A program made the position numbers and the translations under genes. The notes under the pieces were generated by a model. The model saw only the letters and a program-made list of their open reading frames with translations. It was not told the origin of the DNA and did no database searches. Positions 1 to 64,000 of a stretch of 64,000 bases of DNA are shown here, in pieces (positions within the stretch are counted from its first letter, which is position 1; every line of letters begins with the position of its first letter). Source of the DNA: a phage. The stretch is taken from the sequence record PZ026127.1, one strand, 5' to 3'.

Positions 1-263
1 AGATTGGATTCACAGCATACGATCCTGCGTTCCTGAAAGACCTAGGTGAGTTCAAATATTCAAGCAATAAGAATCTACATCTGTTCTTATATACAGTGCC
101 TGTGGAACACGAGCAGTTCAAGGATTGCAAATGTACGGCTTACCATACGTTCCCTGATGGTCGTACTATTCCTGAATTCGATGCGTTCGCTTTGATTAAA
201 CGTCCGCAATGGGAATATGTCATGGGCCAGTCGATGTTTAAGGTTTTAGATTCACTCTTTTGA
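1..263 (+). CDS. 3' end of upstream gene (partial, unknown function)
   Basis: Open frame running to TGA at 261-263; directly precedes the late promoter of the lysozyme gene. Confidence 0.35.
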   Translation, partial: IGFTAYDPAFLKDLGEFKYSSNKNLHLFLYTVPVEHEQFKDCKCTAYHTFPDGRTIPEFDAFALIKRPQWEYVMGQSMFKVLDSLF

Positions 264-290
264 TATAAATACCTCCTATACTCAGGAGGT
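264..290 (+). promoter_or_regulatory. T4-type late promoter plus SD-sequestering hairpin upstream of lysozyme gene
   Basis: TATAAATA at 264-271; inverted repeat ACCTCCT (271-277) / AGGAGGT (284-290) contains the SD; ATG at 294. Matches the known T4 gene e arrangement. Confidence 0.5.
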
Positions 291-293
291 ATT

Positions 294-782
294 ATGGATA
301 TTTTTGATATGTTACGTCAAGACGAAGGTCTTGATTTAAATCTTTATAAAGACACTGAAGGTTATTGGACTATTGGTATTGGCCAATTGATTACTAAGAA
401 CCCATCTAAAGACGTTGCTCGCGCTGAACTTGATAAGCTTATGGGTCGAGTTTGTAATGGTCGTATTACTATGGCTGAAGCCGAACAACTCTTTAACCGG
501 TCGGTTGAAAATGCTCGTAGAGCTATTCTGCGTAATCCTAAATTGAAACCTGTTTATGATGTATTGGACGAAGTTCGTCGTTGTGCTTTAATTAACATGG
601 TCTTCCAAATGGGTGAAGCAGGTGTAGCAGGGTTCACTAACTCTTTACGTATGCTCCAACAGAAACGTTGGGACGATGCGGCAGTTAACCTGGCTCAATC
701 CCGTTGGTATAAACAAACTCCAAATCGTGCTAAGCGCGTGATTTCAACATTTAAAACCGGCACATGGGCTGCTTATAGATAA
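294..782 (+). CDS. e: Phage lysozyme (T4 endolysin e family)
   Basis: 162 aa; close match to T4 lysozyme along its length (LRx[17 protein letters not shown], [32 protein letters not shown], TPNRAKRVI). Confidence 0.95.
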
Positions 783-869
783 AAGCAGTTTACATCTCCT
801 AGAATTGTGATAGTATATCTACAGTTACTTGAACAGACCAATTAAAATATTTACCTTTAAGGAACCCGT

Positions 870-1466
870 ATGAAAACGTATAAAGAATTTATCGCCGAAG
901 CTTCTGTAGGAAAGGTCCAAGGCATTAATAAAGATGAGTGGACTTACAAAGGAAACGGCGTTGACAACCCAGGAAACGGTTTTGACGCTAAAACAGCTCC
1001 TATTGAACGGTATTTAGCTACAAAGGCTTCCGACTTTAAAGCTTTCGCCTGGGAAGGACTTCGCTGGCGTAACGACCTAAATATTGAAGCTGATGGACTT
1101 AAATTTGCCCATATCCAAGATGTTGTTGCTAGTAACTTGGACGCAGCTTTTGTTAAAGCTGACGGTGACCTTCGTCGCTGGAATTTAAAACTGTTCTCTA
1201 AACAGAAAGGTCCTGTATTTGTACCTAAAGCAGGTAAATGGACTATTGATAATAAATTGGCTAAGGCGGTCAACTTCGCCGGTCTTGAATTTGCCAAGCA
1301 TAAATCCGCATGGAAAGGTCTTGATGCAATGACTTTCCGTAAAGAATTTGCCGATGTTATGGTTAAAGGCGGCTTTAAGGCAGAGATAGATACCTCTAAA
1401 GGTACGTTTAAAGACGCTAATATTCAGTACGCTTACGCCGTTGCTAATGCAGCCCGTGGTAATTAA
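870..1466 (+). CDS. Internal protein with capsid targeting sequence (IpIII-like)
   Basis: N-terminus MKTYKEFIAEA matches the T4 internal-protein capsid targeting sequence; 198 aa; adjacent to e as in T4. Confidence 0.6.
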   Translation: MKTYKEFIAEASVGKVQGINKDEWTYKGNGVDNPGNGFDAKTAPIERYLATKASDFKAFAWEGLRWRNDLNIEADGLKFAHIQDVVASNLDAAFVKADGDLRRWNLKLFSKQKGPVFVPKAGKWTIDNKLAKAVNFAGLEFAKHKSAWKGLDAMTFRKEFADVMVKGGFKAEIDTSKGTFKDANIQYAYAVANAARGN

Positions 1467-1491
1467 TAAAGCTGATACTTGATAAAAAGCA

Positions 1492-1542
1492 GTTTACATC
1501 TCCTGTAGTCATGATACTATAGACCTATCAACTACAGGAGAT
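1492..1542 (+). promoter_or_regulatory. Early promoter / stem-loop cassette (PeSL-like) upstream of denV
   Basis: GTTTAC 1492-1497, 17-nt spacer, TGaTACTAT 1512-1520, conserved AGACCTATCAAC; perfect 11-bp inverted repeat ATCTCCTGTAG (1498-1508) / CTACAGGAGAT (1532-1542) enclosing the -10 and SD. Confidence 0.6.
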
Positions 1543-1548
1543 TAAAAA

Positions 1549-1956
1549 ATGACTCGTATCAACCTTACCTTAGTATCTGAATTGGCTGACCAACACTTAA
1601 TGGCTGAATACCGTGAACTCCCACGGATTTTTGGTGCGGTTCGCGAACGTATTGCCAAAGGGCAAGGCTTCTCTGATATCCCTAAAGACTTCCGCCTTGG
1701 TGCAGGGCACGTCAAGTTCTTTTATGACAAAATTGGATTTTTGTTCTTGCGACAAAATGCAATAATTGAGGAACTTCTGAAGCGTGGTTACCAGATTCAA
1801 AATACCCATGTAGACGTAGCGGATATTCCATTACGGCTCATGAACGATTTCACCCCATCCGAAGCTGATATAGCTTTAAGCCAAGCTCGTCTGGACGAAA
1901 AAATTGCACAGCGTCCTACCTGGTACAAACATTACGGCAAGGCTATTTACGCTTAA
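1549..1956 (+). CDS. denV: Endonuclease V (pyrimidine dimer DNA glycosylase)
   Basis: 135 aa; strong match to T4 DenV ([26 protein letters not shown], GAGHVxFFYDK, [25 protein letters not shown]). Confidence 0.92.
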
Positions 1957-1998
1957 TTAAATCCGTGATAGAATATTTCTATCAACTTAAGGAATAAT

Positions 1999-2358
1999 AT
2001 GAAAACTTACCAACAATTTATTACTGAATCTACTCAGCGCATTAACGAAGCTATGTCTCCTGAACAATTGGCTAAGGCTAAAGAAGGGCTGAACCCATCT
2101 GAAGTTTTTAAAGTTACAGGTAAAGACTTTGCTTCCATGGCCACTAACCAAAGTCTGGCTAAAGAACTTAAATCTAAATCTAACTTCATTCATGCTACAT
2201 GGAATGGTGATTCTCTTACTTCAATAAGCGTGTACAATAAAAAAGGTCTCCTTAAGAGCTCTTATGGCGCTGATGCCATCCGTGTTTCTAAATCAGATTG
2301 GCATAAAAACACTACTAAAGCAGAAAAACCTCATAACCCAGCCCTTGACCATCTTTAA
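1999..2358 (+). CDS. Internal protein with capsid targeting sequence
   Basis: N-terminus MKTYQQFITEST; 119 aa; no other recognisable domain. Confidence 0.55.
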   Translation: MKTYQQFITESTQRINEAMSPEQLAKAKEGLNPSEVFKVTGKDFASMATNQSLAKELKSKSNFIHATWNGDSLTSISVYNKKGLLKSSYGADAIRVSKSDWHKNTTKAEKPHNPALDHL

Positions 2359-2366
2359 GGAATAAT

Positions 2367-2624
2367 ATGAAAACTTATCAAGAATTTATTACAGAATCCA
2401 CTTTAGTTTCTAAACGTTGGAATATGATTGTAAACGTTAAACCTTCCGGCACTGAAGTTTCTATGGCCGACCCTAATGATGACGAACTTGAGCACGCTTT
2501 TAGCTCTAAAGAAACTGACGAGAAAGTGGTTAAGCAACTGGTTGCTGATGCAGACCAACTTCGTAAAGTAGCAGATGTTGTTAAGCTGTTTACTAAGAAA
2601 GGTTTTAAACACGAAGAACGTTAA
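2367..2624 (+). CDS. Internal protein with capsid targeting sequence
   Basis: N-terminus MKTYQEFITEST, near-identical to the preceding ORF's N-terminus; 85 aa, acidic. Confidence 0.55.
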   Translation: MKTYQEFITESTLVSKRWNMIVNVKPSGTEVSMADPNDDELEHAFSSKETDEKVVKQLVADADQLRKVADVVKLFTKKGFKHEER

Positions 2625-2773
2625 TTAGCATTTTAAATGGGAGCAACCTGGACCTCACAATTCTGTGAGGGACTCCCGCCAACCTGTAATAAGGTCGAGC
2701 CCAAGTGCGGTAATGGGTAAATGCAGAAAGGGACGAATTAATGTGCCAAGGAACGGCCCTCAAAGGAAATACT

Positions 2774-3301
2774 ATGAAATTTTTAACTCCCATTTATCTA
2801 ACCTTAATGCACGCCTTCGCTGAACGCGCCATTGAACGTTTAGACTCAGACCAATATACCTGGTATGAACCTGCTTCAAGAATGCAAGAGTTTGGTACTC
2901 TTCGACTTGATGGCGGACGCCAAACAGGTAAAACAAGTGCCCTTGCTCAGTTCGCCGCTGATTGGGTTTCCAAGGGTAATGATGTGATTGTTATGTCGAG
3001 TTCTTCGCATCGCTCGCGAGAAATTTGTAATGTAATAAAACAGGTTTCTAAGGCACACCCACATCTCCAAGTCGAAGGTCCTGGTTTTGTTGTCTATGAT
3101 ACTGTGCGCAGTTTCCTTGATGAAGACAATTTCCATAAGTATCGTGGACTATCTGTTACTCGATTATTGATTATTATCGAAGAGCCAATGCGCCTTCCAG
3201 CGATGGATAAGTTCTATGAAGCTTACCAGGTAATGATTAATAAATTTATGTGCCAAGGCGACAAGCCTTTGCCTCTGTTCTTTGTGATAGGAATGCAATG
3301 A
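2774..3301 (+). CDS. Hypothetical P-loop NTPase
   Basis: Walker A-like GGRQTGKTS and Walker B-like LLIIIEEP; start moved to ATG 2774 (SD AAAGGAAA upstream). Confidence 0.4.
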   Translation: MKFLTPIYLTLMHAFAERAIERLDSDQYTWYEPASRMQEFGTLRLDGGRQTGKTSALAQFAADWVSKGNDVIVMSSSSHRSREICNVIKQVSKAHPHLQVEGPGFVVYDTVRSFLDEDNFHKYRGLSVTRLLIIIEEPMRLPAMDKFYEAYQVMINKFMCQGDKPLPLFFVIGMQ

Positions 3302-3594
3302 TGACTGATGAAGAACTTTTTGAGTTCTGTTATTTCTCACGTAAGGTTCGAAGAGAGGACCTTACTGCAAATTTCGAATATGCTTATTTCTACCCATTGG
3401 AATATGTATTCATGACAGGGCCCTTTAAGGGCCCTCGTTTTAGATGTCATGCCCCAAGCATCCGATTAATGAAACAGGTTCCTTACTTCACCCTCGAGTT
3501 CATCTCAGGGCCTTGTAAGGGTATTATTACTCGCAGTCTCTTAACTTATGACCAAGAGATTCATATGATTTCTGATTGGAAAAAATATGTCTAA
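3298..3594 (+). CDS. Hypothetical protein
   Basis: ORF with ATGA start/stop overlap with upstream gene; unknown function. Confidence 0.35.
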   Translation: MMTDEELFEFCYFSRKVRREDLTANFEYAYFYPLEYVFMTGPFKGPRFRCHAPSIRLMKQVPYFTLEFISGPCKGIITRSLLTYDQEIHMISDWKKYV

Positions 3595-3805
3595 ATTGAC
3601 AATTGAAGGTTCTGAAGAAGCTCTGAAAAGATTTGTTGAATGGCTTAATGGACCAGGTGAACAAGACTTTCTGGAAGTCTGGGATGGCGGTCGGTGGAAT
3701 GGTAAAGAAATGATTTACCCGACTACCTATATCTCCGTGCAAGGTTGGACTGAAGGCCTTCGTTTGGTAGAATATGATATCGCAACTGGCGAGGAAGTGA
3801 AATGA
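3587..3805 (+). CDS. Hypothetical protein
   Basis: 72-aa ORF, overlapping start/stop with neighbours. Confidence 0.4.
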   Translation: MSKLTIEGSEEALKRFVEWLNGPGEQDFLEVWDGGRWNGKEMIYPTTYISVQGWTEGLRLVEYDIATGEEVK

Positions 3806-4080
3806 TTGAAGATATCAAGGGTTACAAACCACATACCGACGATAAAATCGGTAAAGTGAATGCTATTAAAGATGCCGAAATTCGGTTAGGGCTGATGTTT
3901 AAAGCTCTAGAAGAAGAACATGTTACCTATTATATGAACTTAGATACCGAAGAGGTTTCTGAACAAGAACTAGACCAGGCTCATGAACGCATTACCCAGA
4001 TTCGTAATGCAATTGACCGTCTGAAAGAAGCAAGCATGTGGGCGTGTCGTTCCGTTTTCCAACCCGAGGAAAAATACTGA
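3802..4080 (+). CDS. Hypothetical protein
   Basis: 92-aa ORF, ATGA overlap with upstream ORF. Confidence 0.4.
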   Translation: MIEDIKGYKPHTDDKIGKVNAIKDAEIRLGLMFKALEEEHVTYYMNLDTEEVSEQELDQAHERITQIRNAIDRLKEASMWACRSVFQPEEKY

Positions 4081-4289
4081 TGAAAATTGAAAGTTTACAA
4101 GATTTCCAGCGTATCATCGGTGAAGCCTGTACTGGCTACCACAAATACTTGCTTGACGACCAAATGGCTTGTCTCGAAGAAGGTGAAGTACAGTATGCAG
4201 CCCAACGCCTTGAACAAGTGAAAGAGTTTTACCCTGTACTGGTAGAAATTTGTTCAGCTGCTGGAAAACTTACCCCATTCCAAGAATAA
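4080..4289 (+). CDS. Hypothetical protein
   Basis: Start at ATG 4080 overlapping upstream stop; 69 aa. Confidence 0.4.
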   Translation: MKIESLQDFQRIIGEACTGYHKYLLDDQMACLEEGEVQYAAQRLEQVKEFYPVLVEICSAAGKLTPFQE

Positions 4290-4293
4290 AGCA

Positions 4294-4344
4294 GTTTACA
4301 TCTCCTGTAGACGTGGTACTATAGACCTATCAACTACAGGAGAT
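4294..4344 (+). promoter_or_regulatory. Early promoter / stem-loop cassette (PeSL-like)
   Basis: GTTTAC 4294-4299; TGgTACTAT 4314-4322; inverted repeat ATCTCCTGTAG (4300-4310) / CTACAGGAGAT (4334-4344); ATG 4351. Confidence 0.6.
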
Positions 4345-4350
4345 TACAAA

Positions 4351-4809
4351 ATGTCAGAAATTAATTCAGAAGTATTCATCCGCCGCAATAAATTACGTCG
4401 TCAGTTCGAAACCGAATTCCGTGAACTGAATACGTCCATCAAAAAAGCCGCCATCAAGAGCGGAGTCCCAGCCTTCTTTATTAAGTACTCTAATCACTTG
4501 TTGGACCGTGCTATCCAACGTGAAATCGACGAAAAATACGTTTTTGCTTTATTCAAGCAACTCCATAACCATGTTAAAGAAATTCATGAATTTTTAATCC
4601 AGGAACCTCTACCTGATGTAGAATCCGAAATTGTCCCTGGTAAAGTGTATCGTCCATTGCGTCTCGAAATTACCGATAAAACCTTATGGCTAGGTATGAC
4701 AGTAGACCGTAAACATCCTGATAAAGGATATTCCCTTAAATGTCGTATGGCATTTGTTAACTCTAAACGTTTAGAAGGTAAAACCAGCACGAAAGTAATC
4801 TATCTTTAA
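4351..4809 (+). CDS. RegB-like endoribonuclease (tentative)
   Basis: 152 aa; size and position between denV and tk as for T4 regB; sequence resemblance is from memory only. Confidence 0.4.
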   Translation: MSEINSEVFIRRNKLRRQFETEFRELNTSIKKAAIKSGVPAFFIKYSNHLLDRAIQREIDEKYVFALFKQLHNHVKEIHEFLIQEPLPDVESEIVPGKVYRPLRLEITDKTLWLGMTVDRKHPDKGYSLKCRMAFVNSKRLEGKTSTKVIYL

Positions 4810-4821
4810 TAATGAGGTCTC

Positions 4822-5361
4822 ATGAAAAAAGTATTAGCCACTTTACTATTGACAGTTAGTATGTCTGCCCATAGCGTAGAGCCTACTTTCAGTAATGAAC
4901 AACTCGATAATTTACATTATGCGTATGCTTTCGGTGAACAATACCAAAAGTCGGGAAAGTTCAAAGAAACCCCTAATCAAAAAGGATTAGGATATATCAT
5001 GGCCGGATTACTATGGCAGGAATCATCTGCCGGAATTAATCAGGGTTTAAATAAAGATAAGCACCATGCTTATGGCATGTTCCAAAATTACTTGCCTACG
5101 TTAAGAAGTCGTGTTCAACAGGTAGGTTGGAAGATGTCTGACAAAGAAATAATTCGTATGGTCCAAAAACGACAGAACAGTGCCTCTTGGGCCTACATTG
5201 AACTGTCTTATTGGATTGATGTTCACAAAGGTGACCTGAGAAAAGCGATTGCTTCTTATAATGCGGGCTGGAACGCCAAAGCAGGCAGTAAATATGCTTC
5301 TGAAGTTCTAGAAAAGGCCAATTACCTAAAATCTAAAAAGATGTTTGAGGCGGTGTATTAA
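4822..5361 (+). CDS. Secreted lytic transglycosylase-like protein (SLT domain)
   Basis: N-terminal signal peptide; SLT-like motifs WQESS, AYGMFQ, ASYNAGW. Confidence 0.55.
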   Translation: MKKVLATLLLTVSMSAHSVEPTFSNEQLDNLHYAYAFGEQYQKSGKFKETPNQKGLGYIMAGLLWQESSAGINQGLNKDKHHAYGMFQNYLPTLRSRVQQVGWKMSDKEIIRMVQKRQNSASWAYIELSYWIDVHKGDLRKAIASYNAGWNAKAGSKYASEVLEKANYLKSKKMFEAVY

Positions 5362-5718
5362 ATGATTAAGCAGATGACTATAGCGCTTATGTTGATTGCT
5401 CCGGGAGTATTAGCGTCACAAGTTTATGATAGTAATAATTCAATTGTCGAGTATGCTACCCGTACAGCAAAAGATTATTGTCATCCGAGTAATACTGAAT
5501 GCATTATCGAATTCAGTTCAAAAATCACAGCTGCTTTTAAAGATGGCCAGAACGACGTAGAGCATCGCCGAATGAAAGAGAAAACTCTTTCTAAAAGATA
5601 CGAGCAACGTCTAAACGTTACTGAATGTATTCCATCTGATAAAAAGTACAAAGAAATGTGCGCGTCTATGGTAGACAGACTCGTTGACTCATACAACCGA
5701 GGATTAAACTCTAAATGA
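5362..5718 (+). CDS. Hypothetical secreted protein
   Basis: N-terminal signal peptide MIKQMTIALMLIAPGVLAS; 118 aa with 4 Cys. Confidence 0.4.
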   Translation: MIKQMTIALMLIAPGVLASQVYDSNNSIVEYATRTAKDYCHPSNTECIIEFSSKITAAFKDGQNDVEHRRMKEKTLSKRYEQRLNVTECIPSDKKYKEMCASMVDRLVDSYNRGLNSK

Positions 5719-6182
5719 TTATTGATTATATTAAGGGCGATATCGTCGCCCTGTTTCTTCAAGGTAATAATGTTGCACACGGGTGCAACTGTTTCCACAC
5801 AATGGGTTCAGGTGTAGCTGGGCAATTGGCTAAGGCTTATCCGCCTATTCTCGCTATTGATAAAACAACTTGTTTAGGTGATTTGGCAAAACTTGGTACG
5901 TTTACTCAAGCTACAGGTAATAAGGGTCAAATTTGCTATAATTTATACACCCAATACGAACCGGGCCCTAATCTTGATTACGGTGCTTTAGTAAACTGTA
6001 TGATAGAATTAAACCGTACCGCAAAGGGTCTTTTGTTTAAACCAAGAATTTATATCCCTCGCATCGGTTGTGGTATTGCTGGTGGTGATTGGGACAAGGT
6101 TTATCAATTGATTAATTTGTTTACTCCTGATATTAATTTAGTGGTGGTAGATTATGAAAGCCCATTACCCACATCCGTTTGA
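5715..6182 (+). CDS. Macro-domain protein (putative ADP-ribose binding/hydrolase)
   Basis: GDIV...NNVAHGCNCFHTMGSGVAGQLAKA resembles the macro-domain N-terminal motif (GDIT...VNAAN...GGGVxxAIxxA); C-terminal IGCGIAGGDW. Confidence 0.5.
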   Translation: MIIDYIKGDIVALFLQGNNVAHGCNCFHTMGSGVAGQLAKAYPPILAIDKTTCLGDLAKLGTFTQATGNKGQICYNLYTQYEPGPNLDYGALVNCMIELNRTAKGLLFKPRIYIPRIGCGIAGGDWDKVYQLINLFTPDINLVVVDYESPLPTSV

Positions 6183-6366
6183 CCCTAAAAACAAAGCGGA
6201 AATTATTCGACGCTGGACCGAAACCCGAGTAACTAAATGCCCTATAAAAAGTCAACACAACACCGATAAATGGTATATTGGCGAATATGTTGAATATACT
6301 TTTATAGATAAAAATAAACGTAAACAGCATGTAGAAGAATATTGCTTAAAGGTGCAATGGTTATGA
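6154..6366 (+). CDS. Hypothetical protein
   Basis: 70-aa basic ORF overlapping 3' end of the upstream gene. Confidence 0.3.
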   Translation: MKAHYPHPFDPKNKAEIIRRWTETRVTKCPIKSQHNTDKWYIGEYVEYTFIDKNKRKQHVEEYCLKVQWL

Positions 6367-6548
6367 GTCTGAGTAAAGAACAGAAAGATAAATTGTTTGA
6401 GCTTATCCATGAACTTCTAGATGAGCATGCAGAAGCAAATTCTTTTTATGATGAATATGGCCCTATAGATGCCGAACACCTGGAAGAATTTGCCAATCGA
6501 TTTGATGAGAAAGAAAATGAATTAATAGCTTATGTAAATAGTCTTTAA
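6363..6548 (+). CDS. Hypothetical acidic protein
   Basis: Start at ATG 6363 (ATGA overlap); 61 aa. Confidence 0.35.
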   Translation: MSLSKEQKDKLFELIHELLDEHAEANSFYDEYGPIDAEHLEEFANRFDEKENELIAYVNSL

Positions 6549-6557
6549 GAAGGTATT

Positions 6558-7130
6558 ATGGCCCAACTTTATTTTCACTACGCAGCAATGAATTCCGGGA
6601 AGACCGCTTCATTGCTAACAGCCGCTCATAACTACAAAGAACGTGGTATGGGCGTACTCCTTTTAAAGCCTGCGATAGACAATAGAGAATCAAGCCATAG
6701 CATTTCGTCTCGTATAGGGATTAGCCAAGAGGCTAATGCAGTGACTCCGGATATGGACCTATACGAGTTCTATCGTTGGGCTGAATCTCAAAAAGATATC
6801 CACTGTGTGTTTGTGGATGAAGCGCAGTTCTTAGAACCTGTACAGATAAAACAACTGGCAAAGATAGTAGACAATTATAATGTTCCAGTTATGTGCTATG
6901 GACTAAGAACTGATTTTCAGGGTAAACTGTTTCCTGGCTCTGCTGAATTACTCGCTACAGCAGATAAACTCGTTGAGTACAAAGGTGTGTGCCATTGTGG
7001 CCGTAAAGCTACTATGACTGCTAGGGTCCAGGATGGTATCGCAATTAAGGACGGCGCCCAAGTTTCTATAGGTGGCAACGATTCTTACGTGTCATTGTGC
7101 AGGAAGCACTGGATAGAAATAACGAGTTGA
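6558..7130 (+). CDS. tk: Thymidine kinase
   Basis: 190 aa; P-loop MNSGKT, C-terminal zinc-ribbon Cys pairs (CHCGRKA...LCRKHW); typical TK architecture and T4 position. Confidence 0.9.
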   Translation: MAQLYFHYAAMNSGKTASLLTAAHNYKERGMGVLLLKPAIDNRESSHSISSRIGISQEANAVTPDMDLYEFYRWAESQKDIHCVFVDEAQFLEPVQIKQLAKIVDNYNVPVMCYGLRTDFQGKLFPGSAELLATADKLVEYKGVCHCGRKATMTARVQDGIAIKDGAQVSIGGNDSYVSLCRKHWIEITS

Positions 7131-7137
7131 GGGTATT

Positions 7138-7416
7138 ATGGACCTAAATTCAAAGATTTTAATTCTAGCGTTCGCTGTGGCTATTTCTTATATTGTTCTT
7201 TCGCCTATCATGGATGATGTGGCTTACAAAAGAGAGATAGAGGTTGTAGCAGCGACGTATAATGCTAATAATAAAGAGTGTCCTAATAAAAACGGGATGG
7301 ATTTAATTAAAGCGCATTATATGCTTTCCATTACCTCGCCTATACAGAGGAATTGGGTTGAATATAATTTTAACGACGTGTTCTATTCTTATTGTCGTAA
7401 GCTTAAAAAGCTATAA
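7138..7416 (+). CDS. Hypothetical membrane protein
   Basis: N-terminal hydrophobic helix; 92 aa. Confidence 0.4.
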   Translation: MDLNSKILILAFAVAISYIVLSPIMDDVAYKREIEVVAATYNANNKECPNKNGMDLIKAHYMLSITSPIQRNWVEYNFNDVFYSYCRKLKKL

Positions 7417-7420
7417 ATAA
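7413..7420 (+). promoter_or_regulatory. Possible late promoter (TATAAATA)
   Basis: Exact TATAAATA in intergenic region. Confidence 0.3.
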
Positions 7421-7508
7421 TAATACTAACCGTAGAGCTTTAGCTTTTGGTAATCGCTATCGGTTAAGGCCGAAAGGCAAATAGTATAAAACAACAAAGG
7501 ACTTTTGT

Positions 7509-7802
7509 ATGGATATTTTCCGTACAGCGGCTTGTATCCTTATGGCGGGATGTTTAAGCCCTACAGTTTCACTAGCAAATGGTGCCAATGATAAATTGAT
7601 GGATGCATTTGCTAGTAGTGCGATGCCTGTTTATGCGCAAATGAGTAGACCCAGCGTAAAGGCCTCCGAAGACTATTGGGCCTATGTTACGGCTTCCTGG
7701 AAGATTTCAAGTTGTCGGACTATAGAAGCGTGCTCAATTGAAGGTCGGGCCATCGGAGAGCGTTATGTAAAACTAATGAAGGTGGAAGATGAAGTTCAAT
7801 GA
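7509..7802 (+). CDS. Hypothetical lipoprotein/secreted protein
   Basis: N-terminal signal-like region with lipobox-like LMAGC. Confidence 0.4.
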   Translation: MDIFRTAACILMAGCLSPTVSLANGANDKLMDAFASSAMPVYAQMSRPSVKASEDYWAYVTASWKISSCRTIEACSIEGRAIGERYVKLMKVEDEVQ

Positions 7803-8172
7803 TTTCGTACCCAGTCGAGGGTCTGAAGTGGATTCTTATATTGGTTGGCTACTGGTTTCTTTAGCCTATTTTAAGTCAGCCCATTTAGAAACCAAAAGCT
7901 ATGCAAGACACAAAGCGTATGACTTCTATTATGTAGAAGTTCAAGGACCACTGGACCAATTTAGTGAGCAATATCTTGGATTCAGTGGCAAAGAATATAA
8001 AGCATCATTACCGTCTGCTTCAGACTTGCCTAAGGACCCGGTAGATTTTCTTGACGAGCTTCTTAAAGCATCTGATAAAATCTATGACACCCTTCCTAAG
8101 GCCATCCAGTCGACTTTGGACGATATCACTGGCGTCTTTTACCAGACTAAGTATTTGCTGACGTTAGAATAA
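7789..8172 (+). CDS. Hypothetical protein
   Basis: 127-aa ORF overlapping upstream stop. Confidence 0.4.
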   Translation: MKFNDFVPSRGSEVDSYIGWLLVSLAYFKSAHLETKSYARHKAYDFYYVEVQGPLDQFSEQYLGFSGKEYKASLPSASDLPKDPVDFLDELLKASDKIYDTLPKAIQSTLDDITGVFYQTKYLLTLE

Positions 8173-8176
8173 TCAA

Positions 8177-8204
8177 AGGTCTCACTTCGGTGGGACCTTT
8201 TTTC
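8177..8204 (+). terminator. Rho-independent terminator (UUCG tetraloop)
   Basis: GGTCTCAC-TTCG-GTGGGACC followed by TTTTTT. Confidence 0.65.
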
Positions 8205-8212
8205 GTTTAGGT

Positions 8213-8263
8213 GTTTACATCCTCTAGGAACATGATACTATAGACCTATCAACTAATGAGGAG
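8213..8263 (+). promoter_or_regulatory. Early promoter / stem-loop cassette (PeSL-like)
   Basis: GTTTAC 8213-8218, TGaTACTAT, TAGACCTATCAAC, partial inverted repeat containing GAGGAG SD; ATG 8270. Confidence 0.55.
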
Positions 8264-8269
8264 AACAGT

Positions 8270-8506
8270 ATGAAACTTACAAGTACTACGGTTTCATTAG
8301 AATATGAAATCAACGGTCGTATCCTTGAGATTAAGATATTCGACGACCGAAGTATCTTCGCTGATTATCGAGGATACAGAATTCGTCTAGAAAAGGACGA
8401 GCTCAAGGAACCATGGCTCCTTAAAGACACATTAAAGGGTTGTGGATGTAAACTGAAGACTACCCAAGCCCAAGAATTAATTTCTACTATCAACAAATAC
8501 TGGTGA
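8270..8506 (+). CDS. Hypothetical protein
   Basis: 78-aa ORF directly downstream of cassette. Confidence 0.45.
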   Translation: MKLTSTTVSLEYEINGRILEIKIFDDRSIFADYRGYRIRLEKDELKEPWLLKDTLKGCGCKLKTTQAQELISTINKYW

Positions 8507-8510
8507 TATT

Positions 8511-8693
8511 ATGTTAACTACTGAACAGATTGAACAAATCCTTAAACTAGCTACTGCTATTGAACGTGATTCTTATGATAGTGCAGTAGAACATTGCGAA
8601 GGCTATTCATATTCCGGAATAGAGCAGTGTAAACGTGATTTGGCTAATTCTAAAGCGGCCTTGGTTGAGTATCTTAATGAGTTGAAAGCATAA
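8511..8693 (+). CDS. Hypothetical protein
   Basis: 60-aa ORF. Confidence 0.35.
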   Translation: MLTTEQIEQILKLATAIERDSYDSAVEHCEGYSYSGIEQCKRDLANSKAALVEYLNELKA

Positions 8694-8814
8694 TGGCTGA
8701 TGGCACAGGAGCCTGAAGATGATTTACTATCTTGAACCTTGGGCTTGGTCAACAATGATTATAGGCCCTATTTTAATCGGTTTATTCTTTTCATGGTTAG
8801 TGAGGAAATTGTAA

Positions 8815-9012
8815 ATGTTATACGATCCAAATGGTTGTTCTGAAGATGGTGTGATTGCCCTTTTAGCAGATGTTGAAGAATCTGACGATGACGTCTTTGT
8901 TAAAGATTGGGAAGAAAAAGGTGGAATTACGCTCCAACAAGAAAATGATATGATTTGTCTGAATGCAGACCAAGTCGAAGAGCTTTATAGTATTTTAAAA
9001 CATAACCGTTGA
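8815..9012 (+). CDS. Hypothetical acidic protein
   Basis: 65-aa ORF. Confidence 0.35.
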   Translation: MLYDPNGCSEDGVIALLADVEESDDDVFVKDWEEKGGITLQQENDMICLNADQVEELYSILKHNR

Positions 9013-9022
9013 GGAATAGAAA

Positions 9023-9583
9023 ATGATTATTGAAACAACTGAATTGTTTGGCGAACTGTCCGCTGAAGTAGTTAATAACGCAATTGAGCTTTCACAAGAA
9101 GACGATAAAATCGTACTGACTATCGCTGATATTAAACCGCTTTATGATTTAATGGTTTTAGATAGACACGATTATCTTAACGGTCGGGCTAGTGCTCCTA
9201 TCGATATCAATGATGATATGTTTGCCTATATCTATAAAAATGAAACCGGGTTTAATCTGGAAAATGGTATTGAATGTCTGAGCATCAGCGATTCTGATAA
9301 ATTCTTTGATTGTATTTTCAAACTGTTCCAGGAAGAATGCAAGCCGGAAGTTGAATGGAAAGTCCCTGGCCAAGATGCCGTGATTCGTTCTAGTGAAACC
9401 TTTGAAGGTGATGAAGAAGAACTGAATTATGATACTGAATTAACCGTGTATCAACATCAGGGCCGTGATTTGTTATCCTTGACCCAAAGACACGATGGTG
9501 AAAGTGAAGTGGTATTTACTAAAGACGAACTAAAAGTTTTAGTCTCTTATCTGAACTCTGTTATCCCAACTATGAACTCTTAA
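9023..9583 (+). CDS. Hypothetical acidic protein
   Basis: 186-aa ORF with SD GAGGAA upstream. Confidence 0.45.
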   Translation: MIIETTELFGELSAEVVNNAIELSQEDDKIVLTIADIKPLYDLMVLDRHDYLNGRASAPIDINDDMFAYIYKNETGFNLENGIECLSISDSDKFFDCIFKLFQEECKPEVEWKVPGQDAVIRSSETFEGDEEELNYDTELTVYQHQGRDLLSLTQRHDGESEVVFTKDELKVLVSYLNSVIPTMNS

Positions 9584-9593
9584 GGAAAATATT

Positions 9594-10052
9594 ATGATTA
9601 TGATTATCAATGCAAACTCTTGGCACGCTAAACTTCATGACCGTTTTTATGACAGTCATTCTCGACCGCACTCTTTATGTGCTTACTTCTGGAAAATGGT
9701 TTGGGCTTGTTTTGCTTGTGCTGTTGTTGCAGGTAGTACGCTTTTTGGATTAACTGTTGCAGGTGTTGGTGTATTAGAGCATTTCTTTGTATTAAGTACC
9801 CCTGTTCTGTTGAGTCTAGGGTTTGTTTTAGGATTGGTTGCAATAGCTCTTATTATTGCGCTATCCATTGGTTTGGCATTCGGTGCGATGAATTTACACG
9901 CATGGTATGATGCCCGTAGAGAAGAAAAGGAACGGCAACGTATTCAAGCTGAGCGTGAAGGCCGAGAAACTAAAGAAAACATCGTTATTCAATACATTAA
10001 AGCTCGTAAATCTAAGGTCTGTCCGGTAATCCACTTCGAGGACAAAGAATGA
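9594..10052 (+). CDS. Hypothetical membrane protein
   Basis: Two predicted hydrophobic helices; basic C-terminus. Confidence 0.45.
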   Translation: MIMIINANSWHAKLHDRFYDSHSRPHSLCAYFWKMVWACFACAVVAGSTLFGLTVAGVGVLEHFFVLSTPVLLSLGFVLGLVAIALIIALSIGLAFGAMNLHAWYDARREEKERQRIQAEREGRETKENIVIQYIKARKSKVCPVIHFEDKE

Positions 10053-11059
10053 GAACAGTTATGAAAGGCTACTTCGGTAGCCACCTTTATGGAACAAGTA
10101 CTCCAGAATCTGATGTTGATTTTAAAGAAATCTTTGTTCCACATCCGCGTGATATTCTGTTAGGTACGGCTATGAACCATACCAACCTGAATACGAATAA
10201 CACAGCTTCTAAAAACACTAAAGATGATGTTGACCACGAGCTTTACAGCCTGAAATATTTCTTTAAACTGGCTGCTGATGGCGAAACCGTTGCTCTGGAT
10301 ATGCTCCACACTCCACCTGAAATGGTGGTTAAATCTGATTTACCTGATGTATGGAAATTTATCCAAGACAATCGTTCTCGGTTCTATACGACTAACATGA
10401 AAGCCTATTTAGGGTACGTCCGTAAGCAAGCTTCTAAATATGGTGTTAAGGGTTCTCGACTAGCTGCACTGCGTGGTGTACTGGCTATTGTTAACCAGAT
10501 TCCTGAACAGTGGGTTGACTATCAAGAAGGAATCCCTGATAGACTTCGTCGTACTAAGGTAGAAGATATCAAACACAGACTCCCTGAAAATGAGTTCTGT
10601 GAATGGGTATTCCATAACCATGAGAAAACAGGCCCTCAAACGTTCTATACTGTTCTAGGACGTAAGTACCAAACTACTTTGTCTTTAATCGAGCTCAAGC
10701 AATCTCTGAATAAGCTTGATGCTGAATATGGCGAACGTGCTCGTAAGGCTGAAGCTAATGAAGGTATCGATTGGAAAGCTCTGAGCCATGCTTATCGTGC
10801 CGGTTATCAGTTGAAGGAAATCTATATGACCGGCGATCTCAAATATCCTTTACGTACAGCACCGTTTATCCTTGAAATCAAACAAGGGCTACATGCTTTT
10901 AAAGATGTGCAGGCTGAACTTGAAGCTATTGTAGATGAAGTCGAAACTAATGCTATCTGGGCCGCTAAGAATGGTATGCCTGATAAGGTAGACATGAAAT
11001 TCTGGGACAAGTTCGTTGAAGAGGTGTACCTAGAAAACCATAACTCGTATTATAAATGA
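10049..11059 (+). CDS. Pol-beta-superfamily nucleotidyltransferase-like protein
   Basis: N-terminal GSHLYGTSTPESDVDF fits the minimal NTase motif GS-x(9-13)-D-x-D; 336 aa. Confidence 0.45.
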   Translation: MRTVMKGYFGSHLYGTSTPESDVDFKEIFVPHPRDILLGTAMNHTNLNTNNTASKNTKDDVDHELYSLKYFFKLAADGETVALDMLHTPPEMVVKSDLPDVWKFIQDNRSRFYTTNMKAYLGYVRKQASKYGVKGSRLAALRGVLAIVNQIPEQWVDYQEGIPDRLRRTKVEDIKHRLPENEFCEWVFHNHEKTGPQTFYTVLGRKYQTTLSLIELKQSLNKLDAEYGERARKAEANEGIDWKALSHAYRAGYQLKEIYMTGDLKYPLRTAPFILEIKQGLHAFKDVQAELEAIVDEVETNAIWAAKNGMPDKVDMKFWDKFVEEVYLENHNSYYK

Positions 11060-11060
11060 T

Positions 11061-11082
11061 AAAAGGCCTTCGGGCCTTTTTT
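11061..11082 (+). terminator. Rho-independent terminator (UUCG tetraloop)
   Basis: AAAGGCC-TTCG-GGCCTTTTTT. Confidence 0.65.
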
Positions 11083-11101
11083 GGGTTTAGTGCAAAAAAG
11101 A

Positions 11102-11150
11102 GTTTACACTCTCGTAGAGCATGTTATTATGGACCTATCAAATCTACTGA
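11102..11150 (+). promoter_or_regulatory. Early promoter cassette (PeSL variant)
   Basis: GTTTAC 11102-11107; TATTAT -10-like; GGACCTATCAA conserved box. Confidence 0.45.
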
Positions 11151-11167
11151 GTGAAATGGAGAATATA

Positions 11168-12148
11168 ATGTTAACTATCAAAATCAACAAAGGTGTCTAT
11201 CGCGGTAATGAAATCTCTGGTACGTTCATGAGTTCAGGTAAAACCTGGTTCCCTAATAAAATTCATGAATCTGAAGCTCACCTCGGTGATGGTAAGGTAT
11301 TCGTACAGATTGATGGTGTTGAACGTGGTGTATGGGTATTCAAATCTGATATCGAAACCGAAGGTGCTGAAGCTCCTGTAGTGGTTACCGAATCTTCTGA
11401 AGAAATGAAACACCGCATCAACAAACGTTTTAAAGTAATGAACATGATGACTAATGGAATCATCGATGGTAAAATTCGTTCCCTTATCATCTCTGGTGCC
11501 GCAGGTATTGGTAAAACATATTCTTTGGATAAAGCATTACAGAATGCCCACGAAAATGAAACTATCGAATATAAATCAATCAACGGAAAGATTAGTGGAA
11601 TCGGTCTTTACGAGCAGCTTTGGAATAACCGCGGCCCTAATAGTGTTCTTCTTATTGATGATGTTGATGTATTCTCTGATATGGATATCCTGAACCTGTT
11701 AAAAGCAGCATTGGATACCGGTGAAAAACGTAAGGTGTGCTGGAGCACTTCAAGTTCTTACCTCGATGATAAAAATATCGATAAAGAATTCGAATACGAA
11801 GGCACCATCGTGTTCATCACCAACGTTGATATCGACCGTGAATTAGAGCGCGGAACTAAACTTGCTCCACACCTCCAGGCTTTAGTATCTCGTTCAGTTT
11901 ACTTAGACCTCGGAGTTCACTCTAACGAAGAGATTATGGTCCGTGTTGAAGACGTTATCCTGTCCACTGATATGATGCAAAACCGTGGTCTGACTGATGC
12001 CGAGACTTATCAAGCACTGTCCTGGATGAAGGCTAATGTATCTCGTCTTCGTAACGTATCATTACGTACAGCTCTTTATCTGGCGGACTTCATTGCCACC
12101 GATAAAAATGACTGGAGCGAAATCGCTGAAGTTACACTTCTGAAATAA
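11168..12148 (+). CDS. AAA-type ATPase, unknown function
   Basis: Walker A GAAGIGKT, Walker B LLIDDVD; start set at ATG 11168 downstream of GGAG (ATG 11156 is an alternative). Confidence 0.5.
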   Translation: MLTIKINKGVYRGNEISGTFMSSGKTWFPNKIHESEAHLGDGKVFVQIDGVERGVWVFKSDIETEGAEAPVVVTESSEEMKHRINKRFKVMNMMTNGIIDGKIRSLIISGAAGIGKTYSLDKALQNAHENETIEYKSINGKISGIGLYEQLWNNRGPNSVLLIDDVDVFSDMDILNLLKAALDTGEKRKVCWSTSSSYLDDKNIDKEFEYEGTIVFITNVDIDRELERGTKLAPHLQALVSRSVYLDLGVHSNEEIMVRVEDVILSTDMMQNRGLTDAETYQALSWMKANVSRLRNVSLRTALYLADFIATDKNDWSEIAEVTLLK

Positions 12149-12158
12149 AGGTGAAATT

Positions 12159-12500
12159 ATGTTCGAACAATTTATTTACAATCTTTATAACGCAGGTCAG
12201 ACTTTTTCCAAAGCTATGAAACAGTCTGTTGAAGACTATATTAATGAATGTAGTACTAAGTTTTCTGAGAAATTCTATAAAAATCCGTGTAGTGGAGGAG
12301 ACTTCAGGAGACTGCGCTTGGCCGTTAACACCCAGGCCTTAATAAATCTAGACCGCAAGCAGGTAAAGTTGGCAGGCGACTTCCGAGATGAACTCTGCGC
12401 CATCAGGAATGAATATCGCATTCGTATTGAACACCAACGGAAAGAGAACACTCAATCCGCATGGTTTAGTGGTCAAGCCGGTGAAAAAAGTTTCTATTAG
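12159..12500 (+). CDS. Hypothetical protein
   Basis: 113-aa ORF. Confidence 0.4.
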   Translation: MFEQFIYNLYNAGQTFSKAMKQSVEDYINECSTKFSEKFYKNPCSGGDFRRLRLAVNTQALINLDRKQVKLAGDFRDELCAIRNEYRIRIEHQRKENTQSAWFSGQAGEKSFY

Positions 12501-12502
12501 TT

Positions 12503-12552
12503 GTTTACATCTCCAGTAGAAATGATACTATAGACCTATCAACTACTGGAGG
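12503..12552 (+). promoter_or_regulatory. Early promoter / stem-loop cassette (PeSL-like)
   Basis: GTTTAC 12503-12508; TGaTACTAT; inverted repeat CTCCAGTAG (12511-12519) / CTACTGGAG (12543-12551), compensatory relative to other copies; ATG 12558. Confidence 0.6.
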
Positions 12553-12557
12553 TTATC

Positions 12558-13082
12558 ATGAACGCTAAAGATATTTTTTCACTGATTAATTTCAACAACG
12601 GTAATTTCAAATCTGAAAAACAAAGCAAGTTCTTTAACGACGTTGCTTGTGGTAATGAGATTACCGTATCTGGAGGAGAGATTTACAAAAGCCGTTGGAA
12701 CTGGATTGTTATCATCGATTCAGTTGGTATTGTAGAGCTCTATAAAAACACTAACAAAAAACGTACTCTTCACTGGAGTCGTGAAACCAATCAAGCTTAT
12801 CAAGCTGAACGTAACAAACGTTTAATGCCTACCGAATCTGACCTGGCAAACGTTAAATCTGATATCGCTTATTTCGATAATCTGATTGCTGAACAACAAG
12901 CAGTTATTGATAAGTTTGACGAAATCAAAGCTTGTAAAGAGATTCCTGAATTTATGCGGGAATCAGTAAACGAACAGTACGCCCTCACTTCAGGTCGTAT
13001 CGAGCAGTACAAATCACAACGAGCTGAACGCCAAGCTCTGCTTCATAAATTTGAAGAGCGTTTAAAGACGGTTCTCGCATAA
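12558..13082 (+). CDS. Hypothetical protein
   Basis: 174-aa ORF downstream of cassette. Confidence 0.45.
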   Translation: MNAKDIFSLINFNNGNFKSEKQSKFFNDVACGNEITVSGGEIYKSRWNWIVIIDSVGIVELYKNTNKKRTLHWSRETNQAYQAERNKRLMPTESDLANVKSDIAYFDNLIAEQQAVIDKFDEIKACKEIPEFMRESVNEQYALTSGRIEQYKSQRAERQALLHKFEERLKTVLA

Positions 13083-13145
13083 ACGCTTTATACCAAGGAT
13101 GGTATAATGGTTCTAGGTTCTTAATTACTTACTGAGGAAATTATT

Positions 13146-13988
13146 ATGTCACAGGCAATTAATCAAATTCGTTCTGAAGTTAAAAAAGTTATTAAATTTG
13201 GTCGTATTCCACTGAATAAAGAAGTGGTTGAAAAGGTTTTGGCCATGATGTGGGAAAAGTTTGAAGTTTGTATTTCTGTAGATGAATTCACTAAAATATT
13301 TGACAAGACTAAAGGTTTGTTTACGTTAGAAGACCGAGTCATGAAATCTCTTCACAGGGCCGGTATGTTGACTCGTGCTAACGCCAGAATTATTCTTAGA
13401 AATTATAACAAAGGCTATGACCTCTATGGTCGTTTAATTCCAGCGATGTCATTTGATGAAGTTGTTAAAGACCTTCGTACTAACCAACGTCGTTTACTAG
13501 CACTGGGTGCTCGCCTTGCAAAAGGTCAAGATAAGCAAATGCCATTTAAGACTAATGGTTCAGGCGATTGGATTATCTTTAATATTGTCAACCAACCAGG
13601 TAACGAAAACGAGTATCTTACTTCAACTTTTAGTGGTTGTCAATATGACAACTGGAAATTCCATCTTCGATTGGCTTTGTCCGAACTCGAACGTAGTGGT
13701 ATTCTTACCTTCGATAATGTTAATACCAGTACAGGCTGGCGTATTAAACTTGTTAAGCCAGGTAATGATGTTAAGAGTCATTCAGAAGCTCCTAAACCGG
13801 AACCTGTACCAGTGCGCAGCAATGAGAAGCACCAAGCTCAAATCGAGTATTTTAGCAATTTGCTTACTTGTCTTAATGTTACAATTCAACAACAAGATGA
13901 TGAGATTTTCCGACTCTCTGGTCTGAATGCTAAAGCCGAGGCTGAACGTCAAAAATATATCGATATCCTAAATCTTCTTAAGGATTAA
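13146..13988 (+). CDS. Hypothetical protein
   Basis: 280-aa ORF; SD GAGGAAA upstream. Confidence 0.45.
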   Translation: MSQAINQIRSEVKKVIKFGRIPLNKEVVEKVLAMMWEKFEVCISVDEFTKIFDKTKGLFTLEDRVMKSLHRAGMLTRANARIILRNYNKGYDLYGRLIPAMSFDEVVKDLRTNQRRLLALGARLAKGQDKQMPFKTNGSGDWIIFNIVNQPGNENEYLTSTFSGCQYDNWKFHLRLALSELERSGILTFDNVNTSTGWRIKLVKPGNDVKSHSEAPKPEPVPVRSNEKHQAQIEYFSNLLTCLNVTIQQQDDEIFRLSGLNAKAEAERQKYIDILNLLKD

Positions 13989-13990
13989 TT

Positions 13991-14206
13991 ATGGAAATTA
14001 TTGGTTTTATTCTTGCTTATCTTGTGATAGGATTTATTACTGCTTTGATTGCGCATAAAACAGGCGCGTGGAACCCGGTTAAAATTGAATCAAGCTATGA
14101 TGCGGTATTCATTACATTTGTATGGCCAGTATTTTGCTTTGCCTGGTTATGTATGCTAATTCTGTGGCCTATCGCTAAACTCTATGAAAAATTATTTGGA
14201 CTCTGA
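13991..14206 (+). CDS. Hypothetical membrane protein
   Basis: 71 aa, two hydrophobic helices. Confidence 0.4.
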   Translation: MEIIGFILAYLVIGFITALIAHKTGAWNPVKIESSYDAVFITFVWPVFCFAWLCMLILWPIAKLYEKLFGL

Positions 14207-14207
14207 T

Positions 14208-15077
14208 ATGAACATTAAAACACGTAAAGAATATTCCATCTATGACCATGACACGACTCGTCGTATCGCTATCGATCGGCTGGCCGACTTCGGTCATATT
14301 TGTAATGGTAATTATACTTATGGTGTAGGTCGTAAAGGGACTTATATTAGTTCTTTGAACGATTATTGCCGTTGCCCTGCTCATTTATTTGGTGCAACAC
14401 TGCGAGCTAATATCAAAGACCTCTTGGCTACTGCAGGACGTATTTCTACGGTTCCTGTCAATATCAAGAATATTAATTTTACGGCTCGTAACCTAGTCAT
14501 TAATATTCTGCCTGACGGTATTCAAGTTCGTTTCCGTCCTACCTCAAAAGGTAATAAGGCCCTTCGTGAAGCATTCGAAACCTTATTCAGAGAGGCAATG
14601 ACCCGTATTAAGGCAGTAGAATCATATAAAGTTACAACCGATGAATATGCTGATTGTTTTGAGCGGGCTGATGCAGTGTATTTTAATGTTAAACTAACTC
14701 GTGAATATCTTTTGTCTTATGCCCCTTATCAATCCCAACAAAAGGAACCACAAATGGAACGTCGTATCTCTACCGCATCATATGGGCCCGTAGGCCAGTA
14801 TGCAGCCTATGACAGATTCAAAACCACGGCTGTACCGAGTCCATTCAATTCTGAACCGTATCATTGGAAAATTAAACCCGAGAATTCTTTGGTGGTTACT
14901 AACCCTACGATGAAACCTATCGAGAAGTATCATGAGGACCACCTCCAGGAATCAATCCACCGTTTAAACGGCCAGATCGAAGATGAGAAAAAGAGTATCC
15001 AAGACGTATTGATTCGCATCAAGAACATGGAACTCCAGCGTGACAAGCTCCGCGCGGCAGTATTAGCTCTAAAATAA
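14208..15077 (+). CDS. Hypothetical protein
   Basis: Long ORF in the 14184 frame; start uncertain (ATG 14208 chosen). Confidence 0.4.
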   Translation: MNIKTRKEYSIYDHDTTRRIAIDRLADFGHICNGNYTYGVGRKGTYISSLNDYCRCPAHLFGATLRANIKDLLATAGRISTVPVNIKNINFTARNLVINILPDGIQVRFRPTSKGNKALREAFETLFREAMTRIKAVESYKVTTDEYADCFERADAVYFNVKLTREYLLSYAPYQSQQKEPQMERRISTASYGPVGQYAAYDRFKTTAVPSPFNSEPYHWKIKPENSLVVTNPTMKPIEKYHEDHLQESIHRLNGQIEDEKKSIQDVLIRIKNMELQRDKLRAAVLALK

Positions 15078-15078
15078 T

Positions 15079-15110
15079 GTTTACATCCAAGGATGGATGG
15101 AGTATAATCT
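15079..15110 (+). promoter_or_regulatory. Sigma70-type early promoter
   Basis: GTTTAC 15079-15084, about 18-nt spacer, TATAAT 15103-15108; ATG 15135. Confidence 0.5.
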
Positions 15111-15134
15111 TTTAAATCTACTGAGGAGAATATC

Positions 15135-16145
15135 ATGACTCGTACTGAATACATCAATGCCTTTACTACGTATATCACTACCAACACCCCTCCGTTAACC
15201 CCATACGAGGTAATAGTTTCTAATATCAATAAATGGGTCGACCAAATTGATGATGCATTATCGCGCTGTTTCAAAGCTGAAATCGAAAAGATTGCAGGCC
15301 GTTTGTGCATTCATGATATCATTAAAACATTTAAAGGTTCTCGACTGCTTTCGCGCCTGGTCAATAAGGACATCCTTTCTGAGTTCGGTAAAGAGAAATA
15401 TCCAGGTTCCAACCGTGTTGTTAGCTACAAATGGTTTGGTGATACCATAAAAGGTTATATCAAAATTAAAGGTATGGACCCTAATAGTTTATTTCCGCAA
15501 CGTTGGGTTAGCGAATTCAAGGCTAACTCTGCATTAATTCTCAAAGCGGCCTCTAAAACTATAGTTTCCGGTGATTGTCGTACTATTCACCCGATGGCTA
15601 ATTGCATGATTAAAACAAATAGTTATAAAGGAAAAGCTATTATTTCTGTTATTTGGTCACCTAATAGGAAACCTAAAGATGATGTGGAAGTTGTAAAGTA
15701 TCAAGATATTGCTTACGATACCTTGAATACTATCGAACAAGCTTTAGCTCTGATGGATACCGTAGAGAAATATGAGACCCAAGAAGTTAAACACCACTTA
15801 GGCTGGAAAGGATATGAAGTCTTAGTAACAGTCCGTGAAATCAAATGTACCGTTCCAAAAACTGATGCTGAAATTTACCAAGAAAAATGTGAGGAAATTG
15901 TGAACACTGATAAAGAGCCTGCTACATTAGAAGATTTGATTAACGACTTGAACAGCCCTATCATGGCCCCTACACCAATTACTAAATCCAAGTTACCGGA
16001 AATCGTGGCCTTAGAAAAAGCGTATAAAGATGCCCTTGCTATTAACAAAAAACTGACTGGGCAATATACCGCTGCCAAGAAACTTTGGGAAGAGTCTACC
16101 AATCGTTTAGACCGTCTTGAACAAGCTCTGGAGCTGTTGAAATGA
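15135..16145 (+). CDS. Hypothetical protein
   Basis: 336-aa ORF. Confidence 0.45.
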   Translation: MTRTEYINAFTTYITTNTPPLTPYEVIVSNINKWVDQIDDALSRCFKAEIEKIAGRLCIHDIIKTFKGSRLLSRLVNKDILSEFGKEKYPGSNRVVSYKWFGDTIKGYIKIKGMDPNSLFPQRWVSEFKANSALILKAASKTIVSGDCRTIHPMANCMIKTNSYKGKAIISVIWSPNRKPKDDVEVVKYQDIAYDTLNTIEQALALMDTVEKYETQEVKHHLGWKGYEVLVTVREIKCTVPKTDAEIYQEKCEEIVNTDKEPATLEDLINDLNSPIMAPTPITKSKLPEIVALEKAYKDALAINKKLTGQYTAAKKLWEESTNRLDRLEQALELLK

Positions 16146-16363
16146 AATACCAATTAGCTGAAGATATTGACCAAACTATTCCTGATTGGAATGCCATTAT
16201 TAAAATTGTCGCACGACGAGAACAAGCTTCTAAGAACGTTCCGAACTGTCCGGAATGTGGAACTGAACAGGTTCAATTGGTCCATTGGCAGACTAGTAAT
16301 CTTCGTTACAAATGCCGCCATTGTAAACATAAATTTGAGCGAGAAGAAAATGGCAAAGCGTAA
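16142..16363 (+). CDS. Small zinc-ribbon protein
   Basis: CPECG...CRHCKH Cys4 arrangement; 73 aa. Confidence 0.4.
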
Positions 16364-16586
16364 AGAATATGTAGAGGCTGCCGATAAGGCAGTCCGCGAA
16401 CTTACTCTAGCTTATTATAAAGAGCACGGTAAATTTCCGGACAGTTATTCAGTATTGAAATCTGCTTTAACTCGCTCGTATAATAATATACTATCTGATG
16501 TGTATAATTTAAAATATGAGCACATGGAAAAATACGGAACAGAACTCGACCGTTCTGAAGCATTCAAACAAATATTAGGAATTTAA
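16350..16586 (+). CDS. Hypothetical protein
   Basis: Start at ATG 16350 in the 16167 frame, overlapping upstream stop. Confidence 0.35.
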
Positions 16587-16587
16587 A

Positions 16588-16851
16588 ATGTTTAAAGTTT
16601 ATGGTTATGATTCAAATATTCACCGTTGTGTTTTCTGTGATAATGCCAAACGACTGCTTGATGTTAAGAAACAACCTTACGAATTCATTAACGTGATGCC
16701 GGAAAAAGGTGTATTTGATGATGAGAAGATTGCTCAACTCCTGGCTGCGCTTGGTCGCGAATCTCAAATCGGTTTGACCATGCCGCAAGTATTTGCCCCT
16801 GATGGAAGTCATATTGGTGGCTTTGACCAACTGCGAGCGTATTTCAAATGA
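16588..16851 (+). CDS. nrdC: Thioredoxin/glutaredoxin (NrdC-like)
   Basis: 87 aa; active-site CVFC followed by DNAKRLL as in T4 NrdC; GGFDQL C-terminal glutaredoxin-like motif. Confidence 0.8.
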   Translation: MFKVYGYDSNIHRCVFCDNAKRLLDVKKQPYEFINVMPEKGVFDDEKIAQLLAALGRESQIGLTMPQVFAPDGSHIGGFDQLRAYFK

Positions 16852-17009
16852 TTGAATTAATGTTGGTTGTTTTGTATCTTATCATCGGTATTGGTTATGC
16901 TAAGACCCTAGCTAAATTAGATGATTCAGGTGACTTTTGTTCATGGCTGACGTCTATGATTTGTTGGCCTTTATTTCTGGTTGGTGCTTCATTCTGGAAC
17001 TTCAAATGA
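16848..17009 (+). CDS. Small hydrophobic membrane peptide
   Basis: 53-aa ORF with ATGA overlap with nrdC; below track cutoff. Confidence 0.3.
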   Translation: MIELMLVVLYLIIGIGYAKTLAKLDDSGDFCSWLTSMICWPLFLVGASFWNFK

Positions 17010-17194
17010 CTGAATTTGATACAGCTTATGGAACCTGCGCAAGAGAGTTTACAAGTGAGTTTGATACTCCTGCGCCTAGTAAAGAAACCGTATTGGCAAA
17101 TCTCCCGGATTGGTTAAAAGAAGAAGCCAACGAATGGGGCTGGACTGATACTTGTGTACGTGACCAGCTATTTGAATTTATGGTGGAATTATGA
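17006..17194 (+). CDS. Hypothetical acidic protein
   Basis: Start at ATG 17006 in the 16937 frame. Confidence 0.35.
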   Translation: MTEFDTAYGTCAREFTSEFDTPAPSKETVLANLPDWLKEEANEWGWTDTCVRDQLFEFMVEL

Positions 17195-17499
17195 TTGAAT
17201 TAAACGAACAAACCATTTTTCTAGGTGATGGTACCGAAGATGACCTGGAATATAAACTATACGAATATATGGTTTGGTTGGCTAAAGCAGAAGGTATAGA
17301 CTTTGCTGTAGCCCATCCATATGGCGAGAACACTGTTGTAATCGGCGGCACCGCTTACGAAGTCCAATGGCAATACGTTGGGCTTGAATCCGAAGAATTT
17401 GAAGAAGATGAACACGGCGATTGGCATCCGGTTGGTCCTTGGTACTGGGACAACGGTGAACCTGATTTTGAAGTAAGTTGTTATTGGTGTGACCGATAA
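17191..17499 (+). CDS. Hypothetical acidic protein
   Basis: 102 aa, Trp-rich C-terminus. Confidence 0.4.
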   Translation: MIELNEQTIFLGDGTEDDLEYKLYEYMVWLAKAEGIDFAVAHPYGENTVVIGGTAYEVQWQYVGLESEEFEEDEHGDWHPVGPWYWDNGEPDFEVSCYWCDR

Positions 17500-17545
17500 G
17501 CCATGGTATGTCGCTCGGTGGAAAACTACCGAGCCAGAGGAACCT

Positions 17546-17575
17546 GTTTACAACGATTCCGAAATAGAGTATAAT
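17546..17575 (+). promoter_or_regulatory. Sigma70-type early promoter
   Basis: GTTTAC 17546-17551, 18-nt spacer, TATAAT 17570-17575. Confidence 0.55.
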
Positions 17576-17615
17576 GAACCTTCAAACAATGATTTAATCG
17601 ATATGGAGTTTGGAT

Positions 17616-17789
17616 ATGAGTACCAAAATTGAAGTTGGCCGTCATAAAGGCCGTCTGATTGAACATTCGCTTTACGAATTGTCGGATTCGGGTTCTTTAC
17701 CTGACTTAGAATCCGATTTGATTAAAGCTGCAGCCGATTATATTCATTGGCTTGAAGCTCAACTTCGCTTTTCCGATGGGGCCTTCTGA
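17616..17789 (+). CDS. Hypothetical small protein
   Basis: 57-aa ORF downstream of promoter; TGATG overlap with next gene. Confidence 0.35.
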   Translation: MSTKIEVGRHKGRLIEHSLYELSDSGSLPDLESDLIKAAADYIHWLEAQLRFSDGAF

Positions 17790-18091
17790 TGAATTTATTT
17801 GAATTTGAAGGTAAAACTGTTCGTATTACTGAAGAAGATGTCGACCACTATGTTGACTGGCCTGAATTAAACGGCAATCGCGGCTTTGAATCAGGCGAGC
17901 TTTGTGAAGGCGCCGAAGTTAAAATCCTTAAGGTGGAGATTTCTCCCTGGGGCGACCCTGAAATCATCGGCGTAACTGCTATCGAATTTAATGGTAAGGT
18001 ATACGAATACACTAAAGAAATGTTTGAAGATACTAAAGCTTCATTCTGGTGTTTTTGGACTAACGATGATAATGAATTTGAGGTCGCATGA
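17789..18091 (+). CDS. Hypothetical acidic protein
   Basis: 100-aa ORF. Confidence 0.4.
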   Translation: MNLFEFEGKTVRITEEDVDHYVDWPELNGNRGFESGELCEGAEVKILKVEISPWGDPEIIGVTAIEFNGKVYEYTKEMFEDTKASFWCFWTNDDNEFEVA

Positions 18092-18445
18092 AAACTGTAT
18101 TAGTCTATACCGAAAAATTAAATGGCGGTAAGGTCTGGAAACTTCTTATTAAAGGAAGTCCTACTGACCAGTTTATGGCCACTTGTGTAGGGTTATACAC
18201 CCGTCCTACTAAAAAGATGATTCGACAATTTAAACGTTTGCATCGTTCGTTCTATAAGGACTAATTATGGACGCCTTATTAGATATGAGAATAGGTCCTG
18301 ATGGTAATCCTTTTGTTATGGTGTTTTGGATTGCTGTTTCTCTATTAGGTTCTTTAGCTTTAGCCTGGATTGTTGCCAAGCTAGAAGGTTATCCTGGAAA
18401 GAAATCTTAATAAATACCCTTATCTAATAATGGTAAGGGTTTATT

Positions 18446-18919
18446 ATGTTGCTGACTGGCAAGCTTTATAAAGAACAAAAAGAACAGATGTACAAAGAAC
18501 AACAGGGCTTGTGTTTAGTATGTAAACAGCATCTAAATACAGATGTTCAAAGTAACCACTTAGACCACTCTCATGATTTAGAAGGGTCACAAGCCGGACG
18601 AGTTCGTGGGTTGCTCTGTAATCTTTGTAATGCCTGGGAAGGGCGCAGCAGACACCAATTTGTACGCTCTGGTCTTAAAGGTCGTGGAAACGACTACCTC
18701 GAGTGTCTTAAAAATCTGGTTGCGTACCTCGAGAATGATTGCTCAAAGAATCCTATTCACCCTACCTTTGTAACTGACAAAACCAAAGAGTTCAGCAGGT
18801 TGGGTAAGGATGAAATGATTGCTGAAATGCTTTCGCATGGAATGACTTATAATGAATCTGATACTAAGAAACAAATGGTCGATTCGTTTAAAAAACAACT
18901 GAGGAAATCGCTTAAATGA
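18446..18919 (+). CDS. 49: Endonuclease VII (Holliday junction resolvase)
   Basis: 157 aa; very strong match to T4 gp49 (MLLTGKLYKE, RGLLCNLCNA, SGLKG, KEFSRLGK, FKKQLRKSLK). Confidence 0.92.
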   Translation: MLLTGKLYKEQKEQMYKEQQGLCLVCKQHLNTDVQSNHLDHSHDLEGSQAGRVRGLLCNLCNAWEGRSRHQFVRSGLKGRGNDYLECLKNLVAYLENDCSKNPIHPTFVTDKTKEFSRLGKDEMIAEMLSHGMTYNESDTKKQMVDSFKKQLRKSLK

Positions 18920-19013
18920 TTAATTTTTATGCCTTAACCGAATCTATGAATGATATTATCCGGCGCATGGGTGTTGAGTATCCTGCTCAATGGTTATTTG
19001 TTGTAACTAATAC

Positions 19014-19241
19014 ATGGACTATCGTATGAACAAATTTCGTAATGCTGTTTCTGATATCCTGGCCAATATTACATTTGTCTTGTTTATCGTGTGCCTTTTA
19101 ATCCTGGTCGTCCCATTTGGATTGCTGTTTATGATTATTGGTGCCCTGAGTACTGAAAAAGGTCTTGAAGGGTCCGAGTTCGACAAACGAATCCAGGCTG
19201 TTCATAGTGTTATTGCAAAAATGATGAAGGTGAAAGAATGA
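19014..19241 (+). CDS. Hypothetical membrane protein
   Basis: 75 aa with central hydrophobic helix. Confidence 0.4.
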   Translation: MDYRMNKFRNAVSDILANITFVLFIVCLLILVVPFGLLFMIIGALSTEKGLEGSEFDKRIQAVHSVIAKMMKVKE

Positions 19242-19534
19242 AACGTTTTGAAGAATATGTAGCTTTGAATTGGACCGCTTGGGACAAGTTTGGTGATGAT
19301 TGGTACTTCCATGACTGTGACCTGAACCCTGAATTCTTTAAAGGTAAGGAAGACGACCTCAAGGACATCTATGCTCTGTCAGAGATTCATGGTATTAAAC
19401 CTACTGTCTATTTCTCTTTTGATGATACCGGGTTCCTTATCCAGATTTACGTCCCATACGGAACTAATGAAGACGAAGTTCTAAAAACTTGGGACTACCA
19501 AGGAGTTATTTCCTGTGGACCAAAAGTTAACTAA
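19238..19534 (+). CDS. Hypothetical protein
   Basis: 98-aa ORF. Confidence 0.4.
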   Translation: MKRFEEYVALNWTAWDKFGDDWYFHDCDLNPEFFKGKEDDLKDIYALSEIHGIKPTVYFSFDDTGFLIQIYVPYGTNEDEVLKTWDYQGVISCGPKVN

Positions 19535-19832
19535 AATTGAGATTTACGGTATCCCTGAGACAGTCATGCGCTGTCCAGGGTGCATTGCTGTTCTATCGCT
19601 CCTAAATTCCCTTTCTATCCCACATACTTTCTATCCTGTGATTAATCAGACGCCGTCAGGCGCAGTATATGACAAGCCTCTTATAGTATCATTGGCCAAA
19701 CGTGCAGGCTTCAAGAGCTTAGCGATACGCTATCCTGCCATATTTGTCGATAATAAGAAAATAGAAAATATTCCTGCCTTCAAATCGCTTTTGATTGAAC
19801 TTGGTTATGACCGAGATTTAATTGAAGATTAG
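19515..19832 (+). CDS. Glutaredoxin/NrdH-like redoxin (tentative)
   Basis: IYGIPET...CPGC motif near N-terminus resembles a thioredoxin-fold CxxC active site. Confidence 0.35.
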   Translation: MDQKLTKIEIYGIPETVMRCPGCIAVLSLLNSLSIPHTFYPVINQTPSGAVYDKPLIVSLAKRAGFKSLAIRYPAIFVDNKKIENIPAFKSLLIELGYDRDLIED

Positions 19833-19833
19833 T

Positions 19834-19886
19834 GTTTACTTCCTCTCCTCACGTGTTATAGTCTATCCTATCAACACATGAGGAGA
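19834..19886 (+). promoter_or_regulatory. Early promoter / stem-loop cassette (PeSL-like)
   Basis: GTTTAC 19834-19839; TGtTATAGT; inverted repeat CTCCTCACGTG (19845-19855) / CACATGAGGAG (19875-19885); ATG 19892. Confidence 0.55.
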
Positions 19887-19891
19887 ACATT

Positions 19892-20074
19892 ATGACTATC
19901 CAAGATAAAGAAATTAAAGCCGACCAGTATTATTTGGTAAATGGGCGTGCGGTTCGTGTAATTGCTGCTAGCGATTCAGACGTATGGTACCGTGTACTAG
20001 ACCATAGAAATATTCCATTGATGGTATGTGACCGTAGTTTGTTTTGTTCGATAGCTAAGGAAATTAAATTATGA
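19892..20074 (+). CDS. Hypothetical protein
   Basis: 60-aa ORF. Confidence 0.4.
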   Translation: MTIQDKEIKADQYYLVNGRAVRVIAASDSDVWYRVLDHRNIPLMVCDRSLFCSIAKEIKL

Positions 20075-20325
20075 GCCTGAAATTACACTCAATGAAAAAT
20101 ATCATTACCCTTAATCTGGATGATGAGCGCCTGATTTTTCTCACCGTCACTGATAAGAATATTGAAATCGCCAACGGCCCGAAAACTTATTGCTGTCCTG
20201 TTAAGAATTGGAAACGCGTAACATTTCTTACTCTGACCGAACGCCTGAAAGATATTAAGTTGGATTTGGATGTCAAAGATGTCCAATACATTAAAAATCT
20301 TATTGGATACAAACTGCTGAGGTAA
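20071..20325 (+). CDS. Hypothetical protein
   Basis: 84-aa ORF. Confidence 0.4.
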   Translation: MSLKLHSMKNIITLNLDDERLIFLTVTDKNIEIANGPKTYCCPVKNWKRVTFLTLTERLKDIKLDLDVKDVQYIKNLIGYKLLR

Positions 20326-20327
20326 CT

Positions 20328-20621
20328 ATGGGTAAAACTATTCGTCGTAAAGAATTGTCTGTAAAAGATTTTTATTATTCCGGACGTCGTAAAGCACCGG
20401 ACGGCGTAAGTCAGGAACTGGTTGAAGAAAATATCTTCCGTTCCGACAAGTGGAAACGTATGCGCGGTGTTGATTCTGAAGTTAAGAACGAAATGAACCG
20501 CCAGCTTCGTAAAGAAGTGAGAAAGCTGAAAAAAGATGTTTACAATGACGATGAACCTGATTACAATACTTCTCATCGAGTTGCAAAACGTAAATCAAAC
20601 GAATGTTATCGTTATAGCTGA
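20328..20621 (+). CDS. Hypothetical basic protein
   Basis: 97-aa, Lys/Arg-rich ORF. Confidence 0.4.
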   Translation: MGKTIRRKELSVKDFYYSGRRKAPDGVSQELVEENIFRSDKWKRMRGVDSEVKNEMNRQLRKEVRKLKKDVYNDDEPDYNTSHRVAKRKSNECYRYS

Positions 20622-20760
20622 GGAAAATATGAATATCAAACGAATGCTTTTTAAGCAAGGACTATACACTTTAAATGTTAGTCCAAAGGGCGATACAACC
20701 ACGTGGTCAGTAAATGACTGGATTAAATTCATTGATAAACACGGAAACTGGAAAATTTAA

Positions 20761-20961
20761 ATGAATCCTGAATCTAAATTATCACAGCGAATTGCTGAAG
20801 CTCGTCGTCAGTTCTTTGAAAATATGATAGCCCAAGGTATTGATGACGAAGTTTTTCTGAACTGGTTTTGGAACCACAAATATTCAAGTTGTTCAGGCGC
20901 TTTATTAATTTCAGCTGCATCTATGTACGAAGGCTGGAAAGGTGCAATGAGTCAAAAATAG
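20761..20961 (+). CDS. Hypothetical protein
   Basis: 66-aa ORF. Confidence 0.35.
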   Translation: MNPESKLSQRIAEARRQFFENMIAQGIDDEVFLNWFWNHKYSSCSGALLISAASMYEGWKGAMSQK

Positions 20962-20990
20962 TTTACAAACTCTTGGGACCAGAGTATAAT
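20961..20990 (+). promoter_or_regulatory. Sigma70-type early promoter
   Basis: GTTTAC 20961-20966, 18-nt spacer, TATAAT 20985-20990, flanked by GGACC/GGTCC repeat. Confidence 0.5.
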
Positions 20991-21029
20991 GGTCCTACGG
21001 ATTATAACTTTAAAACTGAGGAAATTATT

Positions 21030-21359
21030 ATGTCACAAGCTATTAAAAACGTACTGAACTCTTTCGCTTTCGATAAAGTAAACGAACTGATGAATACCGG
21101 TTTTGTGACTCCTCAGGTTCTTGACCAATGGGTTGCTGAACTGCTGCCAATCATGCACTCTAAAGACCAGAAAATTGGTAAGAACGGTATTCGTGAAATC
21201 CTGGTTCAATATATCCTTGATGAATTCGATGTCGCTGCCTTTGGTGTTGAATCCAAAGCTTGGTGCCCTGGTGAAATCACGGATAAAACTATCCGTCGTA
21301 TGAAAAACCAACGTAAGAAAAAATTCGTTGACCTGAAAATTGTTAAGGCAGCGAAATGA
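21030..21359 (+). CDS. Hypothetical protein
   Basis: Start at ATG 21030 downstream of promoter. Confidence 0.45.
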   Translation: MSQAIKNVLNSFAFDKVNELMNTGFVTPQVLDQWVAELLPIMHSKDQKIGKNGIREILVQYILDEFDVAAFGVESKAWCPGEITDKTIRRMKNQRKKKFVDLKIVKAAK

Positions 21360-21622
21360 TTAAAATAAAACTCTCTAATTACGATAAAAACTTGGAAATG
21401 ATTGCTATGAAAGAAGAACTCTTGAATGATGTCCGCTTTACCGGTTATGCAGTTCAATTTAATGGTGATGGGACTCTCCAGATTGAGGGTGACCACTTTA
21501 TCATCGAATACGAATTTAAACAGTACTGGCTTTATGCGAAGGATGAAGTTGGCGGTGTTGATTACGTCGACGAGTTCGATAACCTAGATGATGCCTTGGA
21601 AGGAGCTCGATTCCTACAATGA
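21356..21622 (+). CDS. Hypothetical protein
   Basis: 88-aa ORF. Confidence 0.4.
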   Translation: MIKIKLSNYDKNLEMIAMKEELLNDVRFTGYAVQFNGDGTLQIEGDHFIIEYEFKQYWLYAKDEVGGVDYVDEFDNLDDALEGARFLQ

Positions 21623-21882
21623 AACCCATATCCACCACCCTCGCCTACGAAGGTCTCGGATTTTTCTTAATAGATAACTGTATGGATGTTGAGTTTGTTT
21701 GTGGTGAGACTTCTTTAGTATGGAAGTCTCATATTTCCAAATACAACCATCGCGAATATCCAGGTCTTTTTAAAGAATTTTGTGGATATATGTCTGAACA
21801 TGGATGTACTGATACAATTTCTTATTCCGAGTTCACACAAATCCTTGAAACCGTATTTCAGGCTTATTGCTTACTCCGTTGA
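21619..21882 (+). CDS. Hypothetical protein
   Basis: 87-aa ORF. Confidence 0.4.
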   Translation: MKPISTTLAYEGLGFFLIDNCMDVEFVCGETSLVWKSHISKYNHREYPGLFKEFCGYMSEHGCTDTISYSEFTQILETVFQAYCLLR

Positions 21883-21948
21883 TGCTTTAAAAGGGTCTTC
21901 AAATACTATGATATAATAGACCTATGATTTGAGTTATCTGAGGTAACA

Positions 21949-22506
21949 ATGACCGAAATTAAACTGACTAAAAATAACTATGTAAATAATAAGGAGCTTC
22001 TGAAAGCTATCACCCAATGGAAAACAGAACTCAGAGAAAATACCGATCCTAATAAAATAGTTCGCCAGAACGACGTTATCGGCTTGGCTATTATGCTCAT
22101 TGCTGAAGGACTAAGTAAACGTTTCAACTTCTCAGGATATACCCAATCTTGGAAGCAAGAAATGATTGCTGATGGAATCGAAGCTTCGATTAAAGGTCTT
22201 CACAACTTCGACGAAACAAAATACGACAACCCACATGCATATATCACTATGGCTTGTTTTAATGCCTTCGTTCAGCGTATCAAAAAAGAACGTAAAGAAA
22301 TGGCAAAGAAATATAGCTACTTCGTCCATAATGTCTATGACAGTAATGATGACGACATGGTAGGTATTGCAGATGAAACCTTTATCCAAGATATCTACGA
22401 CAAAATGACTCAGTATGAAACCTCTTTAACTAAAGCACCAGGGTCTGATAAGAGTGCCGAACCTAAAGTTGGTGAACTGGATTTTTTATATGGAACATCA
22501 GATTAA
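21949..22506 (+). CDS. 55: Late-transcription sigma factor gp55
   Basis: 185 aa; very strong match to T4 gp55 (NYVNNKELL, [55 protein letters not shown]). Confidence 0.93.
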
Positions 22507-22720
22507 TATCACTCCACTTTTAGATGGAATGGAAGACTTCGAAGCACTCCCTTATTTTATTAAATTGATATTACGGGATGTTAAAGGTCTTCCTATTGAT
22601 ATTGACCCACTTAACGTCAGGAATATTGAATTCACTTCTCCTGACAATAACGTAGATTACCGTTATCATGTTGAGAACGCTAATTTCTACTTCACTATTG
22701 AATTGACTCCAAAGGATTAA
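22490..22720 (+). CDS. Hypothetical protein
   Basis: ORF overlapping 3' end of 55; start uncertain. Confidence 0.3.
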
Positions 22721-22721
22721 T

Positions 22722-23033
22722 ATGCAAAGCCATGACATTTCTCAATTGACTGATGAGCAAATTGAAGAAGCCCAGCAACGTTTAGAAGAGCACAATATTA
22801 AAGAAGCTAATTCTCAAGCGGCTAAGATTCTTAAGAAGAATGCTCGTGAAATCCGTCGTTTAAATCTCCATGCCCAAGGCGCTGTACTTGAAAACAACTT
22901 TGAAGCATATAAGTACGCTTTAATTAAATTACGTGGTATTTACCGTCAACCTGTTACTGATGAACTTGTTCAATTGATGTGGGAATCTACCCGCAAACAA
23001 ATTTGGGAAATCGTCAATGGCCCTAGTAAATAA
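22722..23033 (+). CDS. Hypothetical protein
   Basis: 103-aa ORF. Confidence 0.4.
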   Translation: MQSHDISQLTDEQIEEAQQRLEEHNIKEANSQAAKILKKNAREIRRLNLHAQGAVLENNFEAYKYALIKLRGIYRQPVTDELVQLMWESTRKQIWEIVNGPSK

Positions 23034-23217
23034 ACCCTTTAAACGGCTTCTTATTGGAGCCGCCTTTAGACTTCGCTCATACGGTAATATCTGTATTAAG
23101 CAGTCCGAAACCGAATATAAAATGGTCGGCCAGTATTCCGATGGAATTTTTCGGATTGAGCCCGTAGCCAAGGTTTGGGTGGATTCACACCAACTTAAGA
23201 AATGGTGGCAACGATGA
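23017..23217 (+). CDS. Hypothetical protein
   Basis: 66-aa ORF. Confidence 0.3.
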   Translation: MALVNKPFKRLLIGAAFRLRSYGNICIKQSETEYKMVGQYSDGIFRIEPVAKVWVDSHQLKKWWQR

Positions 23218-23275
23218 TAACATGGACAGGCGGCTAATGAAAGACGAATACGAAAAAGTTTAAGAGGTTGTATGA

Positions 23276-23449
23276 ATGACGAATTCGATGGATTTTGATA
23301 AGATTAAATCTGACAAAAACGAGATGATTCTTCAATTTGAAGCCGCTCGTATTAAAGCAGAAAACGAAGGTACTATTACATATAAGCCTATCAAGTTCAG
23401 GTCTAATCACGAACCTCTGTACGGTGTATTAGTTGGTAAAGGAGCTTAG
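23276..23449 (+). CDS. Hypothetical small protein
   Basis: 57-aa ORF ending inside the terminator hairpin. Confidence 0.3.
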   Translation: MTNSMDFDKIKSDKNEMILQFEAARIKAENEGTITYKPIKFRSNHEPLYGVLVGKGA

Positions 23450-23461
23450 GCTCCTTTTTTG
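23439..23461 (+). terminator. Rho-independent terminator
   Basis: GGAGC-TTAG-GCTCC followed by TTTTTT. Confidence 0.6.
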
Positions 23462-23503
23462 CTTTATATTCGGATGATAAAATGAACCAACTGAGGAGAA
23501 CAT

Positions 23504-23647
23504 ATGGAACTACTTTTAGGATATGTCGTGTTATTCATGGCATTCTACACATTCACACGAGCCTGTTGGATAGGATTCTTTTCTACTCCTGATGGGTTCA
23601 TCTCAATAATTTTATTTTGCATTGCGATAACGGTGCTCGGCTTATGA
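23504..23647 (+). CDS. Small hydrophobic membrane peptide
   Basis: 47-aa ORF with SD GAGGAGAA; stop overlaps start of gene 47. Confidence 0.35.
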   Translation: MELLLGYVVLFMAFYTFTRACWIGFFSTPDGFISIILFCIAITVLGL

Positions 23648-24666
23648 AAATATTAAACACAGGTGACTGGCACCTTGGAGTGAAGAACGACGACCCTTGG
23701 GTGCAAAATATTCAATTGGCAGGCATTAAAGACGCCATCAATTATTCTAAAGCAAATGGTATCACTGTCTGGATTCAGTATGGTGATATTTTTGATGTTC
23801 GTAAAGCAATTACTCATAAGTGCATGGAATTTGCCAGACATATTTCAGATTTGCTTAAAGAAAATGGCATTACCATGTATACTGTTGTTGGTAACCATGA
23901 TGCACACTACAAAAATACCTTGACTCCGAACGCTGCTTCTGAAGTTCTGGGTAAATACGACCATATCAAGGTTATTGAGAAACCTACTACGGTTAATTTT
24001 GATGGTACAGAAATTGATTTGATTCCATGGATGTGTGAAGAAAACACGACCGATATCATGGACCATATCAAAAATACTACTGCCGATTTCTGTATTGGCC
24101 ACTGGGAATTAAATGGTTTCTATTTCTATAAAGGAATGAAATCACATGGTTTAGAACCTGATTTCCTTAAGAAGTATAAGCAAGTATGGTCTGGTCACTT
24201 CCACACCATTTCTGATGCAGCAAACGTCAAGTATATTGGTACGCCATGGACCCTGACTGCAGGTGATGAGAACGACCCTCGTGGCTTCTGGATTTTCGAT
24301 ACAGAAACCCATAAAATGGATTTCATCATCAATGAAACTTGTTGGCATCGTAAGATTCATTATCCGAATGCGACTATCGATTACAAAGATTTTACAAATA
24401 TTGCGGTTCGTGTTATAGTCGATAAAATTGATGACGGGCTTACCAAGTTCGAATCTGAACTTGAAAAGGTTGTTCACTCTTTACGTATTGTGTCTAAGGT
24501 AGATAACAGTGTTGATATCGATGATTCTGAAGAGGAAGATGAAGTTAAGTCCCTCTTGGATATGATGTATGATTATATCGATGCCCTTCCTGATGGCCGC
24601 ACTGAAGACGATGTTAAAGCCCTTAAGACTATGGCCGCACAACTTTATAATGAGGTTACACGATGA
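23644..24666 (+). CDS. 47: Recombination nuclease gp47 (Mre11/SbcD-like)
   Basis: Phosphoesterase motifs GDWHLG, GDIFD, GNHD, GHxH; located next to gp46 homolog. Confidence 0.88.
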   Translation: MKILNTGDWHLGVKNDDPWVQNIQLAGIKDAINYSKANGITVWIQYGDIFDVRKAITHKCMEFARHISDLLKENGITMYTVVGNHDAHYKNTLTPNAASEVLGKYDHIKVIEKPTTVNFDGTEIDLIPWMCEENTTDIMDHIKNTTADFCIGHWELNGFYFYKGMKSHGLEPDFLKKYKQVWSGHFHTISDAANVKYIGTPWTLTAGDENDPRGFWIFDTETHKMDFIINETCWHRKIHYPNATIDYKDFTNIAVRVIVDKIDDGLTKFESELEKVVHSLRIVSKVDNSVDIDDSEEEDEVKSLLDMMYDYIDALPDGRTEDDVKALKTMAAQLYNEVTR

Positions 24667-24926
24667 CTTTAGATGAATTCAAAAAATCGGGACTTGAACT
24701 AGAACACGACTGCATCGTTATTGATGACGACGGACAAACGAGTATTATTAAGTTCTGGTTTGAAGCCGTGAGCACTCGCGACACCAACGAGCTTATTAAA
24801 GTTTATGTTGCTACTGATTGGGCTGTGGAATTTAGCTTTAATGTAATGGTAGATGATACTCCAGAAACATTAATTCATATGGCTGAATCATGCATCAAGG
24901 ATGCTTATAACGATGAAGACTTTTAA
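24663..24926 (+). CDS. Hypothetical protein
   Basis: 87-aa ORF between 47 and 46. Confidence 0.35.
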   Translation: MTLDEFKKSGLELEHDCIVIDDDGQTSIIKFWFEAVSTRDTNELIKVYVATDWAVEFSFNVMVDDTPETLIHMAESCIKDAYNDEDF

Positions 24927-26595
24927 GTTAAAGAAAGTAACGTATAAAAATATTATGTCGGTAGGGCAGCAGCCCATTACAATTCAACTTGACAAGGTCC
25001 AAAAGACCTTAGTCACCGGTAAAAATGGTGCAGGGAAATCTACTTTCCTTGAAGCCGTTACATTTGCTCTGTTCGGTAAGCCTTTTCGTGATGTTAAGAA
25101 AGGGCAGTTGATTAACTCAAGTAATAAGAAAGACCTTTTGGTCGAACTGTGGATGGAATATGATGGCAAAGAATACTATATCAAGCGCGGGCAAAAACCC
25201 AATATTTTTGAAATCTCTTGTGGCGGTGAACGTCTTGATGAATCTGCCAGCAGTAAAGACTTCCAAGCAGAATTTGAACAGCTTATCGGAATGTCATATA
25301 CCAGTTTCAAACAGATTGTCGTACTTGGTACAGCAGGGTATACCCCTTTCATGGGTTTGTCGACCCCTGCGCGCCGAAAGCTTGTGGAAGACCTCTTAGA
25401 GGTTTCTGTATTAGCGGATATGGACAAGTTGAACAAATCTTTGATTCGTGAGACTAATAGCCAAATCCAAGTAATCGACGTTAAACAGGATTCTATTATC
25501 CAGCAAATTAAAATTTATAATGACAACGAAGAACGTCAGCGTAAATTATCAGGTGAGAACGCAGCACGTCTACAAACAATGTACGATGAGCTCGTTAAAG
25601 AAGCCAGGACTGCGAAGGGCAATATAGAAAAACTGACTGATGAATTACTCAATGTCATCGTCGATGATGACCCTAGCAACTCTATGAGTGACCTGAGCAA
25701 TAAAGGATTTGCAATCAAGAATGATATGGCAACCTTTACTAAGGTCGTGAAATTATACGAAACCGGTGGTAGTTGTCCTACATGTATGCAAGGACTGGAA
25801 GAGCATGGGAACATCCTTACTAAAATTAAGGACAAGAACTTTGAACTTCAAAAATCTTTGGATAAGATTAATGAGCAGTACCAAGAACTCAAGCTCATTA
25901 AGGACCAAGTAACCGAACAACGTAATAAAGCGCTGGCTATTAAATCTCAGATAGCTACTCATAAGCAACAAGCCATTACTGCCGTAGAGAAAGCTAAAAA
26001 AGTTAAAGTATTAATCGACCAAGCAGCTGCTGAGTTCGTAAGTAATGCCGAAGAGATTGCCACGCTTCAAGCAGAGCTTGATAAAATCGTCTCTACCAAA
26101 TCGTCCTTGGTAATGGAAAAATACCATCGTGGAATTCTGACAGAAATGTTGAAGGATACTGGTATTAAAGGTTCCATTATTAAGAAATACATTCCTATCT
26201 TTAATAAGCAGATAAATTCTTATTTGAAGATTATGGAAGCGGACTACGTCTTTACACTAGACGAAGAGTTCAATGAGACGATTAAATCACGTGGACGTGA
26301 AGACTTTAGTTATGCTTCATTTTCACAGGGTGAGAAAGCACGTATTGATATCGCACTACTTTTTACATGGCGCGATATTGCTTCTAAGGTATCAGGTGTT
26401 AATATCAGCACGTTAATTCTTGATGAGGTATTTGACAGTGCTACTGACGCTGAAGGCGTTAAGACCATTGCAACCATCTTGAATAGCCTTGAGGATACGA
26501 ACGTGTTCATTATCTCTCACCGAGACCATGACCCACAAGCTTATGGCCAACATCTTCAAATGAAGAAAGTTGGACGATTCACGGTGATGGAATGA
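24913..26595 (+). CDS. 46: Recombination ATPase gp46 (Rad50/SbcC-like)
   Basis: N-terminal Walker A GKNGAGKST, coiled-coil middle with CPTC zinc hook, C-terminal signature SGGE-like and Walker B LILDEVFD. Confidence 0.9.
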   Translation: MKTFKLKKVTYKNIMSVGQQPITIQLDKVQKTLVTGKNGAGKSTFLEAVTFALFGKPFRDVKKGQLINSSNKKDLLVELWMEYDGKEYYIKRGQKPNIFEISCGGERLDESASSKDFQAEFEQLIGMSYTSFKQIVVLGTAGYTPFMGLSTPARRKLVEDLLEVSVLADMDKLNKSLIRETNSQIQVIDVKQDSIIQQIKIYNDNEERQRKLSGENAARLQTMYDELVKEARTAKGNIEKLTDELLNVIVDDDPSNSMSDLSNKGFAIKNDMATFTKVVKLYETGGSCPTCMQGLEEHGNILTKIKDKNFELQKSLDKINEQYQELKLIKDQVTEQRNKALAIKSQIATHKQQAITAVEKAKKVKVLIDQAAAEFVSNAEEIATLQAELDKIVSTKSSLVMEKYHRGILTEMLKDTGIKGSIIKKYIPIFNKQINSYLKIMEADYVFTLDEEFNETIKSRGREDFSYASFSQGEKARIDIALLFTWRDIASKVSGVNISTLILDEVFDSATDAEGVKTIATILNSLEDTNVFIISHRDHDPQAYGQHLQMKKVGRFTVME

Positions 26596-26783
26596 GTGAT
26601 TTTATAACAGGCCAGCATTTGTTGGCCGTTCCTGAACTAAAGCGGTATGTTTTAGTTAATAACTTCTCTGGAGACGAACATCTTGTTACTGAAGATTATC
26701 TCCGAAATGCTTTTAAGTCAGAGTATGATAGAATCATGTCGAACAGGAATCCTGCCTGGTTCGTTTATGAATACTTTGATTAA
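26592..26783 (+). CDS. Hypothetical protein
   Basis: 63-aa ORF. Confidence 0.35.
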   Translation: MSDFITGQHLLAVPELKRYVLVNNFSGDEHLVTEDYLRNAFKSEYDRIMSNRNPAWFVYEYFD

Positions 26784-26843
26784 ATTAAGTGCTTTAAAAT
26801 ATTGATTTATAATACATCTACCAACCAAATGAGAGAAAATATT

Positions 26844-27257
26844 ATGTTTGCTAACGCTATTACTGTTAAAGATATCCAAGTTAAAACCATTCGTACTGAT
26901 TCCAACCCACATAATCAAAACCGTATCCGTAAATCATGGGTACTGAATATTGATACCGACTCTGCACGTCGTCTGCAGTCTCTTCCACAAGAAACTAAGT
27001 TCATGCTCTACGGTATCATTGATAACGACGTATCCGATAAGTGGGTAGAAATTATGCGTCGCCACTATAATGATTCACTGGCCGCAGGTGCTAAACTGGT
27101 TATCGACCGTGATGGTTCTGAACGTCTCGAAGATGATTATTGTGTAGATTTTGACGAACAACTGCTTGAAGCTGGTGCTATTGTTGCTTCCCAGATTCCA
27201 GAGTATATTGAATCTCTGCCTGAATCCATTCGTAAACAAATGATCGTTATTGCTTAA
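26844..27257 (+). CDS. rpbA: RNA polymerase-binding protein RpbA-like
   Basis: Position between 46 and 45 as in T4; assignment positional. Confidence 0.45.
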   Translation: MFANAITVKDIQVKTIRTDSNPHNQNRIRKSWVLNIDTDSARRLQSLPQETKFMLYGIIDNDVSDKWVEIMRRHYNDSLAAGAKLVIDRDGSERLEDDYCVDFDEQLLEAGAIVASQIPEYIESLPESIRKQMIVIA

Positions 27258-27281
27258 TTTTTGACTTGATAAGGAAACATT

Positions 27282-27980
27282 ATGAAATTCTCTAAAGAAA
27301 CTCTGAACATTCTGAAAAACTTCTCCAGTATTAACCCAGGTATCATGCTTAAGCCTGGTAACACTATTCTAACTCGTTCAGTAACGGGTGCAAGTTATGG
27401 TGAAGCTACTGTAAGCGATACCTTTGATATCGAAGCCGCAATCTACGACCTGAACGGCTTCTTAAGTATTCTGTCATTGGTATCCGATAGTGCTGAAGTT
27501 TCAGTAAGTGAAGACCAAACCACTTTAATTATTAAAGACCAACGTTCAACTATTAAGTGGCCTATTGCTGACCCAAGTACAATTGCATTCCCAAGCAAAG
27601 CTATTCCATTCCCGGTGGCTGAAGTTATTTTTGACCTTAAAGCCGAAGATTACCAACAGTTGATGCGTGTGTCCTCTGGATTGAGTATTGATACATTTGC
27701 TATCACTGTAGACAACGGTAAAATTGTAATCAATGGCTACAAACAAGTTGATGATAAGGACCTGGCACGTCCATTGTATTCCTTAGTGGTTGCAGACCAT
27801 GATGGTCCTGAATTCAAATTCATTATCAACAAAACCAATATGAAAATGATGCCTGCTGATTACCATGTATTGCTATGGGCTCGTGGTGAAGGTCAGGATG
27901 CTCGTTTCGCAGCCAAGTTTGAAGGTTCACAAGCTTCTTATGTATTGGCTATGGAAGCAGGCTCAAGCCACTCGTTCTAA
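27282..27980 (+). CDS. 45: Sliding clamp gp45
   Basis: 232 aa; strong match to T4 gp45 (LKNFxxINxGIMLK, AAIYDLNGFLxILSLVxD, KWPxADPST, MKMxPxxYxxLLWA). Confidence 0.93.
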   Translation: MKFSKETLNILKNFSSINPGIMLKPGNTILTRSVTGASYGEATVSDTFDIEAAIYDLNGFLSILSLVSDSAEVSVSEDQTTLIIKDQRSTIKWPIADPSTIAFPSKAIPFPVAEVIFDLKAEDYQQLMRVSSGLSIDTFAITVDNGKIVINGYKQVDDKDLARPLYSLVVADHDGPEFKFIINKTNMKMMPADYHVLLWARGEGQDARFAAKFEGSQASYVLAMEAGSSHSF

Positions 27981-28546
27981 TGTACATTTGCTATCATAAT
28001 ACAATAACAAATACCAAAACTAAGGATGTCTACCATTATTTCGGTAGACACCGTGTTACTCCTGAAGAATATTATGGTACTGGTAAATTTGTTAAGAAAT
28101 GCAAACGAGAAAATGCTATAACTCCTGGTGTTTGGGAGTTTAGTATTGAGATTGTCCACAAAACGGATACATTTAAAGAAGCCAAACTTATTGAAGAGGC
28201 CCTTGTTAAAGAAGGTATTGCCAAGTATGGTTCACTTTGTGTTAATAAAGCTCCCGGCGGTCCGGGTGGCGTAGATTTCCACAGTGCTGAATCTAAACGT
28301 AAGATGTCTATCACCCGAACCGGAAAATCAAGAACATTTTCCGAAAGCCATAAGCTTAATTGCTCTAAATGGCAACGCTCTGAAATATGGCAGAATTATG
28401 AAGAGCTCCATAAGATTTGGATAGAACTTGGTATGCCTAAAAAGGGTAGATTTAGTACGCTTTTACAAAATTATGGATATAATTATTCTGCAAACGAATT
28501 GAATAAAATTGTTAAACATTTTAATGAGGAAAATAATAATGAGTAA
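27980..28546 (+). CDS. Putative free-standing GIY-YIG-type homing endonuclease (Seg-like)
   Basis: Inserted between 45 and 44; N-terminal YICYHNTITNTKTKDVYHYFGRH (GIY-YIG-like), PGGPGG, NUMOD3-like repeat SAESKRKMSITRTGKSRTFSESHKLNCSK. Confidence 0.55.
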   Translation: MYICYHNTITNTKTKDVYHYFGRHRVTPEEYYGTGKFVKKCKRENAITPGVWEFSIEIVHKTDTFKEAKLIEEALVKEGIAKYGSLCVNKAPGGPGGVDFHSAESKRKMSITRTGKSRTFSESHKLNCSKWQRSEIWQNYEELHKIWIELGMPKKGRFSTLLQNYGYNYSANELNKIVKHFNEENNNE

Positions 28547-29516
28547 AGTGGTAAATGGTTTAACTATTAATGAAAATGACTTCATGTGGGAACAGAAATA
28601 TCGTCCAGGTACTTTATCTGAGTGTATTCTGCCGGCGCATGATAAAGAAACCCTCCAAGCCATTGTTAATAAGGGTCTAATCCCTAACATTATCCTAGTC
28701 TCTGCTTCACCAGGCACAGGTAAAACTACCGTAGCTAAAGCATTGTGTGCTGATACAAATTCAGATATGCTGTTTGTTAACGGTTCTGACTGCCGTATTG
28801 ATTTCGTTCGTAATGAACTTACTCGTTTTGCATCTTCCAAATCTATCGAAGGTAAACGTAAGGTAATTGTTATCGACGAATTCGACCGCGCCGGTGTTGC
28901 TGAAGCTCAACGTCACCTTCGTTCGTTCTTAGAAGCCTATTCCTCAAACTGTTCTGTAATTATTACAGCAAACAATATTGATGGTATTATCGGCCCACTT
29001 CAATCCCGTTGTCGTGTTATTAAATTTGGTGAAGCCACTCCGGCCGACCAAACATCCATGATGAAAGAAATGATTCATCGTGCTGTAGCAATCTGTAAAA
29101 ACGAAAATATCGAAGTCGAAGACCTTAAAGTTATTGCTGCCTTAGTTAAACAAAACTTTCCTGACTTCCGTAAAACAGTTAACCAACTGGACCGTTACTC
29201 ATCCAGTGGTAAAATCGATACAGGCATTTTGAGTATTGTAATGAATACCAATTCGCCTATCGATGAAGTAGTGGCTGCACTTAAAGATAAAAACTTTAAA
29301 GAACTCCGTGCATTAGCTCCACGTCATGTCAACGATTATTCCAACTTTATTATGTCGCTGGCTAACGAACTCTATGGTAAATTGCCTGGACCAAGCATTG
29401 TTAGAATGTACGAAATTGTCGGTGAAAATAACCAATACCACGGTATTGCGGCTAACCCAGAAATTCACATGACTTATCTGTTCATCCAACTTGCTCTGGA
29501 GCTCCAATGGCTATAA
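28539..29516 (+). CDS. 44: Clamp loader large subunit gp44 (AAA+)
   Basis: EQKYRP N-terminus as in T4 gp44; Walker A SPGTGKTT; Walker B VIVIDEFD. Confidence 0.9.
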   Translation: MSKVVNGLTINENDFMWEQKYRPGTLSECILPAHDKETLQAIVNKGLIPNIILVSASPGTGKTTVAKALCADTNSDMLFVNGSDCRIDFVRNELTRFASSKSIEGKRKVIVIDEFDRAGVAEAQRHLRSFLEAYSSNCSVIITANNIDGIIGPLQSRCRVIKFGEATPADQTSMMKEMIHRAVAICKNENIEVEDLKVIAALVKQNFPDFRKTVNQLDRYSSSGKIDTGILSIVMNTNSPIDEVVAALKDKNFKELRALAPRHVNDYSNFIMSLANELYGKLPGPSIVRMYEIVGENNQYHGIAANPEIHMTYLFIQLALELQWL

Positions 29517-30079
29517 GTCTTTTTGATGATGACGTTGAACTGAACGAACATGAAGTTGCTTGGAAATCACGTAACGACGCTGCAATTCAAGCCTTGGCCG
29601 ATTCATTTAAAGAAAAGGCTGAAAACGAACTGTTCGCCATTATGAACGATATCACATATGGTAAGAACCAACGTAACTTGGCTCAGTCGGAAAACTACAA
29701 TCAATTTTGGCTCGATAATAGTTTGAGCCAACATGTGGATTGTATTATGCAGGCTGCAATGGTTAACTGTCTGAAACTTGATGACCAAAGTCATTTCAAC
29801 TATCTTTTACACGCTGTTCCTAAGGGTAAGAGGTTTGGTAAATGGGCTAAGGCCCATGATGATGAAGTTAGTGTAGTTTTTATTACTCGTTTATTGATGA
29901 AATACCATTCAATTAATAATGATGACGCTTATCGTTATCTCGAGACTTATAAAATTAAAGGCCATCTTCCAGCAGTGCTTAAGAAGATGAAAGGGTTGGT
30001 TACGGACGAATTCCTGAAATCCGTAACTAAAAATGTTAAAGAACAAAAAGACTTGAAAAAGAAAGCATTGGAATGGTAA
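29507..30079 (+). CDS. 62: Clamp loader small subunit gp62
   Basis: 190 aa immediately downstream of 44 with overlapping start, as in T4. Confidence 0.75.
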   Translation: MAISLFDDDVELNEHEVAWKSRNDAAIQALADSFKEKAENELFAIMNDITYGKNQRNLAQSENYNQFWLDNSLSQHVDCIMQAAMVNCLKLDDQSHFNYLLHAVPKGKRFGKWAKAHDDEVSVVFITRLLMKYHSINNDDAYRYLETYKIKGHLPAVLKKMKGLVTDEFLKSVTKNVKEQKDLKKKALEW

Positions 30080-30085
30080 ATTAAA

Positions 30086-30448
30086 ATGATTGAAATTACT
30101 CTGAAACAACCTGAAGACTTCTTGAAAGTTAAAGAGACCCTAACTCGTATGGGTATCGCTAATAATAAAGAAAAGAAACTATATCAATCCTGCCACATTC
30201 TGCAAAAGCAAGGGCTATATTATATCGTCCACTTTAAAGAGATGTTACGTATGGATGGCCGCCAAGTTGATATCGATGGTGAAGACTATCAACGTCGAGA
30301 TTCAATTGCCCAGCTTCTTAAGGAGTGGGGACTGATTGATATCGTAGACGACTCTGAGCTGTTCGAAATCACTAATAATTTCCGTGTCATTTCCTTTAAG
30401 CAGAAAAATGACTGGGAACTACTGTCTAAGTATACCATCGGTAATTAA
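30086..30448 (+). CDS. regA: Translational repressor RegA
   Basis: 120 aa; position between 62 and 43; resembles T4 RegA. Confidence 0.8.
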   Translation: MIEITLKQPEDFLKVKETLTRMGIANNKEKKLYQSCHILQKQGLYYIVHFKEMLRMDGRQVDIDGEDYQRRDSIAQLLKEWGLIDIVDDSELFEITNNFRVISFKQKNDWELLSKYTIGN

Positions 30449-30449
30449 T

Positions 30450-30665
30450 ATGATTCTTGAAATTGAAATGTGTGAACGTCTTAAAGAGGTATACGGACTT
30501 TCCCCAACTCAAACGATTTTTGACCTTTCCGAAGAGCTCCAAATAGAATTTCAAAAAGAACTCCATAAGTTGCTACATCCAGGTCAGAAAGTCTTCCAGG
30601 CTATGATTAAAACTAAAGACGAAGATGGTAATTCAACCATTAAACGTCAAACAATAGAAATTTAA
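30450..30665 (+). CDS. Hypothetical protein
   Basis: Start at ATG 30450; 71 aa. Confidence 0.35.
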   Translation: MILEIEMCERLKEVYGLSPTQTIFDLSEELQIEFQKELHKLLHPGQKVFQAMIKTKDEDGNSTIKRQTIEI

Positions 30666-30667
30666 GC

Positions 30668-30689
30668 AAAGGGACTTCGGTCCCTTTTG
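30668..30689 (+). terminator. Rho-independent terminator (UUCG tetraloop)
   Basis: AGGGAC-TTCG-GTCCCTTTT. Confidence 0.6.
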
Positions 30690-30751
30690 GAGTATAATGA
30701 TTCATCAACAAACAAAAGACAATCACTCGTCTATAAAGGAAATGAAATGAA

Positions 30752-33463
30752 ATGCAAGAATTCTATTTGACAGTCGAACAAATCGGTGATAATATTCTCG
30801 AACGTTACATCGATAAAAATGGTAACGAACGTAGTCGTGAAGTTCCATACAAGCCTACAATGTTTATGCATGCTAATCCAGAGCAAGCCGTAAAATACAT
30901 TGATATCTATGGTAAGGGTTGTGTTAAGAAAGAATTCGATTCTATGCGTGATGCATCCCAATGGATGAAACGTATGGATGATATGGGTCTCGAAGCCCTG
31001 GGTATGGACGACTATAAATTAGCCTATTTGTCTGATACCTATCGTAAAGAAATCAAATATGATTCTTCTAAGATTCGTATTGCTAACTTCGACATCGAGG
31101 TAACATCTCCTGATGGATTCCCTGAACCAGCTCAGGCTAAACATCCTATCGATGCCATTACCCACTACGACTCGATTGACGATAAATTCTATGTATTCGA
31201 CCTTTTAGTTTCGCCTTATGGTACTGTTGAAGAGTGGTCGATTAAAATCGCTGAGAAACTCCAAGACGAAGGTGGTGACGAAGTTCCACAGGAAATCATT
31301 GACAAAATCGTTTATCTTCCGTTTAATTCTGAAGAAGAAATGATGCTTGAGTACTTGAATTTCTGGCAACAGAAAACTCCTGTGATTTTGACTGGATGGA
31401 ACGTTGAGTCGTTTGACGTACCGTACGTTTATAACCGTCTGAAAAATCTGTTCGGTGAGAACACTGCTAAGCGATTAAGCCCACATCGTAAAACTCGTGT
31501 TAAAGTTATTGAGAACATGTACGGTGCTCGTGAAATCATTACATTGTTCGGTATCTCTGTTCTGGATTATATCGACCTCTATAAAAAATTCAGCTTCACC
31601 AACCAGCCTTCTTATTCTCTGGATTATGTTTCTGAATATGAATTGAAAGTAGGTAAGTTGAAATATGATGGTCCAATCTCCAAGTTACGTGAGACGAACC
31701 ACCAACGATATATTTCCTATAATATTATCGACGTATATCGTGTAGTGCAGATTGATATGAAACGCCAGTTCATTCTTCTGAGTTTGGACATGGGTTATTA
31801 TGCCAAGATGCAGATTCAGTCGGTGTTCAGTCCAATTAAGACTTGGGACGCTATTATCTTTAATAGCCTTAAAGAGCAAGGCAAGGTAATTCCACAAGCT
31901 CGTTCACACGTGGTCCAACCTTATCCTGGTGCTTTCGTTAAGGAACCGATTCCTAACGCTTACAAATATGTAATGAGTTTCGACCTTACATCTCTGTATC
32001 CGAGTATCATTCGACAAGTGAATATAAGCCCAGAGACCATCGCAGGGACATTCGCTAACGCACCGATACATGAATATATTGCCGGAACAGCTCCGCGTCC
32101 TAGCGACACCTACAGTTGCTCTCCTAACGGCATGATGTATTATAAAGACCGTGAAGGTGTGATTCCGACAGAAATCACAAAGGTATTCTTGCAGCGTAAA
32201 GAACATAAAGGTTACATGCTTGCAGCTCAGCGTAATGGTGAGTTAATTAAAGAAGCATTGGAAAATCCTAATCTCTCGGTTGATAGTCCACTGGATATCG
32301 ATTATCGTTTTGACTTCTCTGACGAAATCAAAGCCCAGATTAAAGCACTGTCAGCGCCTTCTTTAAGAGAAATGTTGAAGAAAGCCGAGCTCACTGAAGT
32401 TGCAGGTAACACGGCTCAGATTAACCGTAAGTTGCTTATCAACTCCCTTTATGGTGCACTTGGTAACGTATGGTTCCGTTACTATGACCTCAGGAACGCA
32501 ACTGCAATCACATTGTTTGGTCAAATGGCCCTCCAATGGATTGAACGTAAGGTTAACGAATATCTGAATAGCGTGTGTAAGACTGAAAATCAGAAGTTCG
32601 TGCTCTATGGTGATACTGACTCCATTTATGTTAAGGCCGATGCAATCATCAATAAAGTAGGCGAAGATAAATTTCGTGACACTAACCACTGGGTCGACTT
32701 CTTAGATAAATTTGCACGTGAACGTATGGAACCAGCTATTGATGCAGGCTTCCGTGAGATGTGCGAATACATGAACAACAAACAACACTTGATGTTCATG
32801 GACCGAGAAGCTATCGCAGGTCCTCCACTTGGTTCTAAAGGTCTTGGTGGATTCTGGACAGGCAAGAAACGTTATGCACTGAACGTTTGGGACATGGAAG
32901 GTACTCGTTATGCCGAACCGCACTTGAAAATCATGGGTCTCGAAACTCAGAAATCAAGTACACCTAAAGCAGTTCAGAAAGCTCTGAAGGAATGTATCCG
33001 TCGTATGCTTCAGGAAGGCGAGGCATCTTTGCAAGAATATTTCAAACAGTTTAATAAGGAATTTAACGAACTCGATTATGTAAGCATTGCAGCAGTATCC
33101 AGTGCTAACAACATCGAGAAATATAATGAAGGTGGATTCCCGGGTTCTAAATGTCCATACCACATCAAAGGTTGCTTAGCTTACATGCGTGCTTCTGCAG
33201 GTGATTTGACTATGCCTCGTATCGTTGATGGTGAAAAGGTATATGTACTGCCACTTAAAGAAGGCAACCCGTTTGGTGAAGCTTGTATGGCATGGCCGTC
33301 AGGTATTGAACTTCCGGTTCAGATTCGTGACCAAGTCCTCCGTTGGATGGACTACAACGTACTGTTCCAAAAGACCTTTATCAAACCTCTGACCGGTTTT
33401 ACTGAGTCTGCTAAAATCGACTACGAGAAAAAAGCAACATTATTTGATATGTTCGACTTTTAA
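30752..33463 (+). CDS. 43: DNA polymerase gp43 (family B)
   Basis: 903 aa; N-terminus matches T4 gp43 (EFYxxxExxGxNIxERYID); exonuclease FDIEV; polymerase motifs SLYPSII, KxLxNSLYG, YGDTDS. Confidence 0.95.
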   Translation: MQEFYLTVEQIGDNILERYIDKNGNERSREVPYKPTMFMHANPEQAVKYIDIYGKGCVKKEFDSMRDASQWMKRMDDMGLEALGMDDYKLAYLSDTYRKEIKYDSSKIRIANFDIEVTSPDGFPEPAQAKHPIDAITHYDSIDDKFYVFDLLVSPYGTVEEWSIKIAEKLQDEGGDEVPQEIIDKIVYLPFNSEEEMMLEYLNFWQQKTPVILTGWNVESFDVPYVYNRLKNLFGENTAKRLSPHRKTRVKVIENMYGAREIITLFGISVLDYIDLYKKFSFTNQPSYSLDYVSEYELKVGKLKYDGPISKLRETNHQRYISYNIIDVYRVVQIDMKRQFILLSLDMGYYAKMQIQSVFSPIKTWDAIIFNSLKEQGKVIPQARSHVVQPYPGAFVKEPIPNAYKYVMSFDLTSLYPSIIRQVNISPETIAGTFANAPIHEYIAGTAPRPSDTYSCSPNGMMYYKDREGVIPTEITKVFLQRKEHKGYMLAAQRNGELIKEALENPNLSVDSPLDIDYRFDFSDEIKAQIKALSAPSLREMLKKAELTEVAGNTAQINRKLLINSLYGALGNVWFRYYDLRNATAITLFGQMALQWIERKVNEYLNSVCKTENQKFVLYGDTDSIYVKADAIINKVGEDKFRDTNHWVDFLDKFARERMEPAIDAGFREMCEYMNNKQHLMFMDREAIAGPPLGSKGLGGFWTGKKRYALNVWDMEGTRYAEPHLKIMGLETQKSSTPKAVQKALKECIRRMLQEGEASLQEYFKQFNKEFNELDYVSIAAVSSANNIEKYNEGGFPGSKCPYHIKGCLAYMRASAGDLTMPRIVDGEKVYVLPLKEGNPFGEACMAWPSGIELPVQIRDQVLRWMDYNVLFQKTFIKPLTGFTESAKIDYEKKATLFDMFDF

Positions 33464-33465
33464 GT

Positions 33466-33520
33466 GTTTACATACCACAAGGAACGTGGTAGTATCCTTC
33501 CTATCAACTACATGAGGAAA
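33466..33520 (+). promoter_or_regulatory. Early promoter cassette (PeSL variant)
   Basis: GTTTAC 33466-33471; TAGTAT; CCTTCCTATCAAC box; ATG 33526. Confidence 0.45.
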
Positions 33521-33525
33521 TTACA

Positions 33526-33762
33526 ATGGAAGCTTTAATCGTTAGTGCTGGTGTTTTAGGATTCGGTTCTCTGGTTATTATGTTCATCGGTTACTTTTTA
33601 CCATGGATTCTGGCTCTTCTGCGAGGCACTCGTAGTAATGTCGGAATTTTCTTCCTTAATCTCCTGTTAGGCTGGACGATGATTGGTTGGGTAGTGGCTT
33701 TAATCTGGGCTATCGTCGCTGAACGTAAATCAAACGCACAAATCATTATTGTTAAGCAATGA
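33526..33762 (+). CDS. Small two-helix membrane protein (Imm-like, positional)
   Basis: 78 aa, two hydrophobic helices, GW...ALIWA motif; occupies the T4 imm position after gene 43. Confidence 0.45.
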   Translation: MEALIVSAGVLGFGSLVIMFIGYFLPWILALLRGTRSNVGIFFLNLLLGWTMIGWVVALIWAIVAERKSNAQIIIVKQ

Positions 33763-33896
33763 AAATAATTATTTTATTTCTTATAATGACTGCCTTTACC
33801 ATTTATTGGGCAGTGGCAATTCCGCCAATGATTCCGACACTCATCATTGGATGGATTATTCTTATAGCACAAATTAAGTATAACTGTTTTAATTGA
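33759..33896 (+). CDS. Small hydrophobic membrane peptide
   Basis: 45-aa ORF, ATGA overlap; below track cutoff. Confidence 0.25.
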   Translation: MKIIILFLIMTAFTIYWAVAIPPMIPTLIIGWIILIAQIKYNCFN

Positions 33897-33903
33897 GGAT
33901 ATT

Positions 33904-34404
33904 ATGAAAAAGTTAATTATCGCAATGAGTATGCTCCTATCAGGTTGCGCGGTCCAATATGGTGATACAGTTTCGGCCGATGAAGTTGGTAAAGCTCGTA
34001 TCGCAGCTGAACAGAAACAATTCGATGGCGAAATGAAATTCCGTGCAGGTTCTGGACTTGTGTACACCCGAGCTAATAATCAATGCGGTAATAACTGTGC
34101 AAAATATGCTCAACAAGAAATCGAATTCCAACGTGAACAAGAGTCCAAGCGTGAAGCGGTACTAGCCAAACACCAGGCAGAAATGAAGCGTCAAGATGAT
34201 TTGTACAAAAAGCAGAAACTGTATGCGATGTGCGTAAACCATATCAATCTACAGATTTCCATCCACGAGGCTCGTTATTACGAAATGCTCGAAACCGAGA
34301 GCTTCGGTAAAGCTCGTGATTATAAGAAACAAATCGATAAGCTCAAGACCAAAGCACCGGCGGCAATAGAACAGTGTATTGAAATCGGTAAAGATAAGAT
34401 TTAA
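33904..34404 (+). CDS. Putative lipoprotein
   Basis: Signal peptide with lipobox LLSGC; coiled-coil-like remainder. Confidence 0.5.
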   Translation: MKKLIIAMSMLLSGCAVQYGDTVSADEVGKARIAAEQKQFDGEMKFRAGSGLVYTRANNQCGNNCAKYAQQEIEFQREQESKREAVLAKHQAEMKRQDDLYKKQKLYAMCVNHINLQISIHEARYYEMLETESFGKARDYKKQIDKLKTKAPAAIEQCIEIGKDKI

Positions 34405-34464
34405 GCAATACCAATTTATTAAAAATAGTGTATAATGTACCTACATTCACTTGAGGAACAGATA

Positions 34465-36138
34465 ATGAAAAAGGTTGTTATTTTAGGCGCGGGTCTTGGC
34501 TCACGGTTGTATCCAATTACCAACGAAATCCCGAAGGTACTGGTTAACTACAAACAACATACTGTATTAAAACATTTGTATGATTTGTATAGTAATCAAT
34601 CAGATGAAATTATTCTGGTTATTCACAGCAAATTTAACGACCTCGTTAAAGGCTATATTAAATCCATTAACATGATTAATAGTGATAAGCCTAAATTCAC
34701 TATTCGTAACGTTGATGTTGCCAATGGTTCGGCTCATGCTATCGATTGCATTGCCGAAGATATCATTGGGCACAATGTCTTGTTTAACTGGTGTGATATT
34801 ATTCCTGAAGGTCATAAAGTTGAGTGGGATAACGACTACTGTTATACCTATGGGACTGACTGTCGTTTTACATTTGAAGAACCGTACTTGCGTGAAATTG
34901 GTACCGGTGGTGGCGTAGTTGGCTTGTATCAGGTGGCTAATTGGACAGGTTTCGACCGTTCTAATTATGGTGAAGACCTTGCTGACAACCTGGATTCAAT
35001 GGTCCATTTGACTGAACGTAAGTTAGACTTTGTAGTTGATGTTGGTGACAAACTGAAACTGGCTAAGGCCCATGAAGATTCTGAAATTAACCGTGAATTT
35101 AATAAATTAGAGTTCACTGAGAATCTAGCTATTAAAGTACCTACAAACGAATTAGGTAAAGAAATCCAATCTAAAGAAATCAATTGGTACAATTCTATTG
35201 ATTCTGAATTCGTTCCTAGCATTGTAGACTTTGCTCCAGGTGAATTCATTAAAATGGAACGTATCTTTGGTCGAACCATGGCAGATGCCTACCGGTTTAT
35301 GTCTAAAGAAACTAAAGTCCTAATGGTTTATAAGGTTATTAGTGCATTACGTTCGTTCGGTGGAACTATCGATAATCCATCTGATGAGCAATGGTATTCT
35401 GATGTTAAGAAAGAAGTATTGGACAAGGTCCTTATTCGTAATGCTTCTATCGCCGGATTGATTGAAGGCTTTGCTCCACAGGGCATTACCCATGTTAACG
35501 ACTTTAAGGTAGGCGACCCTGAAAAACTTCTTCGCCATGCACTAGAAATTCTGTCTGAACATAAAGAACCGTACCAACTTATTCATGGCGACCCGCACTA
35601 CAGTAATATTATGTTGTCGGACGAAGGTGATATTAAAATCATCGACCCACGTGGTTATTTTGGTAATAGTTCTAAAGGCCCTGCGATTTATGATGAAGCT
35701 AAGGTGCTTTATTCTATCGATGGTTATGACAAATTTAACTCTGACCCTCTATGGGGTGGCTTAACTCGTAACGGAACTCGTGTATTCGTTGATATTGAAA
35801 AGGTTATGCCTTTAGATGATATTCCAATGTGTACATTTAAGCACAAGCTCTGGATTGCTGTTATCTGGATGGCATTGGCAGGTTACTTTAAAAATAACCC
35901 TCTGAAAGCTCTGGGTGCTTATTACAACGGTTTGTACCAACTGAGTGTGCTGCTGAAGCGACATCCTCGTAAGCGTAAGCTTATCACAGGTGAATTCGTT
36001 GATGAAGTTCGCGACCCTATCACGGCTCAAATTATCACTCGTTGTCCTGATAAGTGGGTTTTGCTTGACCAAGAAACTGGTGTAAAATATAAACCTACAG
36101 GTTCTACTGAACTCCACAAACAATGGAAGAAAATTTAA
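34465..36138 (+). CDS. Bifunctional sugar-1-phosphate nucleotidyltransferase / APH-family (anomeric sugar) kinase
   Basis: N-terminal KVVILGAGLGSRLYPIT...PKVLV matches the RmlA/GlmU-type NTase signature; C-terminal IHGDPHYSNIML (Brenner HGDxxxxN) and IIDPRG typical of APH/choline-kinase-like kinases. Confidence 0.6.
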   Translation: MKKVVILGAGLGSRLYPITNEIPKVLVNYKQHTVLKHLYDLYSNQSDEIILVIHSKFNDLVKGYIKSINMINSDKPKFTIRNVDVANGSAHAIDCIAEDIIGHNVLFNWCDIIPEGHKVEWDNDYCYTYGTDCRFTFEEPYLREIGTGGGVVGLYQVANWTGFDRSNYGEDLADNLDSMVHLTERKLDFVVDVGDKLKLAKAHEDSEINREFNKLEFTENLAIKVPTNELGKEIQSKEINWYNSIDSEFVPSIVDFAPGEFIKMERIFGRTMADAYRFMSKETKVLMVYKVISALRSFGGTIDNPSDEQWYSDVKKEVLDKVLIRNASIAGLIEGFAPQGITHVNDFKVGDPEKLLRHALEILSEHKEPYQLIHGDPHYSNIMLSDEGDIKIIDPRGYFGNSSKGPAIYDEAKVLYSIDGYDKFNSDPLWGGLTRNGTRVFVDIEKVMPLDDIPMCTFKHKLWIAVIWMALAGYFKNNPLKALGAYYNGLYQLSVLLKRHPRKRKLITGEFVDEVRDPITAQIITRCPDKWVLLDQETGVKYKPTGSTELHKQWKKI

Positions 36139-36521
36139 TGTCACATCGAGTAGAAAATAAGCCTCATTTATGTTTTGACATCGATAACACAATCACGATT
36201 TGGAACCATGACCGTGATTATGAAAACTTTAAACCGGACACCGAAATGGTGTCCATGATTAATAAGCTTTATGATGAAGGATGCGAGATTACCTTGTTCA
36301 CTGCCCGTGGTATGACTTCATGCGGTCCAGGTCGAATCTTGGTTGAAGTAGTTCCTGCATTGGTTAAGAATCTTGAAAAGATTGGATTGAAATATCATAA
36401 TCTGCTTACACATAAGCCGAGTTATACTTTTATCATCGATGACCGAGCAATCCGTCCTGACCACTTTAAAGAAATGGTTCGTGAAGGAACTCTTGAAACC
36501 TATAAGGCATATCATCCGTGA
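36138..36521 (+). CDS. HAD-superfamily phosphatase
   Basis: Motif I FDIDNTIT (DxDxT), motif II LFTARG, motif IV IIDDR; TAATG overlap with upstream gene. Confidence 0.6.
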   Translation: MSHRVENKPHLCFDIDNTITIWNHDRDYENFKPDTEMVSMINKLYDEGCEITLFTARGMTSCGPGRILVEVVPALVKNLEKIGLKYHNLLTHKPSYTFIIDDRAIRPDHFKEMVREGTLETYKAYHP

Positions 36522-37054
36522 AACCAAAAATCATTGTTATCGACGGCCCGGATAATTCCGGGAAGTCTACTTTAATTGAATCGCTTTTATCTGATAAGAA
36601 ATATCGTCTTATCGATTTCCCTAAAAAGATTAATGGTAAGTGCATTTCGATAGGGACTGATAATGACAAGGCTTTAGTCGAGACGTTGTATAAGTTTTTA
36701 GACCCTAATTTTGTCTACATCTTAGACCGTGGATATCCTAGTAATATTGTTTACTCAGGATTCCTTCGTGGTGAAATGGACCCCTATGTAGAACTGGAAG
36801 ATTGGAAAGGGTTTAAATCTGAATTCAATATTATTGAGGTTATTTTAACCCGTAATCCACTGGATAAAGACTTTGAAGATGACCTTATTAAATTAACCAA
36901 AGATGAGTTCAACCTAACTATCCGGCAATATGAAACATGTTTTGAAAACGTGTTTAAAATCTTAAATCACGACGGCCATAATAACTTGCTTAACGTCGAT
37001 ATGGTAGAATTAAAACGTCTGAATGAATATATTGAAAATAAGGTGAATAAATGA
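36518..37054 (+). CDS. P-loop kinase (thymidylate/dNMP kinase-like)
   Basis: IIVIDGPDNSGKSTL Walker A at N-terminus, DRGYPS; 178 aa. Confidence 0.5.
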   Translation: MKPKIIVIDGPDNSGKSTLIESLLSDKKYRLIDFPKKINGKCISIGTDNDKALVETLYKFLDPNFVYILDRGYPSNIVYSGFLRGEMDPYVELEDWKGFKSEFNIIEVILTRNPLDKDFEDDLIKLTKDEFNLTIRQYETCFENVFKILNHDGHNNLLNVDMVELKRLNEYIENKVNK

Positions 37055-37749
37055 AACACATTACCGCTGTTAGTTTTGAAAACGCGTTTAAGCAAATGAA
37101 CGAAGAAATCCTGGAAGCTCCACAGTTTGCAGTTGATTCTCGTATCGGCCGTTGTTATGAAATTGGTTCTGCTTCGGTAGAAGTACTGGATGCAAGCACC
37201 TATAAATTCACCGACCCTCGTATTAATCGTATCAACTATGATTATGCCGAATCTTTCTGGAAGTTTATGATTTCTGGTGGTACTGACGCCGCCGAAGCAT
37301 TTAAGGAATACCCTAATGTTGCTAAGTTCATTGATAAGCCGAAAAGTGACGTATTGCCTGCAAACTTCAACACTTTCTATGGACCTAGAATTGTGGCCCA
37401 ACTCCCAGCCTTACTTAAAGAGCTTAAAGAGAAGCCTAACTCAAGACGAGTTGTGTTCCAAATTCTCCAAGAACAAGACCAAGCCCTCCTTGATTCTGAC
37501 GAATCCTTAGAATATCCATGTACCGATTCGGTGACATATTATATTCGTGATGGACGTCTGTATGCACACACTCATATGCGTTCACAGAACTGTGCTATTG
37601 TTATGCAGCTGGATTTCTATCTGCAGGGTAAACTGATGGCCTTTATTGCTGAACAGTGTGGTGTTGGTCTGGGTACGTATTCCCATACTATGGTTAGTGC
37701 ACACGTATTTGAACGTGATTTTGACTACGTTCGAGGATTCCTGAAATGA
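37051..37749 (+). CDS. 42: dCMP hydroxymethylase (thymidylate synthase fold)
   Basis: RRVVFQI, catalytic Cys in EYPCTDS, MRSQN...LDF with Asp at the pyrimidine-discriminating position as in T4 gp42; T4 position. Confidence 0.75.
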   Translation: MKHITAVSFENAFKQMNEEILEAPQFAVDSRIGRCYEIGSASVEVLDASTYKFTDPRINRINYDYAESFWKFMISGGTDAAEAFKEYPNVAKFIDKPKSDVLPANFNTFYGPRIVAQLPALLKELKEKPNSRRVVFQILQEQDQALLDSDESLEYPCTDSVTYYIRDGRLYAHTHMRSQNCAIVMQLDFYLQGKLMAFIAEQCGVGLGTYSHTMVSAHVFERDFDYVRGFLK

Positions 37750-38639
37750 GTTTGTTTATCGTTCCTATTTTCAGTATGCGTAGTTACGAAACAGGTGAAT
37801 ATGCCGTCCTTAAGGACGGCAATTTTCAACTCCATTTAAACCGTGCTTGCCCAGGTGATTATCTGGCTTATCCTAGAAATTCGAGCGATATCAAAGAATG
37901 CATTGAATTATTTCCTGAACTGAATTTTGTACCTCTTTGGTATAAAGAAAATGCTTATGAAACTCGTAAACATTTTTGGTCTGAAAATGAGTTCGTTGTT
38001 GATTCGTTAATCGAATACTATGACTGCTCAGGATTGGTAACCGATATCACAGGTTATGATGGTGCTCATACCGTACAATTCAACTTTAACATTACAATGG
38101 ACCCTGAAGTTCCTCGTTATTACATCGATGAGTTTATTGATACCGACGTGGGTTCAGTTGAACGTTCGATTTATACTACAGTCTTGAATCAATGTCAGAA
38201 AGACGTCCTGGTGTCACGAGGTGCGTCCTCTGATAAGATTTTTGTAGACCAAAAGGTAATTAATCCTGCAGTAATTGAGCGTTACTCTGAAGGTCTAGCG
38301 CCTATTAAAATTGATGGTATTTTCCATCCATTCCGTATTTCAGATAAATGCTACCAATTCGAAAGAGTTGTAGACCAGGCTGCGGCTGAGGGTTCTCGTC
38401 TTTACATCACCGACCCGAATGATTCATTTAAGCGTGAAGACTATCGTCCTGATGTAGAGATTATTAAATTCAAACCGAGTAAGGTTGAATATTATCAGAT
38501 TCTGAAATCAAGACCTCATATCATTTATCATGAGAATCCCGGTTTAGTATTCCATCCTGGTCTGGCTGAATTCATTTATTTCGGTGCCCACATCCATTCT
38601 GAGCACGAAATGCCAAGTTATGAGGACGTGGTCCTTTAA
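37746..38639 (+). CDS. Orphan protein in beta-glucosyltransferase slot (candidate DNA glycosyltransferase)
   Basis: 297 aa between 42 and uvsX, where T4 has beta-gt; no resemblance to T4 alpha- or beta-gt that I can recognise. Confidence 0.3.
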   Translation: MSLFIVPIFSMRSYETGEYAVLKDGNFQLHLNRACPGDYLAYPRNSSDIKECIELFPELNFVPLWYKENAYETRKHFWSENEFVVDSLIEYYDCSGLVTDITGYDGAHTVQFNFNITMDPEVPRYYIDEFIDTDVGSVERSIYTTVLNQCQKDVLVSRGASSDKIFVDQKVINPAVIERYSEGLAPIKIDGIFHPFRISDKCYQFERVVDQAAAEGSRLYITDPNDSFKREDYRPDVEIIKFKPSKVEYYQILKSRPHIIYHENPGLVFHPGLAEFIYFGAHIHSEHEMPSYEDVVL

Positions 38640-38716
38640 CGCTGTAAATGTGAAGTGATATAATTACCCTATCTTAAAACGTGAGTAAAATATAATGATG
38701 CCTATGGAAAAATATA

Positions 38717-39889
38717 ATGTCTGATTTAAAATCCCGTTTGATTAAAGCTTCTACTTCTAAAATGACCGCCGACCTGACCAAATCTAAATTGTTTAATGGT
38801 CGTGACGAAGTTCCTACTCGTATCCCTATGCTGAATATTGCATTGGGCGGTGCGTTGAATGCAGGCTTACAATCAGGTTTGACAATCTTTGCTGCTCCAT
38901 CTAAACACTTTAAAACGTTGTTTGGACTTACCATGGTTGCGGCATATATGAAGAAATATCCAGACGCAATTTGTTTGTTCTATGACTCTGAGTTTGGTGC
39001 TTCAGAATCTTATTTCCGTTCGATGGGTGTTGATTTGGAACGTGTGGTTCATACACCAATCCAGTCAGTCGAACAGCTTAAAGTTGATATGACCAACCAG
39101 TTAGAAGAAATTACTCGTGGCGAAAAGGTTATTATCTTTATCGACTCCATTGGTAACACTGCTTCTAAGAAAGAAACCGAAGATGCTTTGAACGAGAAAG
39201 TTGTAGGTGATATGACTCGTGCTAAATCACTGAAATCTCTGTTCCGTATCGTAACACCTTATCTGACTATCAAAGATATCCCTTGTGTAGCAATCAACCA
39301 CACGGCTATGGAAATTGGTGGAATGTATCCTAAAGAGATTATGGGTGGTGGTACTGGTATTCTGTACTCTGCTTCTACCGTGTTCTTTATCTCTAAACGT
39401 CAGGTTAAAGATGGTACCGAGCTCACTGGTTATGACTTCACACTGAAGGCTGAGAAATCTCGTACGGTTAAAGAGAAATCAACGTTCCCTATCACCGTTA
39501 ACTTCGAAGGTGGTATCGACCCATTCAGTGGATTGCTTGAAATGGCTACTGATATTGGCTTTGTCGTGAAACCTAAAGCTGGCTGGTATAATCGTGCATT
39601 CCTTGACGAAACCACAGGCGAAATGGTTCAAGAAGAAAAAGCATGGCGTGCTAAAGCTACCGATTGTGTCGAGTTCTGGGGACCGCTGTTTAAACATGCC
39701 CCGTTCCGTGAAGCAATCGAGAATAAGTATAAGCTCGGTGCAATTAATTCTATTAAAGAAGTTGACGATGCAGTGAACGACCTTATTAACTCTCGTGTCT
39801 CTAAGAACGTTGCTGTTAAATTAGGTGGTAATGCCCAAAGCGCCGCTGATATCGAAAACGATTTGGAAGAGATGGATTTAGATGACTGA
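38717..39889 (+). CDS. uvsX: Recombinase UvsX (RecA-like)
   Basis: 390 aa; RecA-fold motifs; T4 position. Confidence 0.9.
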   Translation: MSDLKSRLIKASTSKMTADLTKSKLFNGRDEVPTRIPMLNIALGGALNAGLQSGLTIFAAPSKHFKTLFGLTMVAAYMKKYPDAICLFYDSEFGASESYFRSMGVDLERVVHTPIQSVEQLKVDMTNQLEEITRGEKVIIFIDSIGNTASKKETEDALNEKVVGDMTRAKSLKSLFRIVTPYLTIKDIPCVAINHTAMEIGGMYPKEIMGGGTGILYSASTVFFISKRQVKDGTELTGYDFTLKAEKSRTVKEKSTFPITVNFEGGIDPFSGLLEMATDIGFVVKPKAGWYNRAFLDETTGEMVQEEKAWRAKATDCVEFWGPLFKHAPFREAIENKYKLGAINSIKEVDDAVNDLINSRVSKNVAVKLGGNAQSAADIENDLEEMDLDD

Positions 39890-40211
39890 TTTATCTGATT
39901 TAGATAATTTCGTTAAAGATACCGAAGAGGGTCCTAGTGACCCTCGTTATTATGAGAAATCATTAGATATAATCCGTAAGTCAATGGGATCGGTTAAGCA
40001 GGAAATTATGCTTACTTTACCCGATGGCACTGCTCACATCGTTTATGTGATGAATATTGTTATTGAGAAAGATGGAAAAGTGTCGGTTGATTTCGGAACA
40101 CCTTCCGAAGACCGAAAAGAAGAGCTGGCGCTTCATGTAGAAAAATGTGTTACAATGCAAATACAAGAAGAACTGGATAAAATTAAATCTAAGAGGTGGT
40201 GGAAGTGGTAG
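39882..40211 (+). CDS. gp40-like protein (positional)
   Basis: 109 aa between uvsX and 41 as for T4 gene 40. Confidence 0.4.
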   Translation: MTDLSDLDNFVKDTEEGPSDPRYYEKSLDIIRKSMGSVKQEIMLTLPDGTAHIVYVMNIVIEKDGKVSVDFGTPSEDRKEELALHVEKCVTMQIQEELDKIKSKRWWKW

Positions 40212-41635
40212 AAACTATTTTGGCTCAACTGCTAGGCAATAGTGATTATTTCACTAAGGTCTGGCCTTATATGAATGATTCTTATTTTGACCAGGGTCCT
40301 GCAAAGACCCTTTTCAAAGAAATTAAAAAACATGTCAATGAATATAATGCAGTGCCTTCTAAGAACGCATTGAGCATTGCATTAGATAACAGTACGCTTT
40401 CAGAAGTTGAACACCAAGGCGCTAAAGAGCTTTTAAGTTCGCTGAATGCCGGACCTGAAGACCAAGAATGGTTGGTTAAAGAGACGGAGAAATACGTTCA
40501 GAAAGCAGCGATGTATAATGCAACTTCAAAAATCATTGAAATCCAAACTAATGCCGACCTTCCGGTTGAGCAACAAAATAGAAAACTTCCAGGTATTGGT
40601 GCTATTCCGGATATCATGCGTGATGCATTATCGATTTGTTTCGATTCTGAATTAGGTCATGACTGGATGGATGACTATGAAGAACGATTCAAAAGTTATT
40701 CCGATAAAGCACGTAAGGTTCCATTCCGTCTTAATATTCTGAATAAGATTACCAAGGGTGGTGCTGAGTTTGGTACTGAAAACGTATTGTTGGCAGGAAC
40801 AAACGTAGGTAAGTCTCTTGGTCTTTGTTCATTGGCTGCTGATTACCTTCAATCCGGTTACGATGTTCTTTATATCTCCATGGAGATGGCAGAGGAAGTA
40901 TGTGCTAAGCGTATCGATGCCAACCTTCTGGACGTGTCGCTGGATGATATCGATGATGGTCACGTCTCGTGGCCTGAATATAAAGCTAAGATGGATAAAT
41001 GGCGTTCAACTGCTACCTTGGGTCGTTTAAAGATTAAACAGTACCCTACCGGTGGCGCTAATGCCGATACATTCCGTGCATTATTAAACGAATACAAGCT
41101 CAAACAAAACTTTGTCCCACAGGTCGTTATCGTTGACTACTTGGCTATCTGTGCATCGTCTCGTACGAAAGTTTTCTCTGAAAACAGTTACGGATTGATT
41201 AAGATGGTTGCTGAAGAACTACGTGGACTTGCAGTAGAGAAGAAATTACTGTTGTGGACTGCAGCCCAGACTACTCGTGGTGCGAACGTTGCAGCCGAAA
41301 TCGATATGGCCGATATTGCTGAATCCTTTGGTATTGCACATACTGCAGACTTCATGTTGGGTGTGGTCGAGACAGAAGAGTTCGCTCAGATGGGTATGCA
41401 GATGGTTAAGCAGCTTAAATCTCGTTATGGCGATAAGAGCTACTACAACAAATTTAAGATTGGCGTTAAGAAAGGAAATCAACGTTGGTACGAAGTTGAA
41501 GATGATTCCAACCCAGGCCCAGTGAACACTGTTCGTGAGGCTACAGGTGAGATGAATCGCCAGGCCGAGGTCAATCGACAGACGCGTGTTAATAGAAGTG
41601 ATTTGGACGATTTAGCAGCATCTATCAAATTTTAA
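40196..41635 (+). CDS. 41: Replicative DNA helicase gp41 (DnaB-like)
   Basis: Strong match to T4 gp41 (SKVWPYM, LVKETEKYVQ, AGxNVGKSLGLCSLAADYLQ, LYISMEMAEEVCAKRIDAN); GTG start. Confidence 0.93.
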   Translation: MVEVVETILAQLLGNSDYFTKVWPYMNDSYFDQGPAKTLFKEIKKHVNEYNAVPSKNALSIALDNSTLSEVEHQGAKELLSSLNAGPEDQEWLVKETEKYVQKAAMYNATSKIIEIQTNADLPVEQQNRKLPGIGAIPDIMRDALSICFDSELGHDWMDDYEERFKSYSDKARKVPFRLNILNKITKGGAEFGTENVLLAGTNVGKSLGLCSLAADYLQSGYDVLYISMEMAEEVCAKRIDANLLDVSLDDIDDGHVSWPEYKAKMDKWRSTATLGRLKIKQYPTGGANADTFRALLNEYKLKQNFVPQVVIVDYLAICASSRTKVFSENSYGLIKMVAEELRGLAVEKKLLLWTAAQTTRGANVAAEIDMADIAESFGIAHTADFMLGVVETEEFAQMGMQMVKQLKSRYGDKSYYNKFKIGVKKGNQRWYEVEDDSNPGPVNTVREATGEMNRQAEVNRQTRVNRSDLDDLAASIKF

Positions 41636-41660
41636 GGAGCTTCGGCTCCTTTTTTGTTTT
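41634..41660 (+). terminator. Rho-independent terminator (UUCG tetraloop)
   Basis: AGGAGC-TTCG-GCTCCTTTTTT. Confidence 0.65.
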
Positions 41661-41665
41661 TAAGG

Positions 41666-41712
41666 GTTTACATCTCCTGTAGGCGTGATACTATAGACCT
41701 ATCAACTTGGAG
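41666..41712 (+). promoter_or_regulatory. Early promoter / stem-loop cassette (PeSL-like)
   Basis: GTTTAC 41666-41671; CTCCTGTAGG; TGATACTATAGACCTATCAAC. Confidence 0.55.
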
Positions 41713-41718
41713 AACAAA

Positions 41719-42036
41719 ATGAAAACCATCGACTGTAAAGCAGAATATAAAGTGTATTACCATGGAAGTTGTAGTGTCGCTAATATCGGTAATATGCTTT
41801 GTCCTCCTGAGGAAACAGGAGTTCTGTCTGAAACCGGTCGTAAGAAAAACCTAAATCGTGTGTTCTTTACTGAAGATATCGGTTTGGCTAAGATTTATGC
41901 TGGACGTGCAGCTCGTTCAGTGGGAGGAGAACCCCGTCTTTATCGTGTAATTGCTCCGGTAGATGTGGTTTGTTTAAATGATACTAAAGGCGCTACAGTT
42001 TATCATGCTGAATGGGCCTTCTGTGAGGAAATCTAA
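41719..42036 (+). CDS. Hypothetical protein
   Basis: Start at ATG 41719 (track TTG start lies in promoter). Confidence 0.45.
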   Translation: MKTIDCKAEYKVYYHGSCSVANIGNMLCPPEETGVLSETGRKKNLNRVFFTEDIGLAKIYAGRAARSVGGEPRLYRVIAPVDVVCLNDTKGATVYHAEWAFCEEI

Positions 42037-42231
42037 ATGTCTGAATCAATTAAAGTAAAATTTGTCGGCCATTTCGCCAACGGTGATACCGCTACCAAAG
42101 AAGCTTCAGTGCGTGAAAACGATATTGTGTGGGTGGCTACCCAATTCGCTGAAGTCAATAGTATTCTAGTCAAGGCCTATGTCGACGACGTAGAAGTTTA
42201 TGAACATGATGCTCGCATTGAGGAAATCTAA
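42037..42231 (+). CDS. Hypothetical protein
   Basis: 64-aa ORF. Confidence 0.4.
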   Translation: MSESIKVKFVGHFANGDTATKEASVRENDIVWVATQFAEVNSILVKAYVDDVEVYEHDARIEEI

Positions 42232-42372
42232 ATGGAAGAATTTGAATGTGTAGTATGTGGTTGTTCAGTCTATGAAGACCAAGCGGTATTTGATGCTTGG
42301 GATAACGCAACCTGTTTAGACTGTGACAGCGAATTCGAAGAAATTGCTCATAAACATGAAGGTGAGGAATAA
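42232..42372 (+). CDS. Small zinc-ribbon peptide
   Basis: 46 aa, CVVCG...CLDCD. Confidence 0.3.
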   Translation: MEEFECVVCGCSVYEDQAVFDAWDNATCLDCDSEFEEIAHKHEGEE

Positions 42373-42612
42373 ATGAATATTACCTTAATGAAACCAACTC
42401 CTAGTTCTTTTTGGAATAAATCTTTTGGTAAGCATAACATGTTTATCCAACGTACCGTAAACAACTGGGAACTAGTTCTTTCAGCGGGCCACAACGATTA
42501 TGAACAAGAATATGTAGAGTTCTTCGAATTTCCTGTGAAGCCCACTAAGCGTCAGATTCGTCAGACAAAACGTAAATTCCGTAAAATTTATTTGGAAGAT
42601 TCATTAAAATAA
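42373..42612 (+). CDS. Hypothetical basic protein
   Basis: 79-aa ORF. Confidence 0.4.
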   Translation: MNITLMKPTPSSFWNKSFGKHNMFIQRTVNNWELVLSAGHNDYEQEYVEFFEFPVKPTKRQIRQTKRKFRKIYLEDSLK

Positions 42613-42613
42613 A

Positions 42614-42666
42614 GTTTACAACGGTCTATGGTAGTGATACTATGGACCTATCAACTACCGAGGAGA
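42614..42666 (+). promoter_or_regulatory. Early promoter / stem-loop cassette (PeSL-like)
   Basis: GTTTAC 42614-42619; GTGATACTATGGACCTATCAAC; SD GAGGAG. Confidence 0.55.
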
Positions 42667-42671
42667 ACATT

Positions 42672-42965
42672 ATGAAAAAGTTATTAATCGCAGCAATCCT
42701 TACAGTAGCATCATGTGGCACAGCTCCAGTTACGGCTGGATTGGATAAAGACCTTTGTGAATGGTCTATGACTGCAGACCAAGAATCGGTTGAACATCAG
42801 ATTTATGCCGATATCATGAACATCACTAAACGCGACCGCCCTGATATGGCTAAAGAAGTGTCAGACCAATTAGCTTCAGGTGGTGTTATGCAATATAACT
42901 GGAATTTGTATTGTGATGCCAATTTCGATAACAAAAATATCGTTAAAGAGGTGACAGGTGAATAA
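42672..42965 (+). CDS. Putative lipoprotein
   Basis: Start at ATG 42672; signal peptide with lipobox VASCG. Confidence 0.5.
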   Translation: MKKLLIAAILTVASCGTAPVTAGLDKDLCEWSMTADQESVEHQIYADIMNITKRDRPDMAKEVSDQLASGGVMQYNWNLYCDANFDNKNIVKEVTGE

Positions 42966-43398
42966 GATTAACAGAAATTTAGTTATCAAAAAACTTCGTT
43001 GTAAAAATCCAAATGCACAAGCATACAGGATGTTTTGGAGCGACGACCACCAATACCTGGGTTATTTTCTTGTTGATAGCGATGATCGAATTACAATGGC
43101 TCATAAACTTCTTAACAGAGAATTAAACCATTGGCAAGAACTTATCGCGGTGAGGTCTAAATTATTTTCGTGCAATACAATGCACCAATTGGTTTATTTT
43201 TTCGCTGAAGGTATTCCTGACAAGGTTGAGTTTGATGGATTCGAATTTAAAGACATCCTCCCAGACAACGAATTGAACGACCGCGTTAATATGGACATCC
43301 CTAGCAAGTATATCAAAAACAGTCTGTTGAAAATTCTGGAAGCTCCGGTTTATTCAATAGATGACCAGATTTTTAATGCCTTTATGAATCGAGGTTAA
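42958..43398 (+). CDS. Hypothetical protein
   Basis: 146-aa ORF. Confidence 0.4.
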   Translation: MNKINRNLVIKKLRCKNPNAQAYRMFWSDDHQYLGYFLVDSDDRITMAHKLLNRELNHWQELIAVRSKLFSCNTMHQLVYFFAEGIPDKVEFDGFEFKDILPDNELNDRVNMDIPSKYIKNSLLKILEAPVYSIDDQIFNAFMNRG

Positions 43399-43399
43399 T

Positions 43400-43621
43400 A
43401 TGTTTGTCTTAACTCAATTCTCTAAAGCGGTGTATAGTTACTCTTGTCAGTGGGAAGTCTTTATCGATTCTCCTTCACCTAAGTACGGTGTTTTTGGTCG
43501 AGTAACTACTCAAGCTTATGTTGCACGGCCAACTAAGCGCCAGCTTCGTAAACTTAAAAAGGCCCATCGCCAACTGATTGAGAGAAGGGAACAATATGAC
43601 TGCAATGTGTACGGGCTCTAA
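43400..43621 (+). CDS. Hypothetical protein
   Basis: 73-aa ORF. Confidence 0.35.
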   Translation: MFVLTQFSKAVYSYSCQWEVFIDSPSPKYGVFGRVTTQAYVARPTKRQLRKLKKAHRQLIERREQYDCNVYGL

Positions 43622-43787
43622 GATTTCTGTATTCGAGTTATTCGAAGAATATGAAATCATATCAAAAGACCAAGAAGCTATCCATATTATTGCCGGTGAT
43701 GGGGTGACTTGGATTATTCCACTTTACCACGAAGATACGTACGAAGTCACTGATGCAAATGGTGATAAAGCTATTTTCGTAATATAA
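43578..43787 (+). CDS. Hypothetical protein
   Basis: 69-aa ORF. Confidence 0.3.
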   Translation: MREGNNMTAMCTGSKISVFELFEEYEIISKDQEAIHIIAGDGVTWIIPLYHEDTYEVTDANGDKAIFVI

Positions 43788-43803
43788 ATAAGGCCAGGAG
43801 CCT

Positions 43804-43965
43804 ATGAAATCTTTTAAAGAAGTTATGAACGAAGATATGGTCGCAGGCGATGCAGGTGGTAACCCATCTAATATTGCCTCCGGAACTACCTCAGGCGCGG
43901 TCGTCAACAAAGGGCCTGAACAAATCCCATCTAAAAAGCGTAAAGAAAAATCCGAAAACGAATGA
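43804..43965 (+). CDS. Hypothetical small protein (late-promoter driven)
   Basis: 53-aa ORF preceded by TATAAATA (43783-43790) and SD AGGAG. Confidence 0.35.
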   Translation: MKSFKEVMNEDMVAGDAGGNPSNIASGTTSGAVVNKGPEQIPSKKRKEKSENE

Positions 43966-44003
43966 TATAATGGCTCTATTAATTTAGAGCCCAAGGAAAA
44001 ATA

Positions 44004-45032
44004 ATGTCATATGTCGATAGAGAATTTGCTGTACGTGCCTTGAATTACCAACCTAAATTCAGACAAGTAACTGGTAGTGATTTTAAATTAAACTGTCGTT
44101 GTCGTGTATGTGGCGACTCCCTAAAAGATGAGAACAAAGCTCGTTTTTGGGCCTATCCGGCCAATGACGGCTCCGTAATGCTGCACTGTTTTAACTGTGA
44201 CTATTCAGCAGGAATTAAGAAGTATCTATACGAATATGAGCCTGATTTATATCGAGAATATATTCTTGAGAAACATAAAGAGCAATCGTTCGGGAGACAA
44301 GCTGCACCTAAGGTGGAGATATCAGAAAAGATTAAAGCCAAGATGCCTGTCATCGAAAAGCTTAATTTCTGTGAACGTCTGGATAGAATGCCAAAGGACC
44401 ATCCTATTATCAAATATGTGACGTTACGTTGCATTCCTGAAAACAAATGGAACCGGCTGTGGTTTACTAAAGAATGGCCGGCATTGGTGAACTCTGTCAA
44501 TCCAGGGACCTATTCTAAAGAAATGCCTGAGCCTCGTTTGGTTATTCCAATTTTCAATAAGAATAAACAAATTGAAAGTTTTCAGGGTCGAGCCTTACGT
44601 AAAGATGCTCCACAAAAATATATTACAATAAAAGCTCATGACCAAGCTACAAAAATATATGGAATGGATACAGTTGACGAACGTCAGTTGGTGTGGGTAA
44701 TGGAAGGCCCTATTGACTCTTTGTTTGTTCCGAATGCAATAGCAATTACTGGCGGGTCGTTGGACTTGGCTATGGTTCCATGTAAAGAAACTCGTGCCTG
44801 GGTAATGGACAATGAACCCCGCCATCCTGACACAATTAAGCGTATGCAACGATTAGTTGATGCTGGCGAAAGGGTTCTATTCTGGGACAAGGCTCCATGG
44901 CCTTCTAAAGATATAAATGATATGATTATGAAAGATAAAGCTGATATAAATGATGTACTGGCATATATGAAAGCTAATATAGCCCAAGGTTTAATGGCAA
45001 AAATGAGACTTTCAAAATATTCTAAAATTTAG
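44004..45032 (+). CDS. 61: DNA primase gp61
   Basis: 342 aa; strong match to T4 gp61 (zinc ribbon CRCRVCGDS...CFNCDY; EPRLVIPIxN, FQGRALxKDAPQKYITI, GPIDSLF, DNEPRHPDTIKRM, AQGLMAKMRLSKY). Confidence 0.93.
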   Translation: MSYVDREFAVRALNYQPKFRQVTGSDFKLNCRCRVCGDSLKDENKARFWAYPANDGSVMLHCFNCDYSAGIKKYLYEYEPDLYREYILEKHKEQSFGRQAAPKVEISEKIKAKMPVIEKLNFCERLDRMPKDHPIIKYVTLRCIPENKWNRLWFTKEWPALVNSVNPGTYSKEMPEPRLVIPIFNKNKQIESFQGRALRKDAPQKYITIKAHDQATKIYGMDTVDERQLVWVMEGPIDSLFVPNAIAITGGSLDLAMVPCKETRAWVMDNEPRHPDTIKRMQRLVDAGERVLFWDKAPWPSKDINDMIMKDKADINDVLAYMKANIAQGLMAKMRLSKYSKI

Positions 45033-45229
45033 GCAGGAACTCCGCTAAAGAATCCAATTATGCTTAATACGTGTTCCATTGTAACCGCTGGTAAAATTAT
45101 CCCTTGGCTAGCGGCTACAGGGACTACTAGAAGATTCCAAAGGAATACGTCTAGCGCAAGAAAACCTAACATCATTTTCTTGTCTTTCTTTTCGGCCAAT
45201 TTCCAGATTTGGTAAAAAATACTGCCCAT
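45029..45229 (-). CDS. Small hydrophobic membrane protein on minus strand
   Basis: 66 aa; ATG at 45229 preceded on the minus strand by AGGAGG with about 6-nt spacing; two hydrophobic segments; lies in the 61-56 intergenic region. Confidence 0.5.
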   Translation of the reverse strand: MGSIFYQIWKLAEKKDKKMMLGFLALDVFLWNLLVVPVAASQGIILPAVTMEHVLSIIGFFSGVPA

Positions 45230-45320
45230 GTTATCCTCCTGTTAAATTAATATTTATTCGCTTTAATCTAACAGTTTATAATTATCTAACTTACTAATGA
45301 ATTGAAAAGGAAAAAATATA

Positions 45321-45839
45321 ATGGCATACTTTAACGAATGCGCAAACCTGATTGATGGTGTTGATAAAGCTGAGGAAGCTTATTTTAATGCTCTGATTCA
45401 TGAAGATAAAGACCCTCTGCAAGTTATGCTTGATATGCAGAAATCTTTACAGGTTCGTTTGGCTAATGACCGTGAATATTGTTACCATCCGGACAAATTA
45501 GCGACAGCCGGTGATGTTGTTGCTTGGATGCGTGAACAGAAAGATTGTATTGACGATGAATTCCGTGAACTTCTGACTTCCCTCGGTGAAATGTCTAAAG
45601 GTGAGAAAGATGCATCTGCTGTATGGAAAAAATGGAAAGCCCGTTACCCGGAAGCACAAGCCAAACCTATTTCAGAAATGTCTCCTGAAGACCAGCTTGA
45701 AATTAAATTTGAACTCATTGATATTATGCACTTCGTATTCAATATGGCTATTGGCCTGAATATGTCGGCTGAAGAAATGTTTAAACTTTATTATCTGAAG
45801 AATGCTGAAAACTTTGCAAGGCAGGACCGTGGCTATTAA
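45321..45839 (+). CDS. 56: dCTP pyrophosphatase gp56
   Basis: 172 aa; very strong match to T4 gp56 (MAxFNECA, LQVMLDMQ, CYHPDKL, WMREQKDCIDDEFRELLTSLGEM, KWKARY, YYLKNxENFARQDRGY). Confidence 0.93.
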   Translation: MAYFNECANLIDGVDKAEEAYFNALIHEDKDPLQVMLDMQKSLQVRLANDREYCYHPDKLATAGDVVAWMREQKDCIDDEFRELLTSLGEMSKGEKDASAVWKKWKARYPEAQAKPISEMSPEDQLEIKFELIDIMHFVFNMAIGLNMSAEEMFKLYYLKNAENFARQDRGY

Positions 45840-46497
45840 GGCTAAGTTTTATAGAACTTATTTGATAAAAATTAGGACGCCGAAAGGTGTCTTTTGGTAT
45901 GGTGGTAAACATGAAACCTTTATACTAAATCCAAATAAAGATAGATATCCAGGTTCTGGCAAAATCTTATGGAATATGTATAAAAAGTATGGTCTAAAAT
46001 ATAAAATACGTTGGTTTGTAGGCCACCAAAATTTAGAAGAATCTTTTAATCATGAAAGACTTTTAATAGCCAAAATAAGAGAAAAGCATCCTAACGAATG
46101 CTTGAATATATTACCAGGTGGCGCTGGCAGCGAAGGACATAAATGGACTGAAGAACAGTGTATAGAGCACAAGCTTAGATTAAATAAACCTGAAACTAAG
46201 ATTAAAATGAGGAAGGCTCAAGCTATAGCTCAGAATAGGCCTGAACGTAAAGCTCGTCAATCAGAAATAATGAAAGAGTTTTATGAGAATGGTGGGAATA
46301 AATTAATATCTGAAGCCACTTCTAAAGCTCAACGAACTGCTCCTCATTGGCATGAACCATTGAAAAGCGAAATCTATAATATTTGGCTTTCATTAGGTAA
46401 ACCAACTACAGGTCCTGTAGTCAAAGAACTTAAAGGTAAATATGACGTTACCGCAAGTGCTCTCAAAAATTTAATATACTCTTTTAGAGATATATAA
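45802..46497 (+). CDS. Putative free-standing GIY-YIG-type homing endonuclease (Seg-like)
   Basis: N-terminal YRTYLIKIRTPKGVFWYGGKH, LPGGAGS, NUMOD3-like HKWTEEQCIEHKLRLNK; overlaps 3' end of 56; start uncertain (ATG 45802 or GTG 45829). Confidence 0.5.
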   Translation: MLKTLQGRTVAIKAKFYRTYLIKIRTPKGVFWYGGKHETFILNPNKDRYPGSGKILWNMYKKYGLKYKIRWFVGHQNLEESFNHERLLIAKIREKHPNECLNILPGGAGSEGHKWTEEQCIEHKLRLNKPETKIKMRKAQAIAQNRPERKARQSEIMKEFYENGGNKLISEATSKAQRTAPHWHEPLKSEIYNIWLSLGKPTTGPVVKELKGKYDVTASALKNLIYSFRDI

Positions 46498-46500
46498 ATA
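46493..46500 (+). promoter_or_regulatory. Late promoter (TATAAATA) for soc
   Basis: Exact TATAAATA about 30 nt upstream of soc ATG. Confidence 0.5.
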
Positions 46501-46531
46501 CACCTGTAATTAAACAACAAAGGAGTTAATT

Positions 46532-46765
46532 ATGGGTGGTTTCGTTAATATCAAAACCTTTACACATCCAGCTGGTGAAGGTAAAGAAGTTAAAGGTACT
46601 GAGGTTTCGGTTCCGTTTGAGATTTATTCAAACGAGCACCGTATTGCAGACTCTCATTATCAGACTTTCCCTTCGGCCGTTGCAGCCTATACTACTGTAG
46701 TGACTGATGCAGCCGATTGGCGAACTAAGAACGCAGCAATGTTCACGCCGACCCCAGTAGTTTAA
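46532..46765 (+). CDS. soc: Small outer capsid protein Soc
   Basis: 77 aa; VNIKTF and HYQTFPS motifs as in T4 Soc. Confidence 0.75.
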   Translation: MGGFVNIKTFTHPAGEGKEVKGTEVSVPFEIYSNEHRIADSHYQTFPSAVAAYTTVVTDAADWRTKNAAMFTPTPVV

Positions 46766-46769
46766 TTAT

Positions 46770-46795
46770 AAGGAACCTTCGGGTTCCTTTTTTGG
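46770..46795 (+). terminator. Rho-independent terminator (UUCG tetraloop)
   Basis: GGAACC-TTCG-GGTTCC followed by TTTTTT. Confidence 0.65.
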
Positions 46796-46859
46796 TTTTA
46801 AGGGTTTACTTTCTAAGAAGGTTATGTTAAGATGGTCTTATCTTATAGAGGAGAACACT

Positions 46860-47069
46860 ATGTTAAATCGTTGGATTAAACCAAATAAAACTTTAGATGA
46901 AATTATCGCTAACCACGTATTGAAAAAGTACTTTTATACGCCTTGGTATACCGAAGTTATTGTCCATTCATTTATGATGCATGAAGACGGTTCTATCGAA
47001 TTTAATGCCGAAATCCGTCACGAGACTGATGATATTGATAAAGTTGAATTTAAACGAGGTTTCCTATGA
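46860..47069 (+). CDS. Hypothetical protein
   Basis: Start at ATG 46860 (SD GAGGAGAA). Confidence 0.4.
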   Translation: MLNRWIKPNKTLDEIIANHVLKKYFYTPWYTEVIVHSFMMHEDGSIEFNAEIRHETDDIDKVEFKRGFL

Positions 47070-47389
47070 TTCGTTGGCTTAAGAATTTTTTCAAGACCAA
47101 ACCTGGTGAAGGGGTGGTTCCTATCTCAGGTCTGAAGGAATATGTTTATGTGGGCGATGGTATGATGGAAGAAGTTATCCGTCAACCTGAAAAAGCCGGT
47201 AATGTAGGCCCGGGTGCCCTTCCTTTGAATTCTAAAAAGTTTAAAGAGCATCTAGAAGCTCGTCGCACAAGCCATATTGATACTACTCCTATTATGGTTG
47301 CGGCTGCTGTCAGTTCTTGGACTGGTGATTCTTCTTATTCGTCTTATGACTCAGGAAGCTGTGACTCATCGTCCGGCTCGTGTGATTAA
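47066..47389 (+). CDS. Hypothetical protein with Ser/Cys-rich tail
   Basis: 107 aa; C-terminal low-complexity SSYSSYDSGSCDSSSGSCD. Confidence 0.4.
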   Translation: MIRWLKNFFKTKPGEGVVPISGLKEYVYVGDGMMEEVIRQPEKAGNVGPGALPLNSKKFKEHLEARRTSHIDTTPIMVAAAVSSWTGDSSYSSYDSGSCDSSSGSCD

Positions 47390-47589
47390 TGAAACCTTTA
47401 TCATGGCTTAAAGATTGGCTGGACCGTCCTGGTGATTATCTTGATGACGGGTGGTTGGACCAAGCTAATGCAGAAATGAAACGCGAGTCCGAAGAATGGA
47501 TTCTTAAAGGTATCCGTGAAGAACGCGAAAAGAAATTAGAACGCGAAGCTCTTAGAATTATGCGTGACATCTATGGGGATAAATCATGA
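47389..47589 (+). CDS. Hypothetical protein
   Basis: 66-aa ORF. Confidence 0.35.
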
Positions 47590-47739
47590 CTACTGAAGAG
47601 GCCGAAAAACAAGCTAAAGAGGCACTGGATTTGCTTCTTAAAATTGGTAGTAAAATGATGAAAGAAAACGAGAAATACATCCAAGAAAATAAAATTCCGG
47701 ATGGTCCTTTAGTAGGTAAACTAAGAAGAGGAAATCATA

Positions 47740-48228
47740 ATGAAAGTTTATGAACTAGAATTCCATGTACGTGATTCATCTGGACAGACACGTCCTTATG
47801 ATGCTACGGTGTGTCTTATCTTTGTCGACAATGGTACGAATTCTATAACCCAGTTAGAAACACGATTAAAAGATATTAAGCTTCCAGAAAATATTATGAT
47901 GAAGGCTTACCATAACAAAAATGTTGATGTTGCTGAAGATTGTCCTTTTAGCCTGGCTGAAGCATTACATATCAAGGGTTATCGCCATCCGGACCCGTAT
48001 GGCGAAGGAACAATGGACATTTTCTATAAAGATACCGATAGAATGTCCAACGAACGTCTTAAAGGTCGTACTTATCTTATTTCCGCTACCGAAGACCTTA
48101 TTGAAGTTGAACGTCAGATTTGGAAGCACTTTGATATTGGATTGCGCTTTACCATGACTGAAGACGCTATTCGTGATGCTAAGGTACGAGCTCGTATGTA
48201 CGAGTACGGTCCTATCGGTGGTTACTAA
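47740..48228 (+). CDS. Hypothetical protein
   Basis: 162-aa ORF. Confidence 0.4.
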
Positions 48229-48416
48229 TGGACTTATTTGATATGTTTGTCATTCCGGACCCTGAGCCTGAAACAACTCAGGAGCCGCCTGTTGACCTTG
48301 TCAATGAACTTGATATGATTATACAGAAGCACGGTTTTAAGTTGCCTAAAGATGCTCTTAGCGACCTTGCTTCTTATTACTTAGACCCTCCACCCTGGGC
48401 CCCTTGGGTAAAATAA
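48228..48416 (+). CDS. Hypothetical acidic protein
   Basis: 62-aa Pro-rich ORF. Confidence 0.35.
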   Translation: MDLFDMFVIPDPEPETTQEPPVDLVNELDMIIQKHGFKLPKDALSDLASYYLDPPPWAPWVK

Positions 48417-48419
48417 AGT

Positions 48420-48470
48420 TTTACACCTCCTCCCTTCATGTTATAATGACCTCTAAATCACCGGAGGTCA
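48420..48470 (+). promoter_or_regulatory. Early promoter with downstream SD-containing hairpin
   Basis: TTTACA/TATAAT (48442-48447); hairpin GACCTC (48449-48454) / GAGGTC (48465-48470) includes the SD; ATG 48472. Confidence 0.5.
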
Positions 48471-48471
48471 T

Positions 48472-49041
48472 ATGAACATCGAACAAAAATGTCTTTATCA
48501 AGACCGAATCAATTCCAAATTCTCAAAACACGAACAGAATCTTTTAGAAAAATGTCTGGATGCTAAAAAAGACCCTAACTTCCATTACGACCTTGACAAA
48601 CTGGTTCGCAAGCATGTTACTTCAGCGGTTCCAGTAGAGTTGTATCGTGGGATTACCACCAGAGAACTTGAGCAATTAGAGCTCCTTTCAGTAGGTTGTC
48701 AATGGTCTCCTGGTCGAGTTACTTCTTTTAGTACACAATACTCTCAGGCTCGTCAATTCGCAGGGGCATGGGAATATGGAACCAAAACCATTTTAAGTCT
48801 CAGGAATGCACCGTTCATTTTCGACTACTACAATCATGCTATCGACCTTGTTCTTGCAGGGAATGTGGATGAGCTTGAAATAGATGAAACCCGTATTGAC
48901 CTCTATGATATGGTTGAAACTGAATGTGAGTTCATGGTCTCCAGCCTATCAAGATTTGAGATTGTTGAAATCGAAACCGTCAAAAGGGACCCGTACGAAA
49001 TCGAGTACAAAACAATTCATTTAAAAATGTTGGATTTTTAG
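48472..49041 (+). CDS. ModA/ModB-like ADP-ribosyltransferase paralog 1 (tentative)
   Basis: 189 aa; LYRG motif, S-x-S region, acidic C-terminal motif; tandem paralog upstream of dda as for T4 modA/modB. Confidence 0.4.
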   Translation: MNIEQKCLYQDRINSKFSKHEQNLLEKCLDAKKDPNFHYDLDKLVRKHVTSAVPVELYRGITTRELEQLELLSVGCQWSPGRVTSFSTQYSQARQFAGAWEYGTKTILSLRNAPFIFDYYNHAIDLVLAGNVDELEIDETRIDLYDMVETECEFMVSSLSRFEIVEIETVKRDPYEIEYKTIHLKMLDF

Positions 49042-49070
49042 TTTACAGGCAAGGAAGCTTGTGGTACTAT
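49041..49070 (+). promoter_or_regulatory. Sigma70-type early promoter
   Basis: GTTTAC 49041-49046, TGgTACTAT 49062-49070, CTATCAAC box. Confidence 0.5.
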
Positions 49071-49095
49071 CTTTCTATCAACTGAGGAGAATAAT

Positions 49096-49710
49096 ATGTT
49101 ATATCCAAGCCATAAATTAGCAGAATTTATCAACAATGCCAAATGCGATGATTTCCGTGAGAATACTCAGATAGAAATTGATGAGGTGTATTCTGATTTA
49201 GAACAGAGTACCCTCTGGCAGTGTATGGAAAATAAACCGGATACTATCCAGGAAACTCTGAACAAAATTATTCGTAAGAACCTGACTTCTGTAGTGCCTG
49301 ACAAGTTGTACCGTGGGATTTCTAAGAAGACTATGGCATATCTTGAATCTACTATGTGTGTAGGTGCCGTAATTGAATTCGACCGAGTAATGAGCTTCTC
49401 AAAAGATTTCAATGTAGCTCGTAACTTCGCATCTTATAACTTCTACGGCACATTTAATATCTTTTGTATTAATGATGCACCATTTGTGTACAATTATCAG
49501 GAAGAAATCTTTAAAATGTTATGTGCCGCGCCCCCTGAAGAGTTCCCAGGTGCATTTCCTGAATCTACCCGTGTAGCAAACTTACAATTAATCAATGATG
49601 AAGATGAGATGATGTTCCCTGCGGGAACTACGCTGCGCGTAGACTCTATTGAGAGAAATCCTAAATGGAATAATTACACCATTTGGAATCTTTCCGTTCT
49701 TTCTTACTGA
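49096..49710 (+). CDS. ModA/ModB-like ADP-ribosyltransferase paralog 2 (tentative)
   Basis: 204 aa; shares VP..LYRGI and downstream blocks with the preceding ORF. Confidence 0.4.
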   Translation: MLYPSHKLAEFINNAKCDDFRENTQIEIDEVYSDLEQSTLWQCMENKPDTIQETLNKIIRKNLTSVVPDKLYRGISKKTMAYLESTMCVGAVIEFDRVMSFSKDFNVARNFASYNFYGTFNIFCINDAPFVYNYQEEIFKMLCAAPPEEFPGAFPESTRVANLQLINDEDEMMFPAGTTLRVDSIERNPKWNNYTIWNLSVLSY

Positions 49711-49779
49711 ACCACCCGGTTTAATTGAAAGGCAAAGTCCTTGATTCATTATACCGTCGAAAATTTAAAGCAAAAAAGT

Positions 49780-49830
49780 GTTTACTTTACCGAGCAACAT
49801 GATACTATAGACCTATCAGCTAATCGTCCG
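49780..49830 (+). promoter_or_regulatory. Early promoter cassette (PeSL-like)
   Basis: GTTTAC 49780-49785; CATGATACTATAGACCTATCAGC. Confidence 0.5.
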
Positions 49831-49848
49831 TAAGATGAGAAAAATATT

Positions 49849-50598
49849 ATGCCTACTATTAAAACTAACGATGAATTTGAGTTAAAGGTTTACAAACGTC
49901 GCGAACACACTAAAGCCTCTGCCAAAAAACGTGGTAAGGACTTTAACCTGTCTAGTAAGTACGTTCGTAGACTTCTTGAACAAAAAGTGTGTGCATATTC
50001 AGGCGAGCGCTTTGATGAGAATTCAGATAAAGATAAGATTTCGTTTGAACGCTTTAACAACGATATAGGTTATATCGAAGGTAATGTAATCCCGGTTAAA
50101 GTTAAGTACAACGGGTTGCGAGCTGATTTGTCTTTAGATGAATTGAAACGTGCACAGACTCGTTTAGCGTCCCGTATTTCAGGTGGTTCTAAAATGCCTA
50201 ATAGTTTTAAAGTTACCCCAGATAATTATTATAAAATTCGTAAAATAGTTAAAAATATTAAAGATACCCAAAGAGGTCTTAAAAAGCGTGAAAAACGTCT
50301 TAAGGACCTTATTAAATCAGGAGCCACTGATAATACCCCTTCTGTCATCGCGGTTAAGGCCCGTATCCATGGTTCTAACGCTTCAATAGGTACTATGGAA
50401 AAGGGTCTTAAATCTTTAATTGGTGGGCCTGATTGGCGTGTCAAGTTTAAATTGTCTGAAGCAGAAACGCGTTACGATATGTATGATAAAATTATTCAAG
50501 GTCTGGAGCGTTTAGAACACCTTTCTTTTATTGACAAAATGAAGTTGAAAAAAGGTCTTCCGCTGAATGCTTCAATTTTTTCACTGATTAGAGGTTAA
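49849..50598 (+). CDS. Hypothetical basic protein (Srd-like by size and position)
   Basis: 249 aa upstream of dda; assignment positional only. Confidence 0.3.
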   Translation: MPTIKTNDEFELKVYKRREHTKASAKKRGKDFNLSSKYVRRLLEQKVCAYSGERFDENSDKDKISFERFNNDIGYIEGNVIPVKVKYNGLRADLSLDELKRAQTRLASRISGGSKMPNSFKVTPDNYYKIRKIVKNIKDTQRGLKKREKRLKDLIKSGATDNTPSVIAVKARIHGSNASIGTMEKGLKSLIGGPDWRVKFKLSEAETRYDMYDKIIQGLERLEHLSFIDKMKLKKGLPLNASIFSLIRG

Positions 50599-50599
50599 C

Positions 50600-50899
50600 G
50601 TGATGTACTATGCATACGTATTAGTTCACAAGGACAAAGACGGGTACGAAATTCCATTAGAAGAGGCCGGTGAGGTGACTTTGTATTCGACAAAGATTGG
50701 AGCCGATACCGCTCTATCCGTTTATGAAATGTCAACAAAAAGATATCTTCGGCTTGGACGCCTTGAAACGGTGTGCACACCTAGAAAATGGTGGTTTGAT
50801 AAGTGGGAAACTAAAACAGTATATCCTACCGAAGAACGAGCCCGAGAACTTAAATTAGTTTTAGACACTTTATATGTTAAGCGAGTAAAATTGGCATGA
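50600..50899 (+). CDS. Hypothetical protein
   Basis: 99-aa ORF immediately upstream of dda. Confidence 0.4.
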   Translation: MMYYAYVLVHKDKDGYEIPLEEAGEVTLYSTKIGADTALSVYEMSTKRYLRLGRLETVCTPRKWWFDKWETKTVYPTEERARELKLVLDTLYVKRVKLA

Positions 50900-52227
50900 T
50901 TACATTTGAAGACTTGAACATCGGCCAGAGGACGGCCTTTAAAGAAATCATTGAAGCTATTAAACGACGTAAGGGCGAATGGATTACATTGAACGGCCCT
51001 GCTGGTACGGGTAAAACAACCCTTACCAAATTTATTCTTGACCATCTAGTCAAGAATGGTGAACTCGGAGTTATTTTGACTGCACCTACCCATGCGGCCA
51101 AAAAGGTGTTGTCGAAACTCGCAGGTCAAGAAGCATCAACAATTCATAGAATTCTAAAAATTAACCCTACTACGTACGAAGACCAGGACATCTTTGAACA
51201 ACGCGAAGCTCCTGACTTGAGCAAATGTAATGTTCTAGTTGTTGACGAAGGCTCGATGATTGACGGTAAGCTGTTTAAGATTATTGAATCCTCCGTGCCA
51301 CCATGGTGTACTGTATTAGGGATTGGCGACAGAGCTCAGCTACAGCCAGTGGAACCTGGAAGTGATGGTAGTCCGCAGTTGTCTCCATTCTTTACACATC
51401 CAAAAATCAAGCAATTGCATTTGACCGAAGTAATGCGTAGTAATGCTCCTATCATTGAGGTTGCTACCGAAATCCGTAATGGTGGGTGGTTTAGAGATTG
51501 TATATTCGAAGGACATGGTGTCCATGGTTTTAAATCTCAAACTGCTTTAAAAGATTTTATGATGAATTATTTTTCCATTGTAAAAGACGCGGATGCCTTA
51601 TTTGAAAATAGGATGTTTGCTTATACAAATAAATCGGTTGAAAAGCTGAATAGCATTATTCGTAAAAAGCTTTATGAAACCGATGCACCTTATATCAAGG
51701 GCGAAATCCTAGTGATGCAAGAGCCTTTTATGAAGGAACTTGAATACGATGGTAAGAAATTCTCTGAAACCATTTTTAATAATGGACAAATGGTTCGTAT
51801 TCTGGATGTGAACCATACCTCGTTGTTTTTGTCTGCTAAGGATGTAGGCACTCGTCAAATGATTAATTACTGGGACCTGCAAGTAGAATCTATCGATGAA
51901 GATGATGAGTATTATGTAGAGCATTTAAAGGTTATCGATGAGGCTTCAGTTGAGAAGTTCCATTATTTCTTGGCTAAGGTTGCTACTGAATACAAAGCCA
52001 TGCGTGGAACGGGTAAGAAACCTAAGTGGGCTGATTTCTGGAAAGCCAAGCGAATGTTCAGTAAGGTTCGAGCTCTTCCTGTGAGCACTGTTCATAAATC
52101 CCAAGGACTTACAGTCCAAAACAGTTTCATCTATACTCCATGCATGCATATGGCTGATGCGAATTTAGCTTCACAGCTGGCTTATGTTAGTATTACTCGT
52201 GCTCGTACTGACGCCTACTACGTTTGA
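50896..52227 (+). CDS. dda: DNA helicase Dda (SF1)
   Basis: 443 aa; Walker A GPAGTGKTT, Walker B VVDEGSM, GDRAQLQPV; T4 position. Confidence 0.9.
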   Translation: MITFEDLNIGQRTAFKEIIEAIKRRKGEWITLNGPAGTGKTTLTKFILDHLVKNGELGVILTAPTHAAKKVLSKLAGQEASTIHRILKINPTTYEDQDIFEQREAPDLSKCNVLVVDEGSMIDGKLFKIIESSVPPWCTVLGIGDRAQLQPVEPGSDGSPQLSPFFTHPKIKQLHLTEVMRSNAPIIEVATEIRNGGWFRDCIFEGHGVHGFKSQTALKDFMMNYFSIVKDADALFENRMFAYTNKSVEKLNSIIRKKLYETDAPYIKGEILVMQEPFMKELEYDGKKFSETIFNNGQMVRILDVNHTSLFLSAKDVGTRQMINYWDLQVESIDEDDEYYVEHLKVIDEASVEKFHYFLAKVATEYKAMRGTGKKPKWADFWKAKRMFSKVRALPVSTVHKSQGLTVQNSFIYTPCMHMADANLASQLAYVSITRARTDAYYV

Positions 52228-52234
52228 GGAAAAT

Positions 52235-52474
52235 ATGATTAAAGTAACTAAAGACCAATTTTATAAGTTGAAATTCGAAACCGAACATATTATTAAAGTC
52301 AACCAAAATAATATCAGCATTAGGCAAAAGGCCCATACTGTCCTGAACTCTCTTAAAGAGATTGAAAGTGATTTTATTGCAGTACAAAATCTGATGGACG
52401 ACAATATCTCTTCGGTTTATATTGAAGACTACACCGTTGGCCAAATCCGAGACCTTATGAGGTACGTTAAATGA
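52235..52474 (+). CDS. Hypothetical protein
   Basis: Start at ATG 52235; 79 aa. Confidence 0.4.
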   Translation: MIKVTKDQFYKLKFETEHIIKVNQNNISIRQKAHTVLNSLKEIESDFIAVQNLMDDNISSVYIEDYTVGQIRDLMRYVK

Positions 52475-53145
52475 AAGATATAATTATTGACTTTGAAACC
52501 TTTGCCACTACTCAAAATGCAGCGGTTATCGACCTAGCCGTAATTGCTTACGACCCTAATCCAGAGGTTGTAGAAACGTTTGAAGAGCTTACTCAACGAG
52601 GCCTTCGTATTAAATTTGACCTCGCTTCTCAACGTGATAAACGACTGTTTTCTAAAAGCACGTTGCAGTGGTGGAAAGAGCAAGGGCCTGAAGCGCGTAA
52701 AAACCTGGCTCCATCTGAAATTGATGTGTCCACTTCTATTGGTCTCGGTAATTTCCTGGAATACTGCCGTAAAAACGAAGTAGACCAATGGAAATCCCAG
52801 ATGTGGTGTCGTGGAATGTCCTTTGACTTTCCTATCTTAGTCGACCTTATTCGTGATGCTTATCGTTCTGAAGGGGTTCCTGAGAATGAAATCGATACCA
52901 GTAAATTAGAACCGGTTAAATTCTGGAACCAACGTGACATCCGTACAGCTATTGAAGCATATTCACTAACTCGTGGATTGAGCATGTGTCCTCTGCCTAA
53001 CGGAACATTGAACGGCTTTGTTGCTCATGACTCCATCCATGACTGTGCTAAGGATATCTTGATGCTGAAATATGCCCAACGTTATGCCTTAGGCCTGGAA
53101 GATGTCCCTGAGAATCCGGACCCATTAAGTATAAAAAATCGATAA
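52471..53145 (+). CDS. dexA: Exonuclease A (DEDD 3'-5' exonuclease)
   Basis: 224 aa; N-terminal IIIDFETF (DxE) and C-terminal HDSIHD motifs; T4 position. Confidence 0.8.
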   Translation: MKDIIIDFETFATTQNAAVIDLAVIAYDPNPEVVETFEELTQRGLRIKFDLASQRDKRLFSKSTLQWWKEQGPEARKNLAPSEIDVSTSIGLGNFLEYCRKNEVDQWKSQMWCRGMSFDFPILVDLIRDAYRSEGVPENEIDTSKLEPVKFWNQRDIRTAIEAYSLTRGLSMCPLPNGTLNGFVAHDSIHDCAKDILMLKYAQRYALGLEDVPENPDPLSIKNR

Positions 53146-53149
53146 AAGT

Positions 53150-53200
53150 GTTTACTTCTCCTCATGACATGATATTATCTACCCTATCAACATGAGGAGA
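53150..53200 (+). promoter_or_regulatory. Early promoter / stem-loop cassette (PeSL-like)
   Basis: GTTTAC 53150-53155; inverted repeat TCTCCTCATG (53157-53166) / CATGAGGAGA (53191-53200); ATG 53206. Confidence 0.55.
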
Positions 53201-53205
53201 ACAAA

Positions 53206-53715
53206 ATGAAAATTTATCGAGTGGAGTCATCGTTCAGTATCTTAGATAACAGCGATGTTATAGCAATCACTCACCAACAGTGCCGCCAATTAACACCGTA
53301 TAGAGGCTCGTTTGATGAATGGAGCGAAGGTTGGTTATTAGAAGTAGGTTTCGACAAACCTAATTTTAGACACCACCATACCAATAATAAAAATATTCCA
53401 CTACCAGGTCAAGACAAGTTGTTGGTGGAAAATTCTAATAAAACCATTCGAACTAAGTGGAACCAGCCTGATTATGAAGGCTGTGATGATTATATTCCAG
53501 GTTGGTTTGTTAATCTCTACCATTTTGCTTTTGCCAGTGAGTATGATATGATGCGCTGGTTCACTCGTGAAGAGCGTGAAGAATTATCTTCTAAAGGATT
53601 CTATCTTGCCGTTTACGAAATCCCTGAAGATGAGGTTGTCATTGGTGGCCGCCAAGTAATGTTCCGCAAATCCCATGCTGAACTCGTAGATTTTATTGAA
53701 TTGAGAACAATATGA
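53206..53715 (+). CDS. Hypothetical protein
   Basis: 169-aa ORF. Confidence 0.45.
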   Translation: MKIYRVESSFSILDNSDVIAITHQQCRQLTPYRGSFDEWSEGWLLEVGFDKPNFRHHHTNNKNIPLPGQDKLLVENSNKTIRTKWNQPDYEGCDDYIPGWFVNLYHFAFASEYDMMRWFTREEREELSSKGFYLAVYEIPEDEVVIGGRQVMFRKSHAELVDFIELRTI

Positions 53716-54260
53716 AATTTAATTACAACCCTAAATACACCCCGAATCCGGCAGCTAAACTGATTGATTTTGATGTTTTAAGCACTTATGTATGCCCTGT
53801 TAAACCACTGGAAATTAAGGAACCTGCTATGAATACTCAGACTATCGAAATCGGCAAAACCTACAAACTGGTTGAACCTGAAATTAAAACTAAGGCCTTG
53901 ATTTCTGGCCATAAAACTCTGACTGAGGTTTTTGGCGAAGGCGAATTTATTGTTGAAGAATTTACCAAAAGTGACTGGTTTACTAAATCTTACGTCATCC
54001 ACGGCCGTCGATTAGATAATAACAAAATAGAGAAAATCTTGGTTTATGAAGATGAGTTCATCCTGTTCCAAGAAGTTGAAGAACAAGACCCTACCGACCT
54101 TCTGTGTGCTGCTGTGTCTATCCGTCGTCCTTTTGATAATCCTATCTGTGGTTGGGTAACAGACCAGTGGGTTGAAGACGGTGTTGAGCTGCTGAACGTT
54201 GTACATGCTGGTGATTTTAGCGTAGTACCTCGTAGTGCAGTGGTTAATGTATTGAATTAG
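53712..54260 (+). CDS. Hypothetical protein (paralog of next gene)
   Basis: 182 aa; C-terminal ICGWVTDQWVEDGVELLNVV...VVP shared with 54334-54885. Confidence 0.45.
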   Translation: MKFNYNPKYTPNPAAKLIDFDVLSTYVCPVKPLEIKEPAMNTQTIEIGKTYKLVEPEIKTKALISGHKTLTEVFGEGEFIVEEFTKSDWFTKSYVIHGRRLDNNKIEKILVYEDEFILFQEVEEQDPTDLLCAAVSIRRPFDNPICGWVTDQWVEDGVELLNVVHAGDFSVVPRSAVVNVLN

Positions 54261-54263
54261 TAG

Positions 54264-54298
54264 TTTACTTTATCGAGAGCCATGTTATAATGGCTCTC
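54264..54298 (+). promoter_or_regulatory. Early promoter with inverted repeat flanking -10
   Basis: GTTTAC 54264-54269; TATAAT 54286-54291 flanked by GAGAGCCA / TGGCTCTC. Confidence 0.5.
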
Positions 54299-54333
54299 AT
54301 GGAGAATAAACTTATTAACCAAGAGAGAAAATT

Positions 54334-54885
54334 ATGATTACTATCGGTGAAATTGTTCGTGTATCCAAAGAATCTCGCTCAAAAGCCGCGGGTCGTTTTG
54401 TTGAAGTTGCTGGTATTCGTACTAATTTAGTAGGTGGAATTAAAGAAGTTAAAGTGCGTATTATTCCTAAAAATGGCCAGACTGAAACTCAATTCGCTTA
54501 TGTGCATCCTAAATTCCTGGAATCAACTGAATTCACTGGACACATCGCTCCTGTAGTTGAAGAAGTTGAATCCCATGATGGGTATGTATGTGAAAGCAAT
54601 GATATCCGTGGCGTAGTAGCTCAAGACGTTGAAACTATTGACCAATCTCATGTTGGTGTTGATTTCAAATGGAAATTAGGTAAAGGTGTCTTTTTCGTTT
54701 CACCTAAACCGTTTGAATACAATTGCAAGTATGGTCCGACTTATGAAACCACTAGTATGTCCGGTTACATCACAGACCAATGGGTTGAAGAAGGTGTTAA
54801 GCTGTATAACATCGTGTTCCTTGGCACCTTTAAAGTAGTTCCTGAAAGTTTTATTGTTGAGTACGCTGATATTCATTTTGCATAA
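54334..54885 (+). CDS. Hypothetical protein (paralog of previous gene)
   Basis: 183 aa; C-terminal SGYITDQWVEEGVKLYNIV...VVP. Confidence 0.45.
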   Translation: MITIGEIVRVSKESRSKAAGRFVEVAGIRTNLVGGIKEVKVRIIPKNGQTETQFAYVHPKFLESTEFTGHIAPVVEEVESHDGYVCESNDIRGVVAQDVETIDQSHVGVDFKWKLGKGVFFVSPKPFEYNCKYGPTYETTSMSGYITDQWVEEGVKLYNIVFLGTFKVVPESFIVEYADIHFA

Positions 54886-54897
54886 AGTTTAAAAACA

Positions 54898-54950
54898 GTA
54901 TACAACAGGGTAGTAGTGTGATACTATTACCCTATCAACAAATGAGAGGA
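54898..54950 (+). promoter_or_regulatory. Early promoter cassette (PeSL variant)
   Basis: GTATAC; GTGATACTATTACCCTATCAAC; GGGTA/TACCC repeat. Confidence 0.45.
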
Positions 54951-54957
54951 AAATAAA

Positions 54958-55176
54958 ATGGCTAAAGTTACTGTGAACTCGACTCGTGAAGAATTTGAAG
55001 ATGTTCTGTTCAACCCTGATTTAATCGTGGTTCAAAAGGAACATTCTGATACGTTTTCTCATTTATCGTCGGTTTATGTATACGAAAACCAAGGTGATGA
55101 AAACCCTATCTATGCGGTGTTCCGTGAAATCACTGCTGAAGGCACCGACTTCTGGAAGGAAACTTATAATGCTTAA
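54958..55176 (+). CDS. Hypothetical protein
   Basis: 72-aa ORF. Confidence 0.4.
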   Translation: MAKVTVNSTREEFEDVLFNPDLIVVQKEHSDTFSHLSSVYVYENQGDENPIYAVFREITAEGTDFWKETYNA

Positions 55177-55606
55177 TCAAGAACTTGAATTTGAAAAAGG
55201 TAAATGGTACTATTTTAAAGATGATGCGGCAGAAGCTGAATTCCGTAAGCTGAATTCCCATAATATTAGGAATCCTAATAATTCTTCTATAGCAGATATC
55301 ATTGTCAATTCTGAAGGTTTTTGCCCTGTTAGATTAGCGGCAGGTTATGTGATGAACGTGGACTTGGCTTATGGTGATAACACTGATATGGTTTTATATC
55401 CAAGCGAGCGTAAATTCTTTACGGAAATGGTTGTAGTTGACAGTGAAGACGAATGGGCCGAAGATGGTTTCTCTGAAGACGAAGACACGTCTGAAGATGC
55501 AGCTCCATTCGAACCGAGTGATTTTCCTTTAACTAAAATCACTATCTCTAATAATTCTGAAGCCTGGTCAGTTTTCCAGATGTTGAAAGCTCACTTTAAG
55601 GAATAA
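55169..55606 (+). CDS. Hypothetical acidic protein
   Basis: Start at ATG 55169. Confidence 0.4.
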   Translation: MLNQELEFEKGKWYYFKDDAAEAEFRKLNSHNIRNPNNSSIADIIVNSEGFCPVRLAAGYVMNVDLAYGDNTDMVLYPSERKFFTEMVVVDSEDEWAEDGFSEDEDTSEDAAPFEPSDFPLTKITISNNSEAWSVFQMLKAHFKE

Positions 55607-55607
55607 T

Positions 55608-55784
55608 ATGCCACTTTATGATTACAAATGCCAATCTGAAGACTGTGCAAAAGAATACGAAAAAATCAAGAAAATCTCTGAAAGAGATAATGATGTTTGT
55701 CCTGATTGCCATCGGCTGGCTGTTCGGTTAGTCTCGGCTCCTAAACATGTTAATGGCGGTTTTTACGACCTGCTGACTAAGTGA
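55608..55784 (+). CDS. FmdB-like zinc-ribbon small protein
   Basis: 58 aa; MPLYDYKCQSEDC...CPDC; below track cutoff. Confidence 0.4.
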   Translation: MPLYDYKCQSEDCAKEYEKIKKISERDNDVCPDCHRLAVRLVSAPKHVNGGFYDLLTK

Positions 55785-55790
55785 GAAATT

Positions 55791-56051
55791 ATGAAATATA
55801 TTAATCGTTCTATTGCAGCTCTCGTATTAGCAGTTTCTTTGGTTGGATGTACTGATGCCGATAATGCTACCCGTGTATTGGATGCAAATGGCTACGAACA
55901 AATCCAAATCACAGGATACAACCTATTTGGCTGCTCTGAAGATGATTTCCAACGTACAGGCTTTATTGCTGTGGGTCCGACAGGTAAAAGGGTTGAAGGA
56001 ACTGTTTGTTCTGGATTATTCTTTAAAAAGTCGACCATTCGATTTGATTAA
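55791..56051 (+). CDS. Putative lipoprotein
   Basis: Signal peptide with lipobox LVGC. Confidence 0.45.
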   Translation: MKYINRSIAALVLAVSLVGCTDADNATRVLDANGYEQIQITGYNLFGCSEDDFQRTGFIAVGPTGKRVEGTVCSGLFFKKSTIRFD

Positions 56052-56068
56052 GGGCTTCGGCCCTTTTA
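56050..56068 (+). terminator. Putative terminator hairpin (UUCG tetraloop)
   Basis: AGGGC-TTCG-GCCCTTTT. Confidence 0.45.
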
Positions 56069-56117
56069 TGCTTTAAGTGAAATGGGATAATATTCTCCTA
56101 CTACATGAGGAAATAAC

Positions 56118-57935
56118 ATGATTAAGAATGAAATTAAAGTACTGTCCGACATTGAACATATCAAAAAACGTAGTGGGATGTATATTGGCTCAAGTGCTAA
56201 TGAAGCTCACAGTCGATTCCTGTTTGGTAATTTTACACAGGTAAACTATGTTCCTGGACTGGTTAAATTAATTGATGAAATCATTGATAACTCTGTCGAT
56301 GAAGCTATTCGTACCAATTTTAAATTCGCAAATAAAATTGATGTTCAAATTAAGAATAACCAGGTTTCAGTTTCTGATAATGGTCGTGGTATTCCACAAG
56401 CAATGGTCACCGACCAAAATGGTGAACAGATTCCAGGTCCTGTAGCTGCATGGACTATTCCAAAGGCAGGTGGTAACTTTGGAGATGACGCTGAGCGTAA
56501 GACAGGCGGCATGAATGGTGTCGGTAGTAGTTTAACTAATATCTTCTCTGTTTTGTTCACAGGCATCACCTCTGATGGTGAGAATGAGATTACTGTTAAC
56601 TGTTCAAACGGAATGGAAAACAAAGGTTGGTCTACTAAGAAATCTAAAGGTAAGGGTACTTCGGTTATATTCACCCCAGACTTTAATCATTTCGAAGAAA
56701 ATAGCCTGTCACAAATTTATCTGGATATTACATTAGACCGATTGCAAACTCTGGCCGTAGTTTATCCTGATATTCAATTTACTTTTAATGGTAAAAAAGT
56801 AGATGGCAACTTTAAAAAGTATGCTAAGCAATTTGGTGAAGACTTTGTAATCCAAGAAACCGATAATGTTTCGATGGCATTTACTCCTTCTCCGGATGGA
56901 TTCCGTCAACTGACTTATGTAAACAATATCCACACCAAGAATGGTGGCCACCACGTTGAATGCGTATTCGATGATATTTGTGAACACCTTCTGCCAGGCA
57001 TTAAAAAGAAATACCGTGGAATTGAAGTAACTAAAGCTCGTGTTAAAGAATGCCTTACGATGGTGATGTTCATTCGTGATATGAGCAACATGCGTTTTGA
57101 TTCACAGACTAAAGAACGTTTGACCTCTCCTTTTGGTGAGATTCGCAATCATATCCAAATTGATGCTAAGAAAATTGCTCAAGCCATTCTTAAAGTTGAT
57201 GGGTTGATTATGCCTATCGTTGAAGCTGCTTTAGCACGTAAATTAGCAGCTGAAAAGGCTGCCGAAACTAAAGCCGCTAAGAAAGCTTCTAAAGCCAAGG
57301 TCCATAAGCATATTAAAGCTAACCTATACGGCAAAGATGCTGATACAACCCTGTTCCTAACCGAAGGTGATTCCGCTATGGGTCCTTTCATTGAAGTTCG
57401 TAATAAAGACCTTCAAGGTGGTTACCCATTGCGTGGTAAGGTTATGAATACCTGGGGAATGACAGCAACAGATATCATGAAGAACAAGGAACTATTTGAT
57501 ATCTGTGCAATCACTGGACTTGTTATTGGCGAACCTGCAGAGAAAACTAACTATCGTAATATCGCTATTATGACTGATGCTGATGTGGATGGTACTGGTT
57601 CGATTTATCCATCATTGCTAGCCTTCTTTAGTCAATGGCCCGAATTGTTCGAACAAGGCCGAGTACGGTTCTGTAAAACTCCGGTGATTATTGCCCAGGT
57701 TGGTAAAGAACAGGAATGGTTCTATGACGTTCCTAGTTATACCAAAGCTAAGGACTCTCTACCAAAACATTCTATTCGGTACATCAAAGGACTAGGTTCT
57801 CTTGAGAAAGCTGAATATCGTCGAATGATTCAAGACCCTAAATTTGATGTGGTTCAATTACCTGAAGATTGGAAAGAACAGTTCGAAATGCTCCTTGGTA
57901 ATGACCCACAACTCCGTAAGGCCTGGATGTCGTAA
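56118..57935 (+). CDS. 39: DNA topoisomerase II large subunit (uninterrupted 39/60 form)
   Basis: 605 aa; GHKL ATPase N-terminus (IDNSVDE, GRGIP, GxxGxG) and Toprim-like EGDSA; single ORF rather than T4's split 39 + 60. Confidence 0.88.
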   Translation: MIKNEIKVLSDIEHIKKRSGMYIGSSANEAHSRFLFGNFTQVNYVPGLVKLIDEIIDNSVDEAIRTNFKFANKIDVQIKNNQVSVSDNGRGIPQAMVTDQNGEQIPGPVAAWTIPKAGGNFGDDAERKTGGMNGVGSSLTNIFSVLFTGITSDGENEITVNCSNGMENKGWSTKKSKGKGTSVIFTPDFNHFEENSLSQIYLDITLDRLQTLAVVYPDIQFTFNGKKVDGNFKKYAKQFGEDFVIQETDNVSMAFTPSPDGFRQLTYVNNIHTKNGGHHVECVFDDICEHLLPGIKKKYRGIEVTKARVKECLTMVMFIRDMSNMRFDSQTKERLTSPFGEIRNHIQIDAKKIAQAILKVDGLIMPIVEAALARKLAAEKAAETKAAKKASKAKVHKHIKANLYGKDADTTLFLTEGDSAMGPFIEVRNKDLQGGYPLRGKVMNTWGMTATDIMKNKELFDICAITGLVIGEPAEKTNYRNIAIMTDADVDGTGSIYPSLLAFFSQWPELFEQGRVRFCKTPVIIAQVGKEQEWFYDVPSYTKAKDSLPKHSIRYIKGLGSLEKAEYRRMIQDPKFDVVQLPEDWKEQFEMLLGNDPQLRKAWMS

Positions 57936-57940
57936 TAAAT

Positions 57941-58141
57941 ATGTATGGTACTAATTGGTGCCATACAAAAGGAGACTTTATGAGAAAGTACTGGGTTACG
58001 CTCGTCACCGGTGAATACGGTTATATCTGGACTGATACTAGACCTCAGTTTGCAGAATACGTGACTATTACAGTCGAGACATGGGACGGCGAAGTTTACC
58101 AAACCCGCGGACAAGTCTATAAGGTCGATTCAAGTAACTAA
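57941..58141 (+). CDS. Hypothetical protein
   Basis: 66-aa ORF. Confidence 0.35.
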   Translation: MYGTNWCHTKGDFMRKYWVTLVTGEYGYIWTDTRPQFAEYVTITVETWDGEVYQTRGQVYKVDSSN

Positions 58142-58142
58142 T

Positions 58143-58163
58143 AAGGGCCTTCGGGCCCTTTTC
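58143..58163 (+). terminator. Rho-independent terminator (UUCG tetraloop)
   Basis: GGGCC-TTCG-GGCCC followed by TTTT. Confidence 0.55.
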
Positions 58164-58213
58164 GGGGTTTACAAAGACCTGTGGTTATGATAGGATTATT
58201 TAGAGGTGAGAAT

Positions 58214-58537
58214 ATGATTATGCAAGATAACAGTATAGTGAACACTGACAACCTGGCTCTATCCTTTATGGAAACAGCCATTCGTAACTGTAAGGACGAA
58301 GGAGTAGTGACTACAAGCGGTAAGGGACTTGAATACCTTAAGGCTGTAAAATCTATTGCCTTAAAGATTAAAGATAACCAGGCGCTCTCTCCTGTTGTCC
58401 AGGAAAAGGTTTTAGAGATAATGTATCGCCACAGAGAGCACAAAAGTACAATGGGTTCTATGAGAAGAATTCTGGCTGAACTAGGTTCTACCAGAGAATA
58501 TGTTCAACATGAGGTAGTTAAAAATGACAAACTTTAA
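58214..58537 (+). CDS. Hypothetical protein
   Basis: Start at ATG 58214 downstream of GTTTAC promoter and SD GAGGTGAG. Confidence 0.4.
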   Translation: MIMQDNSIVNTDNLALSFMETAIRNCKDEGVVTTSGKGLEYLKAVKSIALKIKDNQALSPVVQEKVLEIMYRHREHKSTMGSMRRILAELGSTREYVQHEVVKNDKL

Positions 58538-58727
58538 AGTGAATATTGATTTGTTCGATAAAGCCGTCCATAAAGAATTCCGGTTAATCCAACGATTTTT
58601 TGATATCAATGCGGCTGAGGATTTTAAAGAACGCTTTAAAGAAATCAGATATAAAATACTCAACGACATCGCTACTAAGGACGAGCTCCTTGAAGTGGCA
58701 GACATTTTTAAACGTAACCTGAATTGA
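58524..58727 (+). CDS. Hypothetical protein
   Basis: 67-aa ORF. Confidence 0.35.
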   Translation: MTNFKVNIDLFDKAVHKEFRLIQRFFDINAAEDFKERFKEIRYKILNDIATKDELLEVADIFKRNLN

Positions 58728-58734
58728 GAAAAAT

Positions 58735-60945
58735 ATGATTATTGAAACCGAAAAAGAACAAATCATTGGTAATGGTGCTAAGTCCACAGGCTTTACTATT
58801 CAGGCATCGCCTAAGGTCTTTAAAATTTTGTCATCAGACCTTTATAGTAATAAAGTACGTGCCGTAGTTCGTGAACTAATTACCAACATGATTGATGCCC
58901 ATATTCTAAATGGTAATAAAGAACGTTGGAAAGTACAGGTTCCTGGTAAACTAGACCCTCGCTTTGTATGTCGTGATTTCGGTCCGGGTATGAGTGATTT
59001 CCAAATTCGTGGTGATGAAAACGAAACAGGTTTGTACAACTCTTATTTCGCATCATCCAAAACGGCTTCTAACGATTTCATCGGTGGCTTTGGCCTTGGT
59101 TCAAAATCTCCGTTCAGTTATACCGAAACGTTTAATATCACCTCATGGCACAATGGCGAAGTTCGCGGTTATGTAGCATATATGGATGGTGATGGCCCGC
59201 AGATTAAACCTACTTTCGTAGAACCTATGCAGCCAGGTGATAAAACAGGTATCGAAATCACGGTTCCTGTTGATGAAGAAGATTTCCGTAAGTTTGAAAC
59301 TGAAGTTCGTTATATCATGCGGCCTTTCATTGGTCTTGGTGATGTAGACGGTGTTGAAGTTGATTATTTCCCTGAATTTGACGATTACCATCCTGTAACC
59401 ACTACAAATTATGGCAGCTTCGAACGTTCAGGACTTTATGCAGTTTATGGTGGTATTGTTTATCCATTGGATTCTGCCTATAATAAAGGCACATGGATGC
59501 GTACTCGCCATGATGTAGTTTATATTAAGTTCCCTATGGGTTCACTGGATATTGCTCCGTCTCGTGAAGTGTTGTCTCTTGATAAACGTACGATGGAAAA
59601 TATTGCAACCCGTATCGAAGCACTGGATGCAGTGGTCTTTAAAAACGATACACAGGAATGGGTTGAATCTGATAATCCACGCCATGTTTATCGTGACCTT
59701 TCTAACCTTGGTTACAGTGCTCGTGACTATCTTACCAAAAAAGGTGGAACTAGCCTGTTTACTACAGAAAAATTGACATATGAGAAATTATACCAGCGTT
59801 ATACCCTTCAAAACGACCTTATTAATTTAGGTGTGGTTTACGAAGTCGTTTCAGACCCACGTTTGAAACGAATTAAGTCAAGTGGTAATACTTCTTCGGT
59901 AGCAGGACTTAGTAATTTATTAGGCATTAATAAGAAAGAAATCCATGTTGTTTATGATGATGAAAAAGGTCGTGTGCCATTAGTTCGAGGTCTTTGGGCT
60001 CTGGCAATGGACAACAGTGCTTCGGCTAAGAAAATTGTTAAAGAGAACAATATTCCTAAATACGGAACTGACCTTATTTTTGTCGACCCAAATTCAATGT
60101 TGCAAATGCAACAACTTGAAAAGGTTAAAGAACTTTTTAAAGGTGACACAATTCATTTTTATAAAGTCTCTGAACTGAATAAAATTGTTAAGCCATGGAT
60201 TCCGGTTACTGTCCGTTCATCAGAACCGCGTCCTAAAACACCGAGTGCTTATCGTTGGTTCATTAAAGACGGGCGCTGGCAACAAGAGACCATGTATTTG
60301 ACTGCTGCCGAAGCAGAAGAAATTACAGGTTATGTTCTGTTTGGCAGTCGTTCTGATATTATGGGAATGGATGAAGCTTATGGTATCTTTGACATCAATA
60401 CCACTACCATGTGTCGTATGGCTAATTTGATTGGTGCTACCGAATTCCATATCATTCGCCCTCAGATTGCCAAAAAGATTAAAAAGTTAGGCCAATGCGA
60501 ATGCTTGATGGAAGCTACATTAGAAGCTTATGCTGAAGCCTTAGACGCGGTAGATGTTGATGACTACCTTGGTAGCAATACTCGAGCTCGGTATTACCTT
60601 GAAATCATTGCTAAGTTCCCTCAGCTTAATTTCATGACCAAGTATTTCAGTGATAAGCCGGTAACTGAAGCATATACTCGTCTGAGTAATTTCTATGATA
60701 TATTCCGTTATATGAATTTCCATGGTTATATCACTGATGATAAGCTTTCCGTTATCAAGAAAATTTGTAACAATACTTTTTTTAAGTTGACTGATAATGC
60801 TTCAAGCAACAATGATAAAATGACTGTACAGTTTGAATCTGATTACCATTTAGTTTCGGACTACATGTATCGTCGTGGAACATCCATTACCGAGGCTTCT
60901 GTAGCTCAAATTGTTAAATTCATGAAAGCCGTGGAAGCGGCTTAA
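58735..60945 (+). CDS. rIIA: rIIA protein (GHKL ATPase-like N-terminus)
   Basis: 736 aa (T4 rIIA 725 aa); N-terminal ATPase-like motifs (ELITNMIDA, DFGPGMS, GxGxGxKS); followed by rIIB. Confidence 0.8.
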   Translation: MIIETEKEQIIGNGAKSTGFTIQASPKVFKILSSDLYSNKVRAVVRELITNMIDAHILNGNKERWKVQVPGKLDPRFVCRDFGPGMSDFQIRGDENETGLYNSYFASSKTASNDFIGGFGLGSKSPFSYTETFNITSWHNGEVRGYVAYMDGDGPQIKPTFVEPMQPGDKTGIEITVPVDEEDFRKFETEVRYIMRPFIGLGDVDGVEVDYFPEFDDYHPVTTTNYGSFERSGLYAVYGGIVYPLDSAYNKGTWMRTRHDVVYIKFPMGSLDIAPSREVLSLDKRTMENIATRIEALDAVVFKNDTQEWVESDNPRHVYRDLSNLGYSARDYLTKKGGTSLFTTEKLTYEKLYQRYTLQNDLINLGVVYEVVSDPRLKRIKSSGNTSSVAGLSNLLGINKKEIHVVYDDEKGRVPLVRGLWALAMDNSASAKKIVKENNIPKYGTDLIFVDPNSMLQMQQLEKVKELFKGDTIHFYKVSELNKIVKPWIPVTVRSSEPRPKTPSAYRWFIKDGRWQQETMYLTAAEAEEITGYVLFGSRSDIMGMDEAYGIFDINTTTMCRMANLIGATEFHIIRPQIAKKIKKLGQCECLMEATLEAYAEALDAVDVDDYLGSNTRARYYLEIIAKFPQLNFMTKYFSDKPVTEAYTRLSNFYDIFRYMNFHGYITDDKLSVIKKICNNTFFKLTDNASSNNDKMTVQFESDYHLVSDYMYRRGTSITEASVAQIVKFMKAVEAA

Positions 60946-60959
60946 TCTAAGGAAATATT

Positions 60960-61928
60960 ATGTACAATATTAAGTGTTTGACCTCCGCTGAGCAAGTTGA
61001 AATCGTTAAGTTATATATTTCTGGTAATTATACTCAGAATGAGTTGGCTGACTGGTACAGTGTATCAGTTGATACAATCCGTAAAGTCCTGAAAAATGCT
61101 AAAGGAGCTGGACAGGCCCAGGTAGTTATTACCGGAAATATCAAAGTAACAGTTCCTAACGAGCCTAGTGAAGTTCCCGTTGAAGTTACTATTGGCGGCT
61201 CTCGCCCTGAAATTATCTGGAACGCGAGTTCTAAATTCGTATCCATCACTGAAGGTCGTACAGTATGGAACACCACTAATAAGAACAAACATTTTGATGC
61301 CATCGTACAGGCTCTTAAAGAATCTCGTTTCGATGACGCGATTAAACTGATTTCCATTAAAGAAGCCGTTAAGGCCTTTGTTAAAGGCAACGTTCGTATT
61401 GAAGGTGGACGTCTGGTTTACCAAGGCATTGAATTGCGTTCAGGGTTGATTGACCGTATTATCACTTCAATGGAAAACGGTGAAGACTTCGAATTCTACC
61501 TGCCGTTCCTTGAGAACCTGTTAGAAAACCCAAGCGAAAAAGCTGTACAACGTTTGTTCGACTTCTTGGTGGCAAACGACATCAAAATTACTGAAGATGG
61601 TCACTTTATTACGTGGAAGGTGGTTAACTCCGATTACACCGACTGCCGTACCGGTACGTTTGATAACTCGCCAGGCAAACCTGTTAAAATGCCTCGTTCA
61701 CGTGTGAATGATGACGACGAAGTAACTTGTTCAAGTGGTCTGCACGTTTGCTCTCGTAGTTATATCGGTCATTTTGGCAACTCAAGCTGTAAAGTAGTTT
61801 CATGTAAAGTTAACCCACGTGATGTTGTTAGTATTCCGGTCGATTACGGTGATGCTAAAATGCGTGTATGTTATTATGAAGTTCTGGAAGACGTCACCGA
61901 ACAGTTCGCAAACGAATACAAATACTAA
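60960..61928 (+). CDS. rIIB: rIIB protein
   Basis: 322 aa (T4 rIIB 312 aa) immediately downstream of rIIA. Confidence 0.7.
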   Translation: MYNIKCLTSAEQVEIVKLYISGNYTQNELADWYSVSVDTIRKVLKNAKGAGQAQVVITGNIKVTVPNEPSEVPVEVTIGGSRPEIIWNASSKFVSITEGRTVWNTTNKNKHFDAIVQALKESRFDDAIKLISIKEAVKAFVKGNVRIEGGRLVYQGIELRSGLIDRIITSMENGEDFEFYLPFLENLLENPSEKAVQRLFDFLVANDIKITEDGHFITWKVVNSDYTDCRTGTFDNSPGKPVKMPRSRVNDDDEVTCSSGLHVCSRSYIGHFGNSSCKVVSCKVNPRDVVSIPVDYGDAKMRVCYYEVLEDVTEQFANEYKY

Positions 61929-61937
61929 ATCAATAAC

Positions 61938-61953
61938 GGAGGCTTCGGCCTCC
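61938..61953 (+). other. UUCG-tetraloop hairpin without U-tract
   Basis: GGAGGC-TTCG-GCCTCC directly upstream of SD GAGGAA; likely RNA stability or processing element rather than terminator. Confidence 0.4.
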
Positions 61954-61965
61954 TAATGAGGAATT

Positions 61966-62163
61966 ATGTTAGGTTACCAAGCACGTGTAGTTGAAGAATA
62001 CGACCAGTTAGTTCTTAAAATTAATGCACTAGAAACCTTTATTGAAGGTGGTGTTTTTGAAACTCTTGATATCCGTCAACAAGGGTTACTGATTGCCCAA
62101 CTGGACGCGATGGGTGCTTATGCTCATTGTTTAGAAGTTCGTATTTCTTATTTCGGTGAGTAA
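61966..62163 (+). CDS. Hypothetical protein
   Basis: 65-aa ORF. Confidence 0.4.
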   Translation: MLGYQARVVEEYDQLVLKINALETFIEGGVFETLDIRQQGLLIAQLDAMGAYAHCLEVRISYFGE

Positions 62164-62482
62164 AATGATTAATTATATGAATGTTGGCGACGAAGATATC
62201 AAAAATTCATATCTCCAAGGTAACCATGTGGTAGATAAGGTTTATTGTGTAGATGTAATCAAATCCGATAAAGCCACGGGCCATCTTTTCGCCGCAGACG
62301 TGATTTTTGATTCAATTGAAAACCTTAAAAAATTAGACCACAGTAAATTGAGTGAAAACTCTCGTATCTATTTTGGTAATGTTCACGTCGAAGAATTGTA
62401 TATTGGTGGTGATTATGAATCCGTCAAATCCGGGACTAGTTCGACTGTCGAAGATGCCGACATTTACCCTGAAGACATCTGA
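62156..62482 (+). CDS. Hypothetical acidic protein
   Basis: 108-aa ORF. Confidence 0.4.
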   Translation: MSKMINYMNVGDEDIKNSYLQGNHVVDKVYCVDVIKSDKATGHLFAADVIFDSIENLKKLDHSKLSENSRIYFGNVHVEELYIGGDYESVKSGTSSTVEDADIYPEDI

Positions 62483-62492
62483 TTTAACAGGT

Positions 62493-62972
62493 GAAATGAA
62501 GGTCAAGATTAAGGACACCGTATTGTATTCCTTAAGCCAAGACCCGTCCCAAGATAAGAAAGAAGTATTGACTCGGTGTGTCATTGCAACGTATGCCGAG
62601 TATATGGTGGCTGATTGGTTGAAAGGATACGTTAACAGTGGTCTGGAAGACCATGATGACCCTTATACCTATGCCTGGGATGTTTTAGCGCATCCTATGT
62701 ACTGTGGACTTCGTGTAGAGGTTAAGACCCACCAATCAGATTCTAAGTGGATTTCCTGCACTACAGGATACTCTGGTGACTTCCCGTATGGAACAGGGAT
62801 TAACCTGGGACCGCTCCTGAATCATAAAGTTGCAGACTGTATAATTATATTCGACACTTCAGTAAATGAGGCAGGCGACGTCCTGTTCACTCCTAAGTTC
62901 TCTGGTGACAGAGAAGCCATCACAAAGCTAGTCCGTAAGAGTAATTACAACGGCTGGTATCTCGCCTTATAA
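62493..62972 (+). CDS. Hypothetical protein
   Basis: Start at ATG 62493 (SD AGGTGAA); occupies the position after rIIB. Confidence 0.4.
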   Translation, partial: EMKVKIKDTVLYSLSQDPSQDKKEVLTRCVIATYAEYMVADWLKGYVNSGLEDHDDPYTYAWDVLAHPMYCGLRVEVKTHQSDSKWISCTTGYSGDFPYGTGINLGPLLNHKVADCIIIFDTSVNEAGDVLFTPKFSGDREAITKLVRKSNYNGWYLAL

Positions 62973-63044
62973 ATTTTTAAAATAGTATTTACATACGCCA
63001 TGGATGGTGTTACTATCTTCCTATCAACTAATGAGGAGAACAAA

Positions 63045-63311
63045 ATGGATATCAAATTATATTACGCTAAACACAAAGTTACAGGTATGGTTGTTGCCGC
63101 TATGTATGATGCATCAGGTGAAGGTGGTGATGTTACTACAGAGTTATCTCTTTCTGAATGTAAATTTCTCCGTCCCTTAATCGCATCAAAGGAAGATTTA
63201 GAAAAGCTTATTGATGGAAAACTGGATAATGTTGACGGCATAGATATTCTTTATGACCTCCGCACGGCATTGTACAGGGGATTGATTGAGATAAAAGAGG
63301 TGGTGTTTTGA
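63045..63311 (+). CDS. Hypothetical protein
   Basis: Start at ATG 63045 downstream of promoter cassette. Confidence 0.4.
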   Translation: MDIKLYYAKHKVTGMVVAAMYDASGEGGDVTTELSLSECKFLRPLIASKEDLEKLIDGKLDNVDGIDILYDLRTALYRGLIEIKEVVF

Positions 63312-63401
63312 GTAGCAAAATGTGGTGCCTTATTTGGATGGCCTGTATCCCAGTGATTTGCGTATGTTTTAGTTTATTGTTGTGGAAATTGGCATAAATC
63401 A

Positions 63402-63453
63402 GTATACATCTCCATTAATCATGATATTATAGACCTATCAACTAATGGAGATG
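63402..63453 (+). promoter_or_regulatory. Early promoter / stem-loop cassette (PeSL-like)
   Basis: GTATAC; perfect 11-bp inverted repeat CATCTCCATTA / TAATGGAGATG enclosing ATGATATTATAGACCTATCAAC; ATG 63457. Confidence 0.55.
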
Positions 63454-63577
63454 ATTATGAAAAACTTACTTAAAGCAATTTGGAACATGTTTGTGTTGTT
63501 AATGGTATTGAGCATTTTCCCAATCGTTTTTATGATTGACCATGTACGTGTATTCTTTAACTTCTGAGGAAAATATT

Positions 63578-63790
63578 ATGAAACTTTTTAAAGATGTGGT
63601 AGTCGGCGAGAGCTTTGTATTGCATAATGGCCAACAACTGATTCGCATTTCTCCTTTGCAAGTTGGGACTGAATTACAACCTGTTAATGCTACAGACCTT
63701 TATGATTCAACTAAGCGTTTTTGTGTAGGCCCTAGTGTGCAATGCCTTACTGTTGATGAACTGATGGCTATTTCTGTTGACGCTGAATAA
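63578..63790 (+). CDS. Hypothetical protein
   Basis: Start at ATG 63578 (SD GAGGAAAA). Confidence 0.4.
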   Translation: MKLFKDVVVGESFVLHNGQQLIRISPLQVGTELQPVNATDLYDSTKRFCVGPSVQCLTVDELMAISVDAE

Positions 63791-63800
63791 GGAAAATATT

Positions 63801-64000
63801 ATGTCTAAATTATTTTTTGGTAATCGCAACATTATGTTCTTTAAACAGATTAGCATGTCAGAAACATTTGATTTAAGTTATTCAGGCGACACAAAAGCTG
63901 TTAACCTTAAAAATTTAGCGTCTGCAGAATTTGCATTCTATCAGGACCCTGAAACTGGTTTCTACAAATTTATTAAGTTCCGCATGACTATGGACCGCGA
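63801..64000 (+). CDS. Hypothetical protein (5' partial at window end)
   Basis: ATG 63801 with SD AAGGAAAA; ORF runs off the window. Confidence 0.35.
   Translation, partial: MSKLFFGNRNIMFFKQISMSETFDLSYSGDTKAVNLKNLASAEFAFYQDPETGFYKFIKFRMTMDR

Follow-up and report, generated by a model that had tools for sequence, protein, structure and literature searches.

Gene clusters for DNA bearing arabinosylated 5-hydroxycytosine (ara-5hoC) have been described in the Mosigvirus RB69 (gp45-gp55 plus gp3), the E. coli phage HY126 (Afh) and the Acinetobacter phage DLP3 (gp76-83) (Lee et al., NAR 2026, PMC13326640), a paper that also cites Mahler et al. (Cell Host Microbe 2025) and He et al. for the system. 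The published biochemistry comprises the activity of RB69 gp48 and DLP3 gp80, the HY126 enzymes AfhE and AfhF, NMR of ara-5hoC and a donor route that runs from arabinose-5-phosphate (A5P) through Ara-1,5-P2 and Ara-1-P to UDP-Araf. Single transferases were inactive in vitro on 5hoC DNA, and the first arabinose may go onto either DNA or the mononucleotide (PMC13326640). The system is thus already known, having been described in 2025-2026 in related phages, and the Dhakaviruses are named among the syntenic groups that share the cluster (PMC13326640); in the literature we found no report on the chemistry of virion DNA from a Dhakavirus, only this comparative-genomics prediction.

The window analysed here, a stretch of 64,000 nucleotides from sequence record PZ026127.1, belongs to a T4-like coliphage of the genus Dhakavirus, with 96-98% nucleotide identity to WG01, QL01 and Bp7. 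All open reading frames named in the initial annotation are present on the plus strand where it had placed them. Positions 34465-38639 hold five translationally coupled genes, all four junctions of which overlap (TAATG, GTGA, ATGA and ATGA), and for all five products the best match lies within the RB69 cluster (thymidylate synthase homologue 79%, glycosyltransferase 64-70%, HAD phosphatase 63%, fusion protein 41-44%, Tmk-like kinase 37% identity). We consider it probable (roughly 80%) that this block is the counterpart in Dhakavirus of the RB69 gp45-55, HY126 Afh and DLP3 gp76-83 cassette for arabinosylated 5hoC DNA, on the basis of orthology, signature residues, glycosyltransferase fold, gene content and synteny. 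The block retains 94-98% nucleotide identity across more than 50 phage genomes and is conserved at the protein level in many genera, so that chance reading frames can be dismissed.

The block is preceded by imm (33526-33762) and a lipoprotein-like ORF (33904-34404, lipobox LSGC), and followed by uvsX (from 38717), all on the plus strand. The initial annotation had proposed that the phage makes its own sugar donor for DNA modification, and this much is supported by orthology; its hydroxymethylcytosine (hmC) base, its free-sugar starting point and its inclusion of the lipoprotein are not supported. The lipoprotein was excluded from the module because VR20, of the sister genus Gaprivervirus, keeps a lipoprotein gene beside imm without any modification genes. 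In Gaprivervirus the whole cassette and the thymidylate synthase homologue are absent together, and the order of synthase followed by first transferase is common to Mosigvirus, Kanagawavirus, Tegunavirus, Winklervirus and Marfavirus.

The gene at 37051-37749 (plus strand) encodes a 232-residue protein whose membership of the thymidylate synthase family was upheld (Pfam Thymidylat_synt, 4.8e-14). It had been labelled a dCMP hydroxymethylase; however, the protein shares 79% identity with RB69 gp48 but just 25% with T4 gp42, the latter match extending over 159 residues. In the PDB it scores highest against three 2025-era phage ‘thymidylate synthase’ entries (9iqu, 9iqc and 9ir2, E ~1e-125), with the T4 dCMP hydroxymethylase (1b49) at 4.7e-6. 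A MAFFT alignment that also contained E. coli ThyA, phage td, T4 gp42 and RB69 gp48 identified E154, the catalytic C157, N180 (nt 37588-37590) and D188, corresponding in E. coli ThyA numbering to L143E, C146, D169N and N177D, respectively. T4 gp42 retains Asp169, where the present protein has Asn. D169N has been reported as diagnostic for hydroxylases, and RB69 gp48 was shown experimentally to be a flavin/O2-dependent 5-hydroxy-dCMP synthase (PMC13326640). N177D confers dCMP specificity. The catalytic cysteine, N177D and D169N are all in place, and the gene is an orthologue of gp48; given this identity and D169N, the protein should make 5-hydroxy-dCMP, and the acceptor base would be 5hoC carrying an ether-linked sugar rather than hmC.

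The competing view, in which a gp42-type dCMP hydroxymethylase generates hmC DNA whose hydroxymethyl group then receives a sugar from an NDP-sugar made by the phage (giving arabinosyl-hmC or a similar product), is consistent with the Pfam family match and with the substrate-specifying residues N177D and L143E, both shared with gp42. Older literature also gives RB69 DNA as ara-hmC (PMC6024577) and refers to a ‘gene 42’ allele in JS98 (PMC2993671). However, the RB69 assignment, to which the initial annotation also pointed, has been explicitly corrected to ara-5hoC (PMC13326640), and together with the low identity to gp42 and the hydroxylase-type Asn this makes hmC DNA very improbable. A folate-dependent enzyme of the gp42 type was itself ruled out as a candidate for 37051-37749 on the 25% identity over 159 residues and the Asn at Asp169.

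Comparison with T4 (gp42, alpha-gt, beta-gt, gp56 and gp1) reveals the same neighbourhood of gene 43, imm, modification genes and uvsX, and the same overall scheme of a dCTPase, a C5 change on dCMP by a thymidylate synthase family enzyme, incorporation and sugar transfer by a GT-B enzyme. In contrast to T4, the predicted chemistry here is hydroxylation (flavin/O2) rather than hydroxymethylation (folate), and an ether-linked pentose from a phage-made UDP-sugar would take the place of glucose on a hydroxymethyl group. Searches by tblastn with the T4 alpha-gt and beta-gt gave no hit in either the window or the complete genome of the close relative WG01, a negative result for the alpha-gt, beta-gt or beta-alpha-gt homologue that marks T4-type hmC glucosylation. 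As the initial annotation had noted, the interval between gene 55 (21949-22503) and gene 47 (23644-24663) holds small ORFs only, with no alpha-gt, and the gp56 dCTPase/dUTPase is present at 45321-45839 (plus strand; 78% identity to WG01 gp56). The latter lies outside the cluster, yet it is a member of the pathway, its role in removing dCTP and supplying dCMP being known for T4-type phages (PMC2993671) and for RB69 and DLP3 (PMC13326640).

At 34465-36138 (plus strand) lies the gene for a putative bifunctional sugar-phosphate kinase/sugar-1-phosphate nucleotidyltransferase of 557 residues, AfhE-like and orthologous to RB69 gp53:52. The start at 34465, preceded by a GAGG Shine-Dalgarno sequence, was confirmed over the upstream ATG at 34435, which sits within a TATAAT-like element. 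The proposed fusion of a nucleotidyltransferase with an APH-type kinase was likewise supported by Pfam NTP_transferase (2.5e-8) and APH (1.3e-5) matches, with GAGLGSR (residues 8-14) in the N-terminal nucleotidyltransferase domain and HGDPHYSN (residues 374-381) and IIDPRG (residues 392-397) in the C-terminal APH/choline-kinase-like domain. The protein also matches NCBIfam sugar-1-phosphate nucleotidyltransferase models, MurU among them, and phrog_4098 over its full length (E 3e-269). Identity over the full length is 44% and 41% to RB69 gp53 and gp52, respectively; the protein is 79% identical to the counterpart in Klebsiella phage Marfa. It is the predicted AfhE-like bifunctional kinase/NDP-sugar pyrophosphorylase of the ara-5hoC cluster, its substrate likewise a prediction; AfhE function has been established on the HY126 homologue (PMC13326640).

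The two small genes that follow had been called a HAD phosphatase and a P-loop kinase, and both assignments hold. The first (36138-36521, plus strand) encodes a predicted AfhF-like phosphatase orthologous to RB69 gp51, of 127-132 residues depending on the start, which is most likely at 36138, where TAATG overlaps the upstream stop. It carries the catalytic motif DIDNT (DxDxT, residues 14-18), is 63% identical to gp51 and 86% to the Marfa protein, and matches NCBIfam TIGR01689 (capsule biosynthesis phosphatase, 4e-14), HAD-IIIA and phrog_1238. The second (36518-37054, plus strand), whose GTG start codon overlaps the preceding stop within the sequence GTGA, encodes a putative thymidylate-kinase-like P-loop nucleotide kinase with the Walker A sequence GPDNSGKS (residues 10-17). 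Its identity is 37% to RB69 gp45 (E 1e-33), its orthologue in the ara-5hoC cluster, and 84% to Marfa; it matches phrog_761 (‘thymidylate kinase’, 3e-39) and, weakly, Pfam and NCBIfam Tmk/Cmk P-loop families.

Directly 3' of the synthase, at 37746-38639 (plus strand), is the gene for a 297-residue GT-B glycosyltransferase, which by fold, identity and synteny is the orthologue of RB69 gp47:46 (arabinosyltransferase 1, base-proximal) and of DLP3 gp79. It had been described as an orphan in the beta-gt slot; the position is correct, but the protein has relatives, with 63-70% identity to RB69-type first transferases and 69% to that of Marfa. Its fold neighbours are transferases of LPS and the cell envelope, and this, together with the capsule phosphatase match of the HAD protein and the resemblance of the nucleotidyltransferase domain to MurU and other sugar-1-phosphate nucleotidyltransferases, would suit a non-DNA target (AmgK/MurU-like recycling, capsule or LPS), with accidental adjacency to the synthase. 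The AmgK/MurU pair of Pseudomonas cell-wall recycling does combine an APH-like sugar kinase with a minimal sugar-1-phosphate uridylyltransferase, and MurU is both a fold and a sequence neighbour of the N-terminal domain. However, AmgK and MurU are two distinct polypeptides that process MurNAc for peptidoglycan, whereas the present protein is a single fusion linked to DNA modification by orthology and synteny. Moreover, the genes show translational coupling with the 5-hydroxy-dCMP synthase, occur only with it in the gene 43-uvsX slot of many genera, are jointly absent in Gaprivervirus, and have orthologues in HY126, RB69 and DLP3 tied experimentally to DNA arabinosylation (PMC13326640). We therefore regard a non-DNA role as extremely improbable.

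Relative to RB69, HY126 and DLP3, the 5-hydroxy-dCMP synthase with D169N, base-proximal GT-B enzyme, fused kinase/nucleotidyltransferase, HAD phosphatase and Tmk-like kinase are orthologous, and the slot between DNA polymerase and uvsX and the accessory dCTPase are shared. Unlike RB69, however, neither the window nor the complete WG01 genome contained a match to the A5P isomerase gp55 (tblastn), the U32 ‘peptidase’ gp50, gp49 or a second transferase (RB69 gp3, DLP3 gp76/77), the last including the rIIA.1-gene 39 interval (57932-58524). The Tmk-like gene lies upstream of the synthase here and downstream of the transferase in RB69, and the sugar-activation genes are a diverged subtype (about 40% identity). 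Extra transferases mark poly-arabinosyl variants only, Thanatos DNA being mono-arabinosylated with a single transferase (PMC13326640); the single transferase here thus predicts mono-arabinosyl-5hoC instead of di- or tri-arabinosylation.

From orthology, a pathway can be proposed in which gp56 supplies dCMP, the thymidylate synthase homologue would hydroxylate it at C5 with flavin and O2, 5-hydroxy-dCMP would be raised to the triphosphate by host NDP kinase together with the phage dNMP kinase gp1, which lies outside the window, and the phage polymerase would incorporate this triphosphate instead of dCTP. Meanwhile, the fusion's kinase domain would phosphorylate A5P at C1, the HAD phosphatase would remove the 5-phosphate and the nucleotidyltransferase domain would yield UDP-arabinofuranose, from which the GT-B enzyme would transfer arabinose to form an ether link at the 5-hydroxyl, on DNA or on the mononucleotide. 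The sugar, held in the initial annotation to be unreadable from the sequence, can be inferred by orthology as arabinofuranose, and of the free or phosphorylated sugar offered there as starting point, the phosphorylated form agrees with the published route. To our knowledge UDP-arabinose is not a host metabolite, and the phage must therefore produce its own UDP-sugar. Enterobacterial hosts already produce A5P on the way to Kdo, so that a phage isomerase is dispensable, and the host's Kdo pathway (KdsD/GutQ) is the predicted source of A5P. Modified in this way, the DNA is expected to be refractory to many type II restriction enzymes and Cas nucleases.

Marfa (Klebsiella, Marfavirus) has the closest cassette, with the fusion, HAD and Tmk-like genes in the same order at 79-86% identity (versus ~37-69% to RB69-type genes), followed by synthase and first transferase. 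These three genes form a distinct subtype common to Marfavirus, which also lacks the A5P isomerase, indicating that the latter is accessory rather than universal. Since the fusion is only 41-44% identical to RB69-type proteins and belongs to an isomerase-less subtype, substrate identity is not guaranteed. It is conceivable, though unlikely, that the Dhakavirus/Marfavirus subtype uses a sugar other than arabinose on the same 5hoC base, as might be suggested by the divergence of its activation genes, by the missing marker of the arabinose route in both phages and by the hexoses that 5hoC carries in Rhizobium phage RL38J1 (PMC13326640). However, the glycosyltransferase is no more diverged from RB69-type first transferases than from that of Marfa, making a switch of donor less likely, the fusion keeps the catalytic motifs of both domains, and the host supply of A5P accounts for the dispensable isomerase; arabinose thus remains the predicted sugar. 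Similarly, there is a small chance that the subtype, as one inherited block, activates a different sugar phosphate or employs the Tmk-like kinase in glycosylation at the nucleotide level, rather than being a trimmed RB69 route; the virion DNA would then contain a so far undescribed glycosyl-5hoC. The Marfa cassette differs from the present one in having neither imm nor the lipoprotein gene upstream, and its Tmk-like gene and synthase are separated by the gene for a U32 ‘peptidase’ homologue.

The five genes of the cassette lie on the forward strand of the window in the following order: a fusion of sugar-1-phosphate nucleotidyltransferase and APH/choline-kinase-like domains (34465-36138; Pfam NTP_transferase 2.5e-8, APH 1.3e-5), a small HAD-type phosphatase (36138-36521; DIDNT motif; NCBIfam capsule phosphatase 4e-14), a P-loop kinase (36518-37054; GPDNSGKS), a thymidylate synthase (TS) homologue (37051-37749; Pfam 4.8e-14) and a 297-aa ORF without a family match (37746-38639). 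They are joined by stop/start overlaps from the fusion gene to the 297-aa ORF (TAATG, GTGA, ATGA and ATGA), and uvsX follows on the same strand; the dCTPase gp56 is encoded at 45321-45839. All ORFs named in the initial annotation were recovered on the forward strand. The region displays 94–98% nucleotide identity to more than 50 Dhakavirus genomes, including WG01, QL01, MX01, Bp7 and IME08, and its ORFs are real and conserved genes. The fusion gene has its conserved start at 34465, preceded by a GAGG Shine-Dalgarno sequence and in agreement with RB69 and the WG01 annotation; the ATG at 34435, which would give the gene its greatest ORF length, falls within a TATAAT-like element (GTGTATAATG). 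Scanning for promoter and terminator consensus sequences gave 17 promoter-like sites against 17.5 expected.

The TS homologue had been read as a dCMP hydroxymethylase, with arabinosyl-hmC in RB69 as the precedent. This precedent has been revised in the literature: in RB69 and in the Acinetobacter phage DLP3, arabinose is ether-linked to 5-hydroxycytosine (5hoC), not to hmC, and a flavin-binding, O2-using TS homologue (RB69 gp48, DLP3 gp80) generates this base at the mononucleotide stage; the diagnostic of such 5hodCMP synthases is D169N (Asp169 to Asn, numbered as in E. coli ThyA) combined with N177D (PMC13326640). By direct comparison, the window protein is 79% identical to RB69 gp48 and 25% to T4 gp42. 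Alignment with E. coli ThyA, the phage's own td, T4 gp42 and RB69 gp48 placed E154 (L143E), the catalytic C157, N180 (D169N) and D188 (N177D) in its active site, with 12 of the 12 active-site positions described in PMC13326640 being the same as in RB69 gp48; T4 gp42 retains Asp at position 169. Among PDB sequences, the top matches were three recent entries, 9iqu, 9iqc and 9ir2 (234–238 aa, E ~1e-125), with the T4 dCMP hydroxymethylase at 4.7e-6. Given the 79% identity, these three entries are presumably the enzyme of phage HY126, the structure of which is mentioned in PMC13326640. With the TS homologue as query, tblastn matched 428 records of the phage collection; the matches listed, a sample spread down the ranking, included Mosigvirus, Acinetobacter, Serratia, Klebsiella and Rhizobium phages and no phages with a T4-type gp42. 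The residue signature, the PDB ranking and the tblastn matches side with the 5hodCMP synthases, which argues against a hydroxymethylase; the earlier label was wrong in its chemistry, and the enzyme should, from its sequence, make 5-hydroxy-dCMP.

The remaining cassette proteins also have counterparts in RB69. The fusion protein is 44% identical to gp53 and 41% to gp52, the HAD protein 63% to gp51 and the P-loop kinase 37% to gp45. According to PMC13326640, which draws here on work on HY126, gp52:53 (AfhE-like) phosphorylates arabinose-5-phosphate (A5P) at C1 and later synthesizes UDP-arabinofuranose (UDP-Araf), and gp51 (AfhF-like, HAD) removes the 5-phosphate; the same paper describes gp45 as a Tmk-like nucleotide kinase, gp55 as an A5P isomerase, gp46:47 as the proposed base-proximal arabinosyltransferase and gp3 as the proposed second one. 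For the fusion protein, the PDB sequences gave matches to distant nucleotidyltransferases only and no solved AfhE-type structure. The 297-aa ORF, an orphan guessed in the initial annotation to be a transferase, indeed matches gp47 (70%) and gp46 (64%) in direct comparison, these two being a single RB69 gene split by a sequencing error; it is referred to here as GT1.

The reported absence of alpha-gt between genes 55 (21949-22503) and 47 (23644-24663) was borne out, with small ORFs only in that interval. Likewise, T4 alpha-gt and beta-gt, and RB69 gp55, gp50, gp49 and gp3, gave no tblastn match in the window or in the complete WG01 genome (169,936 bp), and gp3 gave none in the window's rIIA.1–gene 39 interval, its site in RB69. 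In this the window differs from RB69, which has all four of the A5P isomerase (gp55), a U32 ‘peptidase’ (gp50), gp49 and the second transferase (gp3).

In the most probable pathway, every step of which is assigned by orthology, the dCTPase would supply dCMP and the synthase would convert it to 5hodCMP, with the phage gp1 kinase (its gene is present in WG01) and host NDK producing the triphosphate for incorporation into DNA; RB69 gp1 kinase is active on 5hodCMP (PMC13326640). Host-derived A5P would be converted via Ara-1,5-P2 and Ara-1-P to UDP-Araf, from which the lone GT-B enzyme would place one arabinose onto the 5-OH. With a single transferase, mono-arabinosylation would be the expected product, by analogy with phage Thanatos. 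Individual transferases of the published systems were inactive on 5hoC DNA in vitro, for which reason addition of the first sugar to DNA and to the mononucleotide have both been considered there (PMC13326640).

The cassette was compared with its versions in five other genera. Kanagawavirus, Tegunavirus, Winklervirus and Mosigvirus share the order isomerase, fusion, HAD, U32, TS, GT1 and Tmk; in Marfavirus the order is fusion, HAD, Tmk, U32, TS and GT1, without an isomerase; and Dhakavirus has the smallest version of all those compared. The fusion, HAD and Tmk-like proteins of the window (34465-37054) are 79–86% identical to those of Marfa (locus L010, 3963-6631) and only 37–69% to those of the RB69/CIP9/TG1/CHI14 type (loci L001, L009, L011 and L012), whereas the TS homologue (79–85%) and GT1 (63–70%) are similarly related to all five genera. 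These identities divide the sugar-activation block, at the sequence level, into two subtypes, the Dhakavirus cassette being that of Marfavirus minus the U32 gene. Moreover, the fusion, HAD and Tmk-like genes adjoin in Dhakavirus and Marfavirus, and in the RB69/CIP9/TG1/CHI14 type the Tmk-like gene follows GT1; together with the subtype identities, this indicates that the Tmk-like kinase is co-inherited with the sugar genes, not with the synthase or transferase. That the subtype shared with Marfavirus activates another sugar, or acts at the nucleotide level, seems improbable.

The U32 ‘peptidase’, present in most clusters for arabinosyl-5hoC (ara-5hoC) and absent from the window, is 83–89% identical between genera (RB69 gp50, L001 6493-7662; L009 10446-11612; L010 6779-7939; L011 6323-7489; L012 6494-7663). 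The U32 family members RlhA, TrhP and UbiU/V are involved in O2-independent hydroxylation, including that yielding 5-hydroxycytidine in rRNA. By analogy, the phage protein might open an anaerobic path to 5hoC, one missing from Dhakaviruses. The gene is not needed for the product, since DLP3 produces tri-arabinosyl-5hoC without it (PMC13326640).

The ara-5hoC system itself is already known from published work, and Dhakaviruses are named among the groups with a syntenic cluster (PMC13326640); the fusion gene of Dhakavirus IME08 was noted in 2018 (PMC6024577) and the lack of glucosyltransferases in JS98 in 2010 (PMC2993671). In older reviews, the JS98 group is counted among the hmC phages. As our literature search found no direct chemistry of Dhakavirus DNA (JS98, IME08, Bp7), the ara-5hoC assignment for Dhakavirus is a strong prediction. 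Its main value lies in annotation: RefSeq calls the HAD phosphatase of WG01, QL01, MX01 and Bp7 a ‘phosphoheptose isomerase’ and their 5hodCMP synthase a ‘thymidylate synthase’, and lists both the transferase and the fusion enzyme as ‘hypothetical protein’; ‘thymidylate kinase’ is also used for a cassette gene in public Dhakavirus genomes. Such names are misleading given the work of 2025–2026. Phages of this genus are often isolated with a view to therapy against avian and enteric E. coli, and the ara-5hoC reading changes the predictions as to which restriction, CRISPR and type IV defences they evade or trigger, as well as those for sequencing and cloning behaviour and for recombination with hmC phages. 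Lacking the isomerase, the U32 protein and the second transferase, the five-gene form would be a handy minimal set for reconstituting the pathway, and it offers a natural experiment on whether a lone transferase gives mono-arabinosylation.

Upstream of the cassette lie imm (33526-33762, +; Pfam Imm_superinfect 5e-18) and a lipoprotein-like ORF of 166 aa (33904-34404, +), the sole family match of which is phrog_1754. The initial annotation had placed the lipoprotein in the sugar module. We rejected this membership: Gaprivervirus VR20 has a homologue (50% identity) between imm and uvsX in a region with no TS homologue, kinase, phosphatase or transferase, and the gene travels with imm and not with the modification genes. 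It is kept beside imm in Dhakavirus and Gaprivervirus and is conserved, more distantly, in Kanagawavirus and Winklervirus. The protein has a signal peptide with lipobox LSGC, followed by a Lys/Glu/Gln-rich, probably helical region, and its position adjoining imm suggests a role in the envelope or in superinfection exclusion. Between the two genes, a hydrophobic ORF of 36 aa (33786-33896, +; MTAFTIYWAVAIPPMIPTLIIGWIILIAQIKYNCFN; phrog_3610), 58% identical to RB69 gp54, represents a conserved small membrane peptide that is without annotation in WG01.

Two further ORFs, of 188 aa (27980-28546, +) and 231 aa (45802-46497, +), are missing in WG01 and match phrog_314 ‘homing endonuclease’ (E 6.5e-16 and 9.4e-20, respectively). 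The first forms an insert between genes 45 and 44, and the second comes immediately after gene 56. The gp56 next to the latter shares only 78% identity with that of WG01 and the flanks show ∼97% nucleotide identity, a disparity that would fit sequence exchange around a homing site.

Follow-up and report, generated by a model that had tools for sequence, protein, structure and literature searches.

A nucleotidyltransferase-kinase fusion gene of a Dhakavirus, probably an AfhE-type component of the arabinosyl-5-hydroxycytosine DNA pathway

Which pathway does a phage protein serve when it joins a sugar-1-phosphate nucleotidyltransferase to an APH/choline-kinase-like kinase, and when its gene lies between the DNA polymerase and uvsX genes of a T4-like genome? 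Such a gene occupies positions 34465-36138 of the phage DNA studied here (sequence record PZ026127.1; the whole stretch of 64,000 nucleotides is referred to as the window). Many T4-like phages swap cytosine for a sugar-coated base, blocking restriction enzymes and CRISPR nucleases, and, judging from its characterised homologues, the gene probably specifies a bifunctional enzyme of the AfhE type, which serves the pathway that places arabinosyl-5-hydroxycytosine in DNA. The fusion enzyme is not new, its description dating from 2018 and its characterisation having followed; what this analysis adds is a minimal cluster in Dhakavirus, with sugar-activation genes that are mosaic.

The window corresponds to a Dhakavirus, that is, a JS98/QL01-like T-even phage, and a 5.4-kb region of it is 96-98% identical to the Escherichia and Salmonella Dhakavirus phages QL01, WG01, Bp7 and JS98. 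Among deposited phage proteins, the fusion protein has a 100% match in a cluster whose named member, KIT01_044, is annotated as a hypothetical protein.

One reading frame, two domains

A single unbroken open reading frame (ORF) covers positions 34465-36138 on the + strand, giving a gene of 557 codons. Within the translation-start region (34431-34464, +), inspection of the sequence revealed a Shine-Dalgarno element, GAGGA (34453-34457), separated by a 7-nt spacer from the ATG at 34465, and the start corresponding to this ATG is the annotated one in close relatives; this spacing and these annotations bear out the coordinates and the length of 557 aa originally proposed by the sequence-only reading. 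The program-made ORF opens at 34435 and comprises 567 aa, with its ATG falling within a TATAAT hexamer (34431-34436) that is preceded by TG. This upstream start was discarded, as it lacks a ribosome-binding site, lies within the hexamer and is unused in the annotations of relatives. The TATAAT sequence itself is a promoter-like match at the consensus level only, the region holding 17 promoter-like sites against 17.5 expected from shuffled sequence, and when the cluster was scanned for promoters and terminators, the outcome was no better than with shuffled sequence.

The protein comprises an AfhE-like N-terminal sugar-1-phosphate nucleotidyltransferase domain (34465-35079, +; residues 1 to about 205), an APH/choline-kinase-like kinase domain (35080-35979, +; residues about 206-505) and a C-terminal tail of ~50 residues with the motif KWxLxDxETG...Y...W, which together with the stop codon spans positions 35980-36138 (+). 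The domain assignments far exceed chance: in the 567-aa ORF, matches to the Pfam families NTP_transferase (residues 13-110, E 2.5e-8) and APH (residues 356-427, E 1.3e-5) both exceed the gathering score, and PHROG 4098, a family of 'unknown function', matches the fusion protein end to end (E 3.5e-269). The AlphaFold2 model of the fusion protein, for which a 37-sequence alignment served as input, reached a pLDDT of 92.2 and a pTM of 0.88; the tail, which is confined to T4-like family members (alignment columns 690-761), was modelled as short strands with pLDDT values of 70-87. Throughout the 37-sequence alignment, residues G10, R14, P23, K24, D111, D192 and D195 are invariant in the nucleotidyltransferase half, as are K224, E238, H374-G375-D376, N381 and D394 in the kinase half. 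The N-terminal domain displays the GxGxRLxPxT...PK signature together with acidic metal ligands, and the C-terminal region of the same polypeptide displays an ATP-binding Lys/Glu pair, an HGD catalytic loop, an Asn and a metal-binding Asp. All the strings on which the fusion had been proposed, namely MKKVVILGAGLGSRLYPITNEIPKVLVNY, LIHGDPHYSNIMLSD and IKIIDPRGYFG, are present in this one ORF, and the proposal of a nucleotidyltransferase joined to an APH-like kinase is upheld by Pfam, PHROG, the structural model and the invariant catalytic residues. Domain annotation and structure prediction, the checks suggested with that proposal, found both domains, neither missing nor dead; their catalytic residues are intact.

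The RmlA/GlmU label initially attached to this protein had to be abandoned. The NCBIfam models scored 23.9 bits for MurU (cut-off 370), 21.8 bits for glmU (cut-off 366.85) and 21.8 bits for rmlA_long (cut-off 320.25); family membership fails, with all curated cut-offs missed by more than 10-fold, and where GlmU has a C-terminal left-handed beta-helix acetyltransferase domain, this protein has a kinase. In several cases, phage records label homologues of the protein as 'bifunctional protein GlmU' or 'capsular polysaccharide', and the 'GlmU' labels are misannotations. Structural comparison of the model placed MurU among its best matches, and the structural matches of the window protein (4y7t, 1jyk and a glucosamine kinase) are those given for RB69 gp52:53 in PMC13326640. 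A sequence search of the PDB retrieved no solved AfhE structure; the best matches were HddC (the best for the N-terminal domain, E 2.8e-4) and LicC, both covering only the N-terminal ~90 residues.

A cytosine-hypermodification locus and its distribution

Full-length homologues of the fusion protein were found by tblastn in 368 phage records, from which we conclude that the fusion represents a phage family that is both conserved and widespread. Dhakavirus homologues share 99-100% of their residues with the window protein, those of Klebsiella phages (Marfavirus) 80% and that of a Providencia phage 72%; the values drop to 42-47% for Mosigvirus, Serratia, Acinetobacter, Yersinia, Enterobacter and Erwinia phages and to 24-28% for jumbo phages infecting Sphingomonas, Vibrio, Tenacibaculum and Chryseobacterium. 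The Klebsiella and Providencia phage proteins form a separate subclade with the window protein. Bas46_0146 aligns with the fusion protein at 43% identity and 100% coverage (tblastn, E 1.8e-129), and the homologues of Serratia phage 92A1 and Acinetobacter phage Maestro do so at 47% and 43% identity, respectively, also with 100% coverage; the matches to Bas46, 92A1 and Maestro range from E 2e-163 to 6e-125.

In the window, the DNA polymerase gene (30752-33463) is followed by imm, a lipoprotein-like ORF and the fusion gene, which shares an overlap of 16 nt with the gene for a HAD-superfamily, AfhF-like phosphatase (36123-36521, +). The HAD protein carries a DIDNT motif and matches PHROG 1238 (E 2.8e-42) and the NCBIfam HAD-IIIA model; the NCBIfam capsule-biosynthesis phosphatase model TIGR01689 gave E 5e-14, with 52.3 bits against a cut-off of 162. 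Further downstream lie genes for a thymidylate-kinase-like (Tmk-like) P-loop nucleotide kinase (36518-37054, +; PHROG 761, E 3.1e-39), for a thymidylate-synthase homologue in the position of T4 gene 42 (37051-37749, +; Pfam Thymidylat_synt, E 4.8e-14; 79% identical to its Bas46 counterpart), and for a putative DNA arabinosyltransferase of 297 aa (37746-38639, +). The latter matches PHROG 3891 (E 7.9e-159) and no Pfam family; it is a homologue of RB69 gp46:47 and of Bas46_0141, with 67% identity to Bas46_0141, and its gene is followed by uvsX. The HAD, Tmk-like, thymidylate-synthase-like and transferase genes are joined to one another by 4-nt start/stop overlaps.

In each relative inspected, the fusion gene lies between DNA polymerase and uvsX and is translationally linked to nucleotide-modifying genes, and the same gene set occupies this interval in Bas46 (Mosigvirus), 92A1 and Klebsiella phage VAC36. 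The location had seemed unusual for a T4-like replication module; in many Straboviridae, however, the polymerase-uvsX interval is the conserved site of the genes for cytosine hypermodification. Elsewhere in the window, a gp56-type dCTPase is encoded at positions 45321-45839 (+; Pfam dUTPase_2, E 3.3e-5), and its QL01 counterpart is annotated as 'gp56 dCTPase'; by giving dCMP and removing dCTP, this enzyme supports complete replacement of cytosine. Furthermore, the complete Dhakavirus genome of QL01 contains dCTPase, denA, denB and alc with no glucosyltransferase, a combination that is the usual signature of full cytosine replacement. A scan of the other large ORFs of the window found no second glycosyltransferase, these ORFs being RlaP-like, AAA/STAND-like, DUF7235 and Metallophos. 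The biological context of the fusion gene is DNA hypermodification, not sugar salvage.

A minimal and mosaic cluster in Dhakavirus

Three components known from other phages, namely the arabinose-5-phosphate isomerase, the U32-like protein encoded in the Mosigvirus cluster and the second arabinosyltransferase, RB69 gp3, have no homologue in the window or in the complete QL01 genome, and the PHROG 3891 protein is the sole such transferase found in the genus. The fusion family is nonetheless tied to arabinose-5-phosphate isomerase. A SIS isomerase gene lies directly upstream of the fusion homologue in Bas46 and 92A1, and a SIS gene takes the same position in a distant member (32% identity) on a 315-kb contig. 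In addition, three metagenomic fusions of 922-946 aa combine HAD, SIS, nucleotidyltransferase and kinase in one chain, a 'Rosetta-stone' fusion that ties the four activities to one pathway. The isomerase was found in 270 phage records, against 368 for the fusion, and about 100 genomes with the fusion, including Dhakaviruses and Klebsiella phages, are without the isomerase. The order of the genes also differs, the Tmk-like gene being placed after the HAD gene here and at the cluster end in the characterised systems.

The genes of the interval do not share one pattern of relatedness. Identities to Bas46 (Mosigvirus) and VAC36 (Marfavirus) are 83% and 68% for DNA polymerase and 90% and 88% for UvsX, while the corresponding values are 43% and 80% for the fusion protein, 64% (to the Bas46 'putative phosphatase') and 85% for the HAD phosphatase, and 37% (to the Bas46 protein labelled a putative thymidylate kinase) and 76% for the Tmk-like kinase. 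The sugar-activation block is mosaic, resembling the versions of Klebsiella phages. The substitutions N378H and F379Y fall within the catalytic loop, immediately behind the catalytic Asp. Substitutions specific to the subclade of the window protein are few (17) and conservative, and 8 of the 17, including G12, S13, V85 and G150, match the majority residue of the distant clade sampled in the alignment, to which the SIS-linked P0071 belongs. On these grounds, the subclade divergence was discarded as positive evidence of a changed substrate.

The simplest reading of this minimal cluster is a dependence on the host, whose KdsD or GutQ would supply arabinose-5-phosphate because the genus is without a phage isomerase, together with a mono-arabinosylated 5-hydroxycytosine as the product predicted from the presence of one transferase only. 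As a more speculative proposal, to which we attach little credence, the Dhakavirus/Marfavirus version may represent a streamlined five-gene module, with a diverged kinase-transferase and Tmk-like block swapped between the phage lineages of E. coli and Klebsiella, and either relying wholly on arabinose-5-phosphate from the host or devoted to a different sugar. If the sugar did differ, these phages would carry a mono-glycosyl-5-hydroxycytosine with a chemistry not yet determined in the genus.

The proposed route to UDP-arabinofuranose and its rivals

The ORFs 053c and 052c of RB69 correspond to one protein of 561 residues for which a role in UDP-arabinose synthesis was proposed, and the phages listed as having a fused protein include IME08, a Dhakavirus (Thomas et al., 2018; PMC6024577). 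The DNA of RB69 and DLP3 contains arabinosylated 5-hydroxycytosine, a ThyA homologue making the 5-hydroxy-dCMP; RB69 gp48, in the corresponding cluster position, makes 5hodCMP experimentally; the DNA of Bas46, 92A1 and Maestro carries arabinosylated 5-hydroxycytosine as well; Dhakaviruses are among the genera listed with a syntenic cluster; and RB69 gp52:53 and DLP3 gp82 are equated with AfhE (Lee et al., 2026; PMC13326640). In the passages of that paper that cite He et al. (2026) and Mahler et al., the kinase substrate of AfhE from Escherichia phage HY126 is arabinose-5-phosphate, not the free sugar, and the HAD protein AfhF dephosphorylates arabinose-1,5-bisphosphate between the two AfhE steps. 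In the Shewanella phage Thanatos, the homologue TH1_060 is essential for propagation, and the purified protein gave no product from xylose-1-phosphate and NTPs (PMC12838424). TH1_060 is 44% identical to the window protein, and its lack of product with xylose-1-phosphate means that specificity cannot be assumed family-wide. A search of the paper library returned no enzyme assay or DNA analysis for any Dhakavirus.

AfhE of HY126, which the literature equates with RB69 ORF53_52c (gp52:53), Bas46_0146 and DLP3 gp82 and which was compared through Bas46_0146, has the same two-domain layout as the window protein (561 aa, against 557 aa here). Both systems occupy the same locus, from polymerase to uvsX, with the same partners: a HAD protein, a Tmk-like kinase, a 5-hydroxy-dCMP synthase homologue and a glycosyltransferase. 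They differ in that the Dhakavirus cluster has no isomerase, U32-like gene or second arabinosyltransferase, and in that identity to the phages with proven arabinosylation is just 43-47% for the fusion protein, against 64-79% for its neighbours, 83% for the polymerase and 90% for UvsX. In every aspect of sequence, structure and context tested, save for a phage-borne isomerase, which many members lack and which may be dispensable, the fusion protein fits the AfhE family.

In the proposed AfhE-type pathway, the C-terminal domain, a predicted D-arabinose-5-phosphate 1-kinase, would use ATP to phosphorylate D-arabinose-5-phosphate at C1, and the HAD phosphatase, whose gene comes next and overlaps the fusion gene and whose role is taken from PMC13326640, would strip the 5-phosphate from arabinose-1,5-bisphosphate. 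The N-terminal domain, a putative UDP-arabinofuranose pyrophosphorylase, would then convert arabinofuranose-1-phosphate and UTP into UDP-arabinofuranose. On the nucleotide side, the thymidylate-synthase homologue would act as a 5-hydroxy-dCMP synthase, the Tmk-like kinase would phosphorylate the 5-hydroxy-dCMP, and the downstream glycosyltransferase would move arabinose onto 5-hydroxycytosine in phage DNA.

The nucleotide-heptose pathways (GmhA, HldE or HddA, GmhB, HldE or HddC) follow an identical logic, in which a SIS isomerase yields a sugar omega-phosphate, an anomeric kinase turns it into the 1,omega-bisphosphate, the HAD phosphatase GmhB takes off the distal phosphate and a nucleotidyltransferase forms the NDP-sugar. 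HldE is likewise a kinase-nucleotidyltransferase fusion, composed of a ribokinase-fold kinase and a cytidylyltransferase-fold transferase; these folds differ from those of the window protein, and the fusion therefore arose independently. The sugar of those pathways is a heptose and their product goes to LPS or capsule, whereas the product here would go to DNA. AmgK/MurU, an anomeric MurNAc kinase with a MurNAc-1-phosphate uridylyltransferase, and the analogous LicA/LicC pair, on the other hand, do share the folds of the window protein, the kinase being APH/choline-kinase-like and the nucleotidyltransferase minimal and RmlA-like, as well as the logic of phosphorylating and then nucleotidylating; nevertheless, their enzymes are separate and not fused, and their substrates are free MurNAc or choline, used for recycling or for decorating the surface. 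In the phage system, by contrast, He et al. (2026), as cited in PMC13326640, are reported to have found a sugar 5-phosphate as the substrate; a phosphatase would act between the two steps, and the product would be transferred onto DNA. The AmgK/MurU-like two-step route that had been suggested from the letters alone therefore stands in part: an NDP-sugar made by phosphoryl and nucleotidyl steps is retained, and salvage is not, the product being expected to feed a DNA glycosyltransferase.

A variant closer to AmgK/MurU or NahK would activate the free sugar, the HAD protein dephosphorylating arabinose-5-phosphate before the kinase acts on free arabinose and the NDP-sugar is formed. This order is the one listed in Table 1 of Lee et al. 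(PMC13326640), but we regard it as unlikely, since the running text of that paper has AfhE acting on arabinose-5-phosphate and AfhF on the 1,5-bisphosphate, and since the best named relatives of the HAD protein are bisphosphate-type and capsule phosphatases, with a GmhB-like match given in PMC13326640. Against it also stands the sequence of isomerase, kinase, phosphatase and transferase, which mirrors the nucleotide-heptose pathways. That the gene might instead be a GlmU/RmlA-like auxiliary metabolic gene, acting on sugar precursors of the host envelope or capsule with no relation to DNA, is barely credible: the annotations of several phage records would suggest such a role, as would the weak resemblance to the NCBIfam models for GlmU, GalU and capsule phosphatase, yet these models score far under their curated cut-offs and cover only the first ~130 residues, the protein has no acetyltransferase domain, and its gene is linked to nucleotide-modification genes in every relative inspected.

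Another explanation, quite improbable in our view, is that the isomerase-less Dhakavirus/Marfavirus subclade activates some other host-supplied sugar phosphate, for instance a ribose or xylose derivative, and makes another glycosyl-5-hydroxycytosine. The fusion protein (43%) and the Tmk-like kinase (37%) have diverged from Mosigvirus far more than the rest of the cluster, which is consistent with a change of sugar, as are the lack of a phage isomerase or U32-like gene and the N378H and F379Y changes; in addition, the modification sugar of Thanatos was reported as a deoxypentose, not arabinose (PMC12838424). The subclade substitutions, being few, conservative and partly common to a clade with a SIS-linked member, nonetheless argue against it, as do the transferase and the 5-hydroxy-dCMP synthase, whose counterparts in a phage proven to arabinosylate its DNA show 67-79% identity. 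Moreover, E. coli and Klebsiella have arabinose-5-phosphate of their own making, which they use in Kdo synthesis.

Returning to the AfhE-type reading, the gene is a known pathway component at its usual locus, and the value of the result lies in the annotation of Dhakavirus together with the predicted host dependence and mono-arabinosylation. A gene labelled 'hypothetical protein' in Dhakavirus, and 'GlmU' elsewhere, can now be named with confidence, and the enzyme class to which it would belong is relevant to phage therapy, phage engineering and the enzymatic synthesis of NDP-pentoses. The minimal cluster predicts one arabinose per cytosine and a need for the host isomerase of the Kdo pathway, and both predictions bear on the defence systems that would be evaded by phages considered as therapeutic candidates.

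Gene content of the cytosine-modification cluster

The predicted arabinosyl-5-hydroxycytosine cluster of this Dhakavirus was compared (window 33400-38700) with the corresponding loci of Mosigvirus Bas46, Serratia phage 92A1 and Klebsiella Marfavirus VAC36, together with the whole genome of Dhakavirus QL01, revealing that the Dhakavirus cluster is a minimal version. Neither an arabinose-5-phosphate isomerase, a U32-peptidase-like gene nor a second transferase of the RB69 gp3 type was found in the Dhakavirus genome (the window and the whole QL01 genome), and among the 368 phage records bearing the nucleotidyltransferase-kinase fusion, about 100 likewise have no isomerase. The HAD phosphatase encoded at 36123-36521 (+) belongs to PHROG 1238, named "phosphoheptose isomerase", a designation that has been carried on into RefSeq phage annotations; this name is wrong, since the protein lacks an isomerase domain and instead displays DxDxT, a phosphatase motif.

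C-terminal tail and metagenomic relatives of the fusion protein

The fusion protein ends in a conserved tail with the motif KWxLxDxETG...Y...W (residues about 506-557; 35980-36135, +), which is confined to T4-like members and missing in the distant clade of the family; in the structure model, it consists of short strands with lower confidence. Among metagenomic relatives, the 922-946-aa proteins P0068, P0077 and P0092 (L009 14-2854) carry HAD, SIS isomerase, nucleotidyltransferase and kinase domains in a single chain. Strong AT and N richness marks these four-domain proteins, and their neighbour is a gene for a sulfotransferase.

Small upstream ORFs and the nrdC region

Between imm and the modification cluster lies an ORF of 166 aa (33904-34404, +; PHROG 1754) whose product bears a lipoprotein signal (MKKLIIAMSMLLSGC); it is missing from the Bas46, 92A1 and VAC36 loci and may encode a superinfection-exclusion lipoprotein. 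A 45-aa hydrophobic ORF (33759-33896, +) shares 57% identity with Bas46_0147, located in Bas46 between the isomerase and fusion genes, and this tiny membrane protein appears to move together with the cluster. Elsewhere in the window, the phage nrdC region contains two neighbouring ORFs (10049-12148, +), encoding an RlaP-like nucleotidyltransferase (RNA-repair, pol-beta family) and an AAA/STAND-like NTPase that carries an HTH at its C-terminus.

Inheritance of the sugar-activation block

The fusion, HAD and Tmk-like genes (34465-37054) were 76-85% identical to those of VAC36 (L008 7001-9678), whereas the polymerase was just 68% identical; conversely, with Bas46 these genes displayed 37-64% identity and the polymerase 83%. 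As judged from these sequence comparisons, the inheritance of the cluster is mosaic. Because the identities of the sugar-activation block run opposite to those of the polymerase between Marfavirus and Mosigvirus, they suggest that this block has been swapped between phage lineages.

Follow-up and report, generated by a model that had tools for sequence, protein, structure and literature searches.

We describe a putative initiating glycosyltransferase (GT) of a cytosine-arabinosylation pathway, which is encoded in the 64,000-nucleotide stretch of DNA analyzed here, from a T4-like Dhakavirus phage (record PZ026127.1, referred to as the window). The gene begins with an ATG, occupies 37746..38639 of the + strand, and encodes a compact 297-aa protein with a predicted GT-B fold. 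Our preferred reading, which we hold with moderate confidence, is that the protein would transfer arabinofuranose (Araf) from UDP-Araf to 5-hydroxycytosine (5hoC), most likely on DNA. Phage DNA can carry arabinosyl-5-hydroxycytosine, a hypermodification that has recently been defined. It reportedly shields the DNA from type I CRISPR-Cas, restriction enzymes, and DNA glycosylases, and candidates for phage therapy are affected by it. The transfer of the first sugar, the presumed role of this family, is the one pathway step that is still not reconstituted in the accessible literature.

Gene, family, and genomic neighborhood

The preliminary description of this locus gave the ORF exactly the coordinates and length that we find and called its product an orphan. 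The latter label does not hold, since the protein matches PHROG 3891 (E 8e-159), has full-length homologues in 355 phage records, and is the orthologue of a published putative "arabinosyltransferase 1". Clustered at 50% identity, the family is represented by 240 sequences in a set of 1.84 billion proteins, and no Pfam domain was found in the 297-aa protein at E <= 0.1. The ATG start and the TGA stop of the thymidylate-synthase-like gene just upstream share a 4-nt overlap (...AAATGAGT...), and the orthologue in the Dhakavirus MX01 is 98.7% identical at the DNA level and 99.0% identical at the protein level. Because of this conservation in MX01 and the full-length homologues in phages, we regard the ORF as a real gene and not a chance one. 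Sequence comparison places its product in an already published family rather than defining a new kind of protein.

In terms of sequence, the protein is an orthologue of RB69 gp46:47 (70% identity to gp47 and 64% to gp46), HY126 XAN60474 (67%), Thanatos TH1_063 (51%), and DLP3 gp79 (50%), and it shares 63% identity with LC53. Tblastn searches gave an E value of 7e-89 for DLP3 gp79 (49.8% identity over 305 aa) and of 4e-86 and 3e-44 for RB69 gp47 and gp46, respectively, and the BFVD TM-scores against the arabinosyltransferase-1 family range from 0.96 to 0.97. Publications of 2025-26 describe the RB69 gp46:47/DLP3 gp79 family as a putative "arabinosyltransferase 1" (Lee et al., NAR 2026, PMC13326640), and arabinosylated 5hoC has been reported in the RB69, HY126, LC53, Thanatos, and DLP3 phages (PMC13326640). 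Serratia phage PS2 gp042 was considered as a bridge to T4 beta-gt and rejected; although truly a paralogue (E 1.4e-24), it has diverged so far that most of the invariant residues are gone, and it provides no link to b-gt.

The gene order in the window is 43 - imm - (5 genes) - ORF - uvsX - 40 - 41, as compared to 43 - imm.1 - imm - 42 - b-gt - segA - uvsX - 40 - 41 in T4. The putative arabinosyltransferase gene therefore lies directly downstream of the gp42 homologue and before uvsX, in the slot that T4 gives to beta-gt, as the preliminary description had it. Five genes on the + strand overlap one another at their stop and start codons, and the one described here comes last. The first of these (34435..36138, probable start 34465) encodes a 567-aa bifunctional NTP-transferase and APH-type kinase (Pfam PF00483 and PF01636), homologous to RB69 gp52:53 and DLP3 gp82 (41-45% identity) and to HY126 AfhE (42.6%), an arabinose-5-P 1-kinase and UDP-arabinose pyrophosphorylase (PMC13326640). 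The second (36138..36521) encodes a HAD-type phosphatase (PHROG 1238), homologous to RB69 gp51 (63% identity), DLP3 gp81, and HY126 AfhF, an Araf-1,5-bisphosphate 5-phosphatase (PMC13326640); the longest ORF begins at 36123, and the probable start at 36138 follows the MX01 annotation. The UDP-arabinose supply genes (AfhE-like and AfhF-like) are in the same operon as the putative arabinosyltransferase. The third gene (36518..37054, GTG start) was assigned by Pfam and PHROG searches to a 178-aa thymidylate-kinase-like P-loop kinase and is a homologue of RB69 gp45, DLP3 gp78, and Thanatos TH1_064. The fourth (37051..37749; Pfam PF00303), in the gp42 position, encodes a thymidylate synthase (TS) homologue of the 5-hydroxy-dCMP synthase type. 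In keeping with a common pathway, collection-wide counts of the arabinosyltransferase, AfhE-like, and kinase genes, grouped by the first word of the organism name, are almost identical, with 177/177/177 for Escherichia, 57/57/57 for Acinetobacter, and 15/15/15 for Shigella.

In all Dhakavirus records listed, the last gene of the cluster goes by the name "hypothetical protein" or by the erroneous "RNA polymerase binding protein". Its neighbor in the gp42 position is annotated as "dCMP hydroxymethylase" or "thymidylate synthase". The annotation of both genes needs revision.

Fold, conserved residues, and activity

The preliminary description had proposed a fold prediction, and the predicted fold is indeed GT-B, with two Rossmann-like beta/alpha/beta domains and an inter-domain cleft. 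From secondary structure and conservation over 236 homologues, the N-terminal domain spans approximately residues 1-185 (37746..38300, + strand) and the C-terminal domain approximately residues 186-297 (38301..38636, + strand); by analogy, these would be the acceptor-binding and nucleotide-sugar-binding halves, respectively. Deeply conserved residues are S10, R12, Y19, D24-G25-N26, P43, Y66, R74, and Q151 in the former and P195, R197, D200, Y203, N225, H270, and E275 in the latter, with K246 in addition among the residues conserved in the close tier. All of those in the C-terminal domain lie where a beta-strand ends or a helix begins. Over both Rossmann domains, 17 residues conserved across the 236 homologues are found at strand ends and helix starts, which is where GT-B enzymes bind their substrates. 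Judged by topology rather than superposition, R197 may bind phosphate and H270/E275 may belong to the ribose/sugar-binding crossover.

The EX7E motif of GT4 is not found in this segment. The sequence reads H270-P-G-L-A-E275, which differs in spacing and in the first residue, and its equivalence to EX7E is drawn from topology rather than superposition; among the remote homologues, 99% retain H270 and 96% retain E275. The absence of the canonical motif would suit a GT-B scaffold or specificity subunit that has no catalytic activity and functions only when complexed with another protein. A precedent is provided by DLP3 gp76 and gp77, which add the later arabinoses on DNA and are active only as a pair, individual GTs being inactive in vitro (Lee et al., PMC13326640). 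We consider this very improbable, as the seventeen conserved residues are polar or aromatic, occupy cleft-type positions, and are typical of an active site, and as neither Dhakavirus nor Thanatos has a second GT that could serve as the partner.

Sequence-based searches did not assign the protein to a GT family, with no Pfam GT family matched at E <= 1 in 40 homologues and nothing meaningful in PDB searches with the single sequence and the family profile. With Foldseek against the PDB, the top matches were UDP-GlcNAc 2-epimerases, which have the GT-B fold but are not transferases (E 1.4e-6, TM about 0.5). Transferase activity has not been demonstrated for any member of the family in the accessible literature. 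When individual DLP3 GTs were combined with 5hoC-containing DNA and UDP-Araf or UDP-Arap, no arabinosylation was observed (Lee et al., PMC13326640). Brandt et al. reported that Thanatos TH1_063 converts UTP and xylose-1-P to UDP-xylose in vitro, as identified by MS/MS, and that it does not transfer to plasmid DNA, dCMP, or dCTP, none of these acceptors being hydroxylated. The earlier view of the 297-aa protein as the most likely transferase is strengthened by the predicted GT-B fold and weakened by the different activity that one paper gives to its orthologue.

The UDP-xylose activity of TH1_063, which occupies the same position in its cluster, could indicate that the protein supplies the UDP-pentose, either as a pyrophosphorylase, by a phosphorylase-type or reverse reaction (sugar-1-P and UDP), or as a GT-B-fold UDP-sugar epimerase. 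The Foldseek matches are consistent with the last of these, and several relatives carry a fusion of the GT-like domain with a HAD phosphatase, an enzyme that produces sugar-1-P. Even so, a supply role is improbable. Sugar-1-P nucleotidyltransferases have a fold other than the GT-B predicted here, and the protein gave no match to PF00483; instead, PF00483 is carried by the neighboring 567-aa protein, whose HY126 homologue is the reported UDP-arabinose pyrophosphorylase (PMC13326640). Furthermore, denying the protein a transferase role would leave Thanatos and Dhakavirus without any glycosyltransferase, and PS2 carries its divergent paralogue in the absence of any pentose-activation genes. Transfer of Araf by the protein remains our preferred reading.

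Acceptor base, number of sugars, and level of transfer

The TS homologue encoded next to the putative arabinosyltransferase informs the acceptor. It is 79% identical to both RB69 gp48 and the HY126 enzyme, which are proven 5-hydroxy-dCMP synthases, and matches PDB 9iqu with an E value of 1.5e-125. N180 (codon 37588-37590) is at the position of ThyA D169 and D188 (37612-37614) is at that of ThyA N177. The corresponding motif ends in Asn, the signature of 5-hydroxy-dCMP synthases (PMC13326640), in the TS homologues of RB69, DLP3, and the window (MRSQN) and in that of Thanatos (MRSEN), and in Asp in T4 gp42 (MRSND). An Asn-type TS homologue adjoins the gene in every relative examined, including two distant contigs, one of 383 kb from a jumbo phage and one of 166 kb from IMG/VR, in both of which the TS homologue has the Asn. 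Because the TS homologue carries this signature, the acceptor should be 5hoC and not hmC. The preliminary description had instead proposed transfer of candidate NDP-sugars onto hmC DNA; given the identity to proven 5-hydroxy-dCMP synthases and an Asn in place of the T4 Asp, hmC is very probably the wrong acceptor and such an assay would probably fail.

Based on these assignments, the TS homologue would, by orthology, convert dCMP to 5-hydroxy-dCMP, which would be phosphorylated and incorporated into phage DNA. The 567-aa kinase/nucleotidyltransferase and the HAD phosphatase would convert host-made arabinose-5-phosphate (A5P) to UDP-arabinofuranose by way of Araf-1,5-P2 and Araf-1-P. With UDP-Araf bound through R197, K246, H270, and E275 of the C-terminal domain and 5hoC held by R12, D24-N26, and R74 of the N-terminal domain, the putative arabinosyltransferase would then move Araf to the 5-OH. 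The result would be an arabinosyl-5-hydroxycytosine with an ether linkage, presumably alpha, which would most likely arise on DNA that has already been replicated, in the manner of the T4 glucosyltransferases.

A further GT elsewhere in the genome was considered and rejected. Tblastn of the complete MX01 genome with six GT queries (gp3-type, DLP3 gp76 and gp77, T4 alpha-gt, T4 beta-gt, and one of the GT1 family) found no second GT, and Pfam found no GT domain in ten further ORFs of the window. In phages with known sugar numbers, Thanatos has only the GT of the type described here and is mono-arabinosylated, RB69 and Bas46/47 have in addition one gp3-type GT and are di-arabinosylated, and DLP3 has in addition two gp3-type GTs and is tri-arabinosylated. 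Since the number of GTs tracks the number of sugars, the universal GT is the logical first one, and as the Dhakavirus genus has no second arabinosyltransferase, its DNA is predicted to be mono-arabinosylated.

It is conceivable, although unlikely, that the protein arabinosylates free 5-hydroxy-dCMP before replication, that the thymidylate-kinase-like kinase phosphorylates the product, and that the polymerase uses arabinosylated dCTP. If so, a sugar hypermodification would for the first time be seen to enter at the nucleotide instead of on DNA, and this would explain the absent activity on 5hoC DNA, after which Lee et al. left the acceptor level open (PMC13326640). The kinase gene is adjacent in all genomes examined and co-occurs with the putative arabinosyltransferase gene almost perfectly. 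In RB69, 5-hydroxy-dCMP is handled by a T4 gp1-type dNMP kinase (PMC13326640), which is also present in MX01, so that the extra thymidylate-kinase-like kinase is left without an assigned substrate. Moreover, a GT-like domain is fused to a thymidylate-kinase-like domain in P0201, P0211, P0221, P0225, P0239, P0248, P0251, and P0200, and in the distant relative P0214 the kinase fusion is N-terminal. The fused domains of these distant relatives were assigned by motifs and weak Pfam matches (EGFDRIGKD[ST] common to the fusions, PF02223 in P0201). Phmmer searches with the HAD, kinase, TS, and AfhE-like proteins of the window gave no matches to the fusion proteins, a related-locus search with P0225 gave no match, and P0201 and another fusion protein, P0148, come from contigs of <2 kb that carry no gene context.

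The charge of the protein points in the same direction. It has a pI of 4.9 and a net charge of -19, as compared to a pI of 9.05 for T4 beta-gt, and the median pI of the family is 5.3, an acidity that is unusual for a DNA-binding enzyme; however, overall charge is weak evidence, as T4 alpha-gt is also mildly acidic (pI 6.1). Likewise, a fusion indicates functional coupling and not necessarily consecutive steps, and fusions of the GT-like domain with the HAD phosphatase, an enzyme of the sugar branch, occur as well. To our knowledge, all phage DNA sugar modifications characterized so far are post-replicative. PMC13326640 describes them in the same way, and DLP3 gp76 and gp77 put the later arabinoses on DNA. 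We therefore favor arabinosylation of 5hoC on DNA.

Comparison with known sugar-transferase systems

The putative arabinosyltransferase resembles T4 b-gt in its slot directly downstream of a gp42-type gene, in its GT-B superfold, and in the predicted addition of the first sugar to a 5-substituted cytosine. The two differ in that there is no sequence homology and that the predicted acceptor here is 5hoC. A BLASTP comparison to T4 beta-gt gave E = 6, and the family profile gave E values of 0.26-0.32 against T4 alpha-gt and beta-gt in a five-sequence database and of 0.24-0.32 against the T4 and PS2 b-gt, in agreement with the lack of resemblance first noted for this ORF. T4 alpha-gt (1y6f) likewise has no sequence similarity, is longer (400 aa), is found at a different locus, and differs in donor and acceptor from those predicted here.

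Among other GT-B proteins, the retaining GT4-type enzymes (sucrose-phosphate synthase 6kih, BshA 6n1x, PimA 2gej, and MshA 3c4q) are 8-11% identical to the protein, which is ~70-100 residues shorter, lacks the canonical EX7E, has a predicted nucleobase acceptor, and belongs to a family in which 40 members gave no Glycos_transf_1 (PF00534) signal. The non-hydrolyzing UDP-GlcNAc 2-epimerases (7vza and 1f6d) share the GT-B fold. The "second" arabinosyltransferase, represented by RB69 gp3 and the HY126 GT (PDB 9iqz and 9ir0), is unrelated to the family (hhalign probability 0.1%). The gp3-type GT has a solved structure, whereas the family described here has none in the PDB; it is dispensable, as an Aat deletion was obtained in Bas46, and it is absent from Dhakavirus, where the putative arabinosyltransferase is present.

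At the level of the cluster, the order in the window is kinase-TS-GT, whereas that in RB69, DLP3, and Thanatos is TS-GT-kinase. No version smaller than the Dhakavirus cluster was found; it lacks the U32 protein, the second GT, and the arabinose-5-P isomerase, which was not found in the complete Dhakavirus genome (MX01) either. Its five overlapping genes and single GT make it well suited as a minimal system for reconstitution, one that could show whether DNA or the nucleotide receives the first arabinose.

Position and relatives of the 297-aa protein

By DNA identity, the window comes from a Dhakavirus-type T4-like phage: its DNA over the ORF under study is 95-99 % identical to MX01, WG01, Bp7, and IME08, and it is collinear with MX01 across ~60 kb. 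The ORF was confirmed at 37746..38639 on the + strand, where it has an ATG start, encodes 297 aa, and shares a 4-nt overlap, AAATGAGT, between its start codon and the stop of the upstream gene. It lies between a gp42-like gene and uvsX, which is the b-gt slot in T4 and bears out the position assigned in the preliminary description. The T4 order is 43 - imm.1 - imm - 42 - b-gt - segA - uvsX - 40 - 41, and that of the window is 43 - imm - five extra genes ending in the gp42-like gene - the ORF - uvsX - 40 - 41. The lack of likeness to T4 glucosyltransferases was also reproduced (BLASTP E = 6 for beta-gt; no sequence similarity for alpha-gt). Relative to MX01, 1.3 % of nucleotides but only 3/297 residues differ, which indicates that the gene is under purifying selection.

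The protein had been called an orphan, which is no longer tenable, as tblastn revealed full-length homologues in 355 phage records (hosts include Escherichia, Acinetobacter, Klebsiella, Shigella, Serratia, Enterobacter, Proteus, Yersinia, Shewanella, and others) and several orthologues are named in the literature. Searching 5.8 billion proteins through a word index gave 117 homologue clusters, and when 1.84 billion representatives were searched exhaustively with a profile, 240 homologues scored at E <= 0.001. The protein has no Pfam domain and matches PHROG 3891 ("unknown function", E 8e-159). It is 49.8 % identical to DLP3 ADLP3_079 (XEO41459.1), 51 % to Thanatos TH1_063, and 70 % and 64 % to RB69 ORF047c and ORF046c. 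The RB69 split has been ascribed to a sequencing error (PMC13326640), which is confirmed by the single 299-aa ORF (67 % identical) in HY126. Lee et al. (NAR 2026, PMC13326640) named the DLP3 and RB69 proteins putative "arabinosyltransferase 1" and listed Dhakaviruses among the genera with a syntenic cluster. The label "RNA polymerase binding protein" on orthologues in C6 (MW679410), IME341 (NC_055742), LC53 (OP617331), and SAKp28 (PP660556) has no support here and is apparently an annotation-transfer error.

It should be noted that the window differs from MX01 elsewhere. The Dam-type DNA adenine methyltransferase and neighboring ORF28 of MX01 are missing between the primase and dCTPase genes (45257-45276), with no tblastn match anywhere in the window. 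Past the dCTPase gene, an extra 231-aa ORF (45802-46497), absent from MX01 at that place, resembles a Seg/GIY-YIG-type homing endonuclease and is 35 % identical to an MX01 "putative endonuclease".

The five-gene cluster and its probable acceptor base

Five genes with overlapping stops and starts (34435-38639) form a cluster that ends with the ORF. The first encodes a 567-aa NTP_transferase and APH-kinase protein, 41-45 % identical to RB69 gp52:53 and DLP3 gp82; its HY126 counterpart, AfhE, is reported to be an arabinose-5-P kinase and UDP-arabinose pyrophosphorylase (PMC13326640). The second encodes a HAD phosphatase (63 % identity to RB69 gp51), whose homologue AfhF reportedly takes the 5-phosphate off Araf-1,5-P2 (PMC13326640). 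The third encodes a thymidylate-kinase-like P-loop kinase (37 % identity to RB69 gp45), and the fourth a thymidylate-synthase (TS) homologue (37051-37749) that shares 79 % identity with RB69 gp48 and with the HY126 enzyme. The HAD gene (36123-36521) is 24 nt (8 codons) longer than that of MX01 (24637-24996); the longest ORF runs from 36123, and the likely start is 36138, which gives a 1-nt overlap with the upstream stop, as in RB69. The 166-aa ORF between imm and the cluster (33904-34404) has an N-terminus resembling that of a lipoprotein, MKKLIIAMSMLLSGC, and its PHROG match is 1754 (function unknown).

The TS homologue, which matches PDB 9iqu and 9iqc at E 1.5e-125, bears on the acceptor. 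RB69 gp48 has been shown by experiment to make 5-hydroxy-dCMP, and an Asn replacing ThyA Asp169 has been proposed by Lee et al. as the diagnostic residue (PMC13326640). The window TS, RB69 gp48, and DLP3 gp80 read MRSQN and Thanatos TH1_062 reads MRSEN, whereas T4 gp42 and Serratia PS2 gp043 read MRSND. In the window, the equivalents of ThyA D169N and N177D are N180 (codon 37588-37590) and D188 (37612-37614), and two distant metagenomic relatives likewise have the Asn in their TS homologues. Based on this signature and the kinship to proven 5-hydroxy-dCMP synthases, the phage very probably makes 5-hydroxycytosine rather than hydroxymethylcytosine (hmC), and Dhakavirus DNA should hold 5-hydroxycytosine derivatives. 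The earlier premise of an hmC acceptor is thus corrected, and GenBank labels of TS orthologues as "thymidylate synthase" or "dCMP hydroxymethylase" are probably wrong.

Pathway links and the first arabinose

More GT-fold genes go with more sugars. In Thanatos, whose DNA is described as mono-arabinosylated (PMC13326640), the homologue is the sole GT, TH1_065 being a U32 homologue. RB69, NP, and Bas46/47 carry in addition a GT of the sequence-unrelated second family (gp3-type) and have mono- and di-arabinosyl cytosine, and DLP3, with two gp3-type paralogues that both act on DNA (PMC13326640), has tri-arabinosyl cytosine. This correspondence, together with the dispensability of the gp3-type gene in Bas46, where a deletion was obtained, makes the universal GT the logical initiator. 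The whole MX01 genome (168,929 bp) was assembled for tblastn and, like the window itself, yielded no homologue of RB69 gp3, DLP3 gp76/77, T4 alpha-/beta-gt, or the GT1 family, no arabinose-5-P isomerase, and no U32 protein. As neither the isomerase nor the U32 protein nor a gp3-type GT was found anywhere in this 169-kb genome, the Dhakavirus cluster is a minimal five-gene version, and its gene content predicts one arabinose per cytosine in Dhakavirus DNA. The pathway would draw on host arabinose-5-phosphate, which E. coli makes with KdsD and GutQ.

Across the phage collection, counted by the first word of the organism name, the numbers of target, AfhE-like, and kinase genes were 177/177/177 for Escherichia, 57/57/57 for Acinetobacter, 26/25/25 for Klebsiella, 15/15/15 for Shigella, 9/9/9 for Enterobacter, 7/7/7 for Proteus, and 6/6/6 for Yersinia; the gp3-type GT was found in just 212 records and the isomerase in 276. 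The gene neighborhood is retained in distant relatives. A 383-kb jumbo-phage contig has the order Flavodoxin_2 - x - TS - target homologue - TMK-like kinase, and a 166-kb IMG/VR contig has Glycos_transf_1 GT - x - TS - TMK-like kinase - HAD fused to GT-like domain - SIS isomerase - NTP-transferase. The Flavodoxin_2 (FMN reductase-like) gene, two genes upstream of TS (L007 6426-6932), agrees with the flavin dependence that has been reported for 5-hydroxy-dCMP synthases. In remote homologues the GT-like domain follows an N-terminal HAD domain with the motifs DFDG...GDD.YD (P0131, P0146, P0148, P0158, P0170, P0175, and P0213) or is joined to a thymidylate-kinase-like domain, EGFDRIGKD[ST] (P0200, P0201, with a weak PF02223 match, P0211, P0214, P0221, P0225, P0239, P0248, and P0251); L015 9001-10629 is listed with these cases. 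As the HAD and kinase neighbors in the window are physically joined to the GT-like domain elsewhere, these Rosetta-stone links are strong evidence for one pathway.

A less likely alternative is that the first arabinose is added at the nucleotide level, before DNA; the kinase fusions and the constant adjacency of the kinase gene speak for it. A gp1-type dNMP kinase, present in MX01, already handles 5-hydroxy-dCMP in RB69 (PMC13326640), and the family is acidic (pI 4.9 for the target and a family median of 5.3; T4 beta-gt, T4 alpha-gt, and RB69 gp3 have values of 9.05, 6.1, and 6.3, respectively). This support is all circumstantial. Lee et al. left the choice between mononucleotide and DNA unresolved. 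Their finding that individual DLP3 GTs gave no arabinosylation of 5hoC DNA with UDP-Araf or UDP-Arap counts against the putative transferase role (PMC13326640).

The most divergent homologue, P0117 (L008 7496-11220, Logan SRR22071707), has no TS gene nearby; a P-loop protein lies on one side and faint Peptidase_U32 and Exostosin_GT47 matches on the other. The U32-family proteins RlhA and TrhP are required for C5 hydroxylation of RNA pyrimidines, and RB69 gp50 and TH1_065 are U32 homologues 79 % identical to each other. Hydroxylation might alternatively depend on, or be aided by, a U32 protein.

Predicted fold and comparison with known glycosyltransferases

A confident AlphaFold2 model built from a 40-sequence alignment (pLDDT 94.6, pTM 0.89, no disordered segment) has the strand-helix pattern of two Rossmann-like blocks. 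Foldseek against the PDB returned solely GT-B-fold proteins, with UDP-GlcNAc 2-epimerases slightly above MshA, and the fold-comparison list included BshA (16.8), PglH-type 8dqd (16.3), PimA (16.0), the solved HY126 phage glycosyltransferase 9iqz (14.0), and T4 alpha-glucosyltransferase 1y6f (13.2). A BFVD search gave the KARL-1 orthologue (TM 0.96), both RB69 halves, and then annotated viral glycosyltransferases. The fold check proposed earlier thus predicts a GT-B protein. The alpha linkage of the base-proximal arabinose in RB69 and DLP3 (PMC13326640) would fit the GT4-like, typically retaining, neighbors of this fold.

The model also bears on the work of Brandt et al., who reported UDP-xylose formation by Thanatos TH1_063 supplied with UTP and xylose-1-P and saw no transfer to non-hydroxylated acceptors; on that account such proteins could be UDP-pentose pyrophosphorylases instead of transferases. 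We rate this assignment low because the predicted fold is not nucleotidyltransferase-type, PF00483 resides in the neighboring protein, and these phages would be left without any transferase. Speculatively, the TH1_063 data could be reconciled with a transferase if the GT-B enzyme made UDP-xylose in a side reaction, either by running in reverse or in the manner of a phosphorylase.

By topology, the residues conserved among 236 homologues lie in both domains where strands end C-terminally or helices begin, which is where Rossmann folds usually bind ligands. They are S10, R12, Y19, D24-G25-N26, P43, Y66, R74, and Q151 in the N-domain and P195, R197, D200, Y203, N225, H270, and E275 in the C-domain; K246 is invariant solely in the close tier. 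By analogy with GT-B enzymes, and from topology rather than superposed coordinates, we infer that the C-domain residues would bind the UDP-sugar, with R197 and K246 at the diphosphate and H270 and E275 in the crossover that bears EX7E in GT4, and that the N-domain set would face the acceptor.

Serratia phage PS2 (gp042, L017 4501-5427), Muldoon, and SP1 carry a paralogue that has diverged to about 20-25 % identity (E 1.4e-24). PS2 gp042 directly follows the hmC-type gp42 and precedes beta-alpha-gt-like and b-gt-like genes, with no pentose-activation genes present. Most family invariants are replaced (R12Q, R74V, R197N, K246L, H270D, and others); the protein may transfer sugar in a different role or be no more than an inactive relic.

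Taken together, the suggested transferase role is partly supported, by family and predicted fold, and the hmC acceptor is very probably wrong. The protein almost certainly belongs to the phage family published as "arabinosyltransferase 1" and would work like its members, and the finding is already known in kind, the genus being named in the 2026 paper. Added here are direct verification in the window, 5-hydroxycytosine as the corrected acceptor, the Dhakavirus minimal gene set, the deeply conserved residues, and the HAD and kinase fusions. Sequence gives the fold assignment no backing: no GT Pfam family matched any of 40 family members, profile-profile probability to gp3-type arabinosyltransferases was 0.1 %, and the PDB holds no sequence relative. 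The target is therefore best described as a predicted compact GT-B protein belonging to a separate sequence family and should not be filed under GT4 or T4 alpha-/beta-gt. GT4 enzymes and T4 alpha-gt have the same GT-B fold, but the target lacks their family-defining sequence features, and T4 beta-gt, whose genomic slot it fills, is not related to it in sequence.
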